From a virus, in IMG/VR virus record IMGVR_UViG_3300031669_000002, positions 1-64,000 of that record: a stretch of 64,000 nt of DNA; one strand, written 5' to 3'. This document shows, in pieces, positions 1-64,000 of this stretch (position 1 is the stretch's first letter; every line of letters begins with the position of its first letter). The position numbers were made by a program, and so were the translations under genes. The notes under the pieces are model-generated. The model made no database searches and was not told the origin of the DNA. It saw nothing but the letters and a program-made list of their open reading frames with translations.

Positions 1-298
1 AAAAGAAGATAGCAAGTCTTCCAGCAAACAAAGTAAAACAGAAGAGAGATTTAGAAAGGCAAATTCGACAAGCTGAGGCATCTATTGCATTTAGACCGGG
101 CAATGATTTAAGAACAGTAAAAGAATCTTTTGGTTATGTCCCCAATGCCGAGCACGAGATCGAATGGATGAAAAAGAAGATAGCAAGTCTTCCAGCAAAC
201 AAAGTAAAACAGAAGAGAGATTTAGAAAGGCAAATTCGACAAGCTGAGGCATCTATTGCATTTAGACCGGGCAATGATTTAAGAACAGTAAAAGAATC
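1..298 (+). repeat. Exact direct repeat, 171-bp period
   Basis: 1-127 is identical to 172-298; the period of 57 codons keeps the frame. Confidence 0.95.
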
Positions 299-851
299 AG
301 TAGAGGGTGTTATGCCTCACGCTATCAACTTGTTTCATTCTATACATGCAGGAAATAAAGAAGAGGCTCTTAACTTTATTAGTTCGCTTCGTAAAAAGTA
401 TAACGATGATTTTGCGCTACGCACATATAAGATGGCAAAGTCATTTGCTAATGCACACAAGCAACATCAAGGAAAAGTAGAGGAAGATAGTCCTGTGATT
501 GATCCTGCTACTGGGAAACCTATTCAACCTACTACAATGACTAATGGTCAACCAGCACAAACTGCCCAACCAATAACAACAGCTCAGACAACCGCACAGC
601 AGCCGCCAGCACCTAAGGGTCAGCCAACAGCAGTGCCAGCACCAGGACAACCTGCATTGCCAGCAGCGGGTCAAGCAGGCGGAGCGCCAGTGCAAATGCC
701 AGCAGGAACTCCAAAGCCGGCATCGGGAAGCGCAGTAAATCAAGCAACAACACCAGTTCAAGATTTAGCTACTGGTCTTCAACAGTTGTCGCAGCCAGGC
801 AATCAAGTTGCAGCCAAGAAGGCAGCAGATGCATTGGCAAGAGTTCGATAA
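3..851 (+). CDS. 5'-truncated low-complexity protein, probable internal head protein (57-aa tandem repeat, Q/P/A-rich tail)
   Basis: The frame is open from position 3 through the ORF-track start at 168. It has V-K-E|S and V-E-E motifs resembling T4 gp21 cleavage sites. Confidence 0.55.
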   Translation, partial: KKIASLPANKVKQKRDLERQIRQAEASIAFRPGNDLRTVKESFGYVPNAEHEIEWMKKKIASLPANKVKQKRDLERQIRQAEASIAFRPGNDLRTVKESVEGVMPHAINLFHSIHAGNKEEALNFISSLRKKYNDDFALRTYKMAKSFANAHKQHQGKVEEDSPVIDPATGKPIQPTTMTNGQPAQTAQPITTAQTTAQQPPAPKGQPTAVPAPGQPALPAAGQAGGAPVQMPAGTPKPASGSAVNQATTPVQDLATGLQQLSQPGNQVAAKKAADALARVR

Positions 852-872
852 ATATCGGTAAGGAGAAATATA

Positions 873-1187
873 ATGACTACACCCAAAAATAACAATTCAT
901 CATTAGCTGATTTTTTAATAAAATATTGGGTAATTATTGTTGCAGTTATTACGATGAGCACTGCTTGGGGAGCAACTCAAGTGAAAATCCGCAGTCTTGA
1001 AGATGCTGTTAAGGCAAATGCATCGACACAAAAAGATGTTCAAGACTTAAAGACTCAACAGGCGGTATCTGCTGCTCAAACAGCGGACACAAACAATACA
1101 GTAAAGCAGATGCAACAAATGCAACAACAACAGCAAATTCTCTTACAGCAGATTTTAATTAGTATGCCAAAGAGTAAGGGGAGATAA
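873..1187 (+). CDS. Single-TM coiled-coil protein (holin/spanin-like?)
   Basis: AGGAG RBS; hydrophobic FLIKYWVIIVAVITMSTAWG followed by a Gln-rich coiled coil. Confidence 0.5.
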   Translation: MTTPKNNNSSLADFLIKYWVIIVAVITMSTAWGATQVKIRSLEDAVKANASTQKDVQDLKTQQAVSAAQTADTNNTVKQMQQMQQQQQILLQQILISMPKSKGR

Positions 1188-1564
1188 TGTTTATATCAGA
1201 GTTATTTGGCGGGCTAATCGAATCAAAGGGCATTCATAAGAAAGTTAAGATTATACGCGGTCCTAAAGACTGTGTGGGAAAGATTGGCACTGTTGGAGAG
1301 GTTAGACACGGTGCATTCAAGGGCGCGCCGAAAACGGTCACCATAGATTATGCGCGTGATGACGGAAGCATTGCTTCTATTCAGCTCTCTGATAAAGACG
1401 TGCGATTAGTTAAAGATACTTCTGTATCAGAAGCATCAACACACCAAAAAGAAGTAGCTCGAAAAAGGAAAGAATACGAACAGAAACTCGACCAAAAACG
1501 CAGTAAAGAAGGCGAAACATATCACTACGGTAATGCTAAGGTAGTTAAACCTCCCAGAGATTAA
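1187..1564 (+). CDS. Hypothetical protein, probable internal head protein
   Basis: N-terminal MFISELF..LIE|S and VSE|A resemble prohead-protease sites; basic composition. Confidence 0.5.
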   Translation: MFISELFGGLIESKGIHKKVKIIRGPKDCVGKIGTVGEVRHGAFKGAPKTVTIDYARDDGSIASIQLSDKDVRLVKDTSVSEASTHQKEVARKRKEYEQKLDQKRSKEGETYHYGNAKVVKPPRD

Positions 1565-1570
1565 AAGAAT

Positions 1571-1644
1571 TCAACGCTTAGGACCGTTGATGACCGGCTG
1601 CTGGTCCAATAGTACGGAGTCGTGCCCCGAAATTGTAAGTGAGC
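1571..1644 (+). ncRNA. Candidate structured intergenic RNA
   Basis: GC-rich island in an AT-rich intergenic region. Pairings: GGACC(1581-85)/GGUCC(1603-07) and CGCUUA(1575-80)/UAAGUG(1636-41), with an alternative UCAACG/CGUUGA. Confidence 0.35.
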
Positions 1645-1665
1645 AAAAATTTAAGGTAAGCATAA

Positions 1666-2103
1666 ATGGCATATCCAAGATTACCAGCAATTGTATATCC
1701 GCCAGTATTTGGCAACGGGATGTATCTAAAGTTGGATTCCTACGGCAATATTGCTACATCCGTTGATCAAATAACTTGGTCAGCAGCTATACAACCTTTT
1801 GGATCAGTGGATGCTCGTTGGTTCTTTAATGGTGCATTCTTTGCAAACGGTATGTTTCTTATCTACGGTCATAGGATTGTAGCCATTGGCTCTTCTCTTC
1901 CAGGAAGTTCTTGGCAATCAACGATAGTAACCGGTGGCAATTGGCTAACATGCACTGTCAATTCAAATAATCAGTGGTATCTTACGGATGACGAAGGTAG
2001 AACAGCAACATCAGCAGACAGTTATCCAGGAAACTGGGCATTTACAAGAGCAACCAAAATCTTACCGCCAACTTTTGAATTTGATCCAATGTCCAATTGG
2101 TAA
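1666..2103 (+). CDS. Hypothetical beta-rich virion protein (BNR-like repeats)
   Basis: Repeated TS.D...W motifs (ATSVDQITW, ATSADSYPGNW). Confidence 0.45.
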   Translation: MAYPRLPAIVYPPVFGNGMYLKLDSYGNIATSVDQITWSAAIQPFGSVDARWFFNGAFFANGMFLIYGHRIVAIGSSLPGSSWQSTIVTGGNWLTCTVNSNNQWYLTDDEGRTATSADSYPGNWAFTRATKILPPTFEFDPMSNW

Positions 2104-2199
2104 TTCGAAAAACTTTACCGAATACCGAACATTAAATACCAATAGCCTTGATTCTCCCAGATAAATAATGTTATAGTTAGTTATATTAAGGAGAATTAT

Positions 2200-2460
2200 A
2201 TGGCAAGTAGAATGTATTCATCAGATCAAAAAGCAAAACTAAAACAACTTTTTACCGAATCGATTGCGATCTCTCAAGAGATCGAAGACTTATCAGAAGG
2301 ACTAAGCAGCACAGTCAAGGCAGTAGCAGAAGAATTAGAAATTAAACCAGGTCTTCTTAAAAAAGCAATTAAAATTGCACAGAAATCAAAGTGGACAGAT
2401 GCCCAAGCAGATCACTCTGAACTTGAGGATATACTTACTACGGTTGGTCGAACACTTTAG
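2200..2460 (+). CDS. dsDNA-binding protein, T4 DsbA/GapR-like
   Basis: 86-aa helical protein with EIEDL..GL..TVKAVAEELEIKPGLLKKAI pattern; follows an ATAAATA late-promoter-like motif and an AAGGAG RBS. Confidence 0.6.
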   Translation: MASRMYSSDQKAKLKQLFTESIAISQEIEDLSEGLSSTVKAVAEELEIKPGLLKKAIKIAQKSKWTDAQADHSELEDILTTVGRTL

Positions 2461-2551
2461 TGGTTAGGTAAAAAACGAAGTAACAGTTCTCTATCTGTAA
2501 AATAGTAATTTATTATGGTGATCCGAGCCACAAGTCGGTAAAGGAAAAAAT

Positions 2552-3232
2552 ATGAGTAATTATAGAAAAATCTATGAACAGCATTATGGTCCAATTCCCA
2601 AAGATCAAACTGGCCGAACATACGAAATTCACCATATTGACGGTAATCACAATAACGATTCACCCGAAAATCTAAGAGCAGTATCTATTCAAGAGCATTA
2701 TGATATTCACTATACTCAGAAAGATTATGCTGCCTGTCTAAGAATTGCCTCAAAAATAAATCTGAGTCCTAAAGAAATTAGTGAATTAGCCAGAAAAAAT
2801 GCTTTGCGTAGGGTAGAAAATGGCACCAATCCTTTTTCGGGTCCAGAAAATAATAGAAAAAGAATTGATAATGGAACACATCATCTATTAGGTGGGAAGA
2901 TACAGAAACGGGCTGCACAAAAACAAGTCGATGAAGGAACACATCATTTATTACGAAGACCGGATGGCACAAGTGTATCTTCAGATAAAGTTTTAGAAGG
3001 AACACATAACTTTTTGGGGCCAGAAATCAACAATCAAAAAGTTGCAAACGGAACTCATCCATTTTTAGGAGGAGAGATTCAGAGAAAATCAGCGCGTAAG
3101 AGAATTGCCAATGGATCACATAATTTGTCAAAAGAAAACAGAAAGACTGTTTCTTGTCCATATTGTCCCAAAACAGGCGATGAAAGACTGATGAAAAGAT
3201 GGCACTTTGATAACTGCAAAATAAGGAAATAA
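2552..3232 (+). CDS. HNH homing endonuclease
   Basis: YEIHHIDGNHNNDSPENL..VSIQEHYDIH; GTH(H/N/P)(L/F)LG repeats; C-terminal CPYC..MKRWHFDNC. Confidence 0.85.
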   Translation: MSNYRKIYEQHYGPIPKDQTGRTYEIHHIDGNHNNDSPENLRAVSIQEHYDIHYTQKDYAACLRIASKINLSPKEISELARKNALRRVENGTNPFSGPENNRKRIDNGTHHLLGGKIQKRAAQKQVDEGTHHLLRRPDGTSVSSDKVLEGTHNFLGPEINNQKVANGTHPFLGGEIQRKSARKRIANGSHNLSKENRKTVSCPYCPKTGDERLMKRWHFDNCKIRK

Positions 3233-3238
3233 AATAAT

Positions 3239-6001
3239 ATGTCATATATTGATGCAATATTAGATCGTGATAAAGACAAAATTTATGTAGTTGAACGAGA
3301 TAAAAAAGGTAAAAGAATTTATCAAGAATATTCGCCCGAATATATTTTTTACTATAATGATCCGAAAGGAAAGCATCAAACGGTCTATCGAACGCCCGTA
3401 AATAGATTTTCTACTAAATCTAATAAAGAATTTCGAAAGGAGTTAAAGATGCACAACGGCAAGAAAACATGGGAATCAGATTGTAATCCAGTATTTCGCT
3501 GTCTTGCAGAAAACTACATGGGGATTCCTTCTCCCAAGTTGCATACTTGTTTCTTAGACATTGAGTCAGACTTTGATATAGAGCAGGGCGGCTATGCTCC
3601 AGTAGACAATCCGTTTAATAAGATTACTGCTATCACAATATATCTTGACTGGTTAGACAAACTAATTACATTAGCTGTTCCTCCAAAAACATTGTCAATG
3701 GAATCTGCATTATTGATTGCAAATAAGTTTGATGATACATATTTGTTTGAAAAAGAAGCAGATATGTTAGATACATTCCTAAACTTAATTGAGGATGCAG
3801 ATATACTGACAGGGTGGAACTCGGGCGGTTACGATCTACCATATATTGTGGGTAGAATAATTAGATCTCTTGCAAAAGATGACCTGCGTCGTCTTTGTTT
3901 GTGGGATAAAATGCCCAAGGAACGTGTCTTTCAAAAGTATGGTACTGAGCAAAAAACATATGACTTAGTGGGGAGAGTTCATCTCGACTATATGGAATTG
4001 TATATCAATTATACATATGAAGAGCGACATAGCTTTTCATTAGATGCTATCGGAGAATACGAGTTAGGTGAGAGAAAAGTTGCTTATGATGGTTCGTTAG
4101 ATCAACTGTATAACCAAGACTTTTATAAGTTTCTTGATTACAACAGGCAAGACGTGGTTATCGTTGCTAAGTTAGATAAAAAACTAAAATTCTTAGACTT
4201 ATCAAACGAACTTGCACACGAAAACGCAGTATTGCTTCAAACAACAATGGGAGTAGTCGCATTAACTGATCAAGCTATTATCAATGAGGCTCACAGGAAA
4301 GGGTTTATTGTGCAAGATCGCACAAAAATACACACTGAGATAGAATACGATGATGACGGCAACGAAATAGAAAACGATGACGATAAGGCAGCAGGAGCGT
4401 ATGTTGCTTATCCCAAAGTAGGAATGCATCAGTGGATTGGCGCAATTGATATTAACTCACTGTATCCGTCAACAATTAGATCATTAAACATGGCGCCAGA
4501 AACTATTGTTGGGCAACTACGGCCAATAATGACAGATCAATATATCGCTAATAAGATGGCAGATAAAATTGTCAATGGCAAAAAAGTTAAGGGGTGCAAA
4601 TTTGCCCAAGCTTGGGAAGGATTATTTGGGTCGTTAGAATATACTTCTGTTATGAACATGGAAAAGGGAACAGAAATAACAATTGATTGGGAAGGCAGCA
4701 ATCAGCCAACTGTTCATACTGCTGATGAAGTATGGCGTCTTATCTTTGAGGGTGGTCAGAAATGGATGATCAGTGCTAATGGAACTATTTTTAGTTATGA
4801 GTTCGAAGGAATTATTCCTGGATTGTTAGCAGACTGGTATTCGGATAGAAAAGTGTTACAGGCAAAAAAGAAGGCGGCAACAACGCCGGAAGAAATTGCA
4901 TTCTGGGATAAACGTCAACATGTTCGCAAAATTCAATTGAACGCATTATATGGCGCATTACTCAACGTTGGTTGTAGGTTCCATGATCATAGGATTGGAC
5001 AAAGCACGACACTAACAGGCAGAATTATCGCCAGACATATGGATGCGTTTGTCAACGAAGCTATTACGGGAAAATACGAATATGACGGAGAAGCTATCAT
5101 ATACGGAGATACTGACTCAGTTTATTTCTCAGCGTGGCCATTGGTTAAAGATGAAGTTGCTGCTGGAAGAATGGAGTGGAATAAAGATATATGTATCCAG
5201 CTTTATGATATGATTGCAGAACAAGTAAATGAAAGTTTTCCTGCAATGATGGAAAAAGAATGTCACTGTCCACATAACCGCGGAGTAATTCGTGGAGGTC
5301 GAGAGTTAGTAGCATCTAACGGGATATTCATCACAAAGAAACGCTATGCAGTTTTGATATACGATTCTGAGGGAGTTAGGTTAGATCAACTTGACGAGCA
5401 CTCAGCTAAGAAGAAAAACGTTGAGTATGGTCTTGGTAAAATTAAGGCTATGGGGTTAGATCTAAAACGGTCAGATACTCCAAAGGTCGTGCAAGACTTT
5501 TTAAGTAGAATTTTACTTAACGCTTTGATGCATGTTCCTAAAGAGAAAATCATTGAGAACATCAAAGTGTTCAAAGAAACATTTGCTGCCATGCCAGCGT
5601 GGGAAAAAGGAACTCCCAAACGAGTAAATAACTTAACCAACTACATCGCAACAGAAGAGCGTGAAGGAAAGTCGGGTATGCCAGGACACGTTCGAGCAGC
5701 AATGAATTGGAATAACCTACGCAGAATGCACGGTGATAATTACTCAATGAAAATCGTAGATGGAATGAAGATCATTGTTTGTAAATTAAAATCGAATCCG
5801 ATGGGATATACTTCGGTTGCTTATCCGATTGACGTGTTGCACATACCGCAATGGTTTAAGGATTTACCGTTCGATAACGGTTTAATGGAATCTACGATAG
5901 TAGATAAGAAGGTTGAGAACCTATTGGGTGTTCTGAACTGGGACTTAACCAATAATACCCAAATCAGTAGCAAGTTTGACTCCTTATTCGAATTCGAATA
6001 A
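3239..6001 (+). CDS. Family B DNA polymerase (gp43-like)
   Basis: ExoI DIESD, ExoII GWNSGGYDLPYI, ExoIII YNRQDV, motif A DINSLYPS, motif B KIQLNALYG, motif C YGDTDS. Confidence 0.97.
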   Translation: MSYIDAILDRDKDKIYVVERDKKGKRIYQEYSPEYIFYYNDPKGKHQTVYRTPVNRFSTKSNKEFRKELKMHNGKKTWESDCNPVFRCLAENYMGIPSPKLHTCFLDIESDFDIEQGGYAPVDNPFNKITAITIYLDWLDKLITLAVPPKTLSMESALLIANKFDDTYLFEKEADMLDTFLNLIEDADILTGWNSGGYDLPYIVGRIIRSLAKDDLRRLCLWDKMPKERVFQKYGTEQKTYDLVGRVHLDYMELYINYTYEERHSFSLDAIGEYELGERKVAYDGSLDQLYNQDFYKFLDYNRQDVVIVAKLDKKLKFLDLSNELAHENAVLLQTTMGVVALTDQAIINEAHRKGFIVQDRTKIHTEIEYDDDGNEIENDDDKAAGAYVAYPKVGMHQWIGAIDINSLYPSTIRSLNMAPETIVGQLRPIMTDQYIANKMADKIVNGKKVKGCKFAQAWEGLFGSLEYTSVMNMEKGTEITIDWEGSNQPTVHTADEVWRLIFEGGQKWMISANGTIFSYEFEGIIPGLLADWYSDRKVLQAKKKAATTPEEIAFWDKRQHVRKIQLNALYGALLNVGCRFHDHRIGQSTTLTGRIIARHMDAFVNEAITGKYEYDGEAIIYGDTDSVYFSAWPLVKDEVAAGRMEWNKDICIQLYDMIAEQVNESFPAMMEKECHCPHNRGVIRGGRELVASNGIFITKKRYAVLIYDSEGVRLDQLDEHSAKKKNVEYGLGKIKAMGLDLKRSDTPKVVQDFLSRILLNALMHVPKEKIIENIKVFKETFAAMPAWEKGTPKRVNNLTNYIATEEREGKSGMPGHVRAAMNWNNLRRMHGDNYSMKIVDGMKIIVCKLKSNPMGYTSVAYPIDVLHIPQWFKDLPFDNGLMESTIVDKKVENLLGVLNWDLTNNTQISSKFDSLFEFE

Positions 6002-6076
6002 GAAAGTTATCGGAAAGCTTGCATCTGACCTAAATAATCATGTAGTATAAACAATAACAGTTAAAAGGAACAAGAC

Positions 6077-6835
6077 ATGAACCACGTTTATGAATATTTA
6101 AAAGACATCACCGATCACACTCTTTCACTCGGAAGTATTGAGTTAGTAAGGGTAAACGGCTCAGACAGCGAAACAGTTGTTGACGCTATGGCTGAAGATC
6201 GTAGTGTAATGCTTTTAGCAAAATCACACAAAGTAATACCAGAATTTATCGGTCAGTTTGGTATGCCAAATCTTACCAAGCTTAATGTTATTTTGGGCAT
6301 TCCTGAATATAAGGAAGGCGCAAAGATAACAGTAACAACCCAAGAAAAGCCAACAGAAGAAGGCAAAACTGTTACAGTGCCGACCGGGATGCACTTTGAA
6401 AACAAAGCAGGCGATTTCAAGAACGATTATCGATTTATGAGTTCAGAACTAATCAACACGCAATTAAAAACAGTTAAATCTAAGAAAGAACTCAAGTGGA
6501 ATGTAGAGTTCGCTCCGCTTGTTCAAAATATCCAACGTTTCAAATTTATGGCCCAAGCAAATAGTGAAGAGACTACGTTTGTTGCAAAAACAGAAAAGAA
6601 CCAGCTAAAGTTTTACTTTGGTGACCACTCTTCTCACGCTGGCAATTTTGTGTTCTCTGATGCAGTTATCGGATCATTATCAAAACCGTATCATTGGCCA
6701 ATTGCAGTGGTTCAAAGTATTTTGAATCTTCCTGGCGACAAGATTTTCCGTTTTAGCGATGATGGTGCAGCACAGATCGTTGTTGATAGCGGATTGGGCG
6801 TTTATACTTACACTTTACCAGCAATGCAAAAATAA
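6077..6835 (+). CDS. Putative sliding clamp (gp45-like)
   Basis: 252 aa directly downstream of the polymerase; alternating beta/alpha pattern. Assignment rests on size, context and recollection of homologs. Confidence 0.6.
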   Translation: MNHVYEYLKDITDHTLSLGSIELVRVNGSDSETVVDAMAEDRSVMLLAKSHKVIPEFIGQFGMPNLTKLNVILGIPEYKEGAKITVTTQEKPTEEGKTVTVPTGMHFENKAGDFKNDYRFMSSELINTQLKTVKSKKELKWNVEFAPLVQNIQRFKFMAQANSEETTFVAKTEKNQLKFYFGDHSSHAGNFVFSDAVIGSLSKPYHWPIAVVQSILNLPGDKIFRFSDDGAAQIVVDSGLGVYTYTLPAMQK

Positions 6836-6837
6836 TT

Positions 6838-7065
6838 ATGGTTAGCGTATATAAAGAAGTTGAAGTTGAAATCGACATGTATGATATCGATACTGCTGAC
6901 TTAATCGAAGAATTAGAGCGTAGAAAGATTCCGGTAACGGATAAAGATATCCCTGTATATACGCAACTTAACGATCTCTATTTTGCATACTCTGTGGGGC
7001 AGCAGGACAGAGTAGATGCATTGCTTAAAGAATTATTTTACGATACAATAGGCCGAATTGCATGA
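6838..7065 (+). CDS. Hypothetical protein
   Basis: ORF packed between the clamp and the DpdA-like gene with a 4-nt overlap. Confidence 0.6.
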   Translation: MVSVYKEVEVEIDMYDIDTADLIEELERRKIPVTDKDIPVYTQLNDLYFAYSVGQQDRVDALLKELFYDTIGRIA

Positions 7066-8693
7066 CCAAAAAAATACAACAAGTTGATCTCACGACTAAA
7101 CAGGTAGGACCAAACGGAAAACCAAACACAGCAATTTATCTGCCTGCGTTGAGTTCGTTTTATTCTACTACCACTGCAAAATATAAAGACCCGACTTACT
7201 GGGACACAACTCGTATGCCCGCAGCGTTTGATAAAGGCATTGAAGGATTAGATTGGCTAAACAAAGAAGACAGTTACTTCTATTATAAGTGGTCGCTATA
7301 TTCTGCTGGTCATGCAAATATTGATGTGGCCAAGCCAGACTTTAAAGAGGCAATGATACGTGACCGTAATCGCACTGATTCGTTTATTCTTGGCGACAGC
7401 GGCGGATTCCAAATTGGTAAATTAGTATGGGAAGGTGATTGGAAAAATCCTGCTTGTCCTAAGGCACAGAAAAAACGTGAACAAGTTTTAGCTTGGTTAG
7501 AAGCATATATGGACTATGGCATGATTCTTGATATTCCAGTGTGGGCCTGCAAGAATCCAGATGCTGCTGAGAAGATTGGCATTGCTTCATATCAGGACGC
7601 AGTTGATGCAACGAGAATCAACAACGACTACTTTATTAAAAATCGTACAGGAGGATGTAAATTCCTAAATGTGCTTCAAGGTAACTCATATGAAGAAGCA
7701 GACGATTGGTATGAACAGATGAAGGATTATTGTGATCCAACAAAATATCCAGAAAATTATTTTGAAGGTTGGTCAATGGGTGGTCAACACGTTGCAGATC
7801 CAGAGCTTGCGTTACGCAGATTAGTAAACATCGTTCATGATGGATTATTGCAACAGGGAAAGCATGATTGGATTCACTTCTTAGGTATGGGTAAAGTGCC
7901 TTGGGGATGTTTCTTAACAGACGTGCAGAACTCGCTAAGAAAATACTGGAACCCAGATGTTACAATTAGTATGGACTCAGCATCCCCATTCTTAATGGTT
8001 GCAAACGGCGGTATCTATACGCATCTTGTGACTGAGGATCAGGGAAAATGGACAACCGTTATGGATGGCTCAGTTGATGATAAAAAATATTCAACAGATA
8101 CTCGTCCGTTTAGTGAGATTCTAAAAGAAAGTCGCGGGTATAAGAACTTTGATGAATCACCTATCAGCTTGCGATTACAAGGTAAAGATGTTTGTGTTTA
8201 TAAACCTGGCGATCTTAACCGAATCGGCAAAGAAGGAAGAACAAGCTGGGATATGTTGAGTTATGTAGTTCAAATGGGGCATAACGTATTTGCTCATATT
8301 GATTCAATTCAACGCGCAATTGGTAAATACCAAACAGAGGGAATATATCCAGCAGGGTTGGTTGAGCGGGAATTTTATATGCCTGATGGTGTTGTTGGCA
8401 GAGAGTTAGTAGATAAAATATTTGCGGCAAAGACTCGAGAAGAAGCATTAGCAATAATCGAATATCATTCTCGATACTTAGGCAAATTAGTAGGCGGTAG
8501 AGGTAACAAAGGCAGCAAACGGATGAATGCCGGAACACACTTCGGTAATCTTTTCGAAGTAGTAGATTCACAACAAGAGCCAAAGACTTTTGAGGAAACA
8601 TCAGAATTGTCCGAATATGAGGGCGAAACCGATAAGCGGTTAGATGCTCTTGAAACAGGAGTTGATTCTGAGTGTGATAATGTGCTAATATAA
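7062..8693 (+). CDS. dpdA: TGT-fold transglycosylase, probable DNA 7-deazaguanine insertase (DpdA-like)
   Basis: GDSGGFQ, LDIP, NVLQG, WSMGG, HFLG and SMDSASP TGT-family motifs; sits next to the polymerase/clamp and with folE/queD/queE/queC. Confidence 0.78.
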   Translation: MTKKIQQVDLTTKQVGPNGKPNTAIYLPALSSFYSTTTAKYKDPTYWDTTRMPAAFDKGIEGLDWLNKEDSYFYYKWSLYSAGHANIDVAKPDFKEAMIRDRNRTDSFILGDSGGFQIGKLVWEGDWKNPACPKAQKKREQVLAWLEAYMDYGMILDIPVWACKNPDAAEKIGIASYQDAVDATRINNDYFIKNRTGGCKFLNVLQGNSYEEADDWYEQMKDYCDPTKYPENYFEGWSMGGQHVADPELALRRLVNIVHDGLLQQGKHDWIHFLGMGKVPWGCFLTDVQNSLRKYWNPDVTISMDSASPFLMVANGGIYTHLVTEDQGKWTTVMDGSVDDKKYSTDTRPFSEILKESRGYKNFDESPISLRLQGKDVCVYKPGDLNRIGKEGRTSWDMLSYVVQMGHNVFAHIDSIQRAIGKYQTEGIYPAGLVEREFYMPDGVVGRELVDKIFAAKTREEALAIIEYHSRYLGKLVGGRGNKGSKRMNAGTHFGNLFEVVDSQQEPKTFEETSELSEYEGETDKRLDALETGVDSECDNVLI

Positions 8694-8696
8694 AGT

Positions 8697-9334
8697 ATGA
8701 CTAAAGAATTTAAACCAACATATCTTTATATCAAACGCCATACAGTGACTGGTTTATTATATTTCGGCAAAACAAACAGATCAGAGAAAACTTTACTTGA
8801 AGAATATAACGGATCTGGATTATATTGGCAATACCATCTTAAAGAACACGGCAGCAAAGTTGAAACTATTTGGTACTGTTTATTCACCGAGAAAGACGAA
8901 TTAGTTAAATTTGCGTTAATGTGTTCAGATCAATGGGATATTGTTAATGCTAGAGGAACTAACGGCAAGAAGATATGGGGGAATCTTCTTTACGAAAATG
9001 GATTATATGGTAATGGTAATGGAGGAGTCAATAAAGGTATTAGACACAAAAACATAAGCCACATAAAAATAAAGGAATAAAACTCGGACCACAATCTGAA
9101 GAACATCGTGCCAAAAACAAAGCAGCACAAAAAGGAATAAGTAGAAATAAAGGAATAAAAAGACCATCCCAATCTGAAAGAAACAAAGGTAATTCTTACG
9201 GAAAAGCAAATAAAGGAGTAAAACAAGAAATAGTAAAATGTCCGTATTGCTTAAAAGACGGAGGAATTTCTAATATGAAAAGATGGCATTTCGATAATTG
9301 TAGCAAACGTAAAGAAGTAAGGTGCAGTAAATAG
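8697..9334 (+). pseudogene. Frameshifted GIY-YIG-like homing endonuclease
   Basis: N-terminal YLYIKRH..GLLYFGKT to a stop at 9080. The -1 frame from about 9050 encodes NUMOD3-like repeats and CPYC..MKRWHFDNC to TAG at 9334. The shift falls in the A5 run at 9048-9052. Confidence 0.8.
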
Positions 9335-9388
9335 GATCTGATAACTGAGGGCAATAATCCGTTGACCGTAATTCAATTCCGAGAAACT

Positions 9389-9411
9389 TTCCTGGGTATT
9401 TTGCCCAGGAA
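9389..9411 (+). other. Stable hairpin upstream of the ino1 homolog
   Basis: TTCCTGGGT-ATTTT-GCCCAGGAA. Confidence 0.55.
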
Positions 9412-9435
9412 CAAAACATAAAAGGAAAGTAAAAA

Positions 9436-10665
9436 ATGTCTAAAAAAATCAAAGTAGCCGTAGTCGGTATAGGTAACTGTTTCTCTTCATTATATCAAGG
9501 TCTTGAATATTACAAAGACCACGACGAAGATGCAACAGGTGAAGCAATTCCAGGTGTTATGTTTGCACGAATCGGCGGCTACCATCCTGCAGATATTCAA
9601 GTCGTTGCAGCATTCGACGTTGATCGTCGCAAAGTAGGTCGTCCAACAGGCGAAGCAATATTTGCAGCTCCAAACTGTGCAAGAGTATTTTGCAAGGATG
9701 TTCCAGATGGTCCAGTAGTTCAAATGGGTCCTGTAATGGACGGCGTATCAGAACACATGCTAACAGAACCAGAACGTCACGGTTTTAGAATTTCAAATGA
9801 AGATGTGTGCGATGTTGATGCAGTGTTAAAAGCATCAGGCGCAGAAATCATTATCAATTATTTGCCAGTAGGTTCGCAAGACGCAACCGAGTGGTGGGCA
9901 AACAAAGCAATCGAGAATGGATTATCTTTCTTAAATTGTATTCCTGTATTATCAATAAATCACCCTAATTGGGAAGCAAAATTTATTGACGCTGGTATTC
10001 CATACATTGGGTCAGATATGAAGTCACAGTTCGGGGCATCAATTATGTCACAGATGCTACAAGAGTTGGCGTTTAGTCGCGGTATGGTAGTTGATTATCA
10101 CCAACAGTTAAATGTTGGCGGGAACACCGACTTCAATAATATGGAAGTCCAATCAAGACTCAAGCACAAAAAAGTTTCCAAGGAAAATGTTATTCGTGCT
10201 CAGAATGATTTGCGTCACATTGATGTAGACGAAGATGCACTGTTTGCTGGTCCAGCTACATTCATTCCTTACTTGCACGACAACAAGATTGCATATTTCA
10301 ACTTACACTTGCGTGGTTTTGGCGATGCTCCTGTAACAGTAGACATGAAGCTGTCTGTTCAGGATTCAGAAAACTCGGCTGGTGTGGTTATTGACGCAGT
10401 TCGTTATATTAGGGTTGCAAAAGAAATGGGGATCGTTGGTTGTTTGCGCGGACCATCTGCATTCACACAAAAATCTCCACCAACACAACTTTCATACGAT
10501 GACTCGTTGACAGAATGCAAAGCATTGGCCAAACGTCAGTTAACTGGTCTTACTTCAAGACAGATGACAAAGGAAGGTGCAAAAGCATTGGCGTGGGAAG
10601 AATACGAATCAGGTGGTATGGATTATTTGCGACTACTTGGATACGATAAGCACACGGGGGAATAA
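9436..10665 (+). CDS. ino1: myo-inositol-1-phosphate synthase (bacterial/archaeal type)
   Basis: VAVVGIGNCFSSL Rossmann start, FDVD..KVG, NYLPVGS, DMKSQ.GA, QLNVGGNTDF, KK.SK, DNK, DSENSAGVVIDA, KSPP. Confidence 0.92.
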   Translation: MSKKIKVAVVGIGNCFSSLYQGLEYYKDHDEDATGEAIPGVMFARIGGYHPADIQVVAAFDVDRRKVGRPTGEAIFAAPNCARVFCKDVPDGPVVQMGPVMDGVSEHMLTEPERHGFRISNEDVCDVDAVLKASGAEIIINYLPVGSQDATEWWANKAIENGLSFLNCIPVLSINHPNWEAKFIDAGIPYIGSDMKSQFGASIMSQMLQELAFSRGMVVDYHQQLNVGGNTDFNNMEVQSRLKHKKVSKENVIRAQNDLRHIDVDEDALFAGPATFIPYLHDNKIAYFNLHLRGFGDAPVTVDMKLSVQDSENSAGVVIDAVRYIRVAKEMGIVGCLRGPSAFTQKSPPTQLSYDDSLTECKALAKRQLTGLTSRQMTKEGAKALAWEEYESGGMDYLRLLGYDKHTGE

Positions 10666-11060
10666 TGGATATTGCATCGTTTGATATAGACGGCGTAATA
10701 TTTAACGGTCACGGGGTTCCAGGGATTTATCCTGGACCCAATGACATCATTATTACTGGTCGATCGTTTGAAGAAGAAAAAGAAACATACGAAATGCTTG
10801 TAGCAAGGGGCATAATGAACCCTGTCTATTTTAATCCTCTTCCGTTTAATGAAAAAACACGAGCAACTTCTGGGTTACATAAAGCAGTAACTCTTAATAG
10901 GTTGTTAGAGTCTGGACTAAACATAACACATCACTTTGAAGATGATACTGTTCAAGCATACACTATTAAAAAGTTAACTCCGGTCTATGTGGTGATTATA
11001 GAAAATCCTGCAGTGCCAAAAGAAAATAGGAGACAAGATGAACTCATTGCCAAAGCATAA
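10665..11060 (+). CDS. HAD-superfamily phosphatase
   Basis: Motif I FDIDGV, II ITGRS, III K (LHKA), IV FEDD; TAATG coupling to ino1. Confidence 0.85.
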   Translation: MDIASFDIDGVIFNGHGVPGIYPGPNDIIITGRSFEEEKETYEMLVARGIMNPVYFNPLPFNEKTRATSGLHKAVTLNRLLESGLNITHHFEDDTVQAYTIKKLTPVYVVIIENPAVPKENRRQDELIAKA

Positions 11061-11898
11061 AATCGTTATCAATTATAGTGGGGGATTAGATAGTCTAATC
11101 ATGCGGCATTATGCACAAATAAACTATCCTGATTCAGAGATTGTCTGCGTCTATTTTAAGCATGGTGCAGCATCAGAAGCAAAAGAATTATCAACGCTAC
11201 CAGACTATGTGCAAGTTCGCACAATTGATTGGCTAAACGATAAATGCAAGCCAGTTGCTAAGAAAGATGATCCATTTGCGGGTGCGATCTATATTCCTGG
11301 TCGTAACCTGGTATTTGCAGCATTAGCAGCGTGTCAGGAAGTTGCAAACGAAGTGTGGATGGGAACAGTATGGGATGAAGATAATCCCAAGGGCACAGAT
11401 AAGAATGAACACTTTAGATACGAAACAAGTCAACTGTTATCTTATGTTCTTTCGCCATTTATTGACGGAGTTAAGGTTCGTTTTCCGTTTGTAGAATTAG
11501 AATGGACCAAAGTTGAATCAGTTCGTTGGGCGTTAGCGAACGGTCTTTCGAAAGAAGAAATATTAAACTCAGTGTCGTGTTGGGAGCATACTGACGGCAA
11601 ACCCTGCGGTCAATGCAAACAGTGTGTCAAACGAGCATTAGTATTTAATCTCAACGGATTTAAGGAAGAGTGCAAGGTAGACCCATTAGAAGGACAGTTT
11701 GGGTTAGATTTGTTAGAGCAGTATCTTACTGCTTATGTCGAGAATCCAGAAGCAACAAAAGCAAATCGAGATGAGAATAATGTGGTCAATATGATTATTT
11801 CTGCGTATCCTGACTTACCTATAAAAACAAAAAACGTAGTGCGACCATACTTATATGATTCTATTAAGATCGACCACGAAGGAAGGGAGTTTAAATGA
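11038..11898 (+). CDS. queC: QueC-like ATP pyrophosphatase (7-cyano-7-deazaguanine synthase family, divergent)
   Basis: YSGGLDS PP-loop, YIPGRNLVF, Zn site SC..PCGQCKQC; the canonical YPDC segment is replaced by GTDKNEHF. Confidence 0.85.
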   Translation: MNSLPKHKIVINYSGGLDSLIMRHYAQINYPDSEIVCVYFKHGAASEAKELSTLPDYVQVRTIDWLNDKCKPVAKKDDPFAGAIYIPGRNLVFAALAACQEVANEVWMGTVWDEDNPKGTDKNEHFRYETSQLLSYVLSPFIDGVKVRFPFVELEWTKVESVRWALANGLSKEEILNSVSCWEHTDGKPCGQCKQCVKRALVFNLNGFKEECKVDPLEGQFGLDLLEQYLTAYVENPEATKANRDENNVVNMIISAYPDLPIKTKNVVRPYLYDSIKIDHEGREFK

Positions 11899-12143
11899 TA
11901 TTAGATATGAATGAACGACGCAAGGAGTATCTTAAAGATGCTGCTTACTCTTTAGGCTACGACGAACAGCAAGAGTTTAAGAAAATGATAGCAAAGAAAA
12001 AACTCGACTTTGCATTTTCTAAAGACTTTAGAGAAGAGTGTGGGAGAGCTCAGTTACTTGAAATGCATCCTGCACTTCAAGATTTATATAATCAATACAA
12101 AGAGATGGAAGCACTCTTATTGAAAGGAGAAGAAATAAAATGA
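11895..12143 (+). CDS. Hypothetical protein
   Basis: ATGA overlaps at both ends. Confidence 0.6.
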   Translation: MILDMNERRKEYLKDAAYSLGYDEQQEFKKMIAKKKLDFAFSKDFREECGRAQLLEMHPALQDLYNQYKEMEALLLKGEEIK

Positions 12144-12706
12144 ATCCAATAAGCAAAACACAAATATATCCAAGAGAATACGCAAACAGAGTCGACGTAG
12201 TAGACAATGCGTCTTTCTTTCGCGGGTTAGAAGCAGAACATACACCAGCATACGGCATGGAAACGATCTTTGTTGTGGGTGTTCAGCCATTTAACGAAAT
12301 ATTAGGTTGGGTTGAGAAATATAGCACAGGCGACAAGCCAATTAGACACGTTTGCTTTGGTGCAAACAAGTCGTTTAAACCAGAAACAAACGACGACTGG
12401 ATTAATTGGGTAAGCATGATTAGATCGTTGCTCAACGAAGACTTGTGGGTTACATTAGATCTTGATTCGTCGTATTCCGAAACATTGCTTGAATTTGGGC
12501 TATGCGAATACCGAAGATTCATACCTATTATATCGGTTACCTTGCCTTATATAGGTATTTTCAATTATAATACAGTAGTAAAGATTGCAGATTTGGGATT
12601 TGATAATTCAAACCCAGGAGTATGGTGCCACAGTTTGCATGATTTAATGGATAAAGATAAGTTTACTCCTTGGGACAAATACCAAGAAGACAGGTTAGTA
12701 AAATAA
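12140..12706 (+). CDS. Hypothetical protein within the modification cluster (alpha/beta)
   Basis: 188-aa ORF with GGAG RBS; motifs EHTPAYG, HVCFGANKSF, WVTLD, GVWCH. Confidence 0.7.
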   Translation: MNPISKTQIYPREYANRVDVVDNASFFRGLEAEHTPAYGMETIFVVGVQPFNEILGWVEKYSTGDKPIRHVCFGANKSFKPETNDDWINWVSMIRSLLNEDLWVTLDLDSSYSETLLEFGLCEYRRFIPIISVTLPYIGIFNYNTVVKIADLGFDNSNPGVWCHSLHDLMDKDKFTPWDKYQEDRLVK

Positions 12707-12712
12707 TTTGAA

Positions 12713-13255
12713 ATGGTATCCGAAACATATTATGTCTATGCATATTTGAGGAACAAAGATTCTGCAATAGCAAAAGCAGGTACACCTTATTATATTGGCA
12801 AAGGATATGGTAGGAGAGCACACCAGCAACATAGAAACAAGATTAATGGTAGAGGAGTTCATACTCCGTACGATAAATCATTTGTTGTATTTCTTGAAAA
12901 GAATTTAACTGAGGTTGGTGCATTTGCCATAGAACGAAGATTAGTGCGTTGGTATGGAAGAAAAGATTTAGCAACTGGAATACTGCACAATAGAACAGAC
13001 GGCGGAGAAGGTGGCACAGGTAGCATTCCGTGGAGTAAAGGTAAAACATTAGGTCCGCAGTCAGAAGAAAGAAGAAAGAATATATCTATTGGAAATAAAG
13101 GTAAAACTAAGGGCATTAAGCGTGGTCCGCAGAAAAATCCAGCCAATAAGAAATATGAAGAAGTTACTTGTCCTTATTGCAATAAAGTAGGAACAGGAAA
13201 TGTAATGAAAAGGTTTCATTTTAATAACTGTAAACGGAGAATAGAACATGAATGA
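12713..13255 (+). CDS. GIY-YIG-family homing endonuclease with NUMOD3-like repeats
   Basis: YYVYAYLR..PYYIGKG.G.RA, L.N.TDGGEG, C-terminal CPYC..MKRFHFNNC. Confidence 0.85.
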   Translation: MVSETYYVYAYLRNKDSAIAKAGTPYYIGKGYGRRAHQQHRNKINGRGVHTPYDKSFVVFLEKNLTEVGAFAIERRLVRWYGRKDLATGILHNRTDGGEGGTGSIPWSKGKTLGPQSEERRKNISIGNKGKTKGIKRGPQKNPANKKYEEVTCPYCNKVGTGNVMKRFHFNNCKRRIEHE

Positions 13256-13481
13256 AAAAACAGCAGTTCATAGAGTAAAAGTAGCAAGTTACAACGTTAA
13301 GTATCTTCGCATGAAGCCAGAAGTAAAAACAATTTTTGACGATCTTGAAGAGTTCGAGACATACGTTAAGTTACAATATCCGCAGGTTGCGTTTAATCCT
13401 GCAGACCTTAATAAGAACTCAAGCCCAACATGGCAAAAGTATCTTCGCGCTAAACGCAGAGAGGCTACCAATAAGAGATGA
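13248..13481 (+). CDS. Hypothetical basic protein
   Basis: Coupled ORF. Confidence 0.6.
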   Translation: MNEKTAVHRVKVASYNVKYLRMKPEVKTIFDDLEEFETYVKLQYPQVAFNPADLNKNSSPTWQKYLRAKRREATNKR

Positions 13482-13954
13482 TTGAAGAAAATACCGGCAC
13501 TTATGCAAAGCTTCTTCCATCTGAAGACACAAGAAACAAAATAGCGTTAATTATGACAATGTTCAATTTAGAAAATCATACGAGTCCGCGAGATTTACAT
13601 GTAACACTGATTTATTCTCGTTCTGAATGTAACATTGTCAAAGAAACAGTTGGTCTACCAGTAAGAGCAAACGGCAAAGCATTTAGTATATTTGCAAATG
13701 CTAATGGTGGGAATTGTTTAGTTGTTGAATTAGAAAGCGAAGAAATGCAATCACTGCACAAGAGATTTATAACAGATCACGGCGCGACACACAACTATGA
13801 TTCATACAAGCCGCACTTAACATTAAGTTATGACTATAACAGCACAGATGTGCCAAGCGACACAATGCTTGAACATTTCTATCATCTGTGTTTTGACCAA
13901 GTTGTAGTAGAACCGTTAAGCTTTGATTGGATTCCAAATGAACAAGAAGATTAG
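13478..13954 (+). CDS. acb1: 2H phosphoesterase, anti-CBASS Acb1 (T4 gp57B)-like
   Basis: Two HxT motifs (HVTLIYSR, PHLTLSY), GATHNYDSY and C-terminal EPLSFDW, paralleling T4 Acb1 (HSTICYSR, GATHDFDDYTPHITLSY, EPLKLDW). Confidence 0.82.
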   Translation: MIEENTGTYAKLLPSEDTRNKIALIMTMFNLENHTSPRDLHVTLIYSRSECNIVKETVGLPVRANGKAFSIFANANGGNCLVVELESEEMQSLHKRFITDHGATHNYDSYKPHLTLSYDYNSTDVPSDTMLEHFYHLCFDQVVVEPLSFDWIPNEQED

Positions 13955-13962
13955 GGAAAATA

Positions 13963-14649
13963 ATGAGCACATCTAAAAAAATAAAAAAGAGGTTAGTGGA
14001 AGCAAATGCAAGATTCTATGCTAACGATAATATTTCAGAATACATCAAAGACGGAGAATTAGATTCGTTAATTGAAGAACTTGGAGAAAAATTCCAGGGT
14101 GTTCTTGAAAGTTTAGTTATCGACACAGAGAATGATCCGAATTCAAACGGGACAGCGCATAGGCTCGCAAAGATGTATGTAAAAGAGATAATGAGTGGTC
14201 GATATAACCCGGCACCCAAGAATACTTCTTTCCCCAATTCTAGCGAAAATCGTTATGAAGGAATGTTGGTTGTGAGATCAGAGATTAGATCAATATGCAG
14301 TCACCATCACCAACCAGTAAATGGGGTTGCGTATATTGGAATTATATCTGCAGACAAACTAATTGGCCTGTCAAAATATACTCGAATTGCTCAATGGTGT
14401 GCGATGCGTGGAACACTACAAGAAGAATTGTGCGGGACAATATCCGACGAAATCATTAAAGCAACGGGAAGCGAAAATGTGGGAGTATATTTAAAACTAT
14501 CTCATGGTTGTTGTGAGAATAGAGGCATCCTAGCGCACGATAGCACCACACAGACATCTGTGTTGCGAGGTGCATTCTTTACTGAAGCCACCGCCAGAAA
14601 AGAATTCTTCGATAACATACAAATTCAAGAAATGACAAAGAGGTATTAA
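13963..14649 (+). CDS. folE: GTP cyclohydrolase I
   Basis: TAHRLAKMY, SICSHHHQP, GLSKYTRI, TLQEEL, HGCCENRG. Confidence 0.95.
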   Translation: MSTSKKIKKRLVEANARFYANDNISEYIKDGELDSLIEELGEKFQGVLESLVIDTENDPNSNGTAHRLAKMYVKEIMSGRYNPAPKNTSFPNSSENRYEGMLVVRSEIRSICSHHHQPVNGVAYIGIISADKLIGLSKYTRIAQWCAMRGTLQEELCGTISDEIIKATGSENVGVYLKLSHGCCENRGILAHDSTTQTSVLRGAFFTEATARKEFFDNIQIQEMTKRY

Positions 14650-14650
14650 A

Positions 14651-14980
14651 ATGTTTCTAAAATCACTAAGAAGGAATATCTATCGCTGGCTTCGTACTGC
14701 TGATCTCGAAGGCTGTATTGCGGTTAGCGAAAACACGTATCAGAAACGTAATCCAAGTAGTAAAGCAAATCGACCAGTATCTATTCACGAAGAAGAACCG
14801 CTTGATTCTGATGGCATGAACTTCAAAGTTATTAATGGTCGTGGTGGAGTGGCGATTGAGATTAGAACTCGCGATAGCAAGACGGGAGAATATACTCTTG
14901 CACTTTATATTATTCCAGAAGATCACGACCTTGCCCAAGAATTAGCCAAGATCATAACAATGCAGGCACTAAGATACTAA
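14651..14980 (+). CDS. Hypothetical protein
   Basis: Closely packed ORF. Confidence 0.6.
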   Translation: MFLKSLRRNIYRWLRTADLEGCIAVSENTYQKRNPSSKANRPVSIHEEEPLDSDGMNFKVINGRGGVAIEIRTRDSKTGEYTLALYIIPEDHDLAQELAKIITMQALRY

Positions 14981-14981
14981 T

Positions 14982-15242
14982 ATGAAGGAATACTATGTTG
15001 ATGTTGTTCTTACTAGAGAAATAGAGTCTTGGTTACTAGTTCAAGGTGCAACAGTCAGCGAGGCAATTAACTTTCCGGGATATGAAGTTATGTTTGGCCA
15101 TAGAAAAATACATTTCTATGCTGGTTCGGACCAAGTTAGAATCTTCTTTAATGAGGATAATTTATCGTCGAGCACTTTATTATTGCTGATGTGGCCAACG
15201 TCAGTGCTTGCACATAATTTGCCGGAAGAAATAAAAGCATGA
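14982..15242 (+). CDS. Hypothetical protein
   Basis: Closely packed ORF. Confidence 0.55.
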   Translation: MKEYYVDVVLTREIESWLLVQGATVSEAINFPGYEVMFGHRKIHFYAGSDQVRIFFNEDNLSSSTLLLLMWPTSVLAHNLPEEIKA

Positions 15243-15414
15243 CAAAAGTAAGACACGAACTAACCGATTATCAATGCGGGCAATTTTTTAAAAAGTGGGG
15301 AATTGATACTAGAAAGACTCCGCCAACAAAAGATCAATTATTTTCTCTCATTAGAGATGTCTATAAGTTAGGATCACAGGTTGATTGTATTCACATACGA
15401 TACGAGGAGAAGAA

Positions 15415-15675
15415 ATGAGTTTGTCATTAGATTGGACAGAAGAACAAGCAAAAGAATTTTTACGGAAAGTAACGGGTAAACCTATTCGAGCTTTGGAGGG
15501 CGAAGAGTATGCTCAAATAAGAACATTAGTTGCTTTGATGGATCCAGAATATGTTAATAGTAGTAATCAGCGCAGTGTCACGGAAACATTTAAGATAGGT
15601 AACAATATGTATCAAGTTCACTCGTTTAGTGACGGAGAAGAACCAATAATACACCTAATGTTGGAGAAAGAATGA
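15415..15675 (+). CDS. Hypothetical protein
   Basis: GAGGAG RBS before ATG at 15415. Confidence 0.55.
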   Translation: MSLSLDWTEEQAKEFLRKVTGKPIRALEGEEYAQIRTLVALMDPEYVNSSNQRSVTETFKIGNNMYQVHSFSDGEEPIIHLMLEKE

Positions 15676-16055
15676 GTAATTCAGGGCTAAATGCATATCA
15701 AGACGAACTATTAACTATTCTAATAGAAGAGTGTGGAGAAGCAATTCAAGAAGCATGTAAGATAAACCGGTTTGGCATAGATGCTAAGAGTCACCATATT
15801 GCCGGATCTAACCATAAAGCTTGCTTAATTCAGGAGTTAGGTGATATAATAGCTGTAGTAGAGTTACTCATTGATTCTGATATGGGAATTACCGAAGAAT
15901 TATTGGATATGGCAAAGGAACGCAAGCTCAAAAAAATCGGCAAATGGATGACGGCCGAGAAACCAGAAATTGAGTTTGATGGGGTGGCCGACGTAATGTC
16001 AAAGACTCTTTCTTTAGCACAACGCCAATTAGATAATTATAAGGCAGCAAAATAA
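15672..16055 (+). CDS. MazG-like NTP pyrophosphohydrolase
   Basis: EECGEAIQEACK..QELGDIIAVV (ExxE/ExxD). Confidence 0.8.
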   Translation: MSNSGLNAYQDELLTILIEECGEAIQEACKINRFGIDAKSHHIAGSNHKACLIQELGDIIAVVELLIDSDMGITEELLDMAKERKLKKIGKWMTAEKPEIEFDGVADVMSKTLSLAQRQLDNYKAAK

Positions 16056-16366
16056 TGGATAGCACTATTGTATATGCGTTTTGCCAAGAATACGGCATAG
16101 CAAAATTTAATGTAGAATATAAAACCAACGAGCTTAGTCGATTTGGCATTAACGTTAATGTTGCAGGAGAGGCTACATGTAAGTTAGAGATGCCGCAAGA
16201 TCTATTATATAAATTAATTGAAGATCAACAAGACTCAAAGATATTACTCGAAGAGAGAAAACAAGAACGATTATTACGAGACAAGTACGAAAGTGTCAAG
16301 AAGGCATACGATGAATATCAATTGCTTATTACACTAACACAAGAGGAACAAGACAATGAGTTATAA
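16055..16366 (+). CDS. Hypothetical protein
   Basis: Coupled ORF with a C-terminal coiled coil. Confidence 0.6.
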   Translation: MDSTIVYAFCQEYGIAKFNVEYKTNELSRFGINVNVAGEATCKLEMPQDLLYKLIEDQQDSKILLEERKQERLLRDKYESVKKAYDEYQLLITLTQEEQDNEL

Positions 16367-16907
16367 GTGGGTAATAGATAAAGAGTTTCATTTTGAAATG
16401 GGTCACCGTGTATGGGCACAAAAGCTCGAACATGAGCATTTGAGTCTTAGCACAGAGTGCGCCTGTAAACATTTGCATGGCCACAGTTATGCTATTAAAG
16501 TATTTTTGGGTGCGGACAATCTTGACAATAGTGCAATGGTTACTGACTTTAAGAATCTAAACTTTATGAAACAGTTTGTAGATGATGAGTTGGACCACCG
16601 TATGATGTTGGATATAAATGATCCTCTTTTTAAGAGGATAACAGGATGGGAACCCCCAGAAGAAATTAGAGATTTTACAAATTTTGGTTCTTATTTGCGT
16701 GGTTGCACTTTTAAAGATGGAACGCCGTGCCTGCGCGAAGAAGATTTATTATTAGATAGTTTTGTATTAGTGAATTTTGTGCCAACATCAGAGAATATTT
16801 GCAAATACCTTAAACATTATGCACAAGCACAGTTGGGCACTGTTGCAAAGGTAACAGCGGTTGAATTGTGGGAGACGAAAAAAAGTCATTGCCGTTACGA
16901 AGATTAA
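16356..16907 (+). CDS. queD: 6-carboxy-5,6,7,8-tetrahydropterin synthase
   Basis: F.FEMGHR, CKHLHGHSY, LDH, PTSEN, WET. Confidence 0.93.
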   Translation: MSYKWVIDKEFHFEMGHRVWAQKLEHEHLSLSTECACKHLHGHSYAIKVFLGADNLDNSAMVTDFKNLNFMKQFVDDELDHRMMLDINDPLFKRITGWEPPEEIRDFTNFGSYLRGCTFKDGTPCLREEDLLLDSFVLVNFVPTSENICKYLKHYAQAQLGTVAKVTAVELWETKKSHCRYED

Positions 16908-16927
16908 ACTATTTAGTTCGTTTATGT

Positions 16928-16951
16928 CTAGCATAAATAGTATTATGTTAG
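16928..16951 (+). promoter_or_regulatory. Late promoter (ATAAATA) within an RBS-overlapping hairpin
   Basis: CTAGCATAA-ATAGTA-TTATGTTAG; the 3' arm abuts the AGGAGA RBS of 16962. Confidence 0.6.
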
Positions 16952-16961
16952 GAGAAAATAA

Positions 16962-17858
16962 ATGTTTGGATTTGTGTATGTTTGGACGAACCTAATCGAT
17001 GGTAAGAAATATGTTGGGTCGCACGAAGGACTCATTGAAGATGGATATATCGGGTCAGGAAAATATTTTAATAATGCTATCAATAAACACGGCATTGAGA
17101 ATTTTATTCGAGAAATATTAGAGGCAGGAGAATTTGAATCCCGCAATGCGTTGTTCGATAGGGAACAATTTTGGTTAGATTCATTCAATGCTGCAAGAGA
17201 TCCTAACTGGTATAATATAGCAGAGATTGCAGGCGGTGGCGGTGATACACGTATTGGTTGGTCCGAAGAGAGATTGGATGAATTTAAGAATCAAATTGCG
17301 GCGATATGGGCCGATCGAACAGACGATGAAATAAAAGAGATTGTTCAAAAACGACTCGCAACAATAGATAACGATCCGAATTGGAAGGAAAGAGTCGGAG
17401 ACAAGATGCGCGAAACTTACGCAAAAAAAGGAAAAGATTTTTTACTTGCTCGTGCTCAAAAAACATTAGAAAAATATGGTCCTGAAAAAAGATCAGCGGC
17501 AGTTAAAATGGGCAAAGAAAAGATGGGACCAGAAAAAAGAAAAGAAGCAGCAAGAAAGGCAGCAGCCAATACGACGCCCGATGTTAGAGCAGAGGCAGCA
17601 AGAAAGGCCGTAAAAACTAAAAAAGATAAGCCATTGGAAGAAAAATTAGCAACGGCCGAATTAAAGAGAAAAGCAATGACGGGTAAATTATCTGGTGCAA
17701 AAAATGGGCGAGCAAAACAAGTATGTGCTGCCGGAAAAGTGTATAATACTCTTAAAGAAGCAATGGCAGGAGTAGGTATTTCCGAACCAACATTATACAA
17801 AAGAATCAAGAGCAACAATTTTAACGATTACTATTACATAGATAAGGAACAAAAATGA
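16962..17858 (+). CDS. GIY-YIG homing endonuclease (Seg-like)
   Basis: GFVYVWTNLIDGKKYVGSH..YIGSG, ERE..W, YN; NUMOD-like repeats and a C-terminal HTH. Confidence 0.9.
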   Translation: MFGFVYVWTNLIDGKKYVGSHEGLIEDGYIGSGKYFNNAINKHGIENFIREILEAGEFESRNALFDREQFWLDSFNAARDPNWYNIAEIAGGGGDTRIGWSEERLDEFKNQIAAIWADRTDDEIKEIVQKRLATIDNDPNWKERVGDKMRETYAKKGKDFLLARAQKTLEKYGPEKRSAAVKMGKEKMGPEKRKEAARKAAANTTPDVRAEAARKAVKTKKDKPLEEKLATAELKRKAMTGKLSGAKNGRAKQVCAAGKVYNTLKEAMAGVGISEPTLYKRIKSNNFNDYYYIDKEQK

Positions 17859-18766
17859 TTAGATTAGGAGAACCAATATTTAGATCTATACAGGGCGAGG
17901 GAGATTTAACTGGTCGGCTAAGTATCTGGGTAAGATTTGGCGGGTGCAACTTAAGATGTCCGGGATTCTTCCAGAAAGATCCAACCGACTCTTCTACTTG
18001 GATAAAACCATTAGCTCTTGATCCAAAAGAATATAAATTATTAAATGATCTACCTGTCATTCCTGTGGGATGTGATTCTTTATATTCAATTGATCCAAGA
18101 TTTAAGCACTTGTGGCTTACTTATCCGTCTGCAAAAGAACTATCAAAAGACATAACTGCTTTATTGTATAATGGCCAATGGGAACATCCTGTAACTAAAA
18201 ATAAAATAGATTTATGTTTTACTGGCGGAGAACCAATGCTTAATCAGAAATCAATGGTTGAAATTTTAGCAGAACTTATGTTTTTAGATCCAACTATGTC
18301 CACTAAGATTCAAATTGAAACCAACGGAACAAAAGTTATTAGGTCACAAAAAACAAACACACTAAGAGTTGCAGAGTCAATCGTTCCGGTCTTTGCTGAT
18401 TATATAGTTGCAAATAATATAGATTTGCACTTCAATATTTCTCCAAAGTTATACCATGTGTCGGGAGAAGAAGAAGCAGTAAATTACGAAGTAATTAAAC
18501 AATATTATGATTTAACTAAGGATGGCATACTTAAATTTGTTGTCAATAACGACGACAGGGCATGGAAAGAATTAAACAACCACGTAAAGATATTGCGAGA
18601 CGGTGGGATAGAGTATCCAATCTACATTATGCCGGTTGGTGCAACCAAAGAACAACAAGAAGATAGTAAAATAATTTCTTCTATTGCAAATAGGGCAATC
18701 AACGAAGGATACAATGTAAGTGGCAGATTACATGCTATTTTATTTGGTAATGGGATAGGAACATAG
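17855..18766 (+). CDS. queE: 7-carboxy-7-deazaguanine synthase (radical SAM)
   Basis: F.SIQGEG..GR.SIWVRFGGCNLRC, GCDS, FTGGEP, IETNGT, ISPK, YIMP, RLH. Confidence 0.92.
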   Translation: MIRLGEPIFRSIQGEGDLTGRLSIWVRFGGCNLRCPGFFQKDPTDSSTWIKPLALDPKEYKLLNDLPVIPVGCDSLYSIDPRFKHLWLTYPSAKELSKDITALLYNGQWEHPVTKNKIDLCFTGGEPMLNQKSMVEILAELMFLDPTMSTKIQIETNGTKVIRSQKTNTLRVAESIVPVFADYIVANNIDLHFNISPKLYHVSGEEEAVNYEVIKQYYDLTKDGILKFVVNNDDRAWKELNNHVKILRDGGIEYPIYIMPVGATKEQQEDSKIISSIANRAINEGYNVSGRLHAILFGNGIGT

Positions 18767-18784
18767 TATGCCAAGGTTTGTAAA

Positions 18785-19006
18785 ATGAAAACACCATACG
18801 AAAAATACGAGACAGCGCAAAAGCGGCGGTGGAAGAAATTTAAGGTAGCGGTTCGTGACACATGTAAGCATCCAGAAGAGTATGTTACAAGAGAACATAG
18901 ATGCGACGAAGATGAATATGGCCGAACAGACTATAATCATGGCACCGCCACATATAATTGCAAGTATTGTGGGGAAATTTGGATAGTTGATACCGACGGA
19001 CATTAA
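18785..19006 (+). CDS. Small Zn-ribbon protein
   Basis: C.H and CKYCGE motifs. Confidence 0.55.
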   Translation: MKTPYEKYETAQKRRWKKFKVAVRDTCKHPEEYVTREHRCDEDEYGRTDYNHGTATYNCKYCGEIWIVDTDGH

Positions 19007-19021
19007 GGAGATAAGGAAATA

Positions 19022-19489
19022 GTGGAACATATAAAATATACACAAGAGCAGTTTGATTTAGATGTAACAAAGCTGATCAAACAATTAGAAGACGACGATT
19101 TTAAGCCAGAACTCATTATAGGTATTTTAAGAGGAGGAGCAATTCCTGCTATCCACCTGAGTCATATATTAAACTGCCCCGTAAAAGTTATTGAGTGGTC
19201 GACGAGAGATTCATTAATCAAAGACCACAAAGCATTAGATAAGATTGCTATTATGGCAGAGCATGGGATGAAGGTTCTTATCATTGATGACATTGTTGAT
19301 TCAGGAAAAACAATCAGTGAAATTAAACAGCGCATGTTTGACACCGAGGATAACATAAGATATGCATCGCTATGGTATAATCCCAGTCAAGATACCGAAG
19401 TAGATTTTTGGTGTAATTCGGTGAATCGCGCAACAGATGAACGTTGGGTTATTTTCCCGTGGGAAAAACAAATTATAGGAGAAGAGTAA
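19022..19489 (+). CDS. Type I purine phosphoribosyltransferase (Gpt-like)
   Basis: GILRGG, PRPP motif VLIIDDIVDSGKT, C-terminal WVIFPWE. Confidence 0.9.
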   Translation: MEHIKYTQEQFDLDVTKLIKQLEDDDFKPELIIGILRGGAIPAIHLSHILNCPVKVIEWSTRDSLIKDHKALDKIAIMAEHGMKVLIIDDIVDSGKTISEIKQRMFDTEDNIRYASLWYNPSQDTEVDFWCNSVNRATDERWVIFPWEKQIIGEE

Positions 19490-20049
19490 TGGGCATTAGA
19501 GACGTATTAAAAAAATTTGCAGGCATTGACCGAGCAAAAAATGGCATTGAAGGAAAGGATAAATCTGTATCTCCTAATGTATCAGAAATTACAGAACTAC
19601 CATCCAAGAAAAAAGCGACACGAAAGAAAAAAGTTGCTGTCATCGACACACCAGAAGAAACAATACCAGTAGCCAAGAAACCTCGTGCGAAGAAGTCGCC
19701 CGGCAAAGCAGGAACAAAACGCGCAAAGAAGATACCCGAAAAGACCGAGTATCAACTTTTGATGGAAAAAGAAAAGGCAGAAGCAACTGCGAACAGAAAA
19801 GAATGGGTCGCTATTTTAAGCGTAGAGATTGATGTGGACAACATGTCTAATGGTTCATTTGATATAGACTGGAACGATTATTTTATTGCTAAATTAGTTC
19901 GTGCTGGTTATAAAGGAACCGATCACGATATGGTTGATCAATGGTTTTCGAATGTTTGCAGAAATGTAATTCAAGAAAATTATGAACAAGATATGGCAGA
20001 CCCTGATAATCGTCCAGTAGATCTTAGGTATCGAAAGAAATCACAATAA
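19489..20049 (+). CDS. Hypothetical protein (basic N-terminus, WND.F..VDQWF..VCRN domain)
   Basis: TAATG coupling to the PRT gene. Confidence 0.7.
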   Translation: MGIRDVLKKFAGIDRAKNGIEGKDKSVSPNVSEITELPSKKKATRKKKVAVIDTPEETIPVAKKPRAKKSPGKAGTKRAKKIPEKTEYQLLMEKEKAEATANRKEWVAILSVEIDVDNMSNGSFDIDWNDYFIAKLVRAGYKGTDHDMVDQWFSNVCRNVIQENYEQDMADPDNRPVDLRYRKKSQ

Positions 20050-20099
20050 TTCGGTTATATCACACTTGACTTACTGGCATTGTTATGCTAATATAAACA

Positions 20100-21107
20100 A
20101 TGGCTAAAAAATACATTATCATCGACGGCATGAATCTATACTTCAGGTCTGCACACGTTTCAACTCGTGGTGCAGACCTTGAAGAACGAGTCAGCTATTC
20201 TCTCCACGTAACACTCCAATCTATTGCAGCCGCATATCGTGATCAAAGTGCAGATCACGTTGTTTTCTGCTTAGAAGGCAAGTCCTGGCGGAGGGATTTT
20301 TACCCGCCGTATAAAGCTAACAGAGACGTAAAAAGACAGGCACAGACAGCAAAAGAAGAAAAAGAAAGTGCTGCCTTTTATGAAGGGTTCAAACTTCTTG
20401 TAAAGTTTCTAAGTGAACACACTAACATCACAATTCTGCAGCACCCAAAACTCGAAGGCGATGATCTAATCGCAGGATGGATTCAAGCGCACCCGCATGA
20501 TACACATGTTATTGGAAGTTCAGACTCAGACTTTTACCAGCTTCTCGCAGAGAACGTAACACAATATAATGGAGTAACTCGAGAATTACATACGATCAAT
20601 GGCATTTTTGACTACAAAGGAAAACCCGTAATTGACAAGAAAACTAAACTCCCTAAAACGATTCCTGACCCTAAGTTTATTCTATTTGAGAAATGTATGC
20701 GCGGTGACTCTGGTGATAATGTCTTCAGTGCCTATCCTGGTGTAAGAATGAAGGGTTCTGCTAAGACAGTAGGATTACTTGAGGCATACGAAGATAGAGA
20801 AAACAAAGGATATGCGTGGCATAATGTTCTATTACATCGATGGGTCGACCACGATAAAGTCGAGCACCGTGTAATGGATGATTTTGCTCGTAACATTACG
20901 CTCATTGATTTAACTGCACAACCTGCAGAAATTAGAGCATATATTGACGAAACAATTAAGGCAGAGGCCGTTGCCAAAAATAGACCAATGGTCGGGGCTC
21001 AGTTCTTAAAATTCTGTGGGCATCATAACCTTGTTAAAATATCTGAGCAAGCAACCACATACGCAGCACTTTTATCAGCATCTTACCCAGAAGCGGAGCT
21101 TGTATGA
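20100..21107 (+). CDS. 5'-3' exonuclease / RNase H (T4 rnh, FEN-like)
   Basis: IIDGMN, LEGDD, SSDSD, GDSGDN acidic motifs. Confidence 0.92.
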   Translation: MAKKYIIIDGMNLYFRSAHVSTRGADLEERVSYSLHVTLQSIAAAYRDQSADHVVFCLEGKSWRRDFYPPYKANRDVKRQAQTAKEEKESAAFYEGFKLLVKFLSEHTNITILQHPKLEGDDLIAGWIQAHPHDTHVIGSSDSDFYQLLAENVTQYNGVTRELHTINGIFDYKGKPVIDKKTKLPKTIPDPKFILFEKCMRGDSGDNVFSAYPGVRMKGSAKTVGLLEAYEDRENKGYAWHNVLLHRWVDHDKVEHRVMDDFARNITLIDLTAQPAEIRAYIDETIKAEAVAKNRPMVGAQFLKFCGHHNLVKISEQATTYAALLSASYPEAELV

Positions 21108-21261
21108 ACATTATTCCAACAAAAGAAGAGGCAGACAAGGTCCGCCATGAGATTATGCAACTACAGCAATGGGTGGCAACATTTTCGGAGAACGATCAGC
21201 GCATCAATAATTTAAAATTTCACTTACATCAAGTTAGAGCTGATTTGGAGAAACTTATATA

Positions 21262-21396
21262 ATGGAAAAGATTTTTGCATTAACAATTGGCGGTGCCTGT
21301 ATTGGTGCAATATTTGGCAACGAGCTCGGGTCAGCTATTGGCGGAGCAATGGGACTAACATTCGCACTTTGGGAAAGATGGAAAAATAATGGTTAA
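21262..21396 (+). CDS. Small glycine-zipper membrane peptide (below the ORF-track cutoff)
   Basis: MEKIFALTIGGACIGAIFGNELGSAIGGAMGLTFALWERWKNNG, 44 aa; fills an otherwise empty gap. Confidence 0.5.
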   Translation: MEKIFALTIGGACIGAIFGNELGSAIGGAMGLTFALWERWKNNG

Positions 21397-21589
21397 ACAC
21401 ACAATAACAATTAATCATCACGGCGAAGAGAGAGTAGATTATTTTCTCGACGATTGTTGCATCGCATCAGTCAATCATGATGATCATGGTTGGGCTGGGA
21501 TGGAATTAGCAGACGGCATTATCGATAATTTTATAGAAGCATTTAACCTAACAGTAGTAGAAACACACGAAGAAGGAGAAGAAGAATGA
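21389..21589 (+). CDS. Hypothetical protein
   Basis: Coupled ORF. Confidence 0.55.
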   Translation: MVKHTITINHHGEERVDYFLDDCCIASVNHDDHGWAGMELADGIIDNFIEAFNLTVVETHEEGEEE

Positions 21590-22221
21590 ACTTACAAGAA
21601 TTTATGAATGCAACCAGTGCTCGAGTAAGCGGCGGATCTGAATATCAATGGAAGTGTTTTCCTAATGCTCGATTTATGGGTTTTGCGGACATTGACGGCA
21701 AAGAAGTTGGATCGTGTGTTTTCAACACACTAACCCAGAAGATATACGAGGTAATTTTTTCAGTGGATGAAGACAACGTATCTTATCGCTGGACAGATCC
21801 TGAATGGAGAGATTCTCGCTTAGAAGAGGCTAGGTCCCGTAGCATAGATGATGGTGTTGCATACGACGATGTTAAATACACAGAAGTCCAATCAGAAGAT
21901 GAGATAATGAAACTTGCATTAAGTATCACAAATATGACCTATGTTCATAGCCATGTTCCGATATATGACGAGAGCAATGATCTTACTCCGCACATTCCGT
22001 CAGCGGAATTCGAAAAAGGGATAACTGATTACAAAGTAAAACTTACCGTCACACAGTGTTTGAGTATTAGGGCGAGTAGCATGGAAGATGCCGTTACTAA
22101 AGCAAAACGATTTGTGGGCTCAATGAAACCAACTGCGGAACTATATCCAGATGGTGTGTGTTGGGAAGATAACTACTATTCAAAAGAAGAAGTATCAAGG
22201 GAAATAGAAGAAAGTCTTTAA
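21586..22221 (+). CDS. Hypothetical protein
   Basis: 211-aa ORF with RBS. Confidence 0.7.
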   Translation: MNLQEFMNATSARVSGGSEYQWKCFPNARFMGFADIDGKEVGSCVFNTLTQKIYEVIFSVDEDNVSYRWTDPEWRDSRLEEARSRSIDDGVAYDDVKYTEVQSEDEIMKLALSITNMTYVHSHVPIYDESNDLTPHIPSAEFEKGITDYKVKLTVTQCLSIRASSMEDAVTKAKRFVGSMKPTAELYPDGVCWEDNYYSKEEVSREIEESL

Positions 22222-22395
22222 TATGGCAAACACAAAAAAGAAATTACTGGAAGACATTGAGTGCGAGGGGTTTGAGTACGCACTTGTCCACTATGATGAC
22301 TATAGCGAGATACCTGATCCAGAATTTCAGAAAAGATATGTAGCATACTTACAAGCAAGAAAAGAATTACAAGAATATTTGGGAGTAGAAGATTA

Positions 22396-23100
22396 ATGAT
22401 AAAAATGGAAGGTAGAAATGGATATAAAGTACTTGACCACGGATACGTGGCTCTCGTGGAGTCTATGGGCAGTGATTTGTCTATTGTTAGGAATGCTCGT
22501 GTATCGTATAATGCTGAGTGGCGTACTGGCGAAGATGCGGGTAAAGATGAAAAACTGATTAATTACTTAGTCAAGAATAATCACACTTCGCCGCTTGAGG
22601 CAGTTGAAATATCATTTGAAGTAAAGGCACCAATCTTTGTGTTCCGTCAATGGCACCGTCATCGCACCTGGTCATTCAATGAAATATCTGCTCGTTACGC
22701 CGAGTTGCCAGAAGAGTTTTATGTCCCAGAGTTATCACAGATTACAACGCAACATTCAAGCAACAAGCAAATGAGGACAGTAGAACAACACTCAGATGCA
22801 CAGAAATGGGCAGATGTAATGCGCGGTGCTAATGTGCGTTCGTTTGATGCATACAAGCAAATGATTGCAGACGGTGTTCCGAGAGAACTAGCTCGTTCTG
22901 TTCTCCCTGTAGCAACTTACAGTCATATGTTCGCAAAAGTTGATCTTCACAATCTTTTCAAGTTCATTGGTCTGCGTAGTCATTCTCATGCACAATATGA
23001 GATTCAAGTTTATTCAAATGCAATGTTAGAAATTGCGCGTGAAGTTTGTCCAATCGCCGTAGAAGCATTATGTGAGAAGTTAGGAATTAAAAATGTGTAA
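22396..23100 (+). CDS. thyX: Flavin-dependent thymidylate synthase
   Basis: RHRx7S signature RQWHRHRTWSFNEISARY; H.SPLE, ELAR.VLP, AQYEI. Confidence 0.97.
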   Translation: MIKMEGRNGYKVLDHGYVALVESMGSDLSIVRNARVSYNAEWRTGEDAGKDEKLINYLVKNNHTSPLEAVEISFEVKAPIFVFRQWHRHRTWSFNEISARYAELPEEFYVPELSQITTQHSSNKQMRTVEQHSDAQKWADVMRGANVRSFDAYKQMIADGVPRELARSVLPVATYSHMFAKVDLHNLFKFIGLRSHSHAQYEIQVYSNAMLEIAREVCPIAVEALCEKLGIKNV

Positions 23101-23323
23101 GTATGTAATAAACGTCGAAGAGAAGGCAGTAATTAAAACAACGACCGGAGAACTAGTTCGTCCGTCGTGCTTCCATGACCTAAATCTTTACTACACTTAT
23201 TTGATTTCGACGGGGGAAGAAAAAGCAGCGGGAACTCTTCTTAAGAAGGTATTTCAGGGAGAGAAAGTTATATCGAATATGATTAAAAACATGCAAGAAG
23301 CACATTTAACAATAAAAGGATAA
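23093..23323 (+). CDS. Hypothetical protein
   Basis: Coupled ORF. Confidence 0.55.
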   Translation: MCKYVINVEEKAVIKTTTGELVRPSCFHDLNLYYTYLISTGEEKAAGTLLKKVFQGEKVISNMIKNMQEAHLTIKG

Positions 23324-23325
23324 GA

Positions 23326-23679
23326 ATGAGCAAAATTACACACAGTGAAATGGTAACAGCATTAGCAAAACCAGGTGAAGATATTTTAGCGTCGCTGTCA
23401 CCAGAAGATTGTCATCTATGGCACATGGCATCATGTATTCCAGGAGAAGCAGGAGAATTATTTGACGCAGTTAAAAAATCTGTCATCTACCGCAAAGAAA
23501 TTGACCGCGAAAATGTTGTTGAAGAGCTTGGTGACTTAGAGTTCTACATGGAAGGATTGCGACAAGGCTTGGGGATTACTCGCGAAGAAACTATTGCCCA
23601 CAATATTGCTAAACTGGGAGATAGGTATCAAGGAAAATATTCAAACCAAGCAGCACAAGAACGCAGGGATAAACAATAA
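23326..23679 (+). CDS. MazG-like NTP pyrophosphohydrolase
   Basis: GEAGELFDAVKK..EELGDLEFY..NIAKL..RY. Confidence 0.9.
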   Translation: MSKITHSEMVTALAKPGEDILASLSPEDCHLWHMASCIPGEAGELFDAVKKSVIYRKEIDRENVVEELGDLEFYMEGLRQGLGITREETIAHNIAKLGDRYQGKYSNQAAQERRDKQ

Positions 23680-23680
23680 T

Positions 23681-24286
23681 ATGAAAAAAGTTAGTCTAAT
23701 AGTAGCGGCACTATTGCTTTCTGCCTGCTCAATGTTTCAAGCAAGACCGTATGACAACGTAGAATACAACTATGCTGTCTTAATCACAGCAAATGCAACT
23801 CATGCAGCTCATAGATGCGGCGATACTTCTGTGCCTGATTATCAGACTTACTTACAAGCAATGAACCACGATTCACTTACGCTAGATGAGTTTGTTAGTG
23901 ATAAGGCAGATTCAAAGCAGGCACTTCCGGCAGTTGAGCAAATTCGTGATATGACATCAACCTTCTTAAGTCATCCAACTTATAGCGTGGCGTATTGTCA
24001 GCACAAGTTAAGCAATATTCAAGCAAGCGCAAGAACTTTTGCTCGTGCCATTGGCGGGAACAAAACATACGATATGTGTCAAAGCGATGTGCAGCAACGA
24101 TATAACTTATTCTCAATAAGCTATAAAGATGGCAAAATATCTAAGGCAGAGTTTGATGAGCTTACTGGGGATCTTCTGAAACTTCAGACCATTGACACAA
24201 GCGGTTGCACTTTAGAAGAAAGAGCTAAGATGGCCGAGGCACTAAAAGTAATTCAAACCGCATCGAAACTTGGAGGAGCATTATAA
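23681..24286 (+). CDS. Predicted lipoprotein
   Basis: MKKVSLIVAALLLSAC lipobox; several further Cys. Confidence 0.75.
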   Translation: MKKVSLIVAALLLSACSMFQARPYDNVEYNYAVLITANATHAAHRCGDTSVPDYQTYLQAMNHDSLTLDEFVSDKADSKQALPAVEQIRDMTSTFLSHPTYSVAYCQHKLSNIQASARTFARAIGGNKTYDMCQSDVQQRYNLFSISYKDGKISKAEFDELTGDLLKLQTIDTSGCTLEERAKMAEALKVIQTASKLGGAL

Positions 24287-24615
24287 TGAGCACATTAAAA
24301 GATGAAGTTAAAAAAGAAATAGAAAACGACATGATCAAGAAGATGCGTGAGCTATTTGCTCAAGAAGAAACTGAGGGCATTGACAGCATAGAAGTAGTAG
24401 ATGCATACGAAGATCCTACTCCGCCACTTGAGGCTGCACTTGAAAGAGCATTGCACTCATTAAAAGAAATATCTATTTATGGTTCATATGGTCGATCAGC
24501 AGAATGTATGCGCGAAGCTGATGCCACTTTAGAAGCATTGAATATCTACAAAACAAAGTGGCTTGAGCAGAATCCGCAGTTAGCACTTCCTGAAGAGATA
24601 TCGGAAGAAAAATGA
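24286..24615 (+). CDS. Hypothetical protein
   Basis: Coupled ORF. Confidence 0.6.
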   Translation: MSTLKDEVKKEIENDMIKKMRELFAQEETEGIDSIEVVDAYEDPTPPLEAALERALHSLKEISIYGSYGRSAECMREADATLEALNIYKTKWLEQNPQLALPEEISEEK

Positions 24616-25076
24616 TTGATCACATCACTTCTATTAGCCCAGAGTTGATTATACATTTAAGTGGTGCTTACACTCCAACATCAACTACGGGCACTGTTCG
24701 ATGGAACACAAATTACAATCGACTTGAAACTGCTGGTTCTACTAATGACTGGTATCAGATTTCTGGAGGCGGGGCATCAATTTCATTAGCACCGTATGTT
24801 CAAGAAACTCTTGCTTGGGCTCAGAAAAAAATGTATGAAGACATGCAAAATACACAACTGTTAGAAAAATACCCCGAGTTGAAACACGCAAAAGAACAAT
24901 ACGAGAGTGTCTTTAATCTTATTAAGAGTGGAGACGACCAGCGCAAGAAACTTGAGTTAGAGATAGAAAACCTAAAGTATTCAAATAAAAACAAAGACGA
25001 GATAATCGAAAGACTCAACAAACGCAATGAGGAATTAACATCGAAGCTTGACACCTGGACAGTTATTTCGACATAA
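24612..25076 (+). CDS. Hypothetical coiled-coil protein
   Basis: Coupled ORF. Confidence 0.65.
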   Translation: MIDHITSISPELIIHLSGAYTPTSTTGTVRWNTNYNRLETAGSTNDWYQISGGGASISLAPYVQETLAWAQKKMYEDMQNTQLLEKYPELKHAKEQYESVFNLIKSGDDQRKKLELEIENLKYSNKNKDEIIERLNKRNEELTSKLDTWTVIST

Positions 25077-25112
25077 TACTGATAAATAACACTAAGAAGC
25101 TAAAGGAGCAAC

Positions 25113-25586
25113 ATGTCATTAACCGCAAAACCGATTATTAAAAATAAGTTCTGGGTCGTAGAACACGACGGAGAACAAGTAGCAACCATTCTGACTTCCC
25201 CCGAAGGAGTCACGTTTGTTCATAATGAGAAAAGAGAAAAATTTGTGAGTATCAAACTATTGAAAGACAAGTATAACATAACCATCGCAAAAGAAAGAAC
25301 CACAAAACGCGCATCACAAGTATCGTATGATGTATATGGGTTCCCGTGTGATCACAAACCGCACAACTCATTACTAAATGTTGCAAAAAAGCTTCCCGTT
25401 TATACCAAAACACCTAAAAGTAAGAGTTTCTACTGTGCTGGTCATTACCTGGTTAAAGTTAGCAATATTTACTCACATACATATTGCCCAAAGCTAATCA
25501 CAATGAGTCGCTATGAATTTATCGGTCCGTTTTATACGAAAGCTGACTCAACCGCATTCGCAAAAGAGATAAAGGCAAGCAATTAA
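25113..25586 (+). CDS. Hypothetical protein
   Basis: ATAAATA late-type motif and AAGGAG RBS upstream. Confidence 0.7.
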   Translation: MSLTAKPIIKNKFWVVEHDGEQVATILTSPEGVTFVHNEKREKFVSIKLLKDKYNITIAKERTTKRASQVSYDVYGFPCDHKPHNSLLNVAKKLPVYTKTPKSKSFYCAGHYLVKVSNIYSHTYCPKLITMSRYEFIGPFYTKADSTAFAKEIKASN

Positions 25587-25714
25587 TATGATAGACTATT
25601 GGGCTATTTTTCGTTCACTGGTTGATTTAATGGCAGGATTTTTGATCGGCTACTATTTTTTGATTCCTTTATATCAATTTATTAAGAATAGTTACGGTAA
25701 GATGAGGAATAAAA

Positions 25715-25954
25715 ATGGCAACTAAACAAAGTACATCGGCACAGAAAGAAAAACTCAGCTATCATGTTGCGGCATTCTCAGAGAAGGTTCGTGTTATGAA
25801 TCAGACTGGGGGTAAACGTCTTAGTCTTAGTTCAGAAGAAGCACAAAGTCTTCAAGCAGACATTTTCTCATTATTGGCTAAAATCGCAGAACTATCGTCA
25901 AACTCTACTACGCCAGAAGTTATTGAGGTTAAAATGGACGGCGGAAGGTTCTAA
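25715..25954 (+). CDS. Hypothetical protein
   Basis: GAGG RBS. Confidence 0.65.
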   Translation: MATKQSTSAQKEKLSYHVAAFSEKVRVMNQTGGKRLSLSSEEAQSLQADIFSLLAKIAELSSNSTTPEVIEVKMDGGRF

Positions 25955-25969
25955 CAATTATAAGGTAGT

Positions 25970-26013
25970 TTAATTCTCTTCTTGCATAAATAGTTATATG
26001 CGAGGAGAATTAA
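25970..26013 (+). promoter_or_regulatory. Late promoter in the loop of an RBS-sequestering hairpin
   Basis: TTAATTCTC..GCATA pairs with TATGCGAGGAGAATTAA; CATAAATA at 25985-25992. Confidence 0.65.
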
Positions 26014-26016
26014 AAA

Positions 26017-26304
26017 GTGAGCAGACCAAAGCCCCAAATCATATTAGAAAACGTTAATAAGTCAACGTATGTTTCAGAACAAGTCTTAGCAGCAAGCGGG
26101 ATTTATGCTGTTTTCTACGATAACAAACCGATTAATCTAAAAACACAGAATATTTTAGTTAGTTACCCAGGACCTAAGTACAAGAAGAATTCATTCTCTA
26201 ACCGTGGTCATGCTATTAACTTATGTAAAAAGCTAAACCATACTTTTAAGACAGATAAATTTACCGTAATGTTACTAACTGTTGGCGAAGAGGTTTTTCC
26301 ATAG
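26017..26304 (+). CDS. Hypothetical protein (GTG start)
   Basis: GAGGAG RBS; MSRPKP N-terminus. Confidence 0.7.
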   Translation: MSRPKPQIILENVNKSTYVSEQVLAASGIYAVFYDNKPINLKTQNILVSYPGPKYKKNSFSNRGHAINLCKKLNHTFKTDKFTVMLLTVGEEVFP

Positions 26305-26308
26305 TATC

Positions 26309-26677
26309 ATGCCTACGAAAAAGGAATTAACTACGTTATTCCTTAACCAGTCAGGACAAACCGACGTTACGAATTTTGTGCTTAAACATTACATGAAAGA
26401 ATGGTGGGTTGCTCCCTATAGTCCAATTGGGCTTAGGCTGAGCACTGCTGGAAATACTTTCCTCAAGAAAGTACTAAAGCTAACATCTTACACGTTTACT
26501 ATTCCTGAGGATACAACAAAAAGTTTGAAATTATTTTTACAAATGAACAAAAATCTTACCGCGCCCTATTATCTTTCGGGCCAAAACACCATTATTACCT
26601 ATGGCGAATCTGATGCAGTAATGCTTTCTCTATATTGTGGAGACATAGGTAGCTACATGAACAATTTTACCCGTTAA
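26309..26677 (+). CDS. Hypothetical protein
   Basis: ORF. Confidence 0.6.
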   Translation: MPTKKELTTLFLNQSGQTDVTNFVLKHYMKEWWVAPYSPIGLRLSTAGNTFLKKVLKLTSYTFTIPEDTTKSLKLFLQMNKNLTAPYYLSGQNTIITYGESDAVMLSLYCGDIGSYMNNFTR

Positions 26678-26678
26678 A

Positions 26679-26729
26679 AATCAACAACTTAAAATAGTCC
26701 TTGACTTCGGTTGCCGATGGTAGTATAAT
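26679..26729 (+). promoter_or_regulatory. IHF box plus sigma70 promoter
   Basis: AATCAACAACTTA (26679-91) matches WATCAANNNNTTR; TTGACT-17-TATAAT (26701-29). Confidence 0.75.
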
Positions 26730-26744
26730 ACTACCATTACAATC

Positions 26745-26933
26745 ATGAAGTATAAACAGATGACTAAAAAAGAGGCAATAAAGCGCAAGCAATCATTGGC
26801 ACGTGAAATTCACAATATTCGCGAGGATTATGCTGGCGTAGAAAAAGAAGATATGCCACAAGACATACTTCAAGAAATTTCTACAATGATGACCGAAATG
26901 AAAGAGTTGCGCGAATTTCTCGGGAACGAATAA
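26745..26933 (+). CDS. Hypothetical protein
   Basis: First ORF after the promoter. Confidence 0.55.
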   Translation: MKYKQMTKKEAIKRKQSLAREIHNIREDYAGVEKEDMPQDILQEISTMMTEMKELREFLGNE

Positions 26934-27205
26934 TGCGGGCACGAACTAAAACATTATTTGAGAATAACAGTTTTCTTCTTATACAACATTCTCATCCAAA
27001 AAAAGATAGCAAGTATTTTACGATTAGAGCAAAACATTATTCAGTAAAAGATCGCGGGCACTTTAACTCAGATCATATGGAAGAATTGCGTGATCACTTT
27101 GACCCAGCAAAGAATCGAGGAAGTGAGCGTGGTTATACGTGGAAGTTTAAGAACCGCAAAGAGGCAGAGCAGTTGATTACAATAGCACTAATTAAGTGGT
27201 CATAA
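26933..27205 (+). CDS. Hypothetical protein
   Basis: TAATG coupling. Confidence 0.6.
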   Translation: MRARTKTLFENNSFLLIQHSHPKKDSKYFTIRAKHYSVKDRGHFNSDHMEELRDHFDPAKNRGSERGYTWKFKNRKEAEQLITIALIKWS

Positions 27206-27209
27206 TAAA

Positions 27210-27407
27210 ATGAAACATGAACGACTTGTATCATGGGCAGAGGGCTTGACAGAAGATCAGCTAAGACAGGTAGTGGTAAATCTTACTGAGTATTTGATTG
27301 ACACAGATGATATTCATTTCTACGAAGACAATCTTGCTCCGTATTGGGAATCATGCGGCGAGCCAATTGTGTTCGGTCAAAAAGTATGGGGAGAGGACGA
27401 AGAATGA
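27210..27407 (+). CDS. Hypothetical protein
   Basis: ORF. Confidence 0.55.
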   Translation: MKHERLVSWAEGLTEDQLRQVVVNLTEYLIDTDDIHFYEDNLAPYWESCGEPIVFGQKVWGEDEE

Positions 27408-27610
27408 CAACAGTTTACGCAGTAGTTTATAGTATCGGCGGATATGCTCGAGAAGATGCATCCGTTCCCAGAGTTGGTGGAGTATATTCTCATGAAGAAG
27501 ATGCTCGCATACATTCAAAGGTTGTTCACGGCGATGTAGTTCCAGTTGAGATAGATGTAATGCCGGCAGGAATTCTTGAAAGTGCTAAACAGCTGGGGAT
27601 GGTCAAGTGA
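27404..27610 (+). CDS. Hypothetical protein
   Basis: ATGA overlap. Confidence 0.55.
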   Translation: MTTVYAVVYSIGGYAREDASVPRVGGVYSHEEDARIHSKVVHGDVVPVEIDVMPAGILESAKQLGMVK

Positions 27611-27951
27611 GCGAATCAACAAATTTATTCGTAGTCATGTGGTGCAATGAAGGACTCGAATGCGTTATTCCTGCAACAAATCCAGACCACGAAGAAATAA
27701 TGGCAATACTAAAAGGCGTAAATCCAGATACATCAGTTGCTCGAACTGTTGGCATGATGATGATGAGAGCAAGATTTAACTCGCACCGCTGTTATGAAAT
27801 TTACGGAGTTGCCGCAGTTGATAGTATCACAAAAGAAGACATTGAGGAAATGTTTGAGAATGCTCCTCAAGAAGCAGCAGAAACGATACGTAGATTAGGA
27901 AATCAAATTTACAGCGATCGTGCAACACCAAGTAGAATCAAAATCACGTAG
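27607..27951 (+). CDS. Hypothetical protein
   Basis: GTGA overlap. Confidence 0.65.
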   Translation: MSESTNLFVVMWCNEGLECVIPATNPDHEEIMAILKGVNPDTSVARTVGMMMMRARFNSHRCYEIYGVAAVDSITKEDIEEMFENAPQEAAETIRRLGNQIYSDRATPSRIKIT

Positions 27952-27988
27952 TTTTTATTAACCAAAGGTAAAAGAAAGAGGTAACAGA

Positions 27989-28495
27989 ATGAAAAAGATT
28001 ATTGTTGTTGGTGCAAGTTTGGGTCTTATGTTTGCAACTGCGGTTTTTGCGGCAGATGTGCCGACACTTACTGTTTTTGGCGGACGTGCAGTTTCAAATT
28101 CAGTGTCGGATCTAAAGTCAAATGCGTGGGGAGTTGAACAAGAAACGCCCACAAAGCTTGGTATGTGGGACTTTGGATATGTCAATGAAGGGCATCAGAA
28201 CGGAGACAAGCGCGACGGCATTTATGCAATGAAAGCGTTTGACTACCAGTTTGCACCCAAAGTGCAGACTTCGTTTGCAGTTGGTCCATATTTCACTGCA
28301 ACAACGATTACTGCGGCAGATGGCAATCACTACCAAGACCATTATCGCTGGGCAGCTCTTGCGAGTGCGCGTGTGAAATACAACGTGACAGAACATTGGT
28401 CAGTGACAGGAAACTGGAGCCACGTTCTTTATCGTGCTGGCAACAAAGATGCAGATCTTTTTCTGATCGGCGTGGGATATAGTCCAAGCAACTAA
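27989..28495 (+). CDS. Secreted outer-membrane beta-barrel-like protein
   Basis: Signal peptide ending AVFA|A; amphipathic beta strands; C-terminal DLFLIGVGY strand. Confidence 0.7.
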   Translation: MKKIIVVGASLGLMFATAVFAADVPTLTVFGGRAVSNSVSDLKSNAWGVEQETPTKLGMWDFGYVNEGHQNGDKRDGIYAMKAFDYQFAPKVQTSFAVGPYFTATTITAADGNHYQDHYRWAALASARVKYNVTEHWSVTGNWSHVLYRAGNKDADLFLIGVGYSPSN

Positions 28496-28496
28496 C

Positions 28497-28682
28497 ATGT
28501 GGATTGTTTTTAACAAACACAGCCTTGAAGTAATACAAGACTTTACTTACAAGTCTGACGCAGATCGATATATAAAGTGGGCAGTTGATGCTAAAATCTT
28601 TGTTAAAGAAAATATAGATTTAGAGGAAGCATCGTGCAAAAAGTCGTGGAAAATGTGGAAAGTATTGCAGAAACAACAATGA
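28497..28682 (+). CDS. Hypothetical protein
   Basis: ORF. Confidence 0.5.
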   Translation: MWIVFNKHSLEVIQDFTYKSDADRYIKWAVDAKIFVKENIDLEEASCKKSWKMWKVLQKQQ

Positions 28683-28909
28683 CTATCGCGAATAATACAA
28701 AGCTCTCTAAGTCGTGGGTTATATACAATAAGCAGACAATGTATATTTGCGGTAGGTTTTTTCTTAAGCAAGATGCCGAGAAGAAACTTCGTAAAATATT
28801 TCGCGCTAATCCATGGAACAAACGAATTCTTGCTCTTAGCAAGATAGACGCCATGACTGAGCCCGAGTGGAAAACATGGACACTATTACTAAAAGGAACA
28901 AATGAGTAG
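28679..28909 (+). CDS. Hypothetical protein
   Basis: ATGA overlap. Confidence 0.5.
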   Translation: MTIANNTKLSKSWVIYNKQTMYICGRFFLKQDAEKKLRKIFRANPWNKRILALSKIDAMTEPEWKTWTLLLKGTNE

Positions 28910-29621
28910 AAAATATTGGTTTACGAGTGATCAGCATTATTCGCACAAAAATGTTATTAAGTTTTGCAAACGCCCGTTCATGCAGTTTCTCGACGAGCGT
29001 AGCAGAAAAATTGTCGACGAGTGTTGGGCAAGGGAGGTCACATCAATTGCCGCGATGGCGCTTGAACTAAAGCTTCCTGAGCCCGTAGTTGAATCGATGA
29101 AGCACACCGCAATCGACTTGATGAAAGAGAAAATGAATGAGGAGATGATTGCTCGCTACAATGCAGTCGTCGACCCAAATGACGTAGTGTATTTTCTCGG
29201 CGATGTTGCATTTGAGAAAGACCGCACAAAGCTGGAGAATATCTTACGTCGGCTTAATGGCGAAAAACATATCATCTGGGGAAACCACGATAATATTTTG
29301 AAGTCAATAAAGTGGCGCGATTATTTCAAGACCGCATCTGACTTGCGAATGATTACTGTTCCGGCAGAATCAAATAACGGCCGAGCACAAGATATCGTGT
29401 TGTGTCACTACGCTCTTCTTACTTGGGAGAAAAGTCACTACGGAACATGGATGTTGCATGGCCACAGCCATAACACATTGCCAGATGACCCGCACTCAAG
29501 AAGGATTGATGTAGGAGTTGATGGGTGGGATCTTGCTCCAGTGTCAATGGAACAACTAAATGAAAGGATGAAGAAAAAACTCTGGACCCCGATTGATCAC
29601 CATAAAGGCAGAGCAACTTAA
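28902..29621 (+). CDS. Calcineurin-like metallophosphoesterase
   Basis: SDQH, LGD, GNHD, HY, HGHSH motifs. Confidence 0.92.
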   Translation: MSRKYWFTSDQHYSHKNVIKFCKRPFMQFLDERSRKIVDECWAREVTSIAAMALELKLPEPVVESMKHTAIDLMKEKMNEEMIARYNAVVDPNDVVYFLGDVAFEKDRTKLENILRRLNGEKHIIWGNHDNILKSIKWRDYFKTASDLRMITVPAESNNGRAQDIVLCHYALLTWEKSHYGTWMLHGHSHNTLPDDPHSRRIDVGVDGWDLAPVSMEQLNERMKKKLWTPIDHHKGRAT

Positions 29622-29630
29622 CCGAATTGC

Positions 29631-29659
29631 TTGACTTTTAGTAGAGACGAGCGTATTAT
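29631..29659 (+). promoter_or_regulatory. sigma70 promoter driving RNA element 1
   Basis: TTGACT-17-TATTAT; predicted +1 at about 29666, immediately before the AGGATAG stem. Confidence 0.75.
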
Positions 29660-29667
29660 TAACACTT

Positions 29668-29878
29668 AGGATAGGTACAGCAACTTAAATTGATCGATGT
29701 CGCAGACGGCGGGGTAATTCCGTGCAGTATGCTTAAGGAGCGGCTATTCCAAGTTAGAAAAACTTGGCGGGGCAGAATCGTAAAATCTGATAGTGCGTAG
29801 GCGACAACCACGCTATGGCAGCGAGCGTGGTGAAAGCTGCAAGAATCAAAAATTAAAACACAGGCTCAAACTATCCTG
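29668..29878 (+). ncRNA. Structured RNA element 1 (closing stem + GUACAGCAA)
   Basis: AGGAUAG..CUAUCCU closing stem; internal CCAAGUU/AACUUGG, CCACGCU/AGCGUGG, UGUCGC/GCGACA. Confidence 0.7.
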
Positions 29879-29900
29879 TTAAATTCACAGAAAGAATACG

Positions 29901-30179
29901 ATGAAAAGATTTTTCACAATTATCTTTAAGATGCTCATACTTGGTCCGCTAAGGTTGGTTGCGTTATTCATAATGATATTGCCAATTTTATTGCTTACTT
30001 TGGCAGGTGAAGAACAACACCGTGCTAAACAGTCGGCGGCAAAGAAAGGCCAATCTGCATGGAATAAAAATATCCCAAGAACAAATGAATCAAGAGAAAA
30101 ACAATCGATCACAAATAAGGGGAAACCGTGGTCACCTGCAAGAAGAAATGCTCAACTTGCGCGACAAAATAAAATTTAA
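29901..30179 (+). CDS. Hypothetical protein (hydrophobic N-terminus, NUMOD3-like C-terminus)
   Basis: SAAKKG.SAWNK..KQS..NKGKPWS resembles the DNA-binding repeats of homing endonucleases. Confidence 0.45.
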   Translation: MKRFFTIIFKMLILGPLRLVALFIMILPILLLTLAGEEQHRAKQSAAKKGQSAWNKNIPRTNESREKQSITNKGKPWSPARRNAQLARQNKI

Positions 30180-30189
30180 GGAGAGTAAA

Positions 30190-30549
30190 ATGCAAAATGT
30201 TAAAGTTAGAAAATCAGATCTGATGACAGTGGTTGAATCAAATCGCGAGAAACACATTACAGAATTCAATTCAGCTAAAAAGATTTTCATAGAAGATGCA
30301 ATTGAAAAGCTTCAAGATATGCTGACAACAGCACAAAAGAATGGTCGAATCATCCAGAATCTCGGACTAACAGAACCAATATCGTATGTTCAGGAATATG
30401 ACACGGCAATCAAAATGCTTCAAATGAGCACCGAAGATGTTATTGAGTTGACACAGCAAGAATTTCAGCAGTACGTTGAAGACCAATGGTCATGGAAGCG
30501 CAATTTCGTTGCCAGCACTTCGATCTACAATAACAAACTGGGAATGTAA
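30190..30549 (+). CDS. Hypothetical helical protein
   Basis: AAGGAG RBS before ATG at 30190. Confidence 0.7.
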   Translation: MQNVKVRKSDLMTVVESNREKHITEFNSAKKIFIEDAIEKLQDMLTTAQKNGRIIQNLGLTEPISYVQEYDTAIKMLQMSTEDVIELTQQEFQQYVEDQWSWKRNFVASTSIYNNKLGM

Positions 30550-30551
30550 TT

Positions 30552-30761
30552 TTGCGTAACGATCTACAATTAAGAAATCGTAAAGGTAGAAATGCTGGCG
30601 GAAGCTACAAACATCTCTATACGATGGCTTGTCTACAGCACAAGAAAGAACATTTCATGTCGCATCGAGAAATGAGACGATATTGGAATGAACCTCATGC
30701 CAGGATTTATGGGCCGCTTAGTCTAATGAGTAGATGGTTATACACAAATCGGTTAAAATAG
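30552..30761 (+). CDS. Small basic hypothetical protein
   Basis: TTG-start ORF. Confidence 0.45.
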   Translation: MRNDLQLRNRKGRNAGGSYKHLYTMACLQHKKEHFMSHREMRRYWNEPHARIYGPLSLMSRWLYTNRLK

Positions 30762-30764
30762 TTC

Positions 30765-30793
30765 TTGCATAATTCGAATAAAGAATGTACTAT
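30765..30793 (+). promoter_or_regulatory. sigma70-like promoter
   Basis: TTGCAT-17-TACTAT with extended TG. Confidence 0.55.
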
Positions 30794-30955
30794 AGTAATT
30801 CATGTTAAGTATGTTTTCGAGAGAAGAGATGATTTAACAAACTGTCACAAAGCTGGATGACTCATACTAATAAATCAGAGCGCGTGAGAGACGAAAAAAT
30901 ATGATTAATAGAATGTAAATAATAGAAATTTAATAGAGTAATATTATAAAGGATT

Positions 30956-31103
30956 GGGATAGGTACAGCAAAAATTATACATGCGACGAAGTGGCGAAAC
31001 ATATTGCGTGGAGGTGCTTGCACCGTTGAAGCGTGGTATGAAGTAGGCTATTTCAAACTCGGGGGAGGTATCGAGGATAAACAATGCGATCACAACTATC
31101 CCG
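30956..31103 (+). ncRNA. Structured RNA element 2
   Basis: GGGAUAG-GUACAGCAA..CAA-CUAUCCC-G; internal GGUG-CUUG-CACC, UUGAA/UUCAA, CUCG/CGAG. Confidence 0.7.
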
Positions 31104-31113
31104 TTGAAACAAA

Positions 31114-31293
31114 ATGCACAAAAAACAAAAAAGATCATCATACGCAGAATTTATCAGAGCATCTGATGATTTCAAAAGAACAATCAAAAAAGAAAGCAAG
31201 CACATTTTAGATCAGATGACCGTCTTGGGAGACGAACTGAAAAAAATGAGTGAGCACCTCGAACACGAAAAACACGATTCAAAAAAAGAATAA
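31114..31293 (+). CDS. Small charged protein between elements 2 and 3 (59 aa, below the track cutoff)
   Basis: MHKKQKRSSYAEFIRASDDFKRTIKKESKHILDQMTVLGDELKKMSEHLEHEKHDSKKE. Confidence 0.45.
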   Translation: MHKKQKRSSYAEFIRASDDFKRTIKKESKHILDQMTVLGDELKKMSEHLEHEKHDSKKE

Positions 31294-31298
31294 GATTT

Positions 31299-31410
31299 AG
31301 AATAGGTTCAGCAAACAATTGAGCGCGAAAGCGCAACTGGTGCCGAAACCTTAAGTGGCTAGGCAAACTTGGACGGGGTAACAAGCAAAAACAATCCCAC
31401 AACTATTCTG
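31299..31410 (+). ncRNA. Structured RNA element 3
   Basis: AGAAUAG-GUUCAGCAA..CAA-CUAUUCU-G; GCGC-GAAA-GCGC tetraloop; ends 20 nt before the TROVE-like ATG. Confidence 0.7.
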
Positions 31411-31429
31411 CTAACTAAAGGAAAAATTA

Positions 31430-32836
31430 ATGACAACGTCAAACACTTTTGCAACTGCCGCAACAAAGACAACTTCTCTTGCTCGTACAGAAAACGGAAT
31501 GAAAACGTTTGCGGCGAGCTTAAATGCAAACGTTGATCTGTTCTTCAACATTGGCGCATCGAGAGGTAAAGATGTGACTCCGTTGTTTGAACGTGCGTAT
31601 CAGGAAGATCGTGTTCTCGCCTTGCGTATCGCTGCTTGGGCGAGAGATGTTCGCGGTGGTGCAGGTGAGCGCCAGGTGTTTCGTGATGTGTTGAAGTTTG
31701 TTGAAAAGAATCACGCAAAAGAATTGCCAATGTTCATCAATGTTGGTCCCGCGTTCGGTCGTTGGGATGACATTCTTGTTCTGGAAACAGAAATGGGGAA
31801 GAAGCTTGCATTTGACTTGATCAAAGAAGCATTGCTTGTTACGCATGACGGGCTTTGTTCAAAATGGATGCCTCGTAAGGGAAGGATCGCCGCAGAATTG
31901 CGCGAACATCTGGGCCTTACTCCAAAAGGATATCGCAAGACTTTGGTGACATTGTCCAAGACAGTTGAGCAGCAAATGTGCGCTCAGGATTGGTCCAACA
32001 TCAACTACAGTCACGTTCCGTCTGTTGCTGCTGGCCGTTATCAGAAAGCATTTGGTCGTCACGATCAGATTGGATATTCTGCATACAAAACAAAGCTGGT
32101 GACTGGTGAAGCAAAGATTAACGCATCTGCTGTTTATCCGTACAATGTTCTTCAGTCAGTTAAGAATGGAGACCAGATTGTCGCGAAAGCACAGTGGGAA
32201 GCATTGCCAAACTACATCGGCGATGCACTTGTATTGCCAATGTGCGATGTTTCGGGAAGTATGAACCAGCCAGTTGGCGGAAATAAAAATCTAAGTTGTA
32301 TGGATGTTTGTATCTCTCTTGGTTTGTACTTGGCAGACAAGAACACTGGACCGTTCAAGGATTGTTTCTTGACATTCAGCACTCACAGCAAGATTGAAGT
32401 TTTGCGTGGTGACATTTTGTCTAAATACAATCAATTGTATCGCGCTCAGTGGGATATGAGCACAAACCTTCACGGCGCATTTGAAGAAGTTCTGCGTGTT
32501 GGTAAAGCAAACAAAGTTGCCGACGCCGATATGCCAAAATATATTCTGATTATGTCAGATATGCAGTTCAATGCCTGCACTCGCAACGATGATTCTGCAA
32601 TGGAAATGATTCGTCGCAAATATGAAGACTCTGGTTTCACACTTCCGAAGATTATCTTCTGGAACCTGAATGCACATATGGGTCAGAGCCCAGTAACGTT
32701 TGATGAAAAGGGAACGGCGTTGATTTCTGGTTTCAGCCCTGCAATCATGCAGTCAGTGTTGAAGGCAGATGCGTTCAGCCCGTTAGACATTATGCTTGCG
32801 ACCATCAACGTTCCACGCTATGAAGTAATTGTCTGA
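31430..32836 (+). CDS. TROVE/Ro-like helical domain plus vWA protein (DUF2828-type)
   Basis: DLFF.IGA.RG, ARDVRGGAGER, GRWDD, KWMPR, VPSVA; vWA MIDAS DVSGSM, SDMQF, IIFWNL, GFSP. Confidence 0.8.
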   Translation: MTTSNTFATAATKTTSLARTENGMKTFAASLNANVDLFFNIGASRGKDVTPLFERAYQEDRVLALRIAAWARDVRGGAGERQVFRDVLKFVEKNHAKELPMFINVGPAFGRWDDILVLETEMGKKLAFDLIKEALLVTHDGLCSKWMPRKGRIAAELREHLGLTPKGYRKTLVTLSKTVEQQMCAQDWSNINYSHVPSVAAGRYQKAFGRHDQIGYSAYKTKLVTGEAKINASAVYPYNVLQSVKNGDQIVAKAQWEALPNYIGDALVLPMCDVSGSMNQPVGGNKNLSCMDVCISLGLYLADKNTGPFKDCFLTFSTHSKIEVLRGDILSKYNQLYRAQWDMSTNLHGAFEEVLRVGKANKVADADMPKYILIMSDMQFNACTRNDDSAMEMIRRKYEDSGFTLPKIIFWNLNAHMGQSPVTFDEKGTALISGFSPAIMQSVLKADAFSPLDIMLATINVPRYEVIV

Positions 32837-32985
32837 AATGACAGAAAAAGTAAAACATAGTAAGGGTCTTATAGCAGTATCAATCATAATTTCCACGCTG
32901 GCATTCGTATTTTTACCAGCGTGGATTGCTTGGTTACTGTTAGTTGCTCTTATTTTGTCTTATTATTTAACGATTTACGAGATTT

Positions 32986-33378
32986 TTGGACCGTTTGGTC
33001 CGCCGTAAATTACCTCACCCTCATATAAACGCACAGTGCGATAAGATTTCATTGTACGCCCGAAGTGTTTCAACTTTGCGTGATATAGGAATGCCGTTAT
33101 CAGATATCGATGCACGATCTGCACGTTTAACTGACATGCCGTATCTTGCAATCAATGCAGACGCATATAATCTCAAAACAAAAAATCCATCTGATGCATA
33201 TATCGTTTTTTATCAGATGTGTCAGTCTGTTGGGTATGATCTCATGATTGAGACATTTGAAAAAGAAGAATATGCGCGTTCAGGCGTGGAGCCAAGAAAA
33301 ACTGTACCAACTCTGATTATGTCAACATCGCTAACATTCCCAAAGCATCATAAGAAACATACAGTTAAACAGCATTAA
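32986..33378 (+). CDS. Hypothetical protein
   Basis: TTG-start ORF; start uncertain. Confidence 0.45.
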   Translation: MDRLVRRKLPHPHINAQCDKISLYARSVSTLRDIGMPLSDIDARSARLTDMPYLAINADAYNLKTKNPSDAYIVFYQMCQSVGYDLMIETFEKEEYARSGVEPRKTVPTLIMSTSLTFPKHHKKHTVKQH

Positions 33379-33384
33379 ATCTTC

Positions 33385-33412
33385 TTGATATTCCGGTAAA
33401 AGAGTGTATAAT
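33385..33412 (+). promoter_or_regulatory. sigma70 promoter (16-bp spacer, TG-extended)
   Basis: TTGATA-ttccggtaaaagagtg-TATAAT. Confidence 0.75.
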
Positions 33413-33443
33413 AGTCCTATAAGTTAATAATCGGAGTTTACAA

Positions 33444-33674
33444 ATGGACATCAACACTCTTCGCACAATGTTTCCCAAGACACGCAAGAATGCCGCAATT
33501 ACTGGAAACATCCCAGTGGCGTATTTCGAAGAAAACGAAAAAGAAATTCGTAAAGTCATTCGCGCAGAAGGATACAGAGTCATGTATCGCGGTCCTCGCG
33601 TAAGCAACAAACAATCTTCATTCTCAATGACTTGTCGTTGTGATGCAACGTCGGTCTTGCTGTATCGTAAATAA
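33444..33674 (+). CDS. Hypothetical basic protein
   Basis: GGAG RBS after the promoter. Confidence 0.65.
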   Translation: MDINTLRTMFPKTRKNAAITGNIPVAYFEENEKEIRKVIRAEGYRVMYRGPRVSNKQSSFSMTCRCDATSVLLYRK

Positions 33675-33675
33675 T

Positions 33676-33873
33676 ATGGGAACAAACGGTCCAAAATATG
33701 ATGTAAAGGCTGACCTGGCAAAGAAATCTGTCTCTCAGTTGCAGAAAGAACTGTCTCGATTTGAAACTGGTTTATCAACCAACAGGCATCGTGGGCAGGT
33801 TGACTTTTACGTGAAGCACATTGCGCGGCTCAAACTTGAAATCGCAGAACGAATAGGAAAGAAACATTCTTAA
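33676..33873 (+). CDS. Hypothetical protein
   Basis: ORF. Confidence 0.55.
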   Translation: MGTNGPKYDVKADLAKKSVSQLQKELSRFETGLSTNRHRGQVDFYVKHIARLKLEIAERIGKKHS

Positions 33874-33887
33874 TAAAGGAAAAACAC

Positions 33888-34091
33888 ATGGACCAAAATG
33901 AAAAACAACTTAGGAAGTTTCTTTTGCAATCACTGCGTGACAGCGGAGAACTAAATGACATGCCAGAAGAATTGCTCGAAGATCTGGTAGATCAAATAAT
34001 TGAAAGCGGCGCGATCAGCGTGGAAACGCCAGAACAAATAGCTCAACGCGAAACTGATGCACTGTTCGAGAGGTTAGGAGTAGGCAAATGA
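33888..34091 (+). CDS. Hypothetical protein
   Basis: AAGGA RBS. Confidence 0.6.
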   Translation: MDQNEKQLRKFLLQSLRDSGELNDMPEELLEDLVDQIIESGAISVETPEQIAQRETDALFERLGVGK

Positions 34092-34375
34092 AAATCATAG
34101 CAAAGACCGACGGCGGATACTTGCTTGATGTGGGCAATCGAGAACTCGCAAACTTGTTGGGGTTTACCTACGAGCATCAAATTCCAAAAGATGTAGCTAT
34201 CGGATCTACGTTAGACATTGTTAAGGCATCGGATGCAGCACAGTTTCTTCGATCACTTGATCTAGAAAAAATAAAACGAATCAAAGAGCAATTTATTTCG
34301 ATTTCCGAGCAGTTCGACGAAATGTCTGATGTTGTTCAAAGTTTGACATTGCTCGACACAATAAAGAACGTATAA
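34088..34375 (+). CDS. Hypothetical protein
   Basis: ATGA overlap. Confidence 0.6.
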   Translation: MKIIAKTDGGYLLDVGNRELANLLGFTYEHQIPKDVAIGSTLDIVKASDAAQFLRSLDLEKIKRIKEQFISISEQFDEMSDVVQSLTLLDTIKNV

Positions 34376-34608
34376 TGCCTACATATAATTGCTTTGGCGA
34401 AAAATATTCTGGCAATAGCTGGCTTGATTTTTATTACAGTGCAGATGCCAAACTGATTCAATCTCTTCGAGAAACACACTTGTCTGAGGGCGGTGATCCA
34501 ATAGATTTTCCAAAATATTTAGAAGAAGCAGGCGTTAAAGCTATCGGCCCGTATATTGTGGTGGATGATGAGTTCGCATTAATGGCGAAATTAAAATTTA
34601 CAAAATAA
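34375..34608 (+). CDS. Hypothetical protein
   Basis: TAATG coupling. Confidence 0.55.
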   Translation: MPTYNCFGEKYSGNSWLDFYYSADAKLIQSLRETHLSEGGDPIDFPKYLEEAGVKAIGPYIVVDDEFALMAKLKFTK

Positions 34609-34624
34609 ACGGTTGAAAGAGTAG

Positions 34625-34652
34625 TTGATTTTGTAGTAAAAGTATGTAATAA
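34625..34652 (+). promoter_or_regulatory. sigma70-like promoter of the pspA operon
   Basis: TTGATT-16-TAATAA with TG extension. Confidence 0.55.
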
Positions 34653-34699
34653 TAGGTCTTGTAGTATGTCTAAACAATAATTTATCTAAGGAGAAGTAT

Positions 34700-35371
34700 A
34701 TGTCATCGAAATTTTTTCACACTTTGATTCAACAGGTTACTGGTCGTGCAAATGACGCACTTGACGCCGCATCAAGTAGTTCGGTGGCAGTTCGCCAATC
34801 CGTTCGCGACATGCAAGCAGACATTGAAAAGGCCACTGCCGCAGTTGCTGATGTCAATGCACAAAAAACACTCATCGCAAATCGCATTACAGATGCAAAA
34901 ACCGCCGCTGCTGACTGGGGCAATCGCGCTCAACGTGCGGTTACACTCGGCGACGACTCACTTGCTTCGGCCGCACTGGAACAGCAAGTAGCCGAAGAAG
35001 CCCGTATCAAAAAATATCAAGCTCAACTCGACGAGCTTACACCTCAAGCTGACAAGCTTAATCAACTGCTCGCAGATCGTAAAGAGCAACTCGAAAACGC
35101 AAAGATCGAAAGCGACGTAGTTCAAGCCAATGATGTGGTTGCTGATGCAACTATGTCCGCAGCAAAAGCACTTAGCTCCGTCGGCAGTGTTGGTTCCTTC
35201 CAGGGCGCCAAAGATGCAGTCGCCAAAAAATCAGCGCAAGCAAATGCACTGCTTGAATTGAACGAAGATCCAGCAGCCGCAACAGATCGCAAGTTGCGCG
35301 AAATGGAAACAAATGGCAATGTTGCCGACCGCCTTGCAGCACTGAAGGCCGGAATGAAAACTCCTGCTTAA
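34700..35371 (+). CDS. pspA: PspA/IM30 (ESCRT-III-like) family protein
   Basis: 223-aa all-helical coiled coil; ..LDA....VRQ..RDM, W..RA..AV..GDD.LA..AL, C-terminal V.DRLAALK. Confidence 0.85.
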   Translation: MSSKFFHTLIQQVTGRANDALDAASSSSVAVRQSVRDMQADIEKATAAVADVNAQKTLIANRITDAKTAAADWGNRAQRAVTLGDDSLASAALEQQVAEEARIKKYQAQLDELTPQADKLNQLLADRKEQLENAKIESDVVQANDVVADATMSAAKALSSVGSVGSFQGAKDAVAKKSAQANALLELNEDPAAATDRKLREMETNGNVADRLAALKAGMKTPA

Positions 35372-35398
35372 TCAGCAGACTTCACAAAAGGAAAAAAC

Positions 35399-36571
35399 AT
35401 GAAATATATTAAGATTCTTCTGTTGTCTCTTATGCTGTTTTCTGCAAATGCGTTCGCACTCAGTTCGCCTTCGCAAATTGCAGCAATGATGGACTCGGGT
35501 AATTTGCGCGGGGCGGAAAGCGCACTGAACGATGTTCTCCATGCAGGAAAGAATACTGCTAAAGTTCATTACATGCTGGCGCAAGTTTATCTCAAAGAAG
35601 GTCGTTTGCCAAACGCTCGATCTGAACTTGCTCGCGCAAATCAAATGGATCCAGAGCATTCCTATACCGACAACGCACATTACCGACCAATTGCTGATGC
35701 GATTGCAGGGCGCGTGGTTAATACTTCTGGAGGCCCCACAACTATTATCAACAAATCGTCTGATAACTCTTTCTTGAAAGTGCTCGCCGGTATTCTGTTG
35801 CTTGGATTGCTTGGTTGGGGAATTGTTGCGACAATCATGTTTTATCGCAATAAGAAGCGGGCGGCGGCAGAACTAAGTGAGGCCGACACAGATCTTCGTT
35901 CGAGTGCGGCGCAGTTAGTCCAGGATATTCAGAAAGCAATTTTGTCTGAAAAGACTTCAGTAAATCCGTCTGTCGAAAAAATGACTGCTATCAATGCAGT
36001 GAATTTCAGGGCATTGAATGTTTATGACCGTGCCAAGAGTCTTACATCAACTGACATTAGGGATTTCAATCGCATGTCAAATGAAGTAGCCGATATTCGC
36101 CAAGCTCTTAATGAAGTGCTCGACGCTGATTATAGCGGTGTGGCATCGACTGTGAAAGTCACAAAGACTCGTAAATCAACTGTCGCCGTCGAAGATTTGA
36201 CACCGGCTCCGGCATCAGGAGCAGCATTTCCCCCAGCAAGTGCGGCACCAGTAATTACGCAAGCGGCACCGCAACCACAAACAGTAATCGTCAATAACAA
36301 CGGCGGAATGACAATGACCGATGTTCTTGTGGCCGACATGCTGCTCCTGATGCCGGAACCAGAAGTAGTCACGCCAGATAGCGGCAACAATGATTCGTGG
36401 TTTTCTCCTGACACTGATAGCGGAAACAACGACAGCTTCTCGTCCTCAAGTAGCGACAGCGGCAACAACGATGATTGGTCGTCTTCGAGCAGCGACGACA
36501 GCAGTTCGTCGTCAAGTGATTGGAGTTCGTCAGATAGCAGCTCTGACAGCGGATCAGACGATAGCTGGTAA
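35399..36571 (+). CDS. Signal peptide + TPR + TM + cytoplasmic helical domain + Ser/Asp-rich tail protein
   Basis: ANAFA| signal peptide; AKVHYMLAQVY..G..AR.EL..A..MDP TPR; TM VLAGILLLGLLGWGIVATIMFY; three DSGNND repeats. Confidence 0.75.
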   Translation: MKYIKILLLSLMLFSANAFALSSPSQIAAMMDSGNLRGAESALNDVLHAGKNTAKVHYMLAQVYLKEGRLPNARSELARANQMDPEHSYTDNAHYRPIADAIAGRVVNTSGGPTTIINKSSDNSFLKVLAGILLLGLLGWGIVATIMFYRNKKRAAAELSEADTDLRSSAAQLVQDIQKAILSEKTSVNPSVEKMTAINAVNFRALNVYDRAKSLTSTDIRDFNRMSNEVADIRQALNEVLDADYSGVASTVKVTKTRKSTVAVEDLTPAPASGAAFPPASAAPVITQAAPQPQTVIVNNNGGMTMTDVLVADMLLLMPEPEVVTPDSGNNDSWFSPDTDSGNNDSFSSSSSDSGNNDDWSSSSSDDSSSSSSDWSSSDSSSDSGSDDSW

Positions 36572-36593
36572 TATATCAGAAGTAACTTATTGA

Positions 36594-36623
36594 AAATAAG
36601 GGCATTTTATGCCCTTATTTTTT
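36594..36623 (+). terminator. Intrinsic terminator
   Basis: AAATAAGGGCA-TTTTA-TGCCCTTATTT followed by TTT. Confidence 0.8.
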
Positions 36624-36625
36624 GC

Positions 36626-36653
36626 TTGACATTTCGGTAAAATCGTGTATAAT
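36626..36653 (+). promoter_or_regulatory. sigma70 promoter
   Basis: TTGACA-tttcggtaaaatcgtg-TATAAT. Confidence 0.85.
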
Positions 36654-36678
36654 AGACATATCATAATGAAAGATATAA

Positions 36679-36936
36679 ATGCCACAAATTGAAATAATAA
36701 TCCCAAAAGATCAATTGATTCACGGTGCCTATTACAACGGTGATTGCAGAAATTCCGGTATTGCTCGGTGGAATGCAAATGATCAACTATTTTACTACTG
36801 GCGAGAAAAGTTTGGAACAAAGTTTATTGAAACTATTTGTTGTCCAGAAGATGATGCAGTATATGACGTCTTTGTTGCTGAAACATTAGCGGATGATGTC
36901 ACTACAATAATTCCGTTTTCAGGAGAACAAGTTTGA
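36679..36936 (+). CDS. Hypothetical protein
   Basis: First ORF after the promoter. Confidence 0.65.
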   Translation: MPQIEIIIPKDQLIHGAYYNGDCRNSGIARWNANDQLFYYWREKFGTKFIETICCPEDDAVYDVFVAETLADDVTTIIPFSGEQV

Positions 36937-37169
36937 AGAAAACAGATAAGCACGGAAACATGAAATATAAAGTAACTGTGCCGATGCCTGTGAGTAGAAA
37001 TGGTGTACGGAGCGGACTGCCCAGACATGAGTGGGTTAAAGAAAATATTGGCAAAGAACATGATACCTGGGAAGTTATGGGTGGGGATGCCGATTTTTTA
37101 ATTTATTCATTTGACCAAGCAGAGAATGCTACACTTTTTTCATTGCGATGGGCAGGAGTCGATCTGTGA
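36933..37169 (+). CDS. Hypothetical protein
   Basis: ORF; start uncertain. Confidence 0.5.
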   Translation: MKKTDKHGNMKYKVTVPMPVSRNGVRSGLPRHEWVKENIGKEHDTWEVMGGDADFLIYSFDQAENATLFSLRWAGVDL

Positions 37170-37507
37170 AAACAGCAATAGAAGTCGGTGAGCAAAACGA
37201 GAGGAACATTTACGCGATGAATAGACATTATATGGATGCTCGGATAGAAATGAACAGGGCGATTGAAGAATTTGTTCGTATTGCTCGATCAATGTCTTTT
37301 TCTGAATATAGCATCGCAGCAAGTATTTCGGATTCTGTTTTTGACATTGACAAGGAATTGTACGCCTACATGCAACGCGAACTATTACCAATGGTTGAGT
37401 CGTTTCGTGGGACTAAAGCAGTTGATATCAAACAAATTGAAAAAGATTGGGACGCAATTCTTCTTGCGTGGGATAAAAGAAAAATGTGGGAGGTTCTGGG
37501 ATCATGA
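37148..37507 (+). CDS. Hypothetical protein
   Basis: ORF; start uncertain. Confidence 0.55.
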   Translation: MGRSRSVKTAIEVGEQNERNIYAMNRHYMDARIEMNRAIEEFVRIARSMSFSEYSIAASISDSVFDIDKELYAYMQRELLPMVESFRGTKAVDIKQIEKDWDAILLAWDKRKMWEVLGS

Positions 37508-38544
37508 GTAGAAAACTGGCGAGAATACAAAAAATTTTAGACATACAACCCATTACTGGCGCCGATGCAATTGACGTCGCAACTATTAATTCGTGGAGAG
37601 TCGTCGTAAAGAAAAACGAATTCAAAGTCGGAGAACTCGTAATTTACTTTGAAGTTGACTCTTGGATACCAACTGTTCTTGCGCCGTTTCTTACAAAGGG
37701 TGGTGCTGAGCCGAGAGAATATGACGGTGTAAAAGGAGAAAGACTTCGCACAGTAAAACTTAGAGGACAATTATCACAGGGACTTGTGTTGCCTACATCT
37801 TTCGTTACTGGCGAAGATACGAGTGCATATGAATTATCTGAGGGACAAGATGTGACGGCGAATCTCGGCGTTCTGAAATATGAACCGCCTGTCCCTGCTG
37901 AGTTGGCTGGGGTAGTTAAAGGTCAGTGGCCGAGCTCAATCCCGAAGACCGATGAAGAGCGTGTCCAAAATCTAACAAACGAGTGGCCAGCACTGCATAA
38001 ACTCCGTTATGAAATAACTGAAAAGTTAGAGGGTGCGAGTATGACAGTCGCACGAGTTGATCGCGAATTCTTGGTGTGCAGTCGAAATCTGAATTTAGCA
38101 GAAACTGAAGGCAACACATTGTGGAAACTTGCTCGTCGATACGAAATTGAATCCAGATTGGAACTTGCTTCTCTGGATAATCTTGCTATTCAGGGTGAAT
38201 GCATCGGCGAAGGAATTGAGGGCAATCACTACGGAATAAAAGGACAAGACTTTTATGTTTACACCATTTACGATATTGTTCAGGGCCGGTATTTGAATCC
38301 AAATGAACGAAATAATATTTGTTATAGCCTTGGGTTGCAGCATGTTCCTGTAATCGCACATACTGCTAACCTATATAATACACTCGGGATTTCTACAATT
38401 GATCAACTGTTGTTATTTGCCGATAATAAATCTGCTCTCAACCCAAATAAACTGCGTGAAGGTATTGTCCTTAAACAAGTTGACGGGCAAACGCACTTCA
38501 AAGCAGTATCAAATTCTTATCTCTTAAAACACGGATCGCGATAA
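37504..38544 (+). CDS. ATP-dependent RNA ligase (Rnl2-like, DRB0094 family)
   Basis: N-terminal OB/tRNA-binding-like domain (RKLA.I..I.DIQPI.GAD.I..A; RTVKLRGQLSQGL); motif I TEKLEG, VCSRN, QGE, REGIV, FKAVS. Confidence 0.92.
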   Translation: MSRKLARIQKILDIQPITGADAIDVATINSWRVVVKKNEFKVGELVIYFEVDSWIPTVLAPFLTKGGAEPREYDGVKGERLRTVKLRGQLSQGLVLPTSFVTGEDTSAYELSEGQDVTANLGVLKYEPPVPAELAGVVKGQWPSSIPKTDEERVQNLTNEWPALHKLRYEITEKLEGASMTVARVDREFLVCSRNLNLAETEGNTLWKLARRYEIESRLELASLDNLAIQGECIGEGIEGNHYGIKGQDFYVYTIYDIVQGRYLNPNERNNICYSLGLQHVPVIAHTANLYNTLGISTIDQLLLFADNKSALNPNKLREGIVLKQVDGQTHFKAVSNSYLLKHGSR

Positions 38545-39126
38545 ATGAAAGTCACTTACTATCAAATTCTTAAAATTGACCTGACTGCGACGCCAGATGA
38601 AATTAAAAAGGCATATCGCAAGCAGTCTGCAAAATACCATCCCGACAGAAACAAAGATCCAAATGCCACTTTGTTTATGCAAGCGGTAAATGAGGCTTAC
38701 GCTTGTTTGTCTGATGTTGATAAGCGACAATCATACGATTATACTTTGCGAACAAAACAAACAACAGCACAACCGTCGCCAAAGCCGACATACAAAGATC
38801 CGTATGAAGCATACGATAGAGAATGGTGGGACGAAGATTATCGCCGCCAAAGAGGGACTTACGGAAACGCATATGACAGAATGAAAGAAGAAGTTCGCGA
38901 CGAAGAGGATCGTCTTTGGCGTGATCTTGAAAGAATGAAAGAAGAAATTCGCGCTATGAAAGCGCAGGCCGACTTCTTAGCCGCGTCTCGTGACAGCAAA
39001 ACAAAGCAATCCAATTATTGGGGTGATAAAGCAACAGATGATTATGCCAGCCGTTGGTATAGCGATACTGTTGAGCCAAAACAAACAGCATCAGATAAAT
39101 TCTTTAAGTTCTTCAGCAAGAAATGA
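38545..39126 (+). CDS. J-domain (DnaJ-type) protein
   Basis: YYQIL..IKKAYRK...YHPDRN..AY..LSD..KR..YD. Confidence 0.9.
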   Translation: MKVTYYQILKIDLTATPDEIKKAYRKQSAKYHPDRNKDPNATLFMQAVNEAYACLSDVDKRQSYDYTLRTKQTTAQPSPKPTYKDPYEAYDREWWDEDYRRQRGTYGNAYDRMKEEVRDEEDRLWRDLERMKEEIRAMKAQADFLAASRDSKTKQSNYWGDKATDDYASRWYSDTVEPKQTASDKFFKFFSKK

Positions 39127-39428
39127 GCAAACTCTATAAAATCAGAGACAAAGATAGTGGCCTGTTTAGCAGTGGATCGATCAATCGTATTGCTTCGAAA
39201 AATAAAAACAAAGTAGTAATTGTTCGTTGGTCATCCAAAAAAAGCAAGCAATGGACGGACGAGAAGCTCCTTAAAAAACATTTACTTGAGTGCTGCAAGT
39301 TAGGCGGAATCCCGTCAAACTGGGAAATAATGGAATACACACAAGAACCGTCCAAAGAAATACACGAGTGGATCAATGAGCAAATGCTTATGGCAATTTT
39401 AAAGTCAGAACACAAAAATGAAAAGTAG
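39123..39428 (+). CDS. Hypothetical protein
   Basis: ATGA overlap. Confidence 0.6.
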   Translation: MSKLYKIRDKDSGLFSSGSINRIASKNKNKVVIVRWSSKKSKQWTDEKLLKKHLLECCKLGGIPSNWEIMEYTQEPSKEIHEWINEQMLMAILKSEHKNEK

Positions 39429-39460
39429 AAAAGAAACGAAATTTCTTAAACTGGCCTCGA

Positions 39461-39529
39461 TAAGTAGTTGATTCTCAAAAGAAACAAAATGCAAATTTCT
39501 CTTGACTTTTCGGTAAAATAATGTATAAT
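39461..39529 (+). promoter_or_regulatory. IHF box (reverse) plus sigma70 promoter
   Basis: TAAGTAGTTGATT (39461-73) is the reverse complement of the IHF consensus; TTGACT-tttcggtaaaataatg-TATAAT (39502-29). Confidence 0.8.
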
Positions 39530-39589
39530 AGTATTTCGTTAGTTAAGAACACAGACACTTTTTATAACTTAAATGGAGATTCAAACAAA

Positions 39590-40078
39590 ATGACAAAGCC
39601 GCTGAATGCCTCACAAAAACTGAACAACAAAATCAAAGTCGAAAAAGCCAAACTGACCGCACTGCAAGAAGCTGCAAAGATTGCCCGCGCCGCTGAAAAA
39701 GCCGACAAAGACGCTGTCAAAGCCGAAAACAAAGTTGCTCGCGACGCAAAGAAAGCTGAACGCGATGCCGCAAAGGTTGTTCGCGATGCTGCAACTGCTG
39801 AACGAAAAGCCGCTGCCGCAACAAAGAACGCCGAAAAATCCGCCGCTAAAGCTGAACGCGATGCCGCAAAAGTTGTTCGCGAAGCTGCTCGTGCAGAAAA
39901 AGTTGCCGCAAACCTGGTCAAAGCCGAAGCTCGTGTGCTCGCGCTGAAAGAAAAAGAAGCTGCTCGCGCCGCAAAGATCGAAGCCAAAGCAAACAGCCTG
40001 AAAGAAATGCGTAAAGCCCAACAACGCCCAAGCAAAGTCGTTATCACACGGCCGGCGACGGAAGAAGTTGCAGCCTAA
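39590..40078 (+). CDS. Ala/Lys-rich helical (histone H1/TolA-like) protein
   Basis: KAERDAAKVVR(D/E)AA occurs twice at a 96-bp offset; composition dominated by A, K, E. Confidence 0.7.
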   Translation: MTKPLNASQKLNNKIKVEKAKLTALQEAAKIARAAEKADKDAVKAENKVARDAKKAERDAAKVVRDAATAERKAAAATKNAEKSAAKAERDAAKVVREAARAEKVAANLVKAEARVLALKEKEAARAAKIEAKANSLKEMRKAQQRPSKVVITRPATEEVAA

Positions 40079-40084
40079 TCAAAT

Positions 40085-40127
40085 CAGTGACTTAGCAGAA
40101 AGTAACGATTTGTTAAGTCACTGTTTT
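40085..40127 (+). terminator. Inverted repeat / terminator (arm resembles an IHF box)
   Basis: CAGTGACTTAGC..GTTAAGTCACTG followed by TTTT. Confidence 0.65.
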
Positions 40128-40154
40128 CAATACAAAAGAAAAACAAAATAGTAG

Positions 40155-40182
40155 TTGACTTTTAGCGCCAAGACTGTATAAT
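40155..40182 (+). promoter_or_regulatory. sigma70 promoter
   Basis: TTGACT-16-TATAAT, TG-extended. Confidence 0.8.
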
Positions 40183-40239
40183 AGTTTCATAAGTGCAACA
40201 AACATCCAAATTTCAATAACCCTTAAAAAGGAGCAGCAA

Positions 40240-41346
40240 ATGAGTGTAGTATCTCAAAATCGTACCGTAACAACCACTGAAGCCCGTCGCGCACTTTTGC
40301 GCTGCTTCAAAGCCAAACGTCCATTGTTCCTTTGGGGTCCGATGGGAATTGGTAAGTCCGAACTGGTTGCAGACATTGCAACGGAAATGGGCGGAATCAC
40401 AATCGATCTGCGTATGGCGACGATGGAGCCAACTGATTTGCGCGGTATTCCTTACTTCAACAAAGACCTGGGCACAATGTCCTGGGCTCCTCCAGTCGAG
40501 CTGCCAAGTGCAGAACTCGCCGCAAAACATCCGATCATCGTGCTGTTCCTGGACGAAATGAACTCGGCGGCCCCTGCTGTTCAGGCTGCGGCTTATCAGC
40601 TGGTTCTGAATCGTCGAGTTGGTACTTACCAACTGCCAGACAACGTCGTGTTGGTTGCTGCTGGTAACCGCGAAACTGACAAGGGCGTGACTTATCGTAT
40701 GCCGGCGCCGTTGGCAAATCGTTTCGTTCACTTGGAGTTGCGTGTTGACTTTGATTGCTGGCAGACTTGGGCTGTTGAAAATCGTATCCACCAGGATGTG
40801 GTTGGTTTCATCAGCTTTGCGAAACAGTCGTTGTTTGACTTTGATCCAAAGAGCCCCAGCCGTTCGTTCGCTACTCCGCGTTCGTGGACTTTCGTTTCGG
40901 AATTGCTGCAAGACGAATCTGAAAGTGACAGCATCCTGACTGATTTGGTCAGCGGCTCCGTTGGTGAAGGTCTGGCGATGAAGTTTATGGCTCACCGCAA
41001 GTTTGCAAGTCAGCTGCCTAACCCAACTGATATTTTGTCGGGCAAAGTGAAAGAGCTGAAGATCAAAGAAGTTTCGGCCATGTACTCGCTGATCACTTCG
41101 ATGTGCTATGAACTGAAAGACGCACACGAAAAGCTGGCCGGCAGCAAGGACAAAGAAAGCTGGCATGCGATGGCGGATAACTTCTTCCGTTTCGCGATGG
41201 ACAACTTCGGCACTGAAATCGTTGTTATGGGTGCGCGTGTGGCGTTGACTACTTATCAACTGCCGTTTATCCCAAACAAGCTGAAGAGCTTTAACGAGTT
41301 CCACCAGCGTTTTGGTAAGTTGATCCTGGCAAGTTCGCAGGCCTAA
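40240..41346 (+). CDS. MoxR-like AAA+ ATPase
   Basis: Walker A GPMGIGKS, Walker B LFLDE, AAGNR, PLANRF, TPRSW. Confidence 0.92.
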   Translation: MSVVSQNRTVTTTEARRALLRCFKAKRPLFLWGPMGIGKSELVADIATEMGGITIDLRMATMEPTDLRGIPYFNKDLGTMSWAPPVELPSAELAAKHPIIVLFLDEMNSAAPAVQAAAYQLVLNRRVGTYQLPDNVVLVAAGNRETDKGVTYRMPAPLANRFVHLELRVDFDCWQTWAVENRIHQDVVGFISFAKQSLFDFDPKSPSRSFATPRSWTFVSELLQDESESDSILTDLVSGSVGEGLAMKFMAHRKFASQLPNPTDILSGKVKELKIKEVSAMYSLITSMCYELKDAHEKLAGSKDKESWHAMADNFFRFAMDNFGTEIVVMGARVALTTYQLPFIPNKLKSFNEFHQRFGKLILASSQA

Positions 41347-41353
41347 AACAAAA

Positions 41354-41373
41354 GGGGCTTCGGCCCCGTTTTT
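41354..41373 (+). terminator. Intrinsic terminator
   Basis: GGGGC-TTCG-GCCCC-GTTTTT. Confidence 0.85.
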
Positions 41374-41387
41374 CATTTGAGCAAATC

Positions 41388-41735
41388 ATGAGAGATACAA
41401 TTCAATTTTTGCAGTGGCTTTCACGAAAAATATTTAGTGGCATCTTCAAACGTCGCAGGTTTGTAAGCAGATCTTTTGCTTGGGCTGTTGAGTGCATGGA
41501 AGATGATTTGTCAGACTCGCTGTTTGGCTGGTTATTTTTCGGAGCCATCGCGATACTGCTAAGTTTGGCAATTAGTCTTGTTTTTAGCAGATTCTATGGT
41601 CCACACGTTGTCGCATTTCTTTATGCTGGTGTCGGAATTGTTGTTACCAGTTTTATGATCACTGTCACAACAGTGCTATATCGCAAGTTCAAGGAAGAAC
41701 AGAAAAAACTGATGGATGTCTTAAAAAGGCAATGA
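41388..41735 (+). CDS. Two-TM membrane protein
   Basis: Two hydrophobic segments. Confidence 0.6.
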   Translation: MRDTIQFLQWLSRKIFSGIFKRRRFVSRSFAWAVECMEDDLSDSLFGWLFFGAIAILLSLAISLVFSRFYGPHVVAFLYAGVGIVVTSFMITVTTVLYRKFKEEQKKLMDVLKRQ

Positions 41736-41995
41736 AATATACGGCAATTAGCAAGAAAGTTGCCCGAGATAAGAAAAATCGCGAAATGGCAGCTCAATCA
41801 TATCTTTCGTTAGTGTGGGTAACAAAAGAGAAAGAATCGATTGAATTGGGCAAAATGACTCGTTCTCATGTGCAAAACACTCTGAATTGGTGCATACGAA
41901 AGAATGCACCACCAGATATGACTAAAGACGGAATATTGTACTCACAGTGGATAAGTCACCTATTAGTTCGCCTTCTTGATCCAGATCTCGAATAA
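41732..41995 (+). CDS. Hypothetical protein
   Basis: ATGA overlap. Confidence 0.6.
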   Translation: MKYTAISKKVARDKKNREMAAQSYLSLVWVTKEKESIELGKMTRSHVQNTLNWCIRKNAPPDMTKDGILYSQWISHLLVRLLDPDLE

Positions 41996-41996
41996 G

Positions 41997-42063
41997 AATC
42001 AACTACTTACCTCAACAAATGAGCTTAAAATCTGCTTGACTTTCGGCCAAAAGACTGTATAAT
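41997..42063 (+). promoter_or_regulatory. IHF box plus sigma70 promoter
   Basis: AATCAACTACTTA (41997-42009); TTGACT-ttcggccaaaagactg-TATAAT (42036-63). Confidence 0.8.
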
Positions 42064-42093
42064 AGTATCATAAATCGTAAATAGGCACACAAA

Positions 42094-43329
42094 ATGTCAG
42101 AGATTACTGCAACCCCCAAAAAAGTTGTCACAGTATTCAATCAAAAGGCAGACAATGCCGCAGTAGAGAAGCTCGTAACTGCTCGTATTGGTCTCTTGCT
42201 CAAAGCTCCGTTCTTCGGTAATTTGGCAACTCGTCTTACGTTGAAAAACGCAGACGATTGGCTCGAAACAGCAGCAACAGATGGCCGAACATTCTACTAC
42301 AATTCCGCATTCGTCAACAAGCTCTCAATCAAAGAAACAGAATTTCTGGTTGGCCACGAAACACTGCACGTGGTATATGACCATATGGGGCGTCGAAACG
42401 GTCGAAATCCAAAGTTATGGAATGTCGCCGCTGACTATTGCGTAAATCAAGATCTGATTGATCAAGTAGTTGGTGAGCGTATCACCACAGTCGAAATTCT
42501 TGTTGACTCCAAATACAAAGGAATGTCAGCAGAAGAAGTTTACGAGCTCTTGGAAAAGAACATGCCCAAAATGAGCTTGGATGATTTGTTGAAGAAAGTT
42601 CTTGACGATCATATGGACTCGACTCCTGGGGAGGGTGAAGCGACCAGCGGTCGCCCAACGCTGACTGAAGAAGAGAAGAAACAGATTCGTGACGAAGTGC
42701 GTGAAGCAATTTTGTCAGCAGCACAAACCGTTAGCTCAGAGAATTTACCGGGCAACGTGAAGCGCATGATCAAAGATATCACTGAGCCGCAAATGAACTG
42801 GCGTGAAATACTGCATCAGCGTTTCAAGAGCACAGTGAAGTCAGACTTTACATGGATGCGTCCGTCGCGTAAATCGTGGCACCTGGATGCAATTTTGCCG
42901 GGACAGAACACAGGAGATCGCATTGAGGTTGCAATCAGCATTGACTCCTCGGGTTCGATGCAGCCAAAAATGTTGCAAGACTTTTTGGGCGAAGTGCGCG
43001 GCATTATGGAAGAATTTGATGATTTCAAAATCCACTTGTGGTGCATTGACACAGAAGTTTACAATTTCCAAACGTTTACTCCGGACAATGCGTTCGAGCT
43101 GGAAAGCTACGAAATCATGGGTAACGGCGGTAATGCGTTCGAAGAAAACTGGCGCTTCATGCGTGAAATAGATCTGAACCCAGAACTGTTCATCATGTTC
43201 ACTGACGGATATCCGTGCCCGCATTGGTGTATGCCCGGTGACGAAGAATACTGCACGACTATGTTCTTGTTGCACAGCACCAAGACAATCGTTGCTCCGT
43301 TTGGCGAAACCATTTACTACACAGAATGA
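42094..43329 (+). CDS. Metallopeptidase-like + vWA protein (DUF2201-type), paralog 1
   Basis: TAATDG, HETLH (HExxH), NVAADY, vWA IDSSGSM, FTDG. Confidence 0.88.
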   Translation: MSEITATPKKVVTVFNQKADNAAVEKLVTARIGLLLKAPFFGNLATRLTLKNADDWLETAATDGRTFYYNSAFVNKLSIKETEFLVGHETLHVVYDHMGRRNGRNPKLWNVAADYCVNQDLIDQVVGERITTVEILVDSKYKGMSAEEVYELLEKNMPKMSLDDLLKKVLDDHMDSTPGEGEATSGRPTLTEEEKKQIRDEVREAILSAAQTVSSENLPGNVKRMIKDITEPQMNWREILHQRFKSTVKSDFTWMRPSRKSWHLDAILPGQNTGDRIEVAISIDSSGSMQPKMLQDFLGEVRGIMEEFDDFKIHLWCIDTEVYNFQTFTPDNAFELESYEIMGNGGNAFEENWRFMREIDLNPELFIMFTDGYPCPHWCMPGDEEYCTTMFLLHSTKTIVAPFGETIYYTE

Positions 43330-43640
43330 TCGAGGAGTCAGTTCGTTTTCCGTATGGCGTAGAAGATACGCCAGAATGGATTTATGATTGGGTTGCCGCA
43401 CAGCCCTGGAACCATGCTCTTACTAAAGAAGATACTGAAATGCAGAAACAAATATCTCGGAGCAATGAAGGTTGGAAGAGGCAATATAAACAAGAGTTTA
43501 TTAAATTGGCAGTAGTCAAGCATAACGTGCAAGTCTTTGTTTTAATAGGAGAAAACATGTTTATTGATGTTCCAGTAAACGAAGAGACCACTATATTTCT
43601 TCTTAAAAACCAACAACTTACATCAACAAAAAGACCTTGA
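43326..43640 (+). CDS. Hypothetical protein
   Basis: ATGA overlap. Confidence 0.55.
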   Translation: MIEESVRFPYGVEDTPEWIYDWVAAQPWNHALTKEDTEMQKQISRSNEGWKRQYKQEFIKLAVVKHNVQVFVLIGENMFIDVPVNEETTIFLLKNQQLTSTKRP

Positions 43641-43665
43641 CATAAACAGATATTGATAGTATAAT
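43637..43665 (+). promoter_or_regulatory. sigma70 promoter
   Basis: TTGACA-17-TATAAT; near-consensus IHF box at 43608-20. Confidence 0.75.
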
Positions 43666-43709
43666 AGTTGTATGAATGGAGAACTAACATAATGAAGAAG
43701 GGAATTTTT

Positions 43710-44981
43710 ATGGCATCAACTGACGTAACCACAATAGACAAAAAGAAAGTTGTCACTGTAACCAACCCCGCAGTTGATAATGCTGCGATTGAAAAAATGG
43801 TCACAGCTCGTATTGGTCTCTTGCTCAAAGCTCCGTTCTTCGGAAACTTAGCAACTCGACTGAAGCTCGTTAATGCTGACGAATGGCTTAGCACTGCGGC
43901 AACGGATGGCCGTAATTTCTATTACAACTCTGAGTTCGTGAATAAACTTTCAATCAAGCAGACAGAATTCTTGTTTGGTCACGAAACACTGCACGTGGTC
44001 TACGATCACATGGGGCGGCGCGGCGACCGCGATCCTCAGCTTTGGAACATTGCTGACGACTATTGCGTAAACCAAGATCTTATCGATCAGCGCATCGGCG
44101 AAAAGATCACCGTTGTTGAAATTCTGTACGATCCAAAGTACAAAGGGATGTCTGCAGAAGAAGTTTACGACCTGCTTTACAAGAATGCGTCGAAGATCAA
44201 CATCAATGATTTGATGAAACGTGTTCTTGACGAGCACCTGGATGGTGATGGCGACGACGGCGAAGGAGAGGATGGTGAAGGCGAGGATGGCAAGCCGGGC
44301 AGTGGTCGTCCAAAGTTGTCTGCAGAAGAGAAGAAACAGATTCGAGACGAAATCAAAGAAGCTGTGATGAGTGCTGCCCAGGCAGTGGGCGCCGGCAATT
44401 TGCCATCAGGCGTGAAGCGCATGTTGAAAGACATGACAGAGCCAAAGATGAACTGGCGCGAATTACTTCAACAGCAAATTGAAAGCACCATCAAAGCTGA
44501 CTACACCTGGATGCGTCCTTCGCGTAAGTCATGGCACCTGGATGCGATTCTGCCAGGTCAGAACAATGCACAAATGATTGACATTTGTATTAGTGTTGAC
44601 TTGTCAGGCTCCATTAGCCAAAAGCAGTGCAAGGACTTCTTCAGTGAAATCCACGGCATTATGCAGATGTATTCAGATGCGTTCAAGATCCATGTTTGGA
44701 CTTTTGATACTGAAGTTTACAATCCTGCCATTTTCACACAGGACAACTTGGACGATATTAAAGAATACGAACCACAAGGCGGAGGCGGCACCACGTTCGA
44801 GGCAAACTGGGAGTTCATGAAAGAGAACGACATTGAGCCTAAAAAGTTCATCATGTTTACTGACGGATATCCTGGTGGCTCGTGGGGTGATCCAGATTAC
44901 TGCGACACCTTATTTGTTGTGCATGGCTCGACCACTATCGAAGCACCGTTCGGAGTTACTACTTACTACACGGAGAACTAA
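43710..44981 (+). CDS. Metallopeptidase-like + vWA protein (DUF2201-type), paralog 2
   Basis: TAATDG, HETLH, VDLSGS, GGGGT.F, FTDG; closely similar to 42094-43329. Confidence 0.88.
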   Translation: MASTDVTTIDKKKVVTVTNPAVDNAAIEKMVTARIGLLLKAPFFGNLATRLKLVNADEWLSTAATDGRNFYYNSEFVNKLSIKQTEFLFGHETLHVVYDHMGRRGDRDPQLWNIADDYCVNQDLIDQRIGEKITVVEILYDPKYKGMSAEEVYDLLYKNASKININDLMKRVLDEHLDGDGDDGEGEDGEGEDGKPGSGRPKLSAEEKKQIRDEIKEAVMSAAQAVGAGNLPSGVKRMLKDMTEPKMNWRELLQQQIESTIKADYTWMRPSRKSWHLDAILPGQNNAQMIDICISVDLSGSISQKQCKDFFSEIHGIMQMYSDAFKIHVWTFDTEVYNPAIFTQDNLDDIKEYEPQGGGGTTFEANWEFMKENDIEPKKFIMFTDGYPGGSWGDPDYCDTLFVVHGSTTIEAPFGVTTYYTEN

Positions 44982-44982
44982 G

Positions 44983-45174
44983 ATGAAAAACTTTTTTAGC
45001 GAAAAGCAATTTACCACGTTTGATTGGCTGGCACTCTATTTCATATGTCGTGCCGCTGAAATTCATTCGGGCTGGTGGGTATTGCTTGTTATTCCGCAAA
45101 TATTTATTTCGGTAATATTGGCAAACTACTTCATTGAGCGGAGCTGTAAAAAGGCTAAAGAGACAAATGAGTAA
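44983..45174 (+). CDS. Small membrane protein
   Basis: GGAG RBS; hydrophobic. Confidence 0.5.
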   Translation: MKNFFSEKQFTTFDWLALYFICRAAEIHSGWWVLLVIPQIFISVILANYFIERSCKKAKETNE

Positions 45175-45454
45175 AAGAGATAATAACATGACACCGGATA
45201 AAGAAAAAGTTTGGAATGCGTTAACGCTACCAGAAGGGATGATTAGATTCTCAGCCGATGACGGTGATCATATGCCTGTCAGCACTTTTCTTGAATACGT
45301 GTTAAGCGGTGGATTTATCGACGATGACGGTTTTGGCGAATGGGCAACAGAGACACACTATCTTCCCGGCAAATGGATTCATCCATCGGATATGATGAAT
45401 AATCGTAAGCCAATTCCGTCATGGGCCACGCATGTTATGTGGTACAATAAATGA
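45167..45454 (+). CDS. Hypothetical protein
   Basis: ORF. Confidence 0.6.
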   Translation: MSKRDNNMTPDKEKVWNALTLPEGMIRFSADDGDHMPVSTFLEYVLSGGFIDDDGFGEWATETHYLPGKWIHPSDMMNNRKPIPSWATHVMWYNK

Positions 45455-45648
45455 GAGACTTTGAGGGCAACCGCGTAGCACAGGAATATATAACAGCCCC
45501 GTGCGGTAACACGGCTGAGTTCGACGAAGGTTCTGGCTATGCGTATCGGTGCATGAGTTGCGGGGCAGTTGTTGGTAGTATTGGAATGCCAGAAGAGTGT
45601 GCTGACATCGTTAAGCGCAACGAAATGTGGAAGATTCTCAAATCATGA
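45451..45648 (+). CDS. Small Zn-ribbon protein
   Basis: PCG..CMSCG..P.EC. Confidence 0.6.
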   Translation: MRDFEGNRVAQEYITAPCGNTAEFDEGSGYAYRCMSCGAVVGSIGMPEECADIVKRNEMWKILKS

Positions 45649-45863
45649 AACAACCAAAGAAAATCATCTCAGAAGAAATGCTCTCCAATATGGAGATGCT
45701 TGCTGTCACGAATCCAGTTATGCGGGATATGCTCGAGCAGGCGAAGGTTATCTATACTCTAAATGGTTCGCCGAAATTCTATGATGGAGATGATGACGAT
45801 GACGGCGAAAGAATTGTTGAAGCTATGTATCGCGAAATTCTTGAAGAAGCTAATGGCTCTTAA
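45645..45863 (+). CDS. Hypothetical protein
   Basis: ATGA overlap. Confidence 0.55.
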   Translation: MKQPKKIISEEMLSNMEMLAVTNPVMRDMLEQAKVIYTLNGSPKFYDGDDDDDGERIVEAMYREILEEANGS

Positions 45864-46119
45864 AAACTACGATCCTAATCCATTAGAGATTTTCAATATG
45901 CGACGGATGGATTTCTGTCCAAAGCATTTTCAAAGCATTACATTTACTCTTCAGTGTGACGAACGTAATATATTAGACTGGATGTATGAGAATACAGAAG
46001 GTCGCTTCTTTCTTGGACGCGATTCAGACGGCAGCACAGTTCTCGCGTTCGAAACTCACAACGAATGCACCTACTTTGCACTCTTTCTCGATCAAATAAA
46101 TAAACCTCCCTATATCTAG
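45853..46119 (+). CDS. Hypothetical protein
   Basis: ORF; ATG at 45853. Confidence 0.65.
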   Translation: MALKNYDPNPLEIFNMRRMDFCPKHFQSITFTLQCDERNILDWMYENTEGRFFLGRDSDGSTVLAFETHNECTYFALFLDQINKPPYI

Positions 46120-46189
46120 TTAAGAAAATTTTCAGCTGGTCCGTAATTGTGTTAAATAGTTATATGCACATTTTACTACGGAGAAAAAC

Positions 46190-46495
46190 ATGGCTGAAAC
46201 AATTTCAACAACTACAGAAGTAGAAACACCAGAAATAACAACAACAGAAGCAGCAGAGCAAACAACCACTGCTGATTCAACAGAAACCGGTTTAACTATT
46301 CAAGATCTTACTCTTACATTGCAAGTCGTCAACTTGGCAGCAAGTCGCGGCGCATTTAAGGGCGAAGAAATGACCGCAGTCGGCGGACTTCATGATCGTA
46401 TTTTTAAGTTCTTGGAATCTGTTGGCGCCATTACACGAACACCGCCAGAGAACACAGCAGACTCAAAGCCAGAAGTTACGGACGCCGTAGCATAA
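46190..46495 (+). CDS. Hypothetical protein (Thr/Glu-rich N-terminus)
   Basis: TAAATA late-type motif and GGAG RBS in a hairpin at 46141-46181. Confidence 0.7.
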   Translation: MAETISTTTEVETPEITTTEAAEQTTTADSTETGLTIQDLTLTLQVVNLAASRGAFKGEEMTAVGGLHDRIFKFLESVGAITRTPPENTADSKPEVTDAVA

Positions 46496-46508
46496 AAGGA
46501 GAACTTAG

Positions 46509-47201
46509 ATGATTAAACACATTGGAAAACACAACGACAAAAAAGTAGTATTGCTTTACAGAAAAGTTCCGGGAGAGGATCACATGTGTTTGCTCGTCTA
46601 CAGTGATTTGCTGCCAAGACTCGTTCACGATGAGATCATGAAATCTCTTGAGAGTGCTCCAGGACAACAAGCAGATAACTTTGCAGAAGCACTTTTCAGA
46701 GTATCAATGGCTGATGGACGAAATGCTCTTGAAGTTCTTCACCGTGAAGGAATGATGAAGAAGGTTCCTACATCACAGGTTATTATGGCTCCAACGGCTA
46801 ATGCTAAAATTCGTTTAGATGAGCTAAATGACTTGCTTGCTGAAATGGCAACAGGTGAAGAAGCAGTTAAGCGTATGGCAGAGTTAGATAAGGCAGCTGG
46901 TCTTCAAACTAAGAAACCAAAAGAAACACGAAATGTTGGCGAACCAGTTAAGCCTCAGATGCCAGAAGTTCCTAAACTACAGGCCGGACCAAATGATGCG
47001 CTGTCAGATGAAGCAATTGCAGCATCTCAGTTGGCTCAAGCAACAAGAATGAGAGTTGAGGCTAAGTCTATGTTAGCAGAGGCAGAGCGCCTTGAAGGCG
47101 AAGCAAAGAAAATTTCTCCTACGGCAGTTACAGCACCAGTTAAACGAGGACCAGGTCGTCCTCCTAAGGCTAAGAATGACGTTGCCCAAAAAACCTCGTA
47201 A
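46509..47201 (+). CDS. Hypothetical protein
   Basis: AAGGAG RBS; 230 aa; C-terminal AT-hook-like KRGPGRPPK. Confidence 0.75.
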   Translation: MIKHIGKHNDKKVVLLYRKVPGEDHMCLLVYSDLLPRLVHDEIMKSLESAPGQQADNFAEALFRVSMADGRNALEVLHREGMMKKVPTSQVIMAPTANAKIRLDELNDLLAEMATGEEAVKRMAELDKAAGLQTKKPKETRNVGEPVKPQMPEVPKLQAGPNDALSDEAIAASQLAQATRMRVEAKSMLAEAERLEGEAKKISPTAVTAPVKRGPGRPPKAKNDVAQKTS

Positions 47202-47514
47202 GAGTAAAAGCAAAAAAATCAATGTGAATGCAAGGCAAAAATGGGAACAAATACTAAAGTCGGTAACTAAAGAAGAAGTTCCGGTTGAGCTGTTAGAGTC
47301 ACTTACTGTGAATCTAATAGATGGCACAAATGTTCAGGTTGACATAAAAGATTTGCTTGACAGTGGCAGAGATCCTCGAGATATTGAAGATCATATTAAT
47401 CAGCGTCTAACTGAGTTAAATGATATGATCGTCGATGTCGACTTCTTTATTTCTATTGACAAGGTATCAGAGGTTGTTCTTCCAATGACAAACAAAATAT
47501 TGAAAAATATTTAA
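47176..47514 (+). CDS. Hypothetical protein
   Basis: ORF. Confidence 0.6.
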   Translation: MTLPKKPRKSKSKKINVNARQKWEQILKSVTKEEVPVELLESLTVNLIDGTNVQVDIKDLLDSGRDPRDIEDHINQRLTELNDMIVDVDFFISIDKVSEVVLPMTNKILKNI

Positions 47515-47518
47515 TCGT

Positions 47519-47788
47519 GTGATGTCGAGAATTATTTTAGCTACCATTGAGATAGACTCGACATCAAGCAACGATATCTATTCCGGAGAACTTACCCAAG
47601 CATCTATCTTGCAGGAATACAGTATTCTCTCTTCTGATATAACATCTAAGAAAAAGAAATGGTTAGCTGAGAATAATATATCAGTTAAAACAATAGAGCA
47701 AATTAACTATTCTATATTCAAGAAAACCATTAAGTTTTATGTTGAGCTTGACGAACTTCAAGCAACAGATTACTATTTGCGTTTCTAA
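47519..47788 (+). CDS. Hypothetical protein
   Basis: ORF. Confidence 0.5.
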   Translation: MMSRIILATIEIDSTSSNDIYSGELTQASILQEYSILSSDITSKKKKWLAENNISVKTIEQINYSIFKKTIKFYVELDELQATDYYLRF

Positions 47789-47826
47789 ATCTCCCCAAAC
47801 ACTAATTTTCATCACATAAACTACGC

Positions 47827-47851
47827 ATAAATACTCCTTTAGGGAGTATTT
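47827..47851 (+). promoter_or_regulatory. Late promoter overlapping an RBS-sequestering hairpin
   Basis: ATAAATA (47827-33); AAATACTCC-TTTAG-GGAGTATTT stem hides the GGAG RBS. Confidence 0.75.
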
Positions 47852-47855
47852 TAAC

Positions 47856-48611
47856 ATGAAATTACGCACTATTTTTATCACGCTGGCCTTAGTATGCCTT
47901 TCACCTTTTGCGCTTGCCAATGGCATCGATGATAACTGCAAACAGCTTACCTATAAGACTGCACCGGTTGTTTCGTCCGATTTGTATATTTGCCACAAAG
48001 AATATGCTGTTGCGTATTCGTTCAAGGCTAAGAATCCGATTTATACAACTGAATTCTTAACAGAGAACCATATCGGCAAAGCTAAACGAACAAACGATTT
48101 TAGGGTTGATCCTGCTGTTCCAAAACAATATCAATCAAAGCCAAAAGATTACGTTAAGTCAATCTGCAACGGCGGAAGATGCGATAAGGGCCATATGACT
48201 CCAGATCAGGATTTTAGTGTCACTCACGAAACAACATCTGAGTCATTCTTTATGAGCAATATGGTTCCACAAAACTTTAAGAACAACGAAGTGATTTGGA
48301 AAGCAATGGAAGTTATGATTCGCAAATATGTTGCTACTCATCCTGAAGGTGTCTACGTGATATCTGGACCAGTGTATAAGTCTGCAACACCAGCAACTAT
48401 CGGAGCAGATAAAGTTTGGGTTCCTGATTGGTTATTTAAGGTTGTGATAGATGCTAAGACTGGAAAGTCGATTGCATTTTATATGCCAAACAAGCCAGAA
48501 TCAAATCTATCTCAGTTTGTGGTTAGCTTGGCTACCGTAGAAGCAGCAAGCGGAATTAAGTTTGATACAAGCTTAGATAAAAATACTGTTGGAACTTTTT
48601 CTGATTGGTGA
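47856..48611 (+). CDS. Secreted DNA/RNA non-specific endonuclease (Serratia NucA family)
   Basis: Signal peptide PFALA|N; DKGH motif, NMVPQ..N..IW, VISGP, VP...FKV. Confidence 0.92.
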   Translation: MKLRTIFITLALVCLSPFALANGIDDNCKQLTYKTAPVVSSDLYICHKEYAVAYSFKAKNPIYTTEFLTENHIGKAKRTNDFRVDPAVPKQYQSKPKDYVKSICNGGRCDKGHMTPDQDFSVTHETTSESFFMSNMVPQNFKNNEVIWKAMEVMIRKYVATHPEGVYVISGPVYKSATPATIGADKVWVPDWLFKVVIDAKTGKSIAFYMPNKPESNLSQFVVSLATVEAASGIKFDTSLDKNTVGTFSDW

Positions 48612-48667
48612 TTTTTAATTTCTCTGATCTTGCTAAATATATCTTTAGTGAATATAGCCGTGTTTAT

Positions 48668-49354
48668 CTATGAGATTAGAATCGAGGACGCAACCGACTC
48701 ATAGGCACTTCCAGACCAAACGAATGATGTTATTCCTGTTGCTGACGAAGAAGTAAGTGCCTTAGTAGCTACTGCTAGTGATTTATATGTGCCAGCACCT
48801 ACGCTTGATACTGTAGTATCTAACTTTAAAGTCAGTCCATTATTCACAGTGCATGTTGCTCCTGCAGTTGCTGTAAATTCATTACTCCAGCATATCAATA
48901 ATGAACTTCCTGTATACGGAGTTAATGATGGTGCATTTGCAGTTTGACTAACAGCATCTCCTCCATTGGCTACTTGTGGGATTCCGTTAGGATTCGCGCC
49001 GCGCACTAAAATCATTGTTGCCATACCGCCGGCATATGACGAATTACTTATTGCTGTAGTAAAACTAACGGTGGTAGTACCGGTCTCGCTGCCAGTCGCC
49101 ACCATTTTGTACATTGAACCAAAACGGGAGACGCCGCCAAATAATGTCCATCCGCTAGGGGGAGTCAGAGTAGTAAAGCTTGTTTGTTGTATGCTTAGGA
49201 GGATTATTAATGTATCTCCCGTCAAAATACCTGTAGGATAATTTATTGTTACGGACGTAGCATTACCAAGAAATGTAGTAGCCGTAGACGCTGATATAAA
49301 TGTTGGGGAATACTTTAAAGTTGCGGCTGTTAAAACTCCAAAAGGTATGTTCAT
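48668..49354 (-). CDS. Tail-associated beta-sandwich protein
   Basis: Thr/Ser/Gly-rich; lies in the tail module. Confidence 0.6.
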   Translation of the reverse strand: MNIPFGVLTAATLKYSPTFISASTATTFLGNATSVTINYPTGILTGDTLIILLSIQQTSFTTLTPPSGWTLFGGVSRFGSMYKMVATGSETGTTTVSFTTAISNSSYAGGMATMILVRGANPNGIPQVANGGDAVSQTANAPSLTPYTGSSLLICWSNEFTATAGATCTVNNGLTLKLDTTVSSVGAGTYKSLAVATKALTSSSATGITSFVWSGSAYESVASSILIS

Positions 49355-49356
49355 GA

Positions 49357-49824
49357 TTATGATATTAGTGAACCAAGCAATAGCCAAGTATCGGTAGCAG
49401 TTTGAATTAAACTCACTGCAACATATTGAGCACCAATTGATTTAAATCCGCCCTGAGAATTAATAGCAACACCTGCGCCTGCTGTTATAGTGACTTTTCC
49501 TGCACCATATTGAACTAAGGTAATGGTAGTTCCTACCGGAAAAGCAACACTTGAATTTGGTGGCATGGTCGCTGTGATAGTTGCTGCATTAGACAATAGA
49601 ACAAAATTACCGATCTGACCTGCATACGTTCCATCTGCCGCTGTAAAGGTATATGTGGTTCCTGTCTGTGAATTAATTCCTTGCGTAGGAAAAGAAGTAA
49701 TACCAGAGTATGGGACGCTCGATGCGGAAGCAGCAGATCCGGTAATGTTAGTGCTGAGAATGTCTCCGGTTTGCAGATTTTCAAGTTGTCCGTTGCTTAA
49801 TACTAAAGGGAGTCTATTTGCCAT
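49357..49824 (-). CDS. Tail fibre adaptor-like protein
   Basis: C-terminal domain homologous to the C-terminus of 51772-53769. Confidence 0.65.
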   Translation of the reverse strand: MANRLPLVLSNGQLENLQTGDILSTNITGSAASASSVPYSGITSFPTQGINSQTGTTYTFTAADGTYAGQIGNFVLLSNAATITATMPPNSSVAFPVGTTITLVQYGAGKVTITAGAGVAINSQGGFKSIGAQYVAVSLIQTATDTWLLLGSLIS

Positions 49825-49892
49825 AAGTTTATCTCGATTATATACTATTTATTAGATTTTTATCGAGTAAAAAAATTCTTTAAGCTATTGGG

Positions 49893-51131
49893 TTAGTTTC
49901 TTTGAGCTTGAAATATATTACCTGAAGTATCTATTGTATATACAGAATTTCCATCAGAAGACATTGCTACTCCGTAGATATTCAATGAATAACCGGTACA
50001 CGGAAGATTAGATGAGGTTATTGGTCCAGGGCCAAAACTTTGACTTGTCACTACGGTATATGTTCCTGTTCCTCCTGTACCTGTTCCAAATGCTGTTATG
50101 CGTTGGCTTGCCGCTATCCCTGAGCCTAAAAGAATCGATCCAATGTATAATGTGCCTACTATGCTGGTAACTGTTAGAGTTGTACCAGAAATTGACCCCG
50201 TAAATGAGGAAGATACTAGCGGCGTAAGAGCCCCAGTAGTTGTATTTCTGCTAAACTCTAAGAATCCCTCTGCCTCATTTTCAGCACCATACACATGTTT
50301 TCCATCTGGGGATACAACCGGAGATAAGGAAGTATATGAGTTTATATCGAGGGATGCAGGAGATAAAGCAGTTACTACTCCGGTAATTTGATTTACACTG
50401 TATTGATACGGGCCGTCAGCATAAATGTTTTTATTATCTGGAGATAATACCAAGTTATCTGCTGTCGAGTTTATATATGACGACTGTGTTAATAAATTAG
50501 TTGATGTATTTCTTGAATATGTATATAGCTGAGTTCCGCCGGCATATACAAAATTTCCATCAGAAGATATAGCAATTGATACAATGGACGTGCTTGTATT
50601 TAACGTCCCTAAGTATGAAATATCGCCTGTTGTAGTATTTACAGAATATTGAATAATGGTGTTGGTGTTGCCTATATATAATCCTGTGCCATCGGCTGTT
50701 ATAACCGGTTTTCCTTGTATATAGACACTACCATTCGCGTACCCAAAGAATGTTGATCCAAGTGATCCTGTGCTAGTATTCCTGGTATATTTTCCTGTTT
50801 GCTGTGTATTATTATTGCTAAAATATACATATTTTCCGTCAGGAGAAACGGTGCATGGTCCAGGCGAGCCCAGTCCTGTGCTTACGACTTCTAATAAACT
50901 AAGTTCTCCGGTTGTAGTATTTCTTGTATAAACAGCTATAGTATTGTTGTTTCCTGTAATATACATATTTTTTCCATCGGGAGATAATGCAAGATCGTTA
51001 TTTGAGGATGGCGAGGATGGAGTTCCTGTAGATCCGCCACTAGGAGCAATTCTAAAAGGCGATAAACTAGTTAATATGCCCGAGTATATCTTACCTAACG
51101 ATCTCCAAAAGTGTCCAAATACGGCTGGCAT
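49893..51131 (-). CDS. Seven-bladed beta-propeller virion protein (candidate receptor-binding protein)
   Basis: Seven S.DG..VY repeats (lactonase-like) with an inserted [23 protein letters not shown] domain. Confidence 0.75.
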
Positions 51132-51132
51132 A

Positions 51133-51606
51133 CTATACTATCCCCATTAGTGTAAACCCAACATTTGCTAATGTAGAGTCGGCAGGTGATGGAGCTTCTA
51201 CAGATAAAATATCTCCTATCAAAAAAGAAGTAGCAGTTGATGAAAAGGTAGCTGATGTTGACGCCGATGGGAATAACATTGAACCGAAAGAAGATCCGTT
51301 TTTATTAAGATAGAAAACTGCCGTTGATGTGGGCGCGGTTATTGCCACACAATAGCTACCTGATACATTGGCAGCTAATGAAAAAGGTCTAACTGCAACA
51401 AAATTAAGTATTTTTTCTCCAGAAGTTAATAAGCTACTGGCTCCACCTACTATGTCATATGGTATTGTTACCCACGTATTTGCCCCAGTTAAAAATGTTG
51501 AGCTTGTGGGTGATCCAGACCCCAGTGATGTAGGATCAATGTATTGCCCTGTTCCTGCTGGAACTATATTATTACCCACTAAGATTACTGGTTGAATGAG
51601 TGCCAT
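51133..51606 (-). CDS. Tail-associated protein
   Basis: Beta-rich; lies in the tail module. Confidence 0.6.
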
Positions 51607-51771
51607 TTTGTATTTCCGATTATACTCTATTTATGCTAGAGAGTTATTGACCAGGTTCCCACTGTAGTCCAGTGATATACATAGTCTGTTCCTACTGTTG
51701 TGATTGTTGCTGGAGTGAGCATAGCTGGATTAGATGATGCTACTATCCACACTCCGTAATTTTTAAACATA

Positions 51772-53769
51772 TTACGCTGCCAATGAACCGATTAAGTACC
51801 ACACATTAGTAGATTCTTGAATCAACGTTGCTGCTCCGTATTGTGCTGAGATTGATAAATATGACGAGACTGAGTTAACAGTAACGCCAAGTGGTGAAAT
51901 TGTTACCTTGCCAACACCTTTCTGGATAAAATCAATGCTTGCACCAACTGAGAAACCAGTTACTGAGCTAAGTGTTACTGTTACCGCAGATGCATTGTTA
52001 AATGCAGTCATTGTGTTATAATTTGCATCTGATAGGGCAAAAGTATAAGTTGTGCCTGTTTGTTCATTGAAAGTTGATATAGCTGGTGATGCCCAAGTTG
52101 GAACACCGCTTACGATCGTTAATACTTGACCAGTAGTACCAGCAGTTACTTCTGTTAACGCACTTGTTCCATTACCAAGTAATAGTGCATTTGCTGTTGT
52201 GCTTGCTTTTCCTGTACCGCCGTTTGCTACGTCAATTGTTGTGCCATTCCAAGTACCAGTAGTAATTGTGCCTACAGTAGAAATCGACGATTGACCAACA
52301 TAGATATTACTAATATCTACTACAAGGTTACCTGAAGTAATGTTGGTCGTAACTCTATTCAAAGTACCAAATATGTTAATTGATCCACCAAGAGTAAATA
52401 CGCCTGAACCTGTATCAGCATCAATTGTTCCTGAGCTGTTTACCAACATTGCATTTGTAACACCAGCAGTTGGGATATATAAACCAGTTGCATCTTGTGT
52501 TAATCCACCAGAAGCTGCTAACAATACTCCTAACTTAGCTGCTGCGTTTGCGCTTCTTGTTGAGCCATCCTCTGTTAAGAATAACGCACCTGAAGTTGTT
52601 GAATATAGATCAATACCAACGTCGCCTGATGGTACAGGAGCAACACCAGCACCGTATATTACTGAGAACTGACCGCCAACTAATTGTAAACCTGTTCCTG
52701 CTGTGTACGAACCTGCACCGCTGAACTGTGTAAAGGCAATTGGATCTGTGCCAATTTTAATTGCGTCTACTGGTGATGTACTTGTTCCTACATTAGTTTG
52801 TGTCCAACCAGTTTTAGCATAAGTTGCACCCTCTGAAACATACACAAAGTCACCAGCAGCAACTTCGCCTGCTGTGTGGTCGTTGTAATCTGTTGCACGA
52901 GTTAAGACCCAAGAAACGCCTGTTGCTGCATCAGTTGTTAATGTGTATATACCGTTTTGTGTTTGATCTGTTTGACCAGCTACTAAGACACGAGCACCAA
53001 CTGTTACTGTGTAGCTATCAACAACAAGAGCAACGTTAGCTGTTGTCGCTGTTAATGTTGCGCTAATACCTAAACCACCGCTTGCATCGATTCTTCCAGC
53101 TGTATAAGTAGCAATTAAGTTACCTGTTGATAATGCATCAACTGCTGCGTGTACATTTAGTGACGAAGCAACTGCGTCGACGTATGCCTTGTTAGCTGCA
53201 TCAGTGGAAGCAACTGGTGTTGGTACACCATTGATTGTTGCGCCGCCAGTAAATGTAACGTTACCGCTTACTGAACCACCCGTTGATGGCAAGTAATAAG
53301 AACCAAGTACGCCTGTCAGGTCGCTTTGTACTACTGCGTTTGCTTGAGTTACACGACCATAAGAATCAGTTGTGAACTTTTGGAAAGTACCGCCAGATGT
53401 TTGAGTAACAGTAGCTAAACCAATTGTTGGGTCAGATATTGTTCCTCCGATAACTGTTTGGCCAGCTACTGGTGTAATGTTACCTGTTGTAAATGTATCT
53501 GTACCTGTACGAACAACTGTACCAATTGTTGATAAGCTTGATACGCTTACTAGGTTGTTGCTTAATGTGAATCCAAATGTACCTGCACTTGTAATTGACG
53601 CTGATGTTCCGTCATTTACTGATAAGCCAGTGCCAGTTGTAGCAGTAATAGAAGTTACTGTACCGTTTGTTGCTGGTGCTGCCCATACTAGTGAACCACC
53701 GCTAACTGTTAATACTTGGCCAGCAGTACCAATAGGCGTTATGCGAGTATTTTTAAGCGATCTTCCCAT
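51772..53769 (-). CDS. Long tail fibre protein
   Basis: Thr/Gly-rich; DAANKAYVD, RVLV..QT...QNGIY, W.LTRATD, G..GQVLT..W motifs typical of tail fibres. Confidence 0.85.
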   Translation of the reverse strand: MGRSLKNTRITPIGTAGQVLTVSGGSLVWAAPATNGTVTSITATTGTGLSVNDGTSASITSAGTFGFTLSNNLVSVSSLSTIGTVVRTGTDTFTTGNITPVAGQTVIGGTISDPTIGLATVTQTSGGTFQKFTTDSYGRVTQANAVVQSDLTGVLGSYYLPSTGGSVSGNVTFTGGATINGVPTPVASTDAANKAYVDAVASSLNVHAAVDALSTGNLIATYTAGRIDASGGLGISATLTATTANVALVVDSYTVTVGARVLVAGQTDQTQNGIYTLTTDAATGVSWVLTRATDYNDHTAGEVAAGDFVYVSEGATYAKTGWTQTNVGTSTSPVDAIKIGTDPIAFTQFSGAGSYTAGTGLQLVGGQFSVIYGAGVAPVPSGDVGIDLYSTTSGALFLTEDGSTRSANAAAKLGVLLAASGGLTQDATGLYIPTAGVTNAMLVNSSGTIDADTGSGVFTLGGSINIFGTLNRVTTNITSGNLVVDISNIYVGQSSISTVGTITTGTWNGTTIDVANGGTGKASTTANALLLGNGTSALTEVTAGTTGQVLTIVSGVPTWASPAISTFNEQTGTTYTFALSDANYNTMTAFNNASAVTVTLSSVTGFSVGASIDFIQKGVGKVTISPLGVTVNSVSSYLSISAQYGAATLIQESTNVWYLIGSLAA

Positions 53770-53772
53770 TTT

Positions 53773-54093
53773 TTAAATTCCTATTGAACTTATTGTAACA
53801 ACTACGTTTCCGTCACCAGAAGCATCTGCCCATATTGCATCGCCATCTGACAAAAGTAGTCTTTCAGTAGCAACTATATATGTATCGTTTGATAAAATTG
53901 ACAAATTAGAATAAAATATGTTCAGCCAGCTAGGACCAAGACCACTCTGTTGGAGGAATGGCACTAAGTGAACATTAATTGAAAGTGTATTAGGACTCAG
54001 ATTACAAAAGTACATGGTTGTAATCGCTGAGTTTCCGGTACTCGAATAGACTTGGGAGACTGTATTGCTTAATATATTATTTGAAATCGACAT
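53773..54093 (-). CDS. Small virion structural protein
   Basis: Beta-rich; lies in the tail module. Confidence 0.6.
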   Translation of the reverse strand: MSISNNILSNTVSQVYSSTGNSAITTMYFCNLSPNTLSINVHLVPFLQQSGLGPSWLNIFYSNLSILSNDTYIVATERLLLSDGDAIWADASGDGNVVVTISSIGI

Positions 54094-54104
54094 GTTGTAT
54101 TATC

Positions 54105-54674
54105 CTAAAATATTATTGAGTAAACGAATGCTTTACTCTTTGTGATTAGTTCTTCTCCTGTTGCTACCTCGTTGGTGACATATACTCCAGAACCACCTGC
54201 GGCCGGAACATTGGCATATATTAGATTGTACCCTGGAAGATTTGTTCCTGGACCAGGAGATATCTCTAATAATTGTATTACAGAATTAATCTCTGTATTT
54301 GCTGCCGGCGTCAAAACAATGTTATTGCTTATTGATGTTATTGAAAACCCGTTTACTGTTAAGTTTCCACCTAATGTAGGGTATGGGTCATCAACCACTG
54401 CTCCAATACCTGTTCCAATGACTGTAGAAATAGGAGAATATGTAAAGCCATCATTTGATAGAGACCATTTATGTGTAGAATTATCCCATACTATGGCTCC
54501 CATTGTTATGCCAGATACTGCTGTGATACCTGTTCCTGCTCCTGCATCAAATGCAACATTCCCGTGAACGCTAAACAGGGCAGAGCTTAATGTAGGATCG
54601 CCAATCGAGACAGCCGTGTTTCCGGTGGTACCAACAATTGAGTACGAACTCGATATTCTTTTTACATTAGCCAT
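54105..54674 (-). CDS. Virion structural protein
   Basis: PTLGGNL.VNG..I motif; TATAAATA late promoter upstream. Confidence 0.65.
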   Translation of the reverse strand: MANVKRISSSYSIVGTTGNTAVSIGDPTLSSALFSVHGNVAFDAGAGTGITAVSGITMGAIVWDNSTHKWSLSNDGFTYSPISTVIGTGIGAVVDDPYPTLGGNLTVNGFSITSISNNIVLTPAANTEINSVIQLLEISPGPGTNLPGYNLIYANVPAAGGSGVYVTNEVATGEELITKSKAFVYSIIF

Positions 54675-54764
54675 AGGATATTCCTGATTATTATGTATTT
54701 ATACGAATCTTGCATTCGTAAAAAACGGCAGAGTAATCTGCCGTTTAGTAGTTCTATAGTACGA

Positions 54765-55220
54765 TTACGGTGCTTCGTTTGCGTCTGCTGGGCGTGATGC
54801 TGAAGGTAGAACAGCAAAACCATATGATGGAGCATCAAGCAACGAATCAGGTGCTTGATCGACAAAACCCCAGTAGTACTTTGTTCCTGGACGATTTGTG
54901 TCGCTGCCTGTTCCTGTTGTTCCCGTCGAAGTAAAGTCCCACACAAAACGGTTAGTGATTCTGCTTACGTTAAAATTTCCTCCGCCGTGGACAGTAGCTT
55001 GGCAAGACATTTGTCCAACTGCAAGAGTTCCTCCGTCTACAAATTCGCAGATCGCAGTGTTGCCTGCACCGTCGACCACGTGAAACTTTGTGTTGTTTTT
55101 TTGCTGAGTTAGATAGGCCGTAACTGTGCCTGCTCCGAGATTAGCCTGAACAGCAATCTGATCTCTCGACACAAGACTTCTCTCATTGCCGAATTTGTGT
55201 AAATTTAGTGGGCGTCCGAT
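54765..55220 (-). CDS. Virion structural protein, possibly with a non-canonical ATC start
   Basis: GGAGA-actaaa-ATC GGA CGC CCA gives (M)GRPLN..; the in-frame GTG at 55172 has no comparable RBS. Confidence 0.6.
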   Translation of the reverse strand: MGRPLNLHKFGNERSLVSRDQIAVQANLGAGTVTAYLTQQKNNTKFHVVDGAGNTAICEFVDGGTLAVGQMSCQATVHGGGNFNVSRITNRFVWDFTSTGTTGTGSDTNRPGTKYYWGFVDQAPDSLLDAPSYGFAVLPSASRPADANEAP

Positions 55221-55364
55221 TTTAGTTCTCCTTGAAAAATGATAGTTCTAGTATCTACGTGGAATAACCGTAAACCACATAAGTTCATTGAACACTATTA
55301 TTTATGCCGTAGATGAAAAAACCTAAAAATTATTGATTAAATGGCACAATGTATAAATAACTAT

Positions 55365-56213
55365 ATGTTTAAACAAAACAAATATACGAAATGGTATTAC
55401 CAAATAATTGAATCTTCAAGAATTTCCACAGTAACCGGATATACAGAAAATCATCATATTATACCTCAGTCTATTGGGGGGGAAGATACAGATGTTAATC
55501 TAGTAACATTAAGTGCTAGGCAACACTTCATCTGTCATTGGCTTCTTACAAAAATGACTGATGGTAGAGATTATTATTCAATGATAAATGCATTAGATTG
55601 TATGAGAAGAGAAAATCTATATCAAAAAAGGTATAAGAATAAAATTACAAGTAGAGTATTTGCTCGAATTCGAGAAGAATGCAGAAATCATCATTCTAAT
55701 AAATTTTCAGGGACAGGCAACCCGTCGTCAAAATTATCAAAAGAACAAGTAATTGAAATATATTATTCTTGTGAGCCTACTGGAATTTTAGTTAATAGAT
55801 ATAAAATAAGTGCAGGTCAGATTCATAGTGTGAAAAGAAAAAGATCTTATAAAAAAATAACAGCGAATATATCTGAACCGCCTGGTTCAGGTGGCGGTAA
55901 ATATATTAGAATTCCCTTATCAGATGAAACTATTAGAAAAATATATCTTGAGTCGGGAAACTTTAAGTATTTCAATGACAATTATAAAGTTACTCGCTTA
56001 GTAATTGAAAATATTAAAGCTAAAAAAACATATAAAGAGATTACTAATAACTTAGGAGATCCTGGACAATTTATAAAACATAAGTTTTCAATAGAAGAAG
56101 TAGAAGACATATACAACAGTAAATTATCTTCTCCTAAACTAGCTAAAAAGTACGGTGTTAACTCAGAGACAATTCGTCGTCTTAGAAAAAATAAGACTCA
56201 GATTTATCTCTAA
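55365..56213 (+). CDS. HNH homing endonuclease with HTH repeats (opposite orientation to neighbours)
   Basis: YTENHHIIPQS.GG.D...NLV.L..RQHFICH.LL; own TATAAATA promoter at about 55352. Confidence 0.88.
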   Translation: MFKQNKYTKWYYQIIESSRISTVTGYTENHHIIPQSIGGEDTDVNLVTLSARQHFICHWLLTKMTDGRDYYSMINALDCMRRENLYQKRYKNKITSRVFARIREECRNHHSNKFSGTGNPSSKLSKEQVIEIYYSCEPTGILVNRYKISAGQIHSVKRKRSYKKITANISEPPGSGGGKYIRIPLSDETIRKIYLESGNFKYFNDNYKVTRLVIENIKAKKTYKEITNNLGDPGQFIKHKFSIEEVEDIYNSKLSSPKLAKKYGVNSETIRRLRKNKTQIYL

Positions 56214-56219
56214 AAGATG

Positions 56220-57263
56220 TTATCCAAGGTCCGACATCATATTATACATTTCATCGAACATTGTCTGTACTTCTGACAATTTCTGACGAATCTCGCGGTT
56301 CATTGATTGAACGCGTCTTGGCGGATTATAGTTATTATCTGTTTCTTTCATCCAACCTAACCATTCTTGCGATGATAACACTTTTAATGCTGTTGTAAGT
56401 GCTTCATAAACTTTTGAAGAATCATCTTCAAAATCTACAGAAGATTCATACGACACTGATTCTTTTACTGATTCTTTCCATCCAGATTTTGCTCGTTTAG
56501 CAAAGTTAAGTTCTTTTTCTTTAGTATATGCTTCAGACCCTTTCTTATGTGGTCCACTCTTCTTGAGATTGCTTAGTTCAGAATTGACTTTTGCCTTACT
56601 TTTTGGCATTGTTCCCTTCTTTGCTGGGTTTAGTTTTGCTGATGGTTCCCACTTTTCGTCAAGGTCTTTTGATTCATTGCCTTTCTGCCAACCACCTTTA
56701 GCACGGATAGCAAAGTTCAGTTCGTGTTCTTTAGTATTTTCGGCGCTTCCCTTTTTATGAGGCCCTGATTTTACGAGATTCTTCTCTTGCTTCTCTAGTT
56801 CTGCCTTTGATTTACCTTTGAACATACCTTTTTTGGCAGGATTTAGGGTGACGTCTTTATCCCATTTCTCGTCAAGTTCTTTTGATTCATTGTGGCGCTT
56901 CCCAGCAGCGGCCATTTTTTGGAATTTTTCTTTTCCATATTTCTTACGGCCAATGCTTGCTGCTACAGCACCCGGATCACGAACTTTTGGATTTTTTGCT
57001 ACTGATTTTTCAACTGCGGCAAAGCCTTCGTGTGCTTCGCCCATCATCTTCTTGTAATAATTTGACGATTCGTTGCAATCTTCTTTATCGTCTTTGTTTT
57101 TTTCTTTCTTATAGTCAGACACATCTTTCTTTTGGTCTTTAGCAAGTTTTTTGATATCTTTATCAACTGCCTTGTCACCTTCAGATTCTTCTGCTTCTTT
57201 TACGATATCCGAATATTTACGGAAAAAATCTGCTGCGGATGGGTTAGTATTCTTAAATTCCAT
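56220..57263 (-). CDS. Highly charged internal head protein with two ~68-aa repeats
   Basis: LDEKW..LNPAKKG..SGPHKKGS..ELNFA.RAK.GW occurs twice; many E|S sites. Confidence 0.65.
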   Translation of the reverse strand: MEFKNTNPSAADFFRKYSDIVKEAEESEGDKAVDKDIKKLAKDQKKDVSDYKKEKNKDDKEDCNESSNYYKKMMGEAHEGFAAVEKSVAKNPKVRDPGAVAASIGRKKYGKEKFQKMAAAGKRHNESKELDEKWDKDVTLNPAKKGMFKGKSKAELEKQEKNLVKSGPHKKGSAENTKEHELNFAIRAKGGWQKGNESKDLDEKWEPSAKLNPAKKGTMPKSKAKVNSELSNLKKSGPHKKGSEAYTKEKELNFAKRAKSGWKESVKESVSYESSVDFEDDSSKVYEALTTALKVLSSQEWLGWMKETDNNYNPPRRVQSMNREIRQKLSEVQTMFDEMYNMMSDLG

Positions 57264-57293
57264 GATGGTAACTCCTATAACTAGATATAGTAT

Positions 57294-57548
57294 TTATACT
57301 TTTATAAAAGAATTATGCTTTACATTAGGTAATCCCGACAGTGCTAATGTAAGAAATACCTCAGACTCTTCGTCGTAGGTCATTAGAATGGCTGTATTGG
57401 CTGAAACGTTTCTTGCTGAGCCGATTCCTCCGACTTGGATTCCTCGCTCGTCCACTATTTTAGTATCGCGATATTTTGCAAAAAGTTCTTCTGAGGTGGT
57501 GTTGCCCAGTGGGTATTCGAATCGTCCGTAAATCGTTTGTTTAGTCAT
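57294..57548 (-). CDS. Hypothetical protein
   Basis: ATGA overlap with the HNH gene. Confidence 0.5.
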   Translation of the reverse strand: MTKQTIYGRFEYPLGNTTSEELFAKYRDTKIVDERGIQVGGIGSARNVSANTAILMTYDEESEVFLTLALSGLPNVKHNSFIKV

Positions 57549-58339
57549 TCTACTTTTCCCTTTTTCTTGTATTTTCTTGGCCCTTTATACACTGGACTTT
57601 TAGGGCAGTTATCTCCGTGGTTTCTTGAGTACGATAGTTTTTTTGCTACTTTGCCGCAATGAAGACAACTCATTTCAACCTGCGAATGATGATTTCCTTC
57701 TGCTGCTAATTTCTTTAATGACATTGATAAATGTCTGCTGAATTCTTCTGATTTTGGTTTATCTTTTGTCGACGCTGATCTCTTATTTTTTTCTTCTTGT
57801 GACATTGGACCTCTGATGATACCAGTCAATGCTTGTGCGATCTTATCTTTAGTTTCCTGTGTTCTCTTTTGTCCAGTATTTTTTTCTACTCTATTGTCTA
57901 TTTGTTCTTTAGATTGAACTCTACCTTTATTTTTCTTTCCGCCTTTATATTTTTCGCCTTCTAACTTCAACCCTTTATTCCAAGCAGTTCTTCCTGTCAT
58001 AAATTCTGAGTGTTGCTCTGCTACTATTTTTCTAAGGCGAGAATATACCCGACTTGTTATTTTAGTTTCATATCGTTCTTGATACTTGTTCTTGCGTTTC
58101 ATTCCATTTAACGCATAGATCATATTTGCTTTATCTTTACCAGTTGTCATTTTGGTAAGCAACCAGTGACAGATGAAGTGTTCTCGTGCAGTAAGAGTAA
58201 CTAAGTTTTCTTTAGTAGTTGGTCCTCCCATTGATTCTGGAATAATATGGTGGTTTTCGGTGTATGTATCTATCTCACGATTTTGGGCGCGTGATGTTAT
58301 TTGATGATAGTATTTTGTGTATTTAGATTTATTAAACAT
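57545..58339 (-). CDS. HNH homing endonuclease with NUMOD3-like repeats
   Basis: YTENHHIIPES.GG...NLV.LTAREHFICH; C-terminal CLHC..H..NC. Confidence 0.88.
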   Translation of the reverse strand: MFNKSKYTKYYHQITSRAQNREIDTYTENHHIIPESMGGPTTKENLVTLTAREHFICHWLLTKMTTGKDKANMIYALNGMKRKNKYQERYETKITSRVYSRLRKIVAEQHSEFMTGRTAWNKGLKLEGEKYKGGKKNKGRVQSKEQIDNRVEKNTGQKRTQETKDKIAQALTGIIRGPMSQEEKNKRSASTKDKPKSEEFSRHLSMSLKKLAAEGNHHSQVEMSCLHCGKVAKKLSYSRNHGDNCPKSPVYKGPRKYKKKGKVE

Positions 58340-58416
58340 TTGTATATTCCTTATATACTTATTTATATAGAACTTCACGTTCTAATAAATAATATTCACC
58401 GACCTATCAGACAATG

Positions 58417-58440
58417 AAAAGCCCGATTGCTCGGGCTTTT
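58417..58440 (-). terminator. Intrinsic terminator after the capsid gene (bidirectional shape)
   Basis: On the - strand: AAAAGCCCGA-GCAA-TCGGGCTTTT. Confidence 0.85.
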
Positions 58441-58483
58441 CTGTTTTGTTGCTGTGTTACGATTACAAAAATCTCGTTTAATC

Positions 58484-59662
58484 CTACTGAAACGAAAGAT
58501 TTTTTATGGCTATTTCCCCGAGGTAATCTCCTGCATTCCCAAGCGAACTGGCAGTATTAGTCAGTTCGACATAACCGTATCGTGTTAGGAAGCCAACTAC
58601 TGGTTCGAATGTTGCTGGATCAAGAATAACACCGCTGCTCATCAATGGGATGTATGGGCAGTAGAATGCTGGTGCATCTGCTTCGCTTGTACCTTTGTAT
58701 CCAACTAACACTGGAGTTGCGTCCGATGCATAGCTGTTTACGTAGATCTTCATAGCACTGTTCAATGTACCAACGAACTTTGTGTTTGTTGGAGCTTCGA
58801 ATGTACCTTCAGTTGTACGAGCAAAAGCTGAAGTTGTAGCAGATTGTAGAACTGTTAATGCAGCTGGGGAAACAACAGCCCAGTTACCAGCGCCACGACG
58901 TGTACGTTGTGCAATCTTGTTAGCAACGCGATTGATAAGAACAGCAAGTGCAGCGTGTTCATCACCAACGAATGTTGCAGTACCGCTTACTGCTGATTGA
59001 TCATATGTTTCTTCAGTTGTTGCAAGTGCTGCCAACGAACCTAGGATTTCTTGATCGATTTCAACTGTAATTTCTTGTGCCAACGCTGCCATGATTTCTG
59101 CTTCTACATCTAAACCATGCATTGCTTGTGCATCTTGAGCTGCTTCAAAAGTCCAACGTGCGGACAATTTACGTGACTTAGCTTCAACCACTTGCTTCAA
59201 GATTTGAACGTTGATACGCTTACCTGGAACACCTTCAAGCGTTGCTGTTGAATCTGCACGGCCTGTTGAAGAGCTACCTGAATAAGCTGCTGCAATCTTG
59301 AATGGGCTTAATGCTTCATCGCCTGCTGCAACGGAAGTTCCGTATGGTGACGTGTCAGTCATGTTATCAGCATAGCGCACACGTAGAGTGTGGATCTGTG
59401 ATACAGGACCAGTCATTGGTTGAACACCAATGATTTCGTTCGCAATAACTGTCGGCATTACACGTCGAATTACTGGAAGGATAACACGGTTTAACGTAGC
59501 TACGTTACCGGCTTGAGTACCGCCAGCAGTAGCGTTTTCAGCTAAGTTCTTACGGGTATTTTCTAATACTACTGACATCGAAGTGCGGCGTGAACCTTGT
59601 AGACCTTCTAACAGGGCTTCTTTGGTTTCATTCCAACGGCCTTCTAATAGTTGTTGTGACAT
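58484..59662 (-). CDS. Major capsid protein (T4 gp23 family)
   Basis: IRRVMPTVIANEIIGVQPMTGP, KSRKLSARWTFEAAQD, FYCPYIPL, TRYG. Confidence 0.97.
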   Translation of the reverse strand: MSQQLLEGRWNETKEALLEGLQGSRRTSMSVVLENTRKNLAENATAGGTQAGNVATLNRVILPVIRRVMPTVIANEIIGVQPMTGPVSQIHTLRVRYADNMTDTSPYGTSVAAGDEALSPFKIAAAYSGSSSTGRADSTATLEGVPGKRINVQILKQVVEAKSRKLSARWTFEAAQDAQAMHGLDVEAEIMAALAQEITVEIDQEILGSLAALATTEETYDQSAVSGTATFVGDEHAALAVLINRVANKIAQRTRRGAGNWAVVSPAALTVLQSATTSAFARTTEGTFEAPTNTKFVGTLNSAMKIYVNSYASDATPVLVGYKGTSEADAPAFYCPYIPLMSSGVILDPATFEPVVGFLTRYGYVELTNTASSLGNAGDYLGEIAIKNLSFQ

Positions 59663-59688
59663 TTTTTCTATCTCCTAAGATTTTTATT

Positions 59689-60792
59689 TTACTTCAGCCC
59701 TGCTAATCGTTTAATTTCGATAACATTATCTGTATCGTATTGAACGCTTGGTTTAGCAGTTTTATCACCCGACACCTCTTTACGCGACTCACTCAACATC
59801 TTTGCTTTTGGCGCATCTGTTGATTTAGCGTTGTTCAGAACTGATGGTAGATACTTATCGTACACAGAACGCAGTTTATTGGTCTGTACACTTTCAAGAA
59901 GGTCGGACATCACCGAAGCTCTGTCTTTGCTCAATGGTTTTAGCAGTTCGGCAATTACTTGCTTACGTTCCACTGATTCTTGAATAACTTTCATTTCACG
60001 GTCTTTTGATTCAACTAACTTGGATGCCTTTGTTACTGTGGCTTTAGCTTCTTCGAGTTGACGGTTCTTAGCTTTAACCAATGAAGTTAACTTTGCAATT
60101 TCCTTATTTTCATTTAGGTGTGTTGCAGTAAATTCACTAGCAAATGCTTCAAACAGACGACGACCAAACATATTTTCACGAGCAACTTGGATATCTTCCT
60201 GTAATTGAGTCAATTCAGACTCTAAACTTTTTGTAACAGCTTCTTTAACAAGAATTGCGCTCTTTGCAACAAAAGCCTTTTGCATCTCAGCCATCTTACT
60301 TCTAGCTCCAGCAATTAAACGAACTTTTGTTTCTACTACTTCGCGCTTATCTTTTGCAAACTCATTGATTTCAGATGCTAGTTGGTTCATAACAAACTTT
60401 TCTAACTTCTTCATGCTTTCGTTGTTGATCTTACGATCTGAACGAAGTTCTTTAATCTCTTCTGCTAGTTTCTCAGTCATGAAATTTTGGAACTTGCTTC
60501 CTGATTCACGCACAAACTTTTTAAATTTGATACGATCTTCAGTTAGAGCTCGCTTCTCTTCTTGAAATTCTGCAATTTCAACTTGAAGAGATTCTGTTAC
60601 CATCTTGTCTAAAGCCACAACCATTGTATTCTTGTCATGTTCGTAACGACGAGCAAACTCTTCACGCAACTCACTACGAACTGTCTCACGAGCTTCAGCA
60701 AGCTGAGCTTCCCATGCTTCGTTAATAGCGGCTTTTGTGTCTTCGTTGATGATGCCGTTTTCGAGCAATGATGTAATGGCATTAATGGACAT
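59689..60792 (-). CDS. Prohead core scaffolding protein (gp22-like)
   Basis: Long coiled coil between the protease and capsid genes; multiple L/I-x-E sites. Confidence 0.85.
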   Translation of the reverse strand: MSINAITSLLENGIINEDTKAAINEAWEAQLAEARETVRSELREEFARRYEHDKNTMVVALDKMVTESLQVEIAEFQEEKRALTEDRIKFKKFVRESGSKFQNFMTEKLAEEIKELRSDRKINNESMKKLEKFVMNQLASEINEFAKDKREVVETKVRLIAGARSKMAEMQKAFVAKSAILVKEAVTKSLESELTQLQEDIQVARENMFGRRLFEAFASEFTATHLNENKEIAKLTSLVKAKNRQLEEAKATVTKASKLVESKDREMKVIQESVERKQVIAELLKPLSKDRASVMSDLLESVQTNKLRSVYDKYLPSVLNNAKSTDAPKAKMLSESRKEVSGDKTAKPSVQYDTDNVIEIKRLAGLK

Positions 60793-60868
60793 TATACATT
60801 TTCTCCTTAATAATTACTTCTACTACTTGCTACACATTCAGCATTGCCTTAGCAATTGCTAAAATCTC

Positions 60869-61507
60869 TTATCGAAGTTTAAGCGTTTTAATCGCTTTAA
60901 CAACTTCCTCTTTTAAATATTTTTGAACTCTTTGGTCTTCTAAGGATTCTTTTGACATATCTATAATCTTATGACCGTTACGCATGTTCATTAATGATTC
61001 GTAAATGGCTTTTGGATAAGCTGATGGTGCGCTTGGTTGAGCAACAACGTCTACAGTAATAATTTCAAAGTCGCTAACGTGTCCGTTTGCTTCATTGACA
61101 TTTCCTGATCCACGTGAGCTAACGCCCAATTTAACACCTGCTTCTAACATAGTTTTAACTAAGTTACCCATTGGTGTTGGTAACACTTTTAATGTTCCGA
61201 AACCATTTGGTCCATCCATCCACATATCAGTAATCATATGGCTAACACGATCTAAGTTAATTTTTAAATCATCTGGGTGATCTACTTCACCAAGAACTGA
61301 ATAACCACCCTTAACTTGTTCCATGATGGTTCCAACAGCTTTAGTAATTTCATTTACGGGGTAAACGCGCTGGTTTGCATTTTTTACCCCGCCCTGAATG
61401 AAAATACCCTTCATCTTTAGAGTCTTGCCACCCTTAGCATCATCCTCGTTGATGATTTCCATACGAGCATGATCAAAAGTTAAGTTCTCTTTAAGATATA
61501 ATGACAT
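60869..61507 (-). CDS. Prohead core protease (gp21-like)
   Basis: GIFIQG..KNANQRVYP, LGEVDHP, GVSSRG.G, ITVDVVAQPSAP.A. Confidence 0.95.
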   Translation of the reverse strand: MSLYLKENLTFDHARMEIINEDDAKGGKTLKMKGIFIQGGVKNANQRVYPVNEITKAVGTIMEQVKGGYSVLGEVDHPDDLKINLDRVSHMITDMWMDGPNGFGTLKVLPTPMGNLVKTMLEAGVKLGVSSRGSGNVNEANGHVSDFEIITVDVVAQPSAPSAYPKAIYESLMNMRNGHKIIDMSKESLEDQRVQKYLKEEVVKAIKTLKLR

Positions 61508-61513
61508 TACCTA

Positions 61514-62665
61514 TTACCCTTTAAACCCTGGCTTACCTTTTGTTACTTGACCAATGCTTTTGTCATTGATGGTTGTACCGTCTGTGTTTTTAGCACCTGC
61601 TGGTGAACCTTCTTTTGACGATGGTTTGGAAACTTTTGACAACTTGTCGCCGCGGCCGCCTGCTGTATTAGCGTATGAATCACGACCCATTTTTGTTTCG
61701 CCCTTAGAAGCATAGTTGCTTGGCTTTTTGTATGCCGATGTTCCGTCTGGAGCTGTTTCTGAACCACCACGAGCGATGTTAGCTGATGTTCCGCCCATAT
61801 CGTTCTTGCCAGAAATTTGTGTGCTCTTCTTGTTAACAGTTGGCTTACCACCTGATTCTGCACCTGTTCCAACGAAGTCACCTTCTGCTGGCTTAACTGG
61901 AGCAACTTTTTCAACGTATTCACGCATCAAGTCTGCTGGTGATTTACGTGATTCTTTCATTGCCTTTTCTTTCTTTGCTTTAGCTTCTTTTGCTTTAGCT
62001 TCTTTTTCTTTCTTTGCTTTAGCTTCTTTCTTTGCCTTAGCTTCATCTTTAGCTTCATAAACTGATGCTGACTCACCAACTGCTTCTTCGTCGTCGCCGA
62101 AATCTTCTTCACCTTCGTCGTCGCCGAAATCTTCTTCGCCTTCGTCAGAATCTAATTCATCTTCGTCGTCGCCGTGAATGCCTGGGAATTCTTCTTCTTC
62201 GTGCTCTTCACCTGCCATTAACTGGTCGAATTCTGCTTTAAGTTCGTCGATTGCATCTTCAAGATCCATAACGCGGTCTTCAATTTCGCCTTCTCCGCCT
62301 AGTTCGTCTTCGTCGCCGAAATCTTCTTCACCGCCTAATTCTGCATCGTCGTCGCTAAACTCATCATCTTGACCACCTTCTTCGTCGCCAAATTCATCAT
62401 CTGCGCCAAAGTCTTCTCCGTCATCTTCTTCGCCTTCGTGCATACCGTGCTCGTCGCCGTCGATAACGTCATCGTGATCTTCGATTTCGTTGCTTAGTGA
62501 TTCACCACCGCGTCCGCGCTGAACTGGGAACTGGTCTTCATCAACAAGACTTTCATAAATGTCACGGGATTTTTCTACAATGATTTTGTGGAATAGTGCT
62601 TTAGCTTTGGCTTCATCTGCATTAATAATGAATTCAACCAATTGCTCGAATTTATTAGCTCTCAT
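61514..62665 (-). CDS. Acidic prohead core/internal protein
   Basis: Long D/E/G tract, K/A/E repeat, IEDRVMDLEDAIDELKAEF; located upstream of the protease. Confidence 0.7.
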   Translation of the reverse strand: MRANKFEQLVEFIINADEAKAKALFHKIIVEKSRDIYESLVDEDQFPVQRGRGGESLSNEIEDHDDVIDGDEHGMHEGEEDDGEDFGADDEFGDEEGGQDDEFSDDDAELGGEEDFGDEDELGGEGEIEDRVMDLEDAIDELKAEFDQLMAGEEHEEEEFPGIHGDDEDELDSDEGEEDFGDDEGEEDFGDDEEAVGESASVYEAKDEAKAKKEAKAKKEKEAKAKEAKAKKEKAMKESRKSPADLMREYVEKVAPVKPAEGDFVGTGAESGGKPTVNKKSTQISGKNDMGGTSANIARGGSETAPDGTSAYKKPSNYASKGETKMGRDSYANTAGGRGDKLSKVSKPSSKEGSPAGAKNTDGTTINDKSIGQVTKGKPGFKG

Positions 62666-62700
62666 GTTTTTAAAACTCCTTTAAATTGGGTACTTCTCGC

Positions 62701-62747
62701 CGTGACTAAAGATAGTCACGTTTGTATATAACTATTTACTTAGTTAT
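62701..62747 (-). promoter_or_regulatory. Late promoter with flanking hairpins
   Basis: TAAATA on the - strand inside an ATAACTA/TAGTTAT stem; second hairpin CGTGACTA-AAGA-TAGTCACG. Confidence 0.5.
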
Positions 62748-62794
62748 TATTAAAATGTATGATTTGGAGTGTTTTTGAGTCTATTTGATTAAAA

Positions 62795-63046
62795 TTACAT
62801 GAATCCGCCACCAGCATCTTGGGCTGCTGGCTTATATTGCACAGAAACTTTTTTAAGTTTTTGTTCATGTTCAATTTTTCTTGTGTCGTTAAGAATTCTT
62901 AACTTATTGAGTTGACCGAGAGTAAGACGAGTTTTTCTTAGATCTGATAATTTTAGAATTGATTGATCATCTTCCTCGCTAGAGTATCCTTGAGGAAGTG
63001 ACTCAATTGTGTCGCCCATTTCTGTAAGTAGCTCTGTTACGAACAT
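62795..63046 (-). CDS. Small head-module protein
   Basis: MFVTELLTE|M N-terminus; RKTRLTL.QLNKLR motif. Confidence 0.7.
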   Translation of the reverse strand: MFVTELLTEMGDTIESLPQGYSSEEDDQSILKLSDLRKTRLTLGQLNKLRILNDTRKIEHEQKLKKVSVQYKPAAQDAGGGFM

Positions 63047-63762
63047 GTTTGTTCCTTAAATTTACAATTATCAAAGTGAAAACGTTGCATATTTCCCTGT
63101 GTTCCAACTTTATCACAGTGCGGACATGTACATATTTTTCTAGGAGAAAGTGTTTTACCTTTATTTGCCCCGCCGTTACCGCCAGTTCCATTTATCTTCT
63201 TAGCAAGTTTCATATTAAACTTATGTTCTTCTGTGAAAGGAGGGCGAGTTGATCCTTTGAGCTTACCTTTATTAGCCAAACCTATATTCTTTGCTCTTTC
63301 TTCGCTACAAGGACCAAACATTGGATTTTTTTCACCAGGATGACCATACTTATGTGCTCTTTCATCTACTGACATTAATTGGCACGTTTTCTTAATAGAT
63401 AATAATCTTTTTTCTTTATGTTTATCTGTCTGCGCAATACCTTTAACTGCCCCATCTAATCCGTTTTCTGGTCTCTCATTGGCCCATATCTTCTTACCAC
63501 TTTCGTTTAGTGATTTGACCACATTCCATTGGTCCGAGCACATAAGAAAAAATTTCTCTAATTCTTCTTTTTCTGTAAACAAACAATACCATAGGGTAAT
63601 GATATGTTCTTTACCGTGTTTCTTTAGGTGATCTTTCCAATAATCTCCAGAACCAGTATATTTTAACATATCAGCATGTAATTGTTGTGTTCGGCAAAGA
63701 TAAATTAATCCAGTAACCGAGTGCTGTTTAATACAAAGATACGTGTTTTTAAATTCTCGCAT
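63037..63762 (-). CDS. GIY-YIG-like homing endonuclease
   Basis: YLCIKQHSVTGLIYL..Y.GSG.YW..HLKKHG (paralog of the 8697 gene); C-terminal CPHC..MQRFHFDNC. Confidence 0.8.
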   Translation of the reverse strand: MREFKNTYLCIKQHSVTGLIYLCRTQQLHADMLKYTGSGDYWKDHLKKHGKEHIITLWYCLFTEKEELEKFFLMCSDQWNVVKSLNESGKKIWANERPENGLDGAVKGIAQTDKHKEKRLLSIKKTCQLMSVDERAHKYGHPGEKNPMFGPCSEERAKNIGLANKGKLKGSTRPPFTEEHKFNMKLAKKINGTGGNGGANKGKTLSPRKICTCPHCDKVGTQGNMQRFHFDNCKFKEQTCS

Positions 63763-63789
63763 AATGGTATTTATACTCGCTTACCGAAT

Positions 63790-63999
63790 TTAGACCACGC
63801 CAGGCGGTGCTTGGCGATAAACCGCACAATTAGAAAAATGCCAGCGTTTCATTTGACTTGCTCCGCCTACTTTATTACAATGCGGACAGGTTATTTTTGG
63901 CTGTTTTTTAAATATCTTTCCTTTATTCATTTCGCCGTATGTGTTTCCAATCATCTTTTTTGCTTGGTCTAAGTTTTTTATTCCTTTGTTTGTAGGAGT
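63790..63999 (-). CDS. C-terminal fragment of another homing endonuclease (continues beyond the window)
   Basis: Manual translation: ..NKGK..ITCPHCNKVGGASQMKRWHFSNC..*. Confidence 0.75.
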   Translation of the reverse strand, partial: TPTNKGIKNLDQAKKMIGNTYGEMNKGKIFKKQPKITCPHCNKVGGASQMKRWHFSNCAVYRQAPPGVV

Positions 64000-64000
64000 A

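Follow-up and report, generated by a model that had tools for sequence, protein, structure and literature searches.

The region at positions 9436-11898 of the window, the 64,000-nucleotide stretch of DNA analysed here, encodes, in this order, INO1, a small HAD phosphatase of the capless type and a divergent member of the QueC family. The source of the window is an uncultured T4-like phage with a record of 178 kb, which has an estimated completeness of 51%. A gene for a DpdA-like protein lies upstream of the cassette and the genes for FolE, QueD and QueE lie downstream, so the two-gene INO1-HAD inositol kit sits between genes that build and insert 7-deazaguanine. The features of the cluster are as follows.

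7062..8693, plus strand: DpdA-like guanine/7-deazaguanine transglycosylase, 543 aa (AF2 fold and motifs; TGT fold, no CxCxxC zinc motif)
8697..9335, plus strand: frameshifted GIY-YIG/NUMOD3 homing endonuclease, outside the pathway (three-frame translation)
9436..10665, plus strand: INO1, myo-inositol-phosphate synthase (MIPS, EC 5.5.1.4) family, 409 aa (PF01658, 1GR0, phrog_33138)
10665..11060, plus strand: capless (C0) HAD phosphatase, 131 aa (motifs, AF2 fold, phrog_415)
11038..11898, plus strand: QueC-family ATP-dependent enzyme with a remodelled substrate pocket, 286 aa (PF06508)
13963..14649, plus strand: FolE, GTP cyclohydrolase I (PF01227, E 3.7e-34)
15672..16055, plus strand: MazG-like nucleoside triphosphate pyrophosphohydrolase (PF03819, E 6.9e-4; phrog_4856, E 6.8e-17)
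16356..16907, plus strand: QueD, 6-carboxy-tetrahydropterin synthase, PTPS family (PF01242, E 1e-26)
17855..18766, plus strand: QueE-like radical-SAM CDG synthase (phrog_2076, E 2.8e-46; PF13353)
19022..19489, plus strand: purine-type phosphoribosyltransferase (PF00156, E 1.2e-16)

Co-location of FolE, QueD, QueE, a QueC-family enzyme and a DpdA-like protein characterizes a phage 7-deazaguanine DNA modification system. The best explanation of the window is a predicted cluster of this kind with an INO1-HAD module plugged in. The MazG-like enzyme is a possible candidate for clearing canonical dNTPs. The phosphoribosyltransferase matches xanthine/HGPRT models below their cut-offs and recurs in related clusters (L032, L035, L040, L045, L052 and others).

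The initial annotation described ino1, the HAD gene and the queC-like gene as tightly coupled through a TAATG junction and a 23-nt overlap, and both junctions are confirmed in the sequence. The three ORFs are all on the plus strand at the coordinates first given. The INO1/HAD junction is TAATG; the letters GAATAATGGAT at 10663-10667 mean that the last A of the INO1 stop codon TAA is also the first A of the HAD ATG. The HAD and queC-like genes overlap by 23 nt, with the queC-like ATG at 11038 and the HAD stop at 11058-11060. The annotation also placed ino1 just after dpdA. The dpdA-like gene is indeed upstream, but a frameshifted endonuclease gene separates the two. It consists of a GIY-YIG-type N-terminus (8697-9080) and, in the -1 frame, NUMOD3-like repeats and a Cys/His tail that extend to 9335. 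The endonuclease is absent in two relatives (L006 and L032), where DpdA abuts INO1. A megablast search of the region against GenBank phages gave no useful match, and in a scan for promoters and terminators the counts did not exceed those in shuffled sequence.

The gene identities assigned at the outset were right, with Pfam supporting INO1 and the QueC-like protein, motifs and fold supporting the HAD, and the TGT fold supporting DpdA. INO1 scores 76.8 bits against Pfam Inos-1-P_synth (PF01658, cut-off 27) and matches phrog_33138 among the PHROGs (E 1.8e-172). Its best solved relative is M. tuberculosis Ino1 (1GR0), aligned over residues 2-356 with E 7.6e-85, and all three MIPS catalytic motifs are present (the DxKSQ lysine, NVGGNxDF and DSxNSAG). 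Next among the solved relatives comes Ari2 (6K96, E 4.5e-52), in which the DxKSQ lysine is replaced by alanine and whose product is a five-membered cyclitol phosphate. Since INO1 scores 314.2 bits against the NCBIfam equivalog TIGR03450, below the cut-off of 638, its product could be a different cyclitol than inositol phosphate.

The HAD protein carries motifs that are invariant in 26 homologues, namely D7-x-D9-G-V (DxDGV), T31-G-R-S34 (TGRS), K73 and E-D93-D94 (EDD). Its AF2 model (pLDDT 91) has the Rossmannoid HAD fold. The best Foldseek matches are capless HADs with a probability of 1.00 but an E value of only about 1e-3, and the fold matches include the T4 PNKP phosphatase domain (5UJ0), lipin/Pah2, VSP, GmhB and KdsC. 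The protein has no Pfam or NCBIfam match, curated HAD profiles included, and a HAD profile search of the PDB and Pfam gave nothing significant; the only profile match is phrog_415 (E 2.9e-9). Because the protein is of the PNKP-phosphatase type and other HADs (NT5C, HAD_PNKP) are present in INO1-less deazaguanine clusters, it is possible that its substrate is a nucleotide.

The DpdA-like protein was identified by fold search alone. Its AF2 model (pLDDT 82) has the TGT (beta/alpha)8 fold, and the top 50 Foldseek PDB matches are all tRNA-guanine transglycosylases with a probability of 1.00. Sequence searches against Pfam, NCBIfam, PHROGs and the PDB gave no match, and PF01702 (TGT) matches neither this protein nor anything else in the genome. 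The motifs LGDSGGFQ (D112), LDIP (D157), GGQ (240-242) and FDCASP (D305) are invariant in 36 sequences, and the catalytic aspartates D112 and D305 are present. The CxCxxC...H zinc site of tRNA TGT was not found in the protein, and its invariant cysteines 132, 199 and 378 form no CxCxxC. Single-linkage clustering places the protein with the TGT/DpdA family of Stenotrophomonas phage Moby, and it has 6931 relatives in metagenomes.

The QueC-like protein is the single match to Pfam QueC (PF06508) in the record, with 52.6 bits against a cut-off of 22. It scores 47.8 bits against the NCBIfam equivalog TIGR00364, below the cut-off of 150.3. Canonical features that are kept include SGGLDS, IPGRN (the VPxRN motif) and the zinc site C181-x8-C190-x2-C193-x2-C196. 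The synthesis of preQ0 by E. coli QueC needs Y35 (in YxQxHxxE), Y131 (in YPDC) and Y189 (PMC13329287). The motifs YxQxHxxE and YPDC and the tyrosine Y189 are not found in the QueC-like protein; Y35 is replaced by H42, YPDC by G-T-D-K (119-122) and Y189 by W182. At the position equivalent to Y35, at the pocket mouth, the INO1-linked proteins have His and the INO1-less relatives have Ile or Leu. The INO1-linked proteins form nearly one clade (SH-aLRT 92), so the residues specific to them are inseparable from shared descent. Most departures from the canonical signature are common to the INO1-less relatives, and family-wide deviations such as YPDC to GTDK and the C-terminal extension occur in INO1-less sister clades too. 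The extension was considered as an INO1-specific trait and rejected, since INO1-less relatives are of similar length.

INO1 neighbourhoods were read at related loci in IMG/VR, giving 83 non-identical phage INO1 loci, mostly on contigs that are fragments. The HAD gene adjoins INO1 in nearly all of them, and the pair occurs in three frames. The guanine-type (G-type) frame, [DpdA]-INO1-HAD-QueC-like, accounts for 23 of the 83 loci. In 35 loci the order is ADDT (amino acid:DNA transferase)-INO1-HAD-P-loop kinase (PK3), and in 22 it is f47-INO1-HAD-5-hmdU DNA kinase (HMUDK); the remaining three are contig-cut or have the kinase just past 3 kb. The frames are mutually exclusive, with no mixed locus among the 83, and no INO1 locus with usable flanks is in a neutral context. 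In 80/83 loci INO1 has a base-modification gene no more than 3 kb away, mostly as its immediate neighbour. In the common arrangements of all three frames, INO1-HAD is inserted with a transferase on one side and an ATP-dependent activator on the other. At least five switches between guanine-type and pyrimidine-type contexts are needed in the INO1 tree, as forced by the starred branches. Loci with INO1 only were at one stage read as evidence against a DNA link, a reading that was reversed once their neighbours were annotated as pyrimidine-modification genes.

The concern that ino1 might not co-occur with dpdA and queC elsewhere is removed by the 23 non-identical G-type loci. INO1-HAD is not confined to the 7-deazaguanine pathway in which it was first noted, with 57/83 loci found instead in hydroxymethyl-pyrimidine hypermodification clusters, including those of Caulobacter phage Cr30 and Ralstonia phage RP13. 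ADDT is found in Cr30 (180 bits) and HMUDK in RP13 (161 bits); QueC and FolE have no match in the records of these two phages, of which that of RP13 is titled nearly complete. None of the G-type genomes tested, the record of the window among them, has a member of the ADDT or HMUDK family. A comparison of f47 with ADDT by hhalign found no relationship, and in PHROG 17781 f47 is fused to an HMUDK-like part. Because of the three transferase/activator frames, the context switches and the near-single clade of INO1-linked QueC-like proteins, INO1-HAD appears to be a portable module that donates a cyclitol for the hypermodification of DNA bases and is not specific to 7-deazaguanine.

Carriers of the G-type cassette are very divergent (polB 24-82% identical) and include cultured Stenotrophomonas Menderavirus phages. 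The order in Moby is folE-ino1-HAD-queC-TGT-queE. INO1, HAD and the QueC-like protein are 64, 48 and 49% identical to those of Moby, whereas FolE and QueE are only 32 and 31% identical. In most G-type loci DpdA immediately precedes INO1, and the other pathway genes shuffle around [DpdA]-INO1-HAD-QueC-like across the 23; no further gene is conserved in these INO1-linked loci. Variant cassettes are INO1-methyltransferase-QueC-like (L037 and L057) and INO1-QueC-like-GT1 glycosyltransferase (L047), which look like additional tailoring.

Known phage systems that use FolE-QueD-QueE-QueC and DpdA make dPreQ0, dADG, dG+, dPreQ1, mdPreQ1, fdPreQ1, dDG and dCDG (PMC6884629, PMC10516641); none of these eight natural derivatives carries a sugar alcohol. 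The main text of these two papers makes no mention of inositol, Stenotrophomonas phages or Cr30. The window resembles these systems in the clustering of FolE, QueD, QueE, a QueC-family enzyme and a TGT-fold DpdA-like protein by replication genes, and in having tailoring genes beside the core, as with DpdL/M/N. It differs in having a MIPS and a HAD between DpdA and QueC, a QueC outside the canonical signature, and a DpdA of 543 aa with no Pfam TGT match and no zinc motif.

Three other systems offer precedents for the proposed chemistry. Cap9 (type IV CBASS) and QatC (QatABCD) are QueC-family ligases that join the carboxyl of a 7-deazaguanine to the N-terminus of a protein (bioRxiv 10.1101/2025.04.06.647259; PMC13279940; PMC13329287). 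Since these enzymes use a nucleophile other than ammonia (PMC13329287), they support the early suggestion of a QueC that does not use ammonia. Compared at the family level, they share with the window the QueC scaffold with its SGGxDS loop and a TGT-family partner, and a non-ammonia joining of CDG (7-carboxy-7-deazaguanine) is proposed here; unlike these bacterial defence enzymes, which use a protein amine, the phage enzyme is in a DNA-modification cluster and its proposed nucleophile is a small-molecule hydroxyl. Thymidine hypermodification in phages ViI, M6 and PaMx11 uses a 5-hmdU DNA kinase and an aGPT-Pplase/amino acid:DNA transferase, and ViI gp247 (aGPT-Pplase2/ADDT) uses a serine hydroxyl as the nucleophile (PMC8989533). 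INO1-HAD sits within clusters of this type in the 57 loci above. Both pathways would use ATP for an activation step and then substitution by a free nucleophile, which can be a hydroxyl, but the activated carbon here would belong to an acyl-adenylate of a purine analogue. The arabinosyl-5-hydroxycytosine pathway of RB69 and DLP3 uses a sugar-phosphate enzyme and a small HAD phosphatase for DNA glycosylation (PMC13326640). By description, the phage-encoded pair here would be similar in supplying a polyol or sugar for base decoration; the sugar and the base would be different, and glycosyltransferase-based attachment is a feature of RB69/DLP3. Like actinobacterial Ino1 (M. tuberculosis, 1GR0) of the mycothiol route (Ino1-MshA-MshA2), INO1 keeps the catalytic motifs and its synthase step precedes a phosphatase, and the GT1 glycosyltransferase of the L047 variant belongs to the same family as MshA. 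Unlike actinobacterial Ino1, it is phage-encoded and below the equivalog cut-off, and where a cultured relative has a named host, this host is one of the Proteobacteria. Neither mycothiol genes nor phosphatidylinositol genes were observed.

In the proposed mechanism, INO1 would cyclise glucose-6-phosphate to inositol phosphate and the HAD would take off the phosphate. The QueC-like enzyme would adenylate the carboxyl of CDG, as QueC does, and a cyclitol hydroxyl, instead of or besides ammonia, would attack the adenylated CDG to give an inosityl ester. The DpdA-like protein would then swap guanine in DNA for the bulky inosityl base, which may protect the DNA against host nucleases; in an alternative order, the coupling would take place on dCDG already within DNA. 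This route, in which a portable INO1-HAD supplies the cyclitol, the QueC-like enzyme esterifies CDG and the DpdA-like protein inserts a base that shields the DNA, is plausible but has somewhat less than an even chance of being correct. A broader proposal is held slightly more tentatively. In it, a repurposed QueC of this phage and of the Menderavirus phages would attach myo-inositol through an ester bond to the 7-carboxyl group of 7-deazaguanine, and INO1-HAD would be a universal, horizontally exchanged donor module for three activation chemistries, giving a family of inositol-modified bases. The proposed chemistries are QueC adenylation, a P-loop kinase with ADDT, and a 5-hmdU DNA kinase with f47.

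The proposed route is favoured by the translational coupling, the higher conservation of the cassette than of FolE/QueE relative to Moby, the recurrence and the exclusive frames. It is also favoured by the lack of two motifs bearing preQ0-essential residues, the His in INO1-linked members, and the precedents of Cap9/QatC with a protein amine, ViI gp247 with a serine hydroxyl and RB69/DLP3 with a sugar-phosphate enzyme and HAD. It is weakened by the QueC-like deviations in INO1-less sisters, the sub-equivalog score of INO1 and the PNKP-type HAD. To our knowledge no DNA base with an ester link has been described before, and such a linkage is possibly labile, which counts against this explanation. 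The interpretation of an inositol-bearing DNA base, drawn from sequence, is strengthened but unproven; gene identities and recurrence support it as first put forward, while the specificity for 7-deazaguanine and an amide formed through an aminocyclitol are not supported. The amide was rejected because the GFO_IDH_MocA (inositol dehydrogenase) and DegT aminotransferase families are both absent from the 178-kb record, which is about half a genome.

The general claim that a modified base of the phage DNA bears a cyclitol is held to be more probable than the specific one, in which the QueC-like protein would itself act as the ligase and join inositol to CDG through an ester. This protein may be merely a divergent preQ0 or ADG synthase, because its INO1-less sisters share most of the pocket changes and are the only QueC seen in their own FolE/QueD/QueE/DpdA clusters. 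Inositol or inositol phosphate would then be attached elsewhere, i.e., to dCDG, dADG or dPreQ0 once these are in the DNA, or to a different atom or base, by the DpdA-like protein or an unrecognised small ORF. The position of DpdA next to INO1 agrees with this, and the pyrimidine frames, which would add a cyclitol on DNA after replication, would be a parallel case for a DNA-level step. However, the G-type loci have no additional conserved gene that could serve, the HAD and QueC-like genes are translationally coupled, and the INO1-linked proteins are their own clade with His at the pocket mouth; such an attachment is considered unlikely.

Equally unlikely is an auxiliary metabolism unrelated to DNA, in which INO1-HAD makes an osmolyte or a surface or virion glycan precursor, or diverts host glucose-6-phosphate, and its adjacency comes from the plastic early-gene region of T4-like phages. 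The pair has three neighbour sets and no single conserved partner, all loci are near replication genes (polB, clamp, clamp loader, UvsX and gp41), and published annotations take the gene as a bacterial-type acquisition (PMC9025141). Against this, the nearby base-modification genes, the position of the pair between transferase and activator, the persistence of adjacency through the context switches, the coupling to QueC-like and the lack of neutral contexts all argue for a link to DNA. The osmolyte, lipid or glycan use initially offered as an alternative is weakened because of this threefold association with DNA-modification genes. Less likely still, the enzymes make no free myo-inositol and the cassette alters a sugar or nucleotide pool, either through a MIPS homologue that forms another carbocycle like Ari2 or through a PNKP-type HAD acting on nucleotides or DNA ends, e.g., in dGMP depletion. 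The INO1 equivalog score and the similarity to Ari2 are consistent with this, as are the fold of the HAD, which is closest to nucleic-acid and lipid phosphatases, an NT5C-type HAD upstream of QueC-like in INO1-less loci, and the purine phosphoribosyltransferase and MazG-like enzyme, which suggest nucleotide-level steps. However, the match of INO1 to M. tuberculosis Ino1 is much stronger than that to Ari2 (289 vs 181 bits), INO1 keeps the DxKSQ lysine, and the HAD travels with INO1 rather than with nucleotide genes in all three frames.

No paper on inositol linked to phage DNA was found in the literature searched, and the DLP6 paper and a Menderavirus literature search gave nothing on whether cassette-bearing phages modify their DNA or resist restriction. 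A base that carries a cyclitol would, if real, open a new chemical class among DNA modifications, with a bearing on restriction/CRISPR evasion and on sequencing artefacts in environmental phage DNA. Enzyme tools could also follow, for example a QueC-type ligase with a polyol as its substrate. Cultured carriers make the idea testable: the guanine type is present in Stenotrophomonas Menderavirus phages and the pyrimidine type in Caulobacter Cr30 and Ralstonia RP13. The module is widespread, with INO1 relatives encoded on at least 564 IMG/VR contigs.

The coordinates, junctions and family matches confirm the INO1/HAD/QueC-like cassette that the initial annotation had recognised in the window, and the cassette is conserved in relatives. 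INO1 stops and HAD starts within one TAATG, and the QueC-like gene starts 23 nt inside the HAD gene. The features of the cluster are as follows.

3239-6001, +, family-B DNA polymerase, preceding the cluster
7062-8693, +, DpdA-like gene, 543 aa, with a TGT fold in the model
8697-9335, +, broken GIY-YIG homing endonuclease; N-terminal part to 9080; the remainder, read in a different frame, has NUMOD3-like repeats and a Cys/His tail and ends at 9335
9436-10665, +, INO1, Pfam Inos-1-P_synth
10665-11060, +, HAD protein, 131 aa, with four HAD motifs
11038-11898, +, QueC-like gene, Pfam QueC family (PF06508)
12713-13255, +, HNH-type homing endonuclease (phrog_314/655)
13478-13954, +, Acb1 anti-CBASS phosphodiesterase (PF23474, E 1e-27)
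13963-14649, +, FolE
15672-16055, +, MazG-like NTP pyrophosphohydrolase
16356-16907, +, QueD
16962-17858, +, SegE-like GIY-YIG endonuclease, between QueD and QueE
17855-18766, +, QueE
19022-19489, +, purine-type phosphoribosyltransferase (PRTase)

Small ORFs, the HNH-type endonuclease and Acb1 separate the QueC-like gene from FolE. Acb1 directly precedes FolE, and the order o77-Acb1-FolE is also found in the related loci L032 and L033. The GIY-YIG gene at 8697-9335 owes its broken frame to a -1 shift close to a run of A residues (about 9060-9080); it parts the dpdA-like gene from ino1 in the window and is absent between them in relatives. Counting this broken copy upstream, the deazaguanine cluster has three homing endonuclease genes.

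The 543-aa DpdA-like protein has no family at the sequence level. The top 50 fold matches of its model (pLDDT 82) are tRNA-guanine transglycosylases, and LGDSGGFQ, LDIP, GGQ and FDCASP are invariant. Metagenomes contain very many members of its family: 6931 proteins at E <= 0.001, of which many are about 55% identical. A tblastn search of GenBank phages at E <= 1e-5 gave 13 records; 11 are PA5oct-like Pseudomonas jumbo phages, and the remaining relatives are only Sinorhizobium phage Phosso and Vibrio phage 2.275.O.

INO1 scores 76.8 bits against Pfam Inos-1-P_synth, gives a full-length alignment with M. tuberculosis Ino1 (1GR0, E 7.6e-85) and retains the DxKSQ, NVGGNxDF and DSxNSAG motifs. A poorer match is Ari2, which makes a five-membered cyclitol and has alanine in place of the DxKSQ lysine. 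By sequence, INO1 belongs to the myo-inositol-phosphate synthase (MIPS) family; MIPS activity is only probable because the protein is under the NCBIfam equivalog cut-off (314 vs 638 bits). The 131-aa HAD protein has no match among curated profiles. Its four HAD motifs are invariant across 26 homologues, and the nearest folds to its model (pLDDT 91) are capless HAD phosphatases (T4 PNKP phosphatase domain, lipin/Pah2, GmhB and KdsC).

The QueC-like protein passes the Pfam threshold at 52.6 bits and fails the equivalog cut-off (47.8 vs 150.3 bits). It is the sole PF06508 match in the 178-kb IMG/VR source record, which is 51% complete by CheckV estimate. Compared with the QueC catalytic signature of Libby et al. 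2026 (PMC13329287), it retains SGGxDS, VPxRN (as IPGRN) and the zinc site C-x8-C-x2-C-x2-C, while YxQxHxxE is changed to H42-G-A-A-S-E, YPDC to G-T-D-K and Y189 to W182. In the family tree the INO1-linked members (locus L049 is one) form approximately one clade (SH-aLRT 92), with L045 as the sole exception. A His at the position equivalent to Y35 goes with INO1 linkage, but it equally marks one clade.

Stenotrophomonas phage Moby has the gene order folE-ino1-HAD-queC-TGT-queE. Between Moby and the window, protein identity is 64% for INO1, 48% for HAD and 49% for QueC-like, against only 32% for FolE and 31% for QueE. An IMG/VR search with the QueC-like alignment gave about 20 more loci with INO1-HAD directly upstream of the QueC-like gene and DpdA adjoining. 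The polymerases of these loci are just 24-82% identical, DpdA is of two sequence types and the positions of FolE, QueD and QueE vary.

The records of Caulobacter phage Cr30 and Ralstonia phage RP13 (the latter titled nearly complete), both found by the INO1 search, have no QueC or FolE match. An amino acid:DNA transferase (ADDT, PF18724; 180 bits in Cr30) lies upstream of INO1, and in this frame P-loop nucleotide kinase 3 (PK3, PF18751) is downstream of the HAD gene. A second pyrimidine-type arrangement has a 5-hmdU DNA kinase (HMUDK, PF18723; 161 bits in RP13), which beside INO1 is always accompanied by the partner f47 (for example f47 at 8013-9122 and HMUDK at 11337-12467 of locus L009). The 369-aa f47 has no Pfam match and is unrelated to ADDT by hhalign. 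PHROG 17781 (795 aa) covers f47 plus an HMUDK-like part, which suggests that fused forms exist.

In a wider scan of IMG/VR, an INO1 relative turned up on at least 564 viral contigs. Among 83 non-identical INO1 loci, 35 are ADDT-INO1-HAD-PK3, 22 are f47-INO1-HAD-HMUDK and 23 are [DpdA]-INO1-HAD-QueC-like; 3 are unclassified, solely from contig ends or a kinase just past 3 kb. None of the 83 mixes frame classes, and ADDT and HMUDK are absent in all guanine-type genomes tested, the window's record included. Contexts are interleaved in the INO1 tree, where the starred branches force at least five switches. The window INO1 is 89% identical to that of L006, 83% to that of the pyrimidine-type locus L004 and just 61% to that of L032 (L032:8405-9613), the closer relative of the window (polB 77%, DpdA 69%, HAD 68%, QueC-like 75%). 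These identities suggest that INO1 was exchanged separately from its neighbours. The initial interpretation, in which the phage makes inositol, the QueC-like protein joins it to 7-carboxy-7-deazaguanine (CDG) and DpdA inserts the base into DNA, is supported in part. INO1-HAD does sit in a 7-deazaguanine cluster and the conserved cassette belongs to one of three DNA-modification frames, but specificity to deazaguanine does not hold, as loci lacking QueC and FolE carry ADDT/PK3 or f47/HMUDK.

In every frame a transferase and an ATP-dependent activator enclose or immediately adjoin INO1-HAD: DpdA with QueC-like, ADDT with PK3, and f47 with HMUDK. That INO1-HAD is a metabolic module unrelated to DNA is less likely. 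In the pyrimidine pathways the electrophile is a phosphorylated hydroxymethyl group, which ViI gp247 attacks with a serine hydroxyl (PMC8989533). QueC chemistry resembles these pathways in that each yields an electrophilic carbon for a free nucleophile, the QueC electrophile being the CDG acyl-adenylate. The QueC-family enzymes Cap9 and QatC accept nucleophiles other than ammonia (PMC13329287), and for phage DNA decoration RB69 and DLP3 combine a small HAD phosphatase with an enzyme that forms a sugar phosphate (PMC13326640). INO1-HAD would supply a free nucleophile, a cyclitol, to the activated base; given the genomic context, this is the most economical explanation, and a DNA base that bears a cyclitol is a genuine possibility open to testing.

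The least certain part is the proposed ester formation by the QueC-like protein. The 178-kb record yielded neither an inositol dehydrogenase nor an aminotransferase. With the QueC-like protein as ligase, the cyclitol would be joined through an ester, a linkage without precedent in DNA. Alternatively, this protein may be an ordinary though divergent enzyme that makes preQ0 or ADG, the cyclitol being added at some other point, since its pocket changes are mostly common to INO1-less sister clades, whose QueC-like protein is the only QueC seen in their own clusters.

A cyclitol-bearing DNA base is apparently unpublished. The literature searched held no paper combining 7-deazaguanine, inositol, phage and DpdA, or aGPT-Pplase and inositol, and the main text of the two main phage 7-deazaguanine papers (PMC6884629, PMC10516641) has no mention of inositol, Stenotrophomonas phages or Cr30. 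The Ps15 paper (PMC9025141) treats the MIPS gene, which it lists apart from the queuosine cluster, as an acquired gene of bacterial type.

Some cassettes vary in composition. A methyltransferase replaces the HAD gene between INO1 and the QueC-like gene in L037 (9401-9997) and L057 (9384-10007), and in L047 (10789-12186) INO1-QueC-like is followed by a GT1-family glycosyltransferase; these variants look like further tailoring. In the INO1-less sister clades, a methyltransferase, an NT5C-type HAD or a PRTase is upstream of the QueC-like gene. In loci L060-L064 and L068-L072 this gene (at about 10001) directly follows a SAM-dependent methyltransferase (PF13489/PF08241) and has DpdA downstream, and in L065-L067 and L073 an NT5C-type HAD replaces the methyltransferase. 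Both kinds of loci may specify other undescribed 7-deazaguanine derivatives. The PRTase (19022-19489) and the MazG-like enzyme (15672-16055) recur across such clusters, which suggests a nucleotide-level route (base to nucleotide, dGTP clearing) alongside DpdA. ToyH of toyocamycin biosynthesis is a parallel for such a route.
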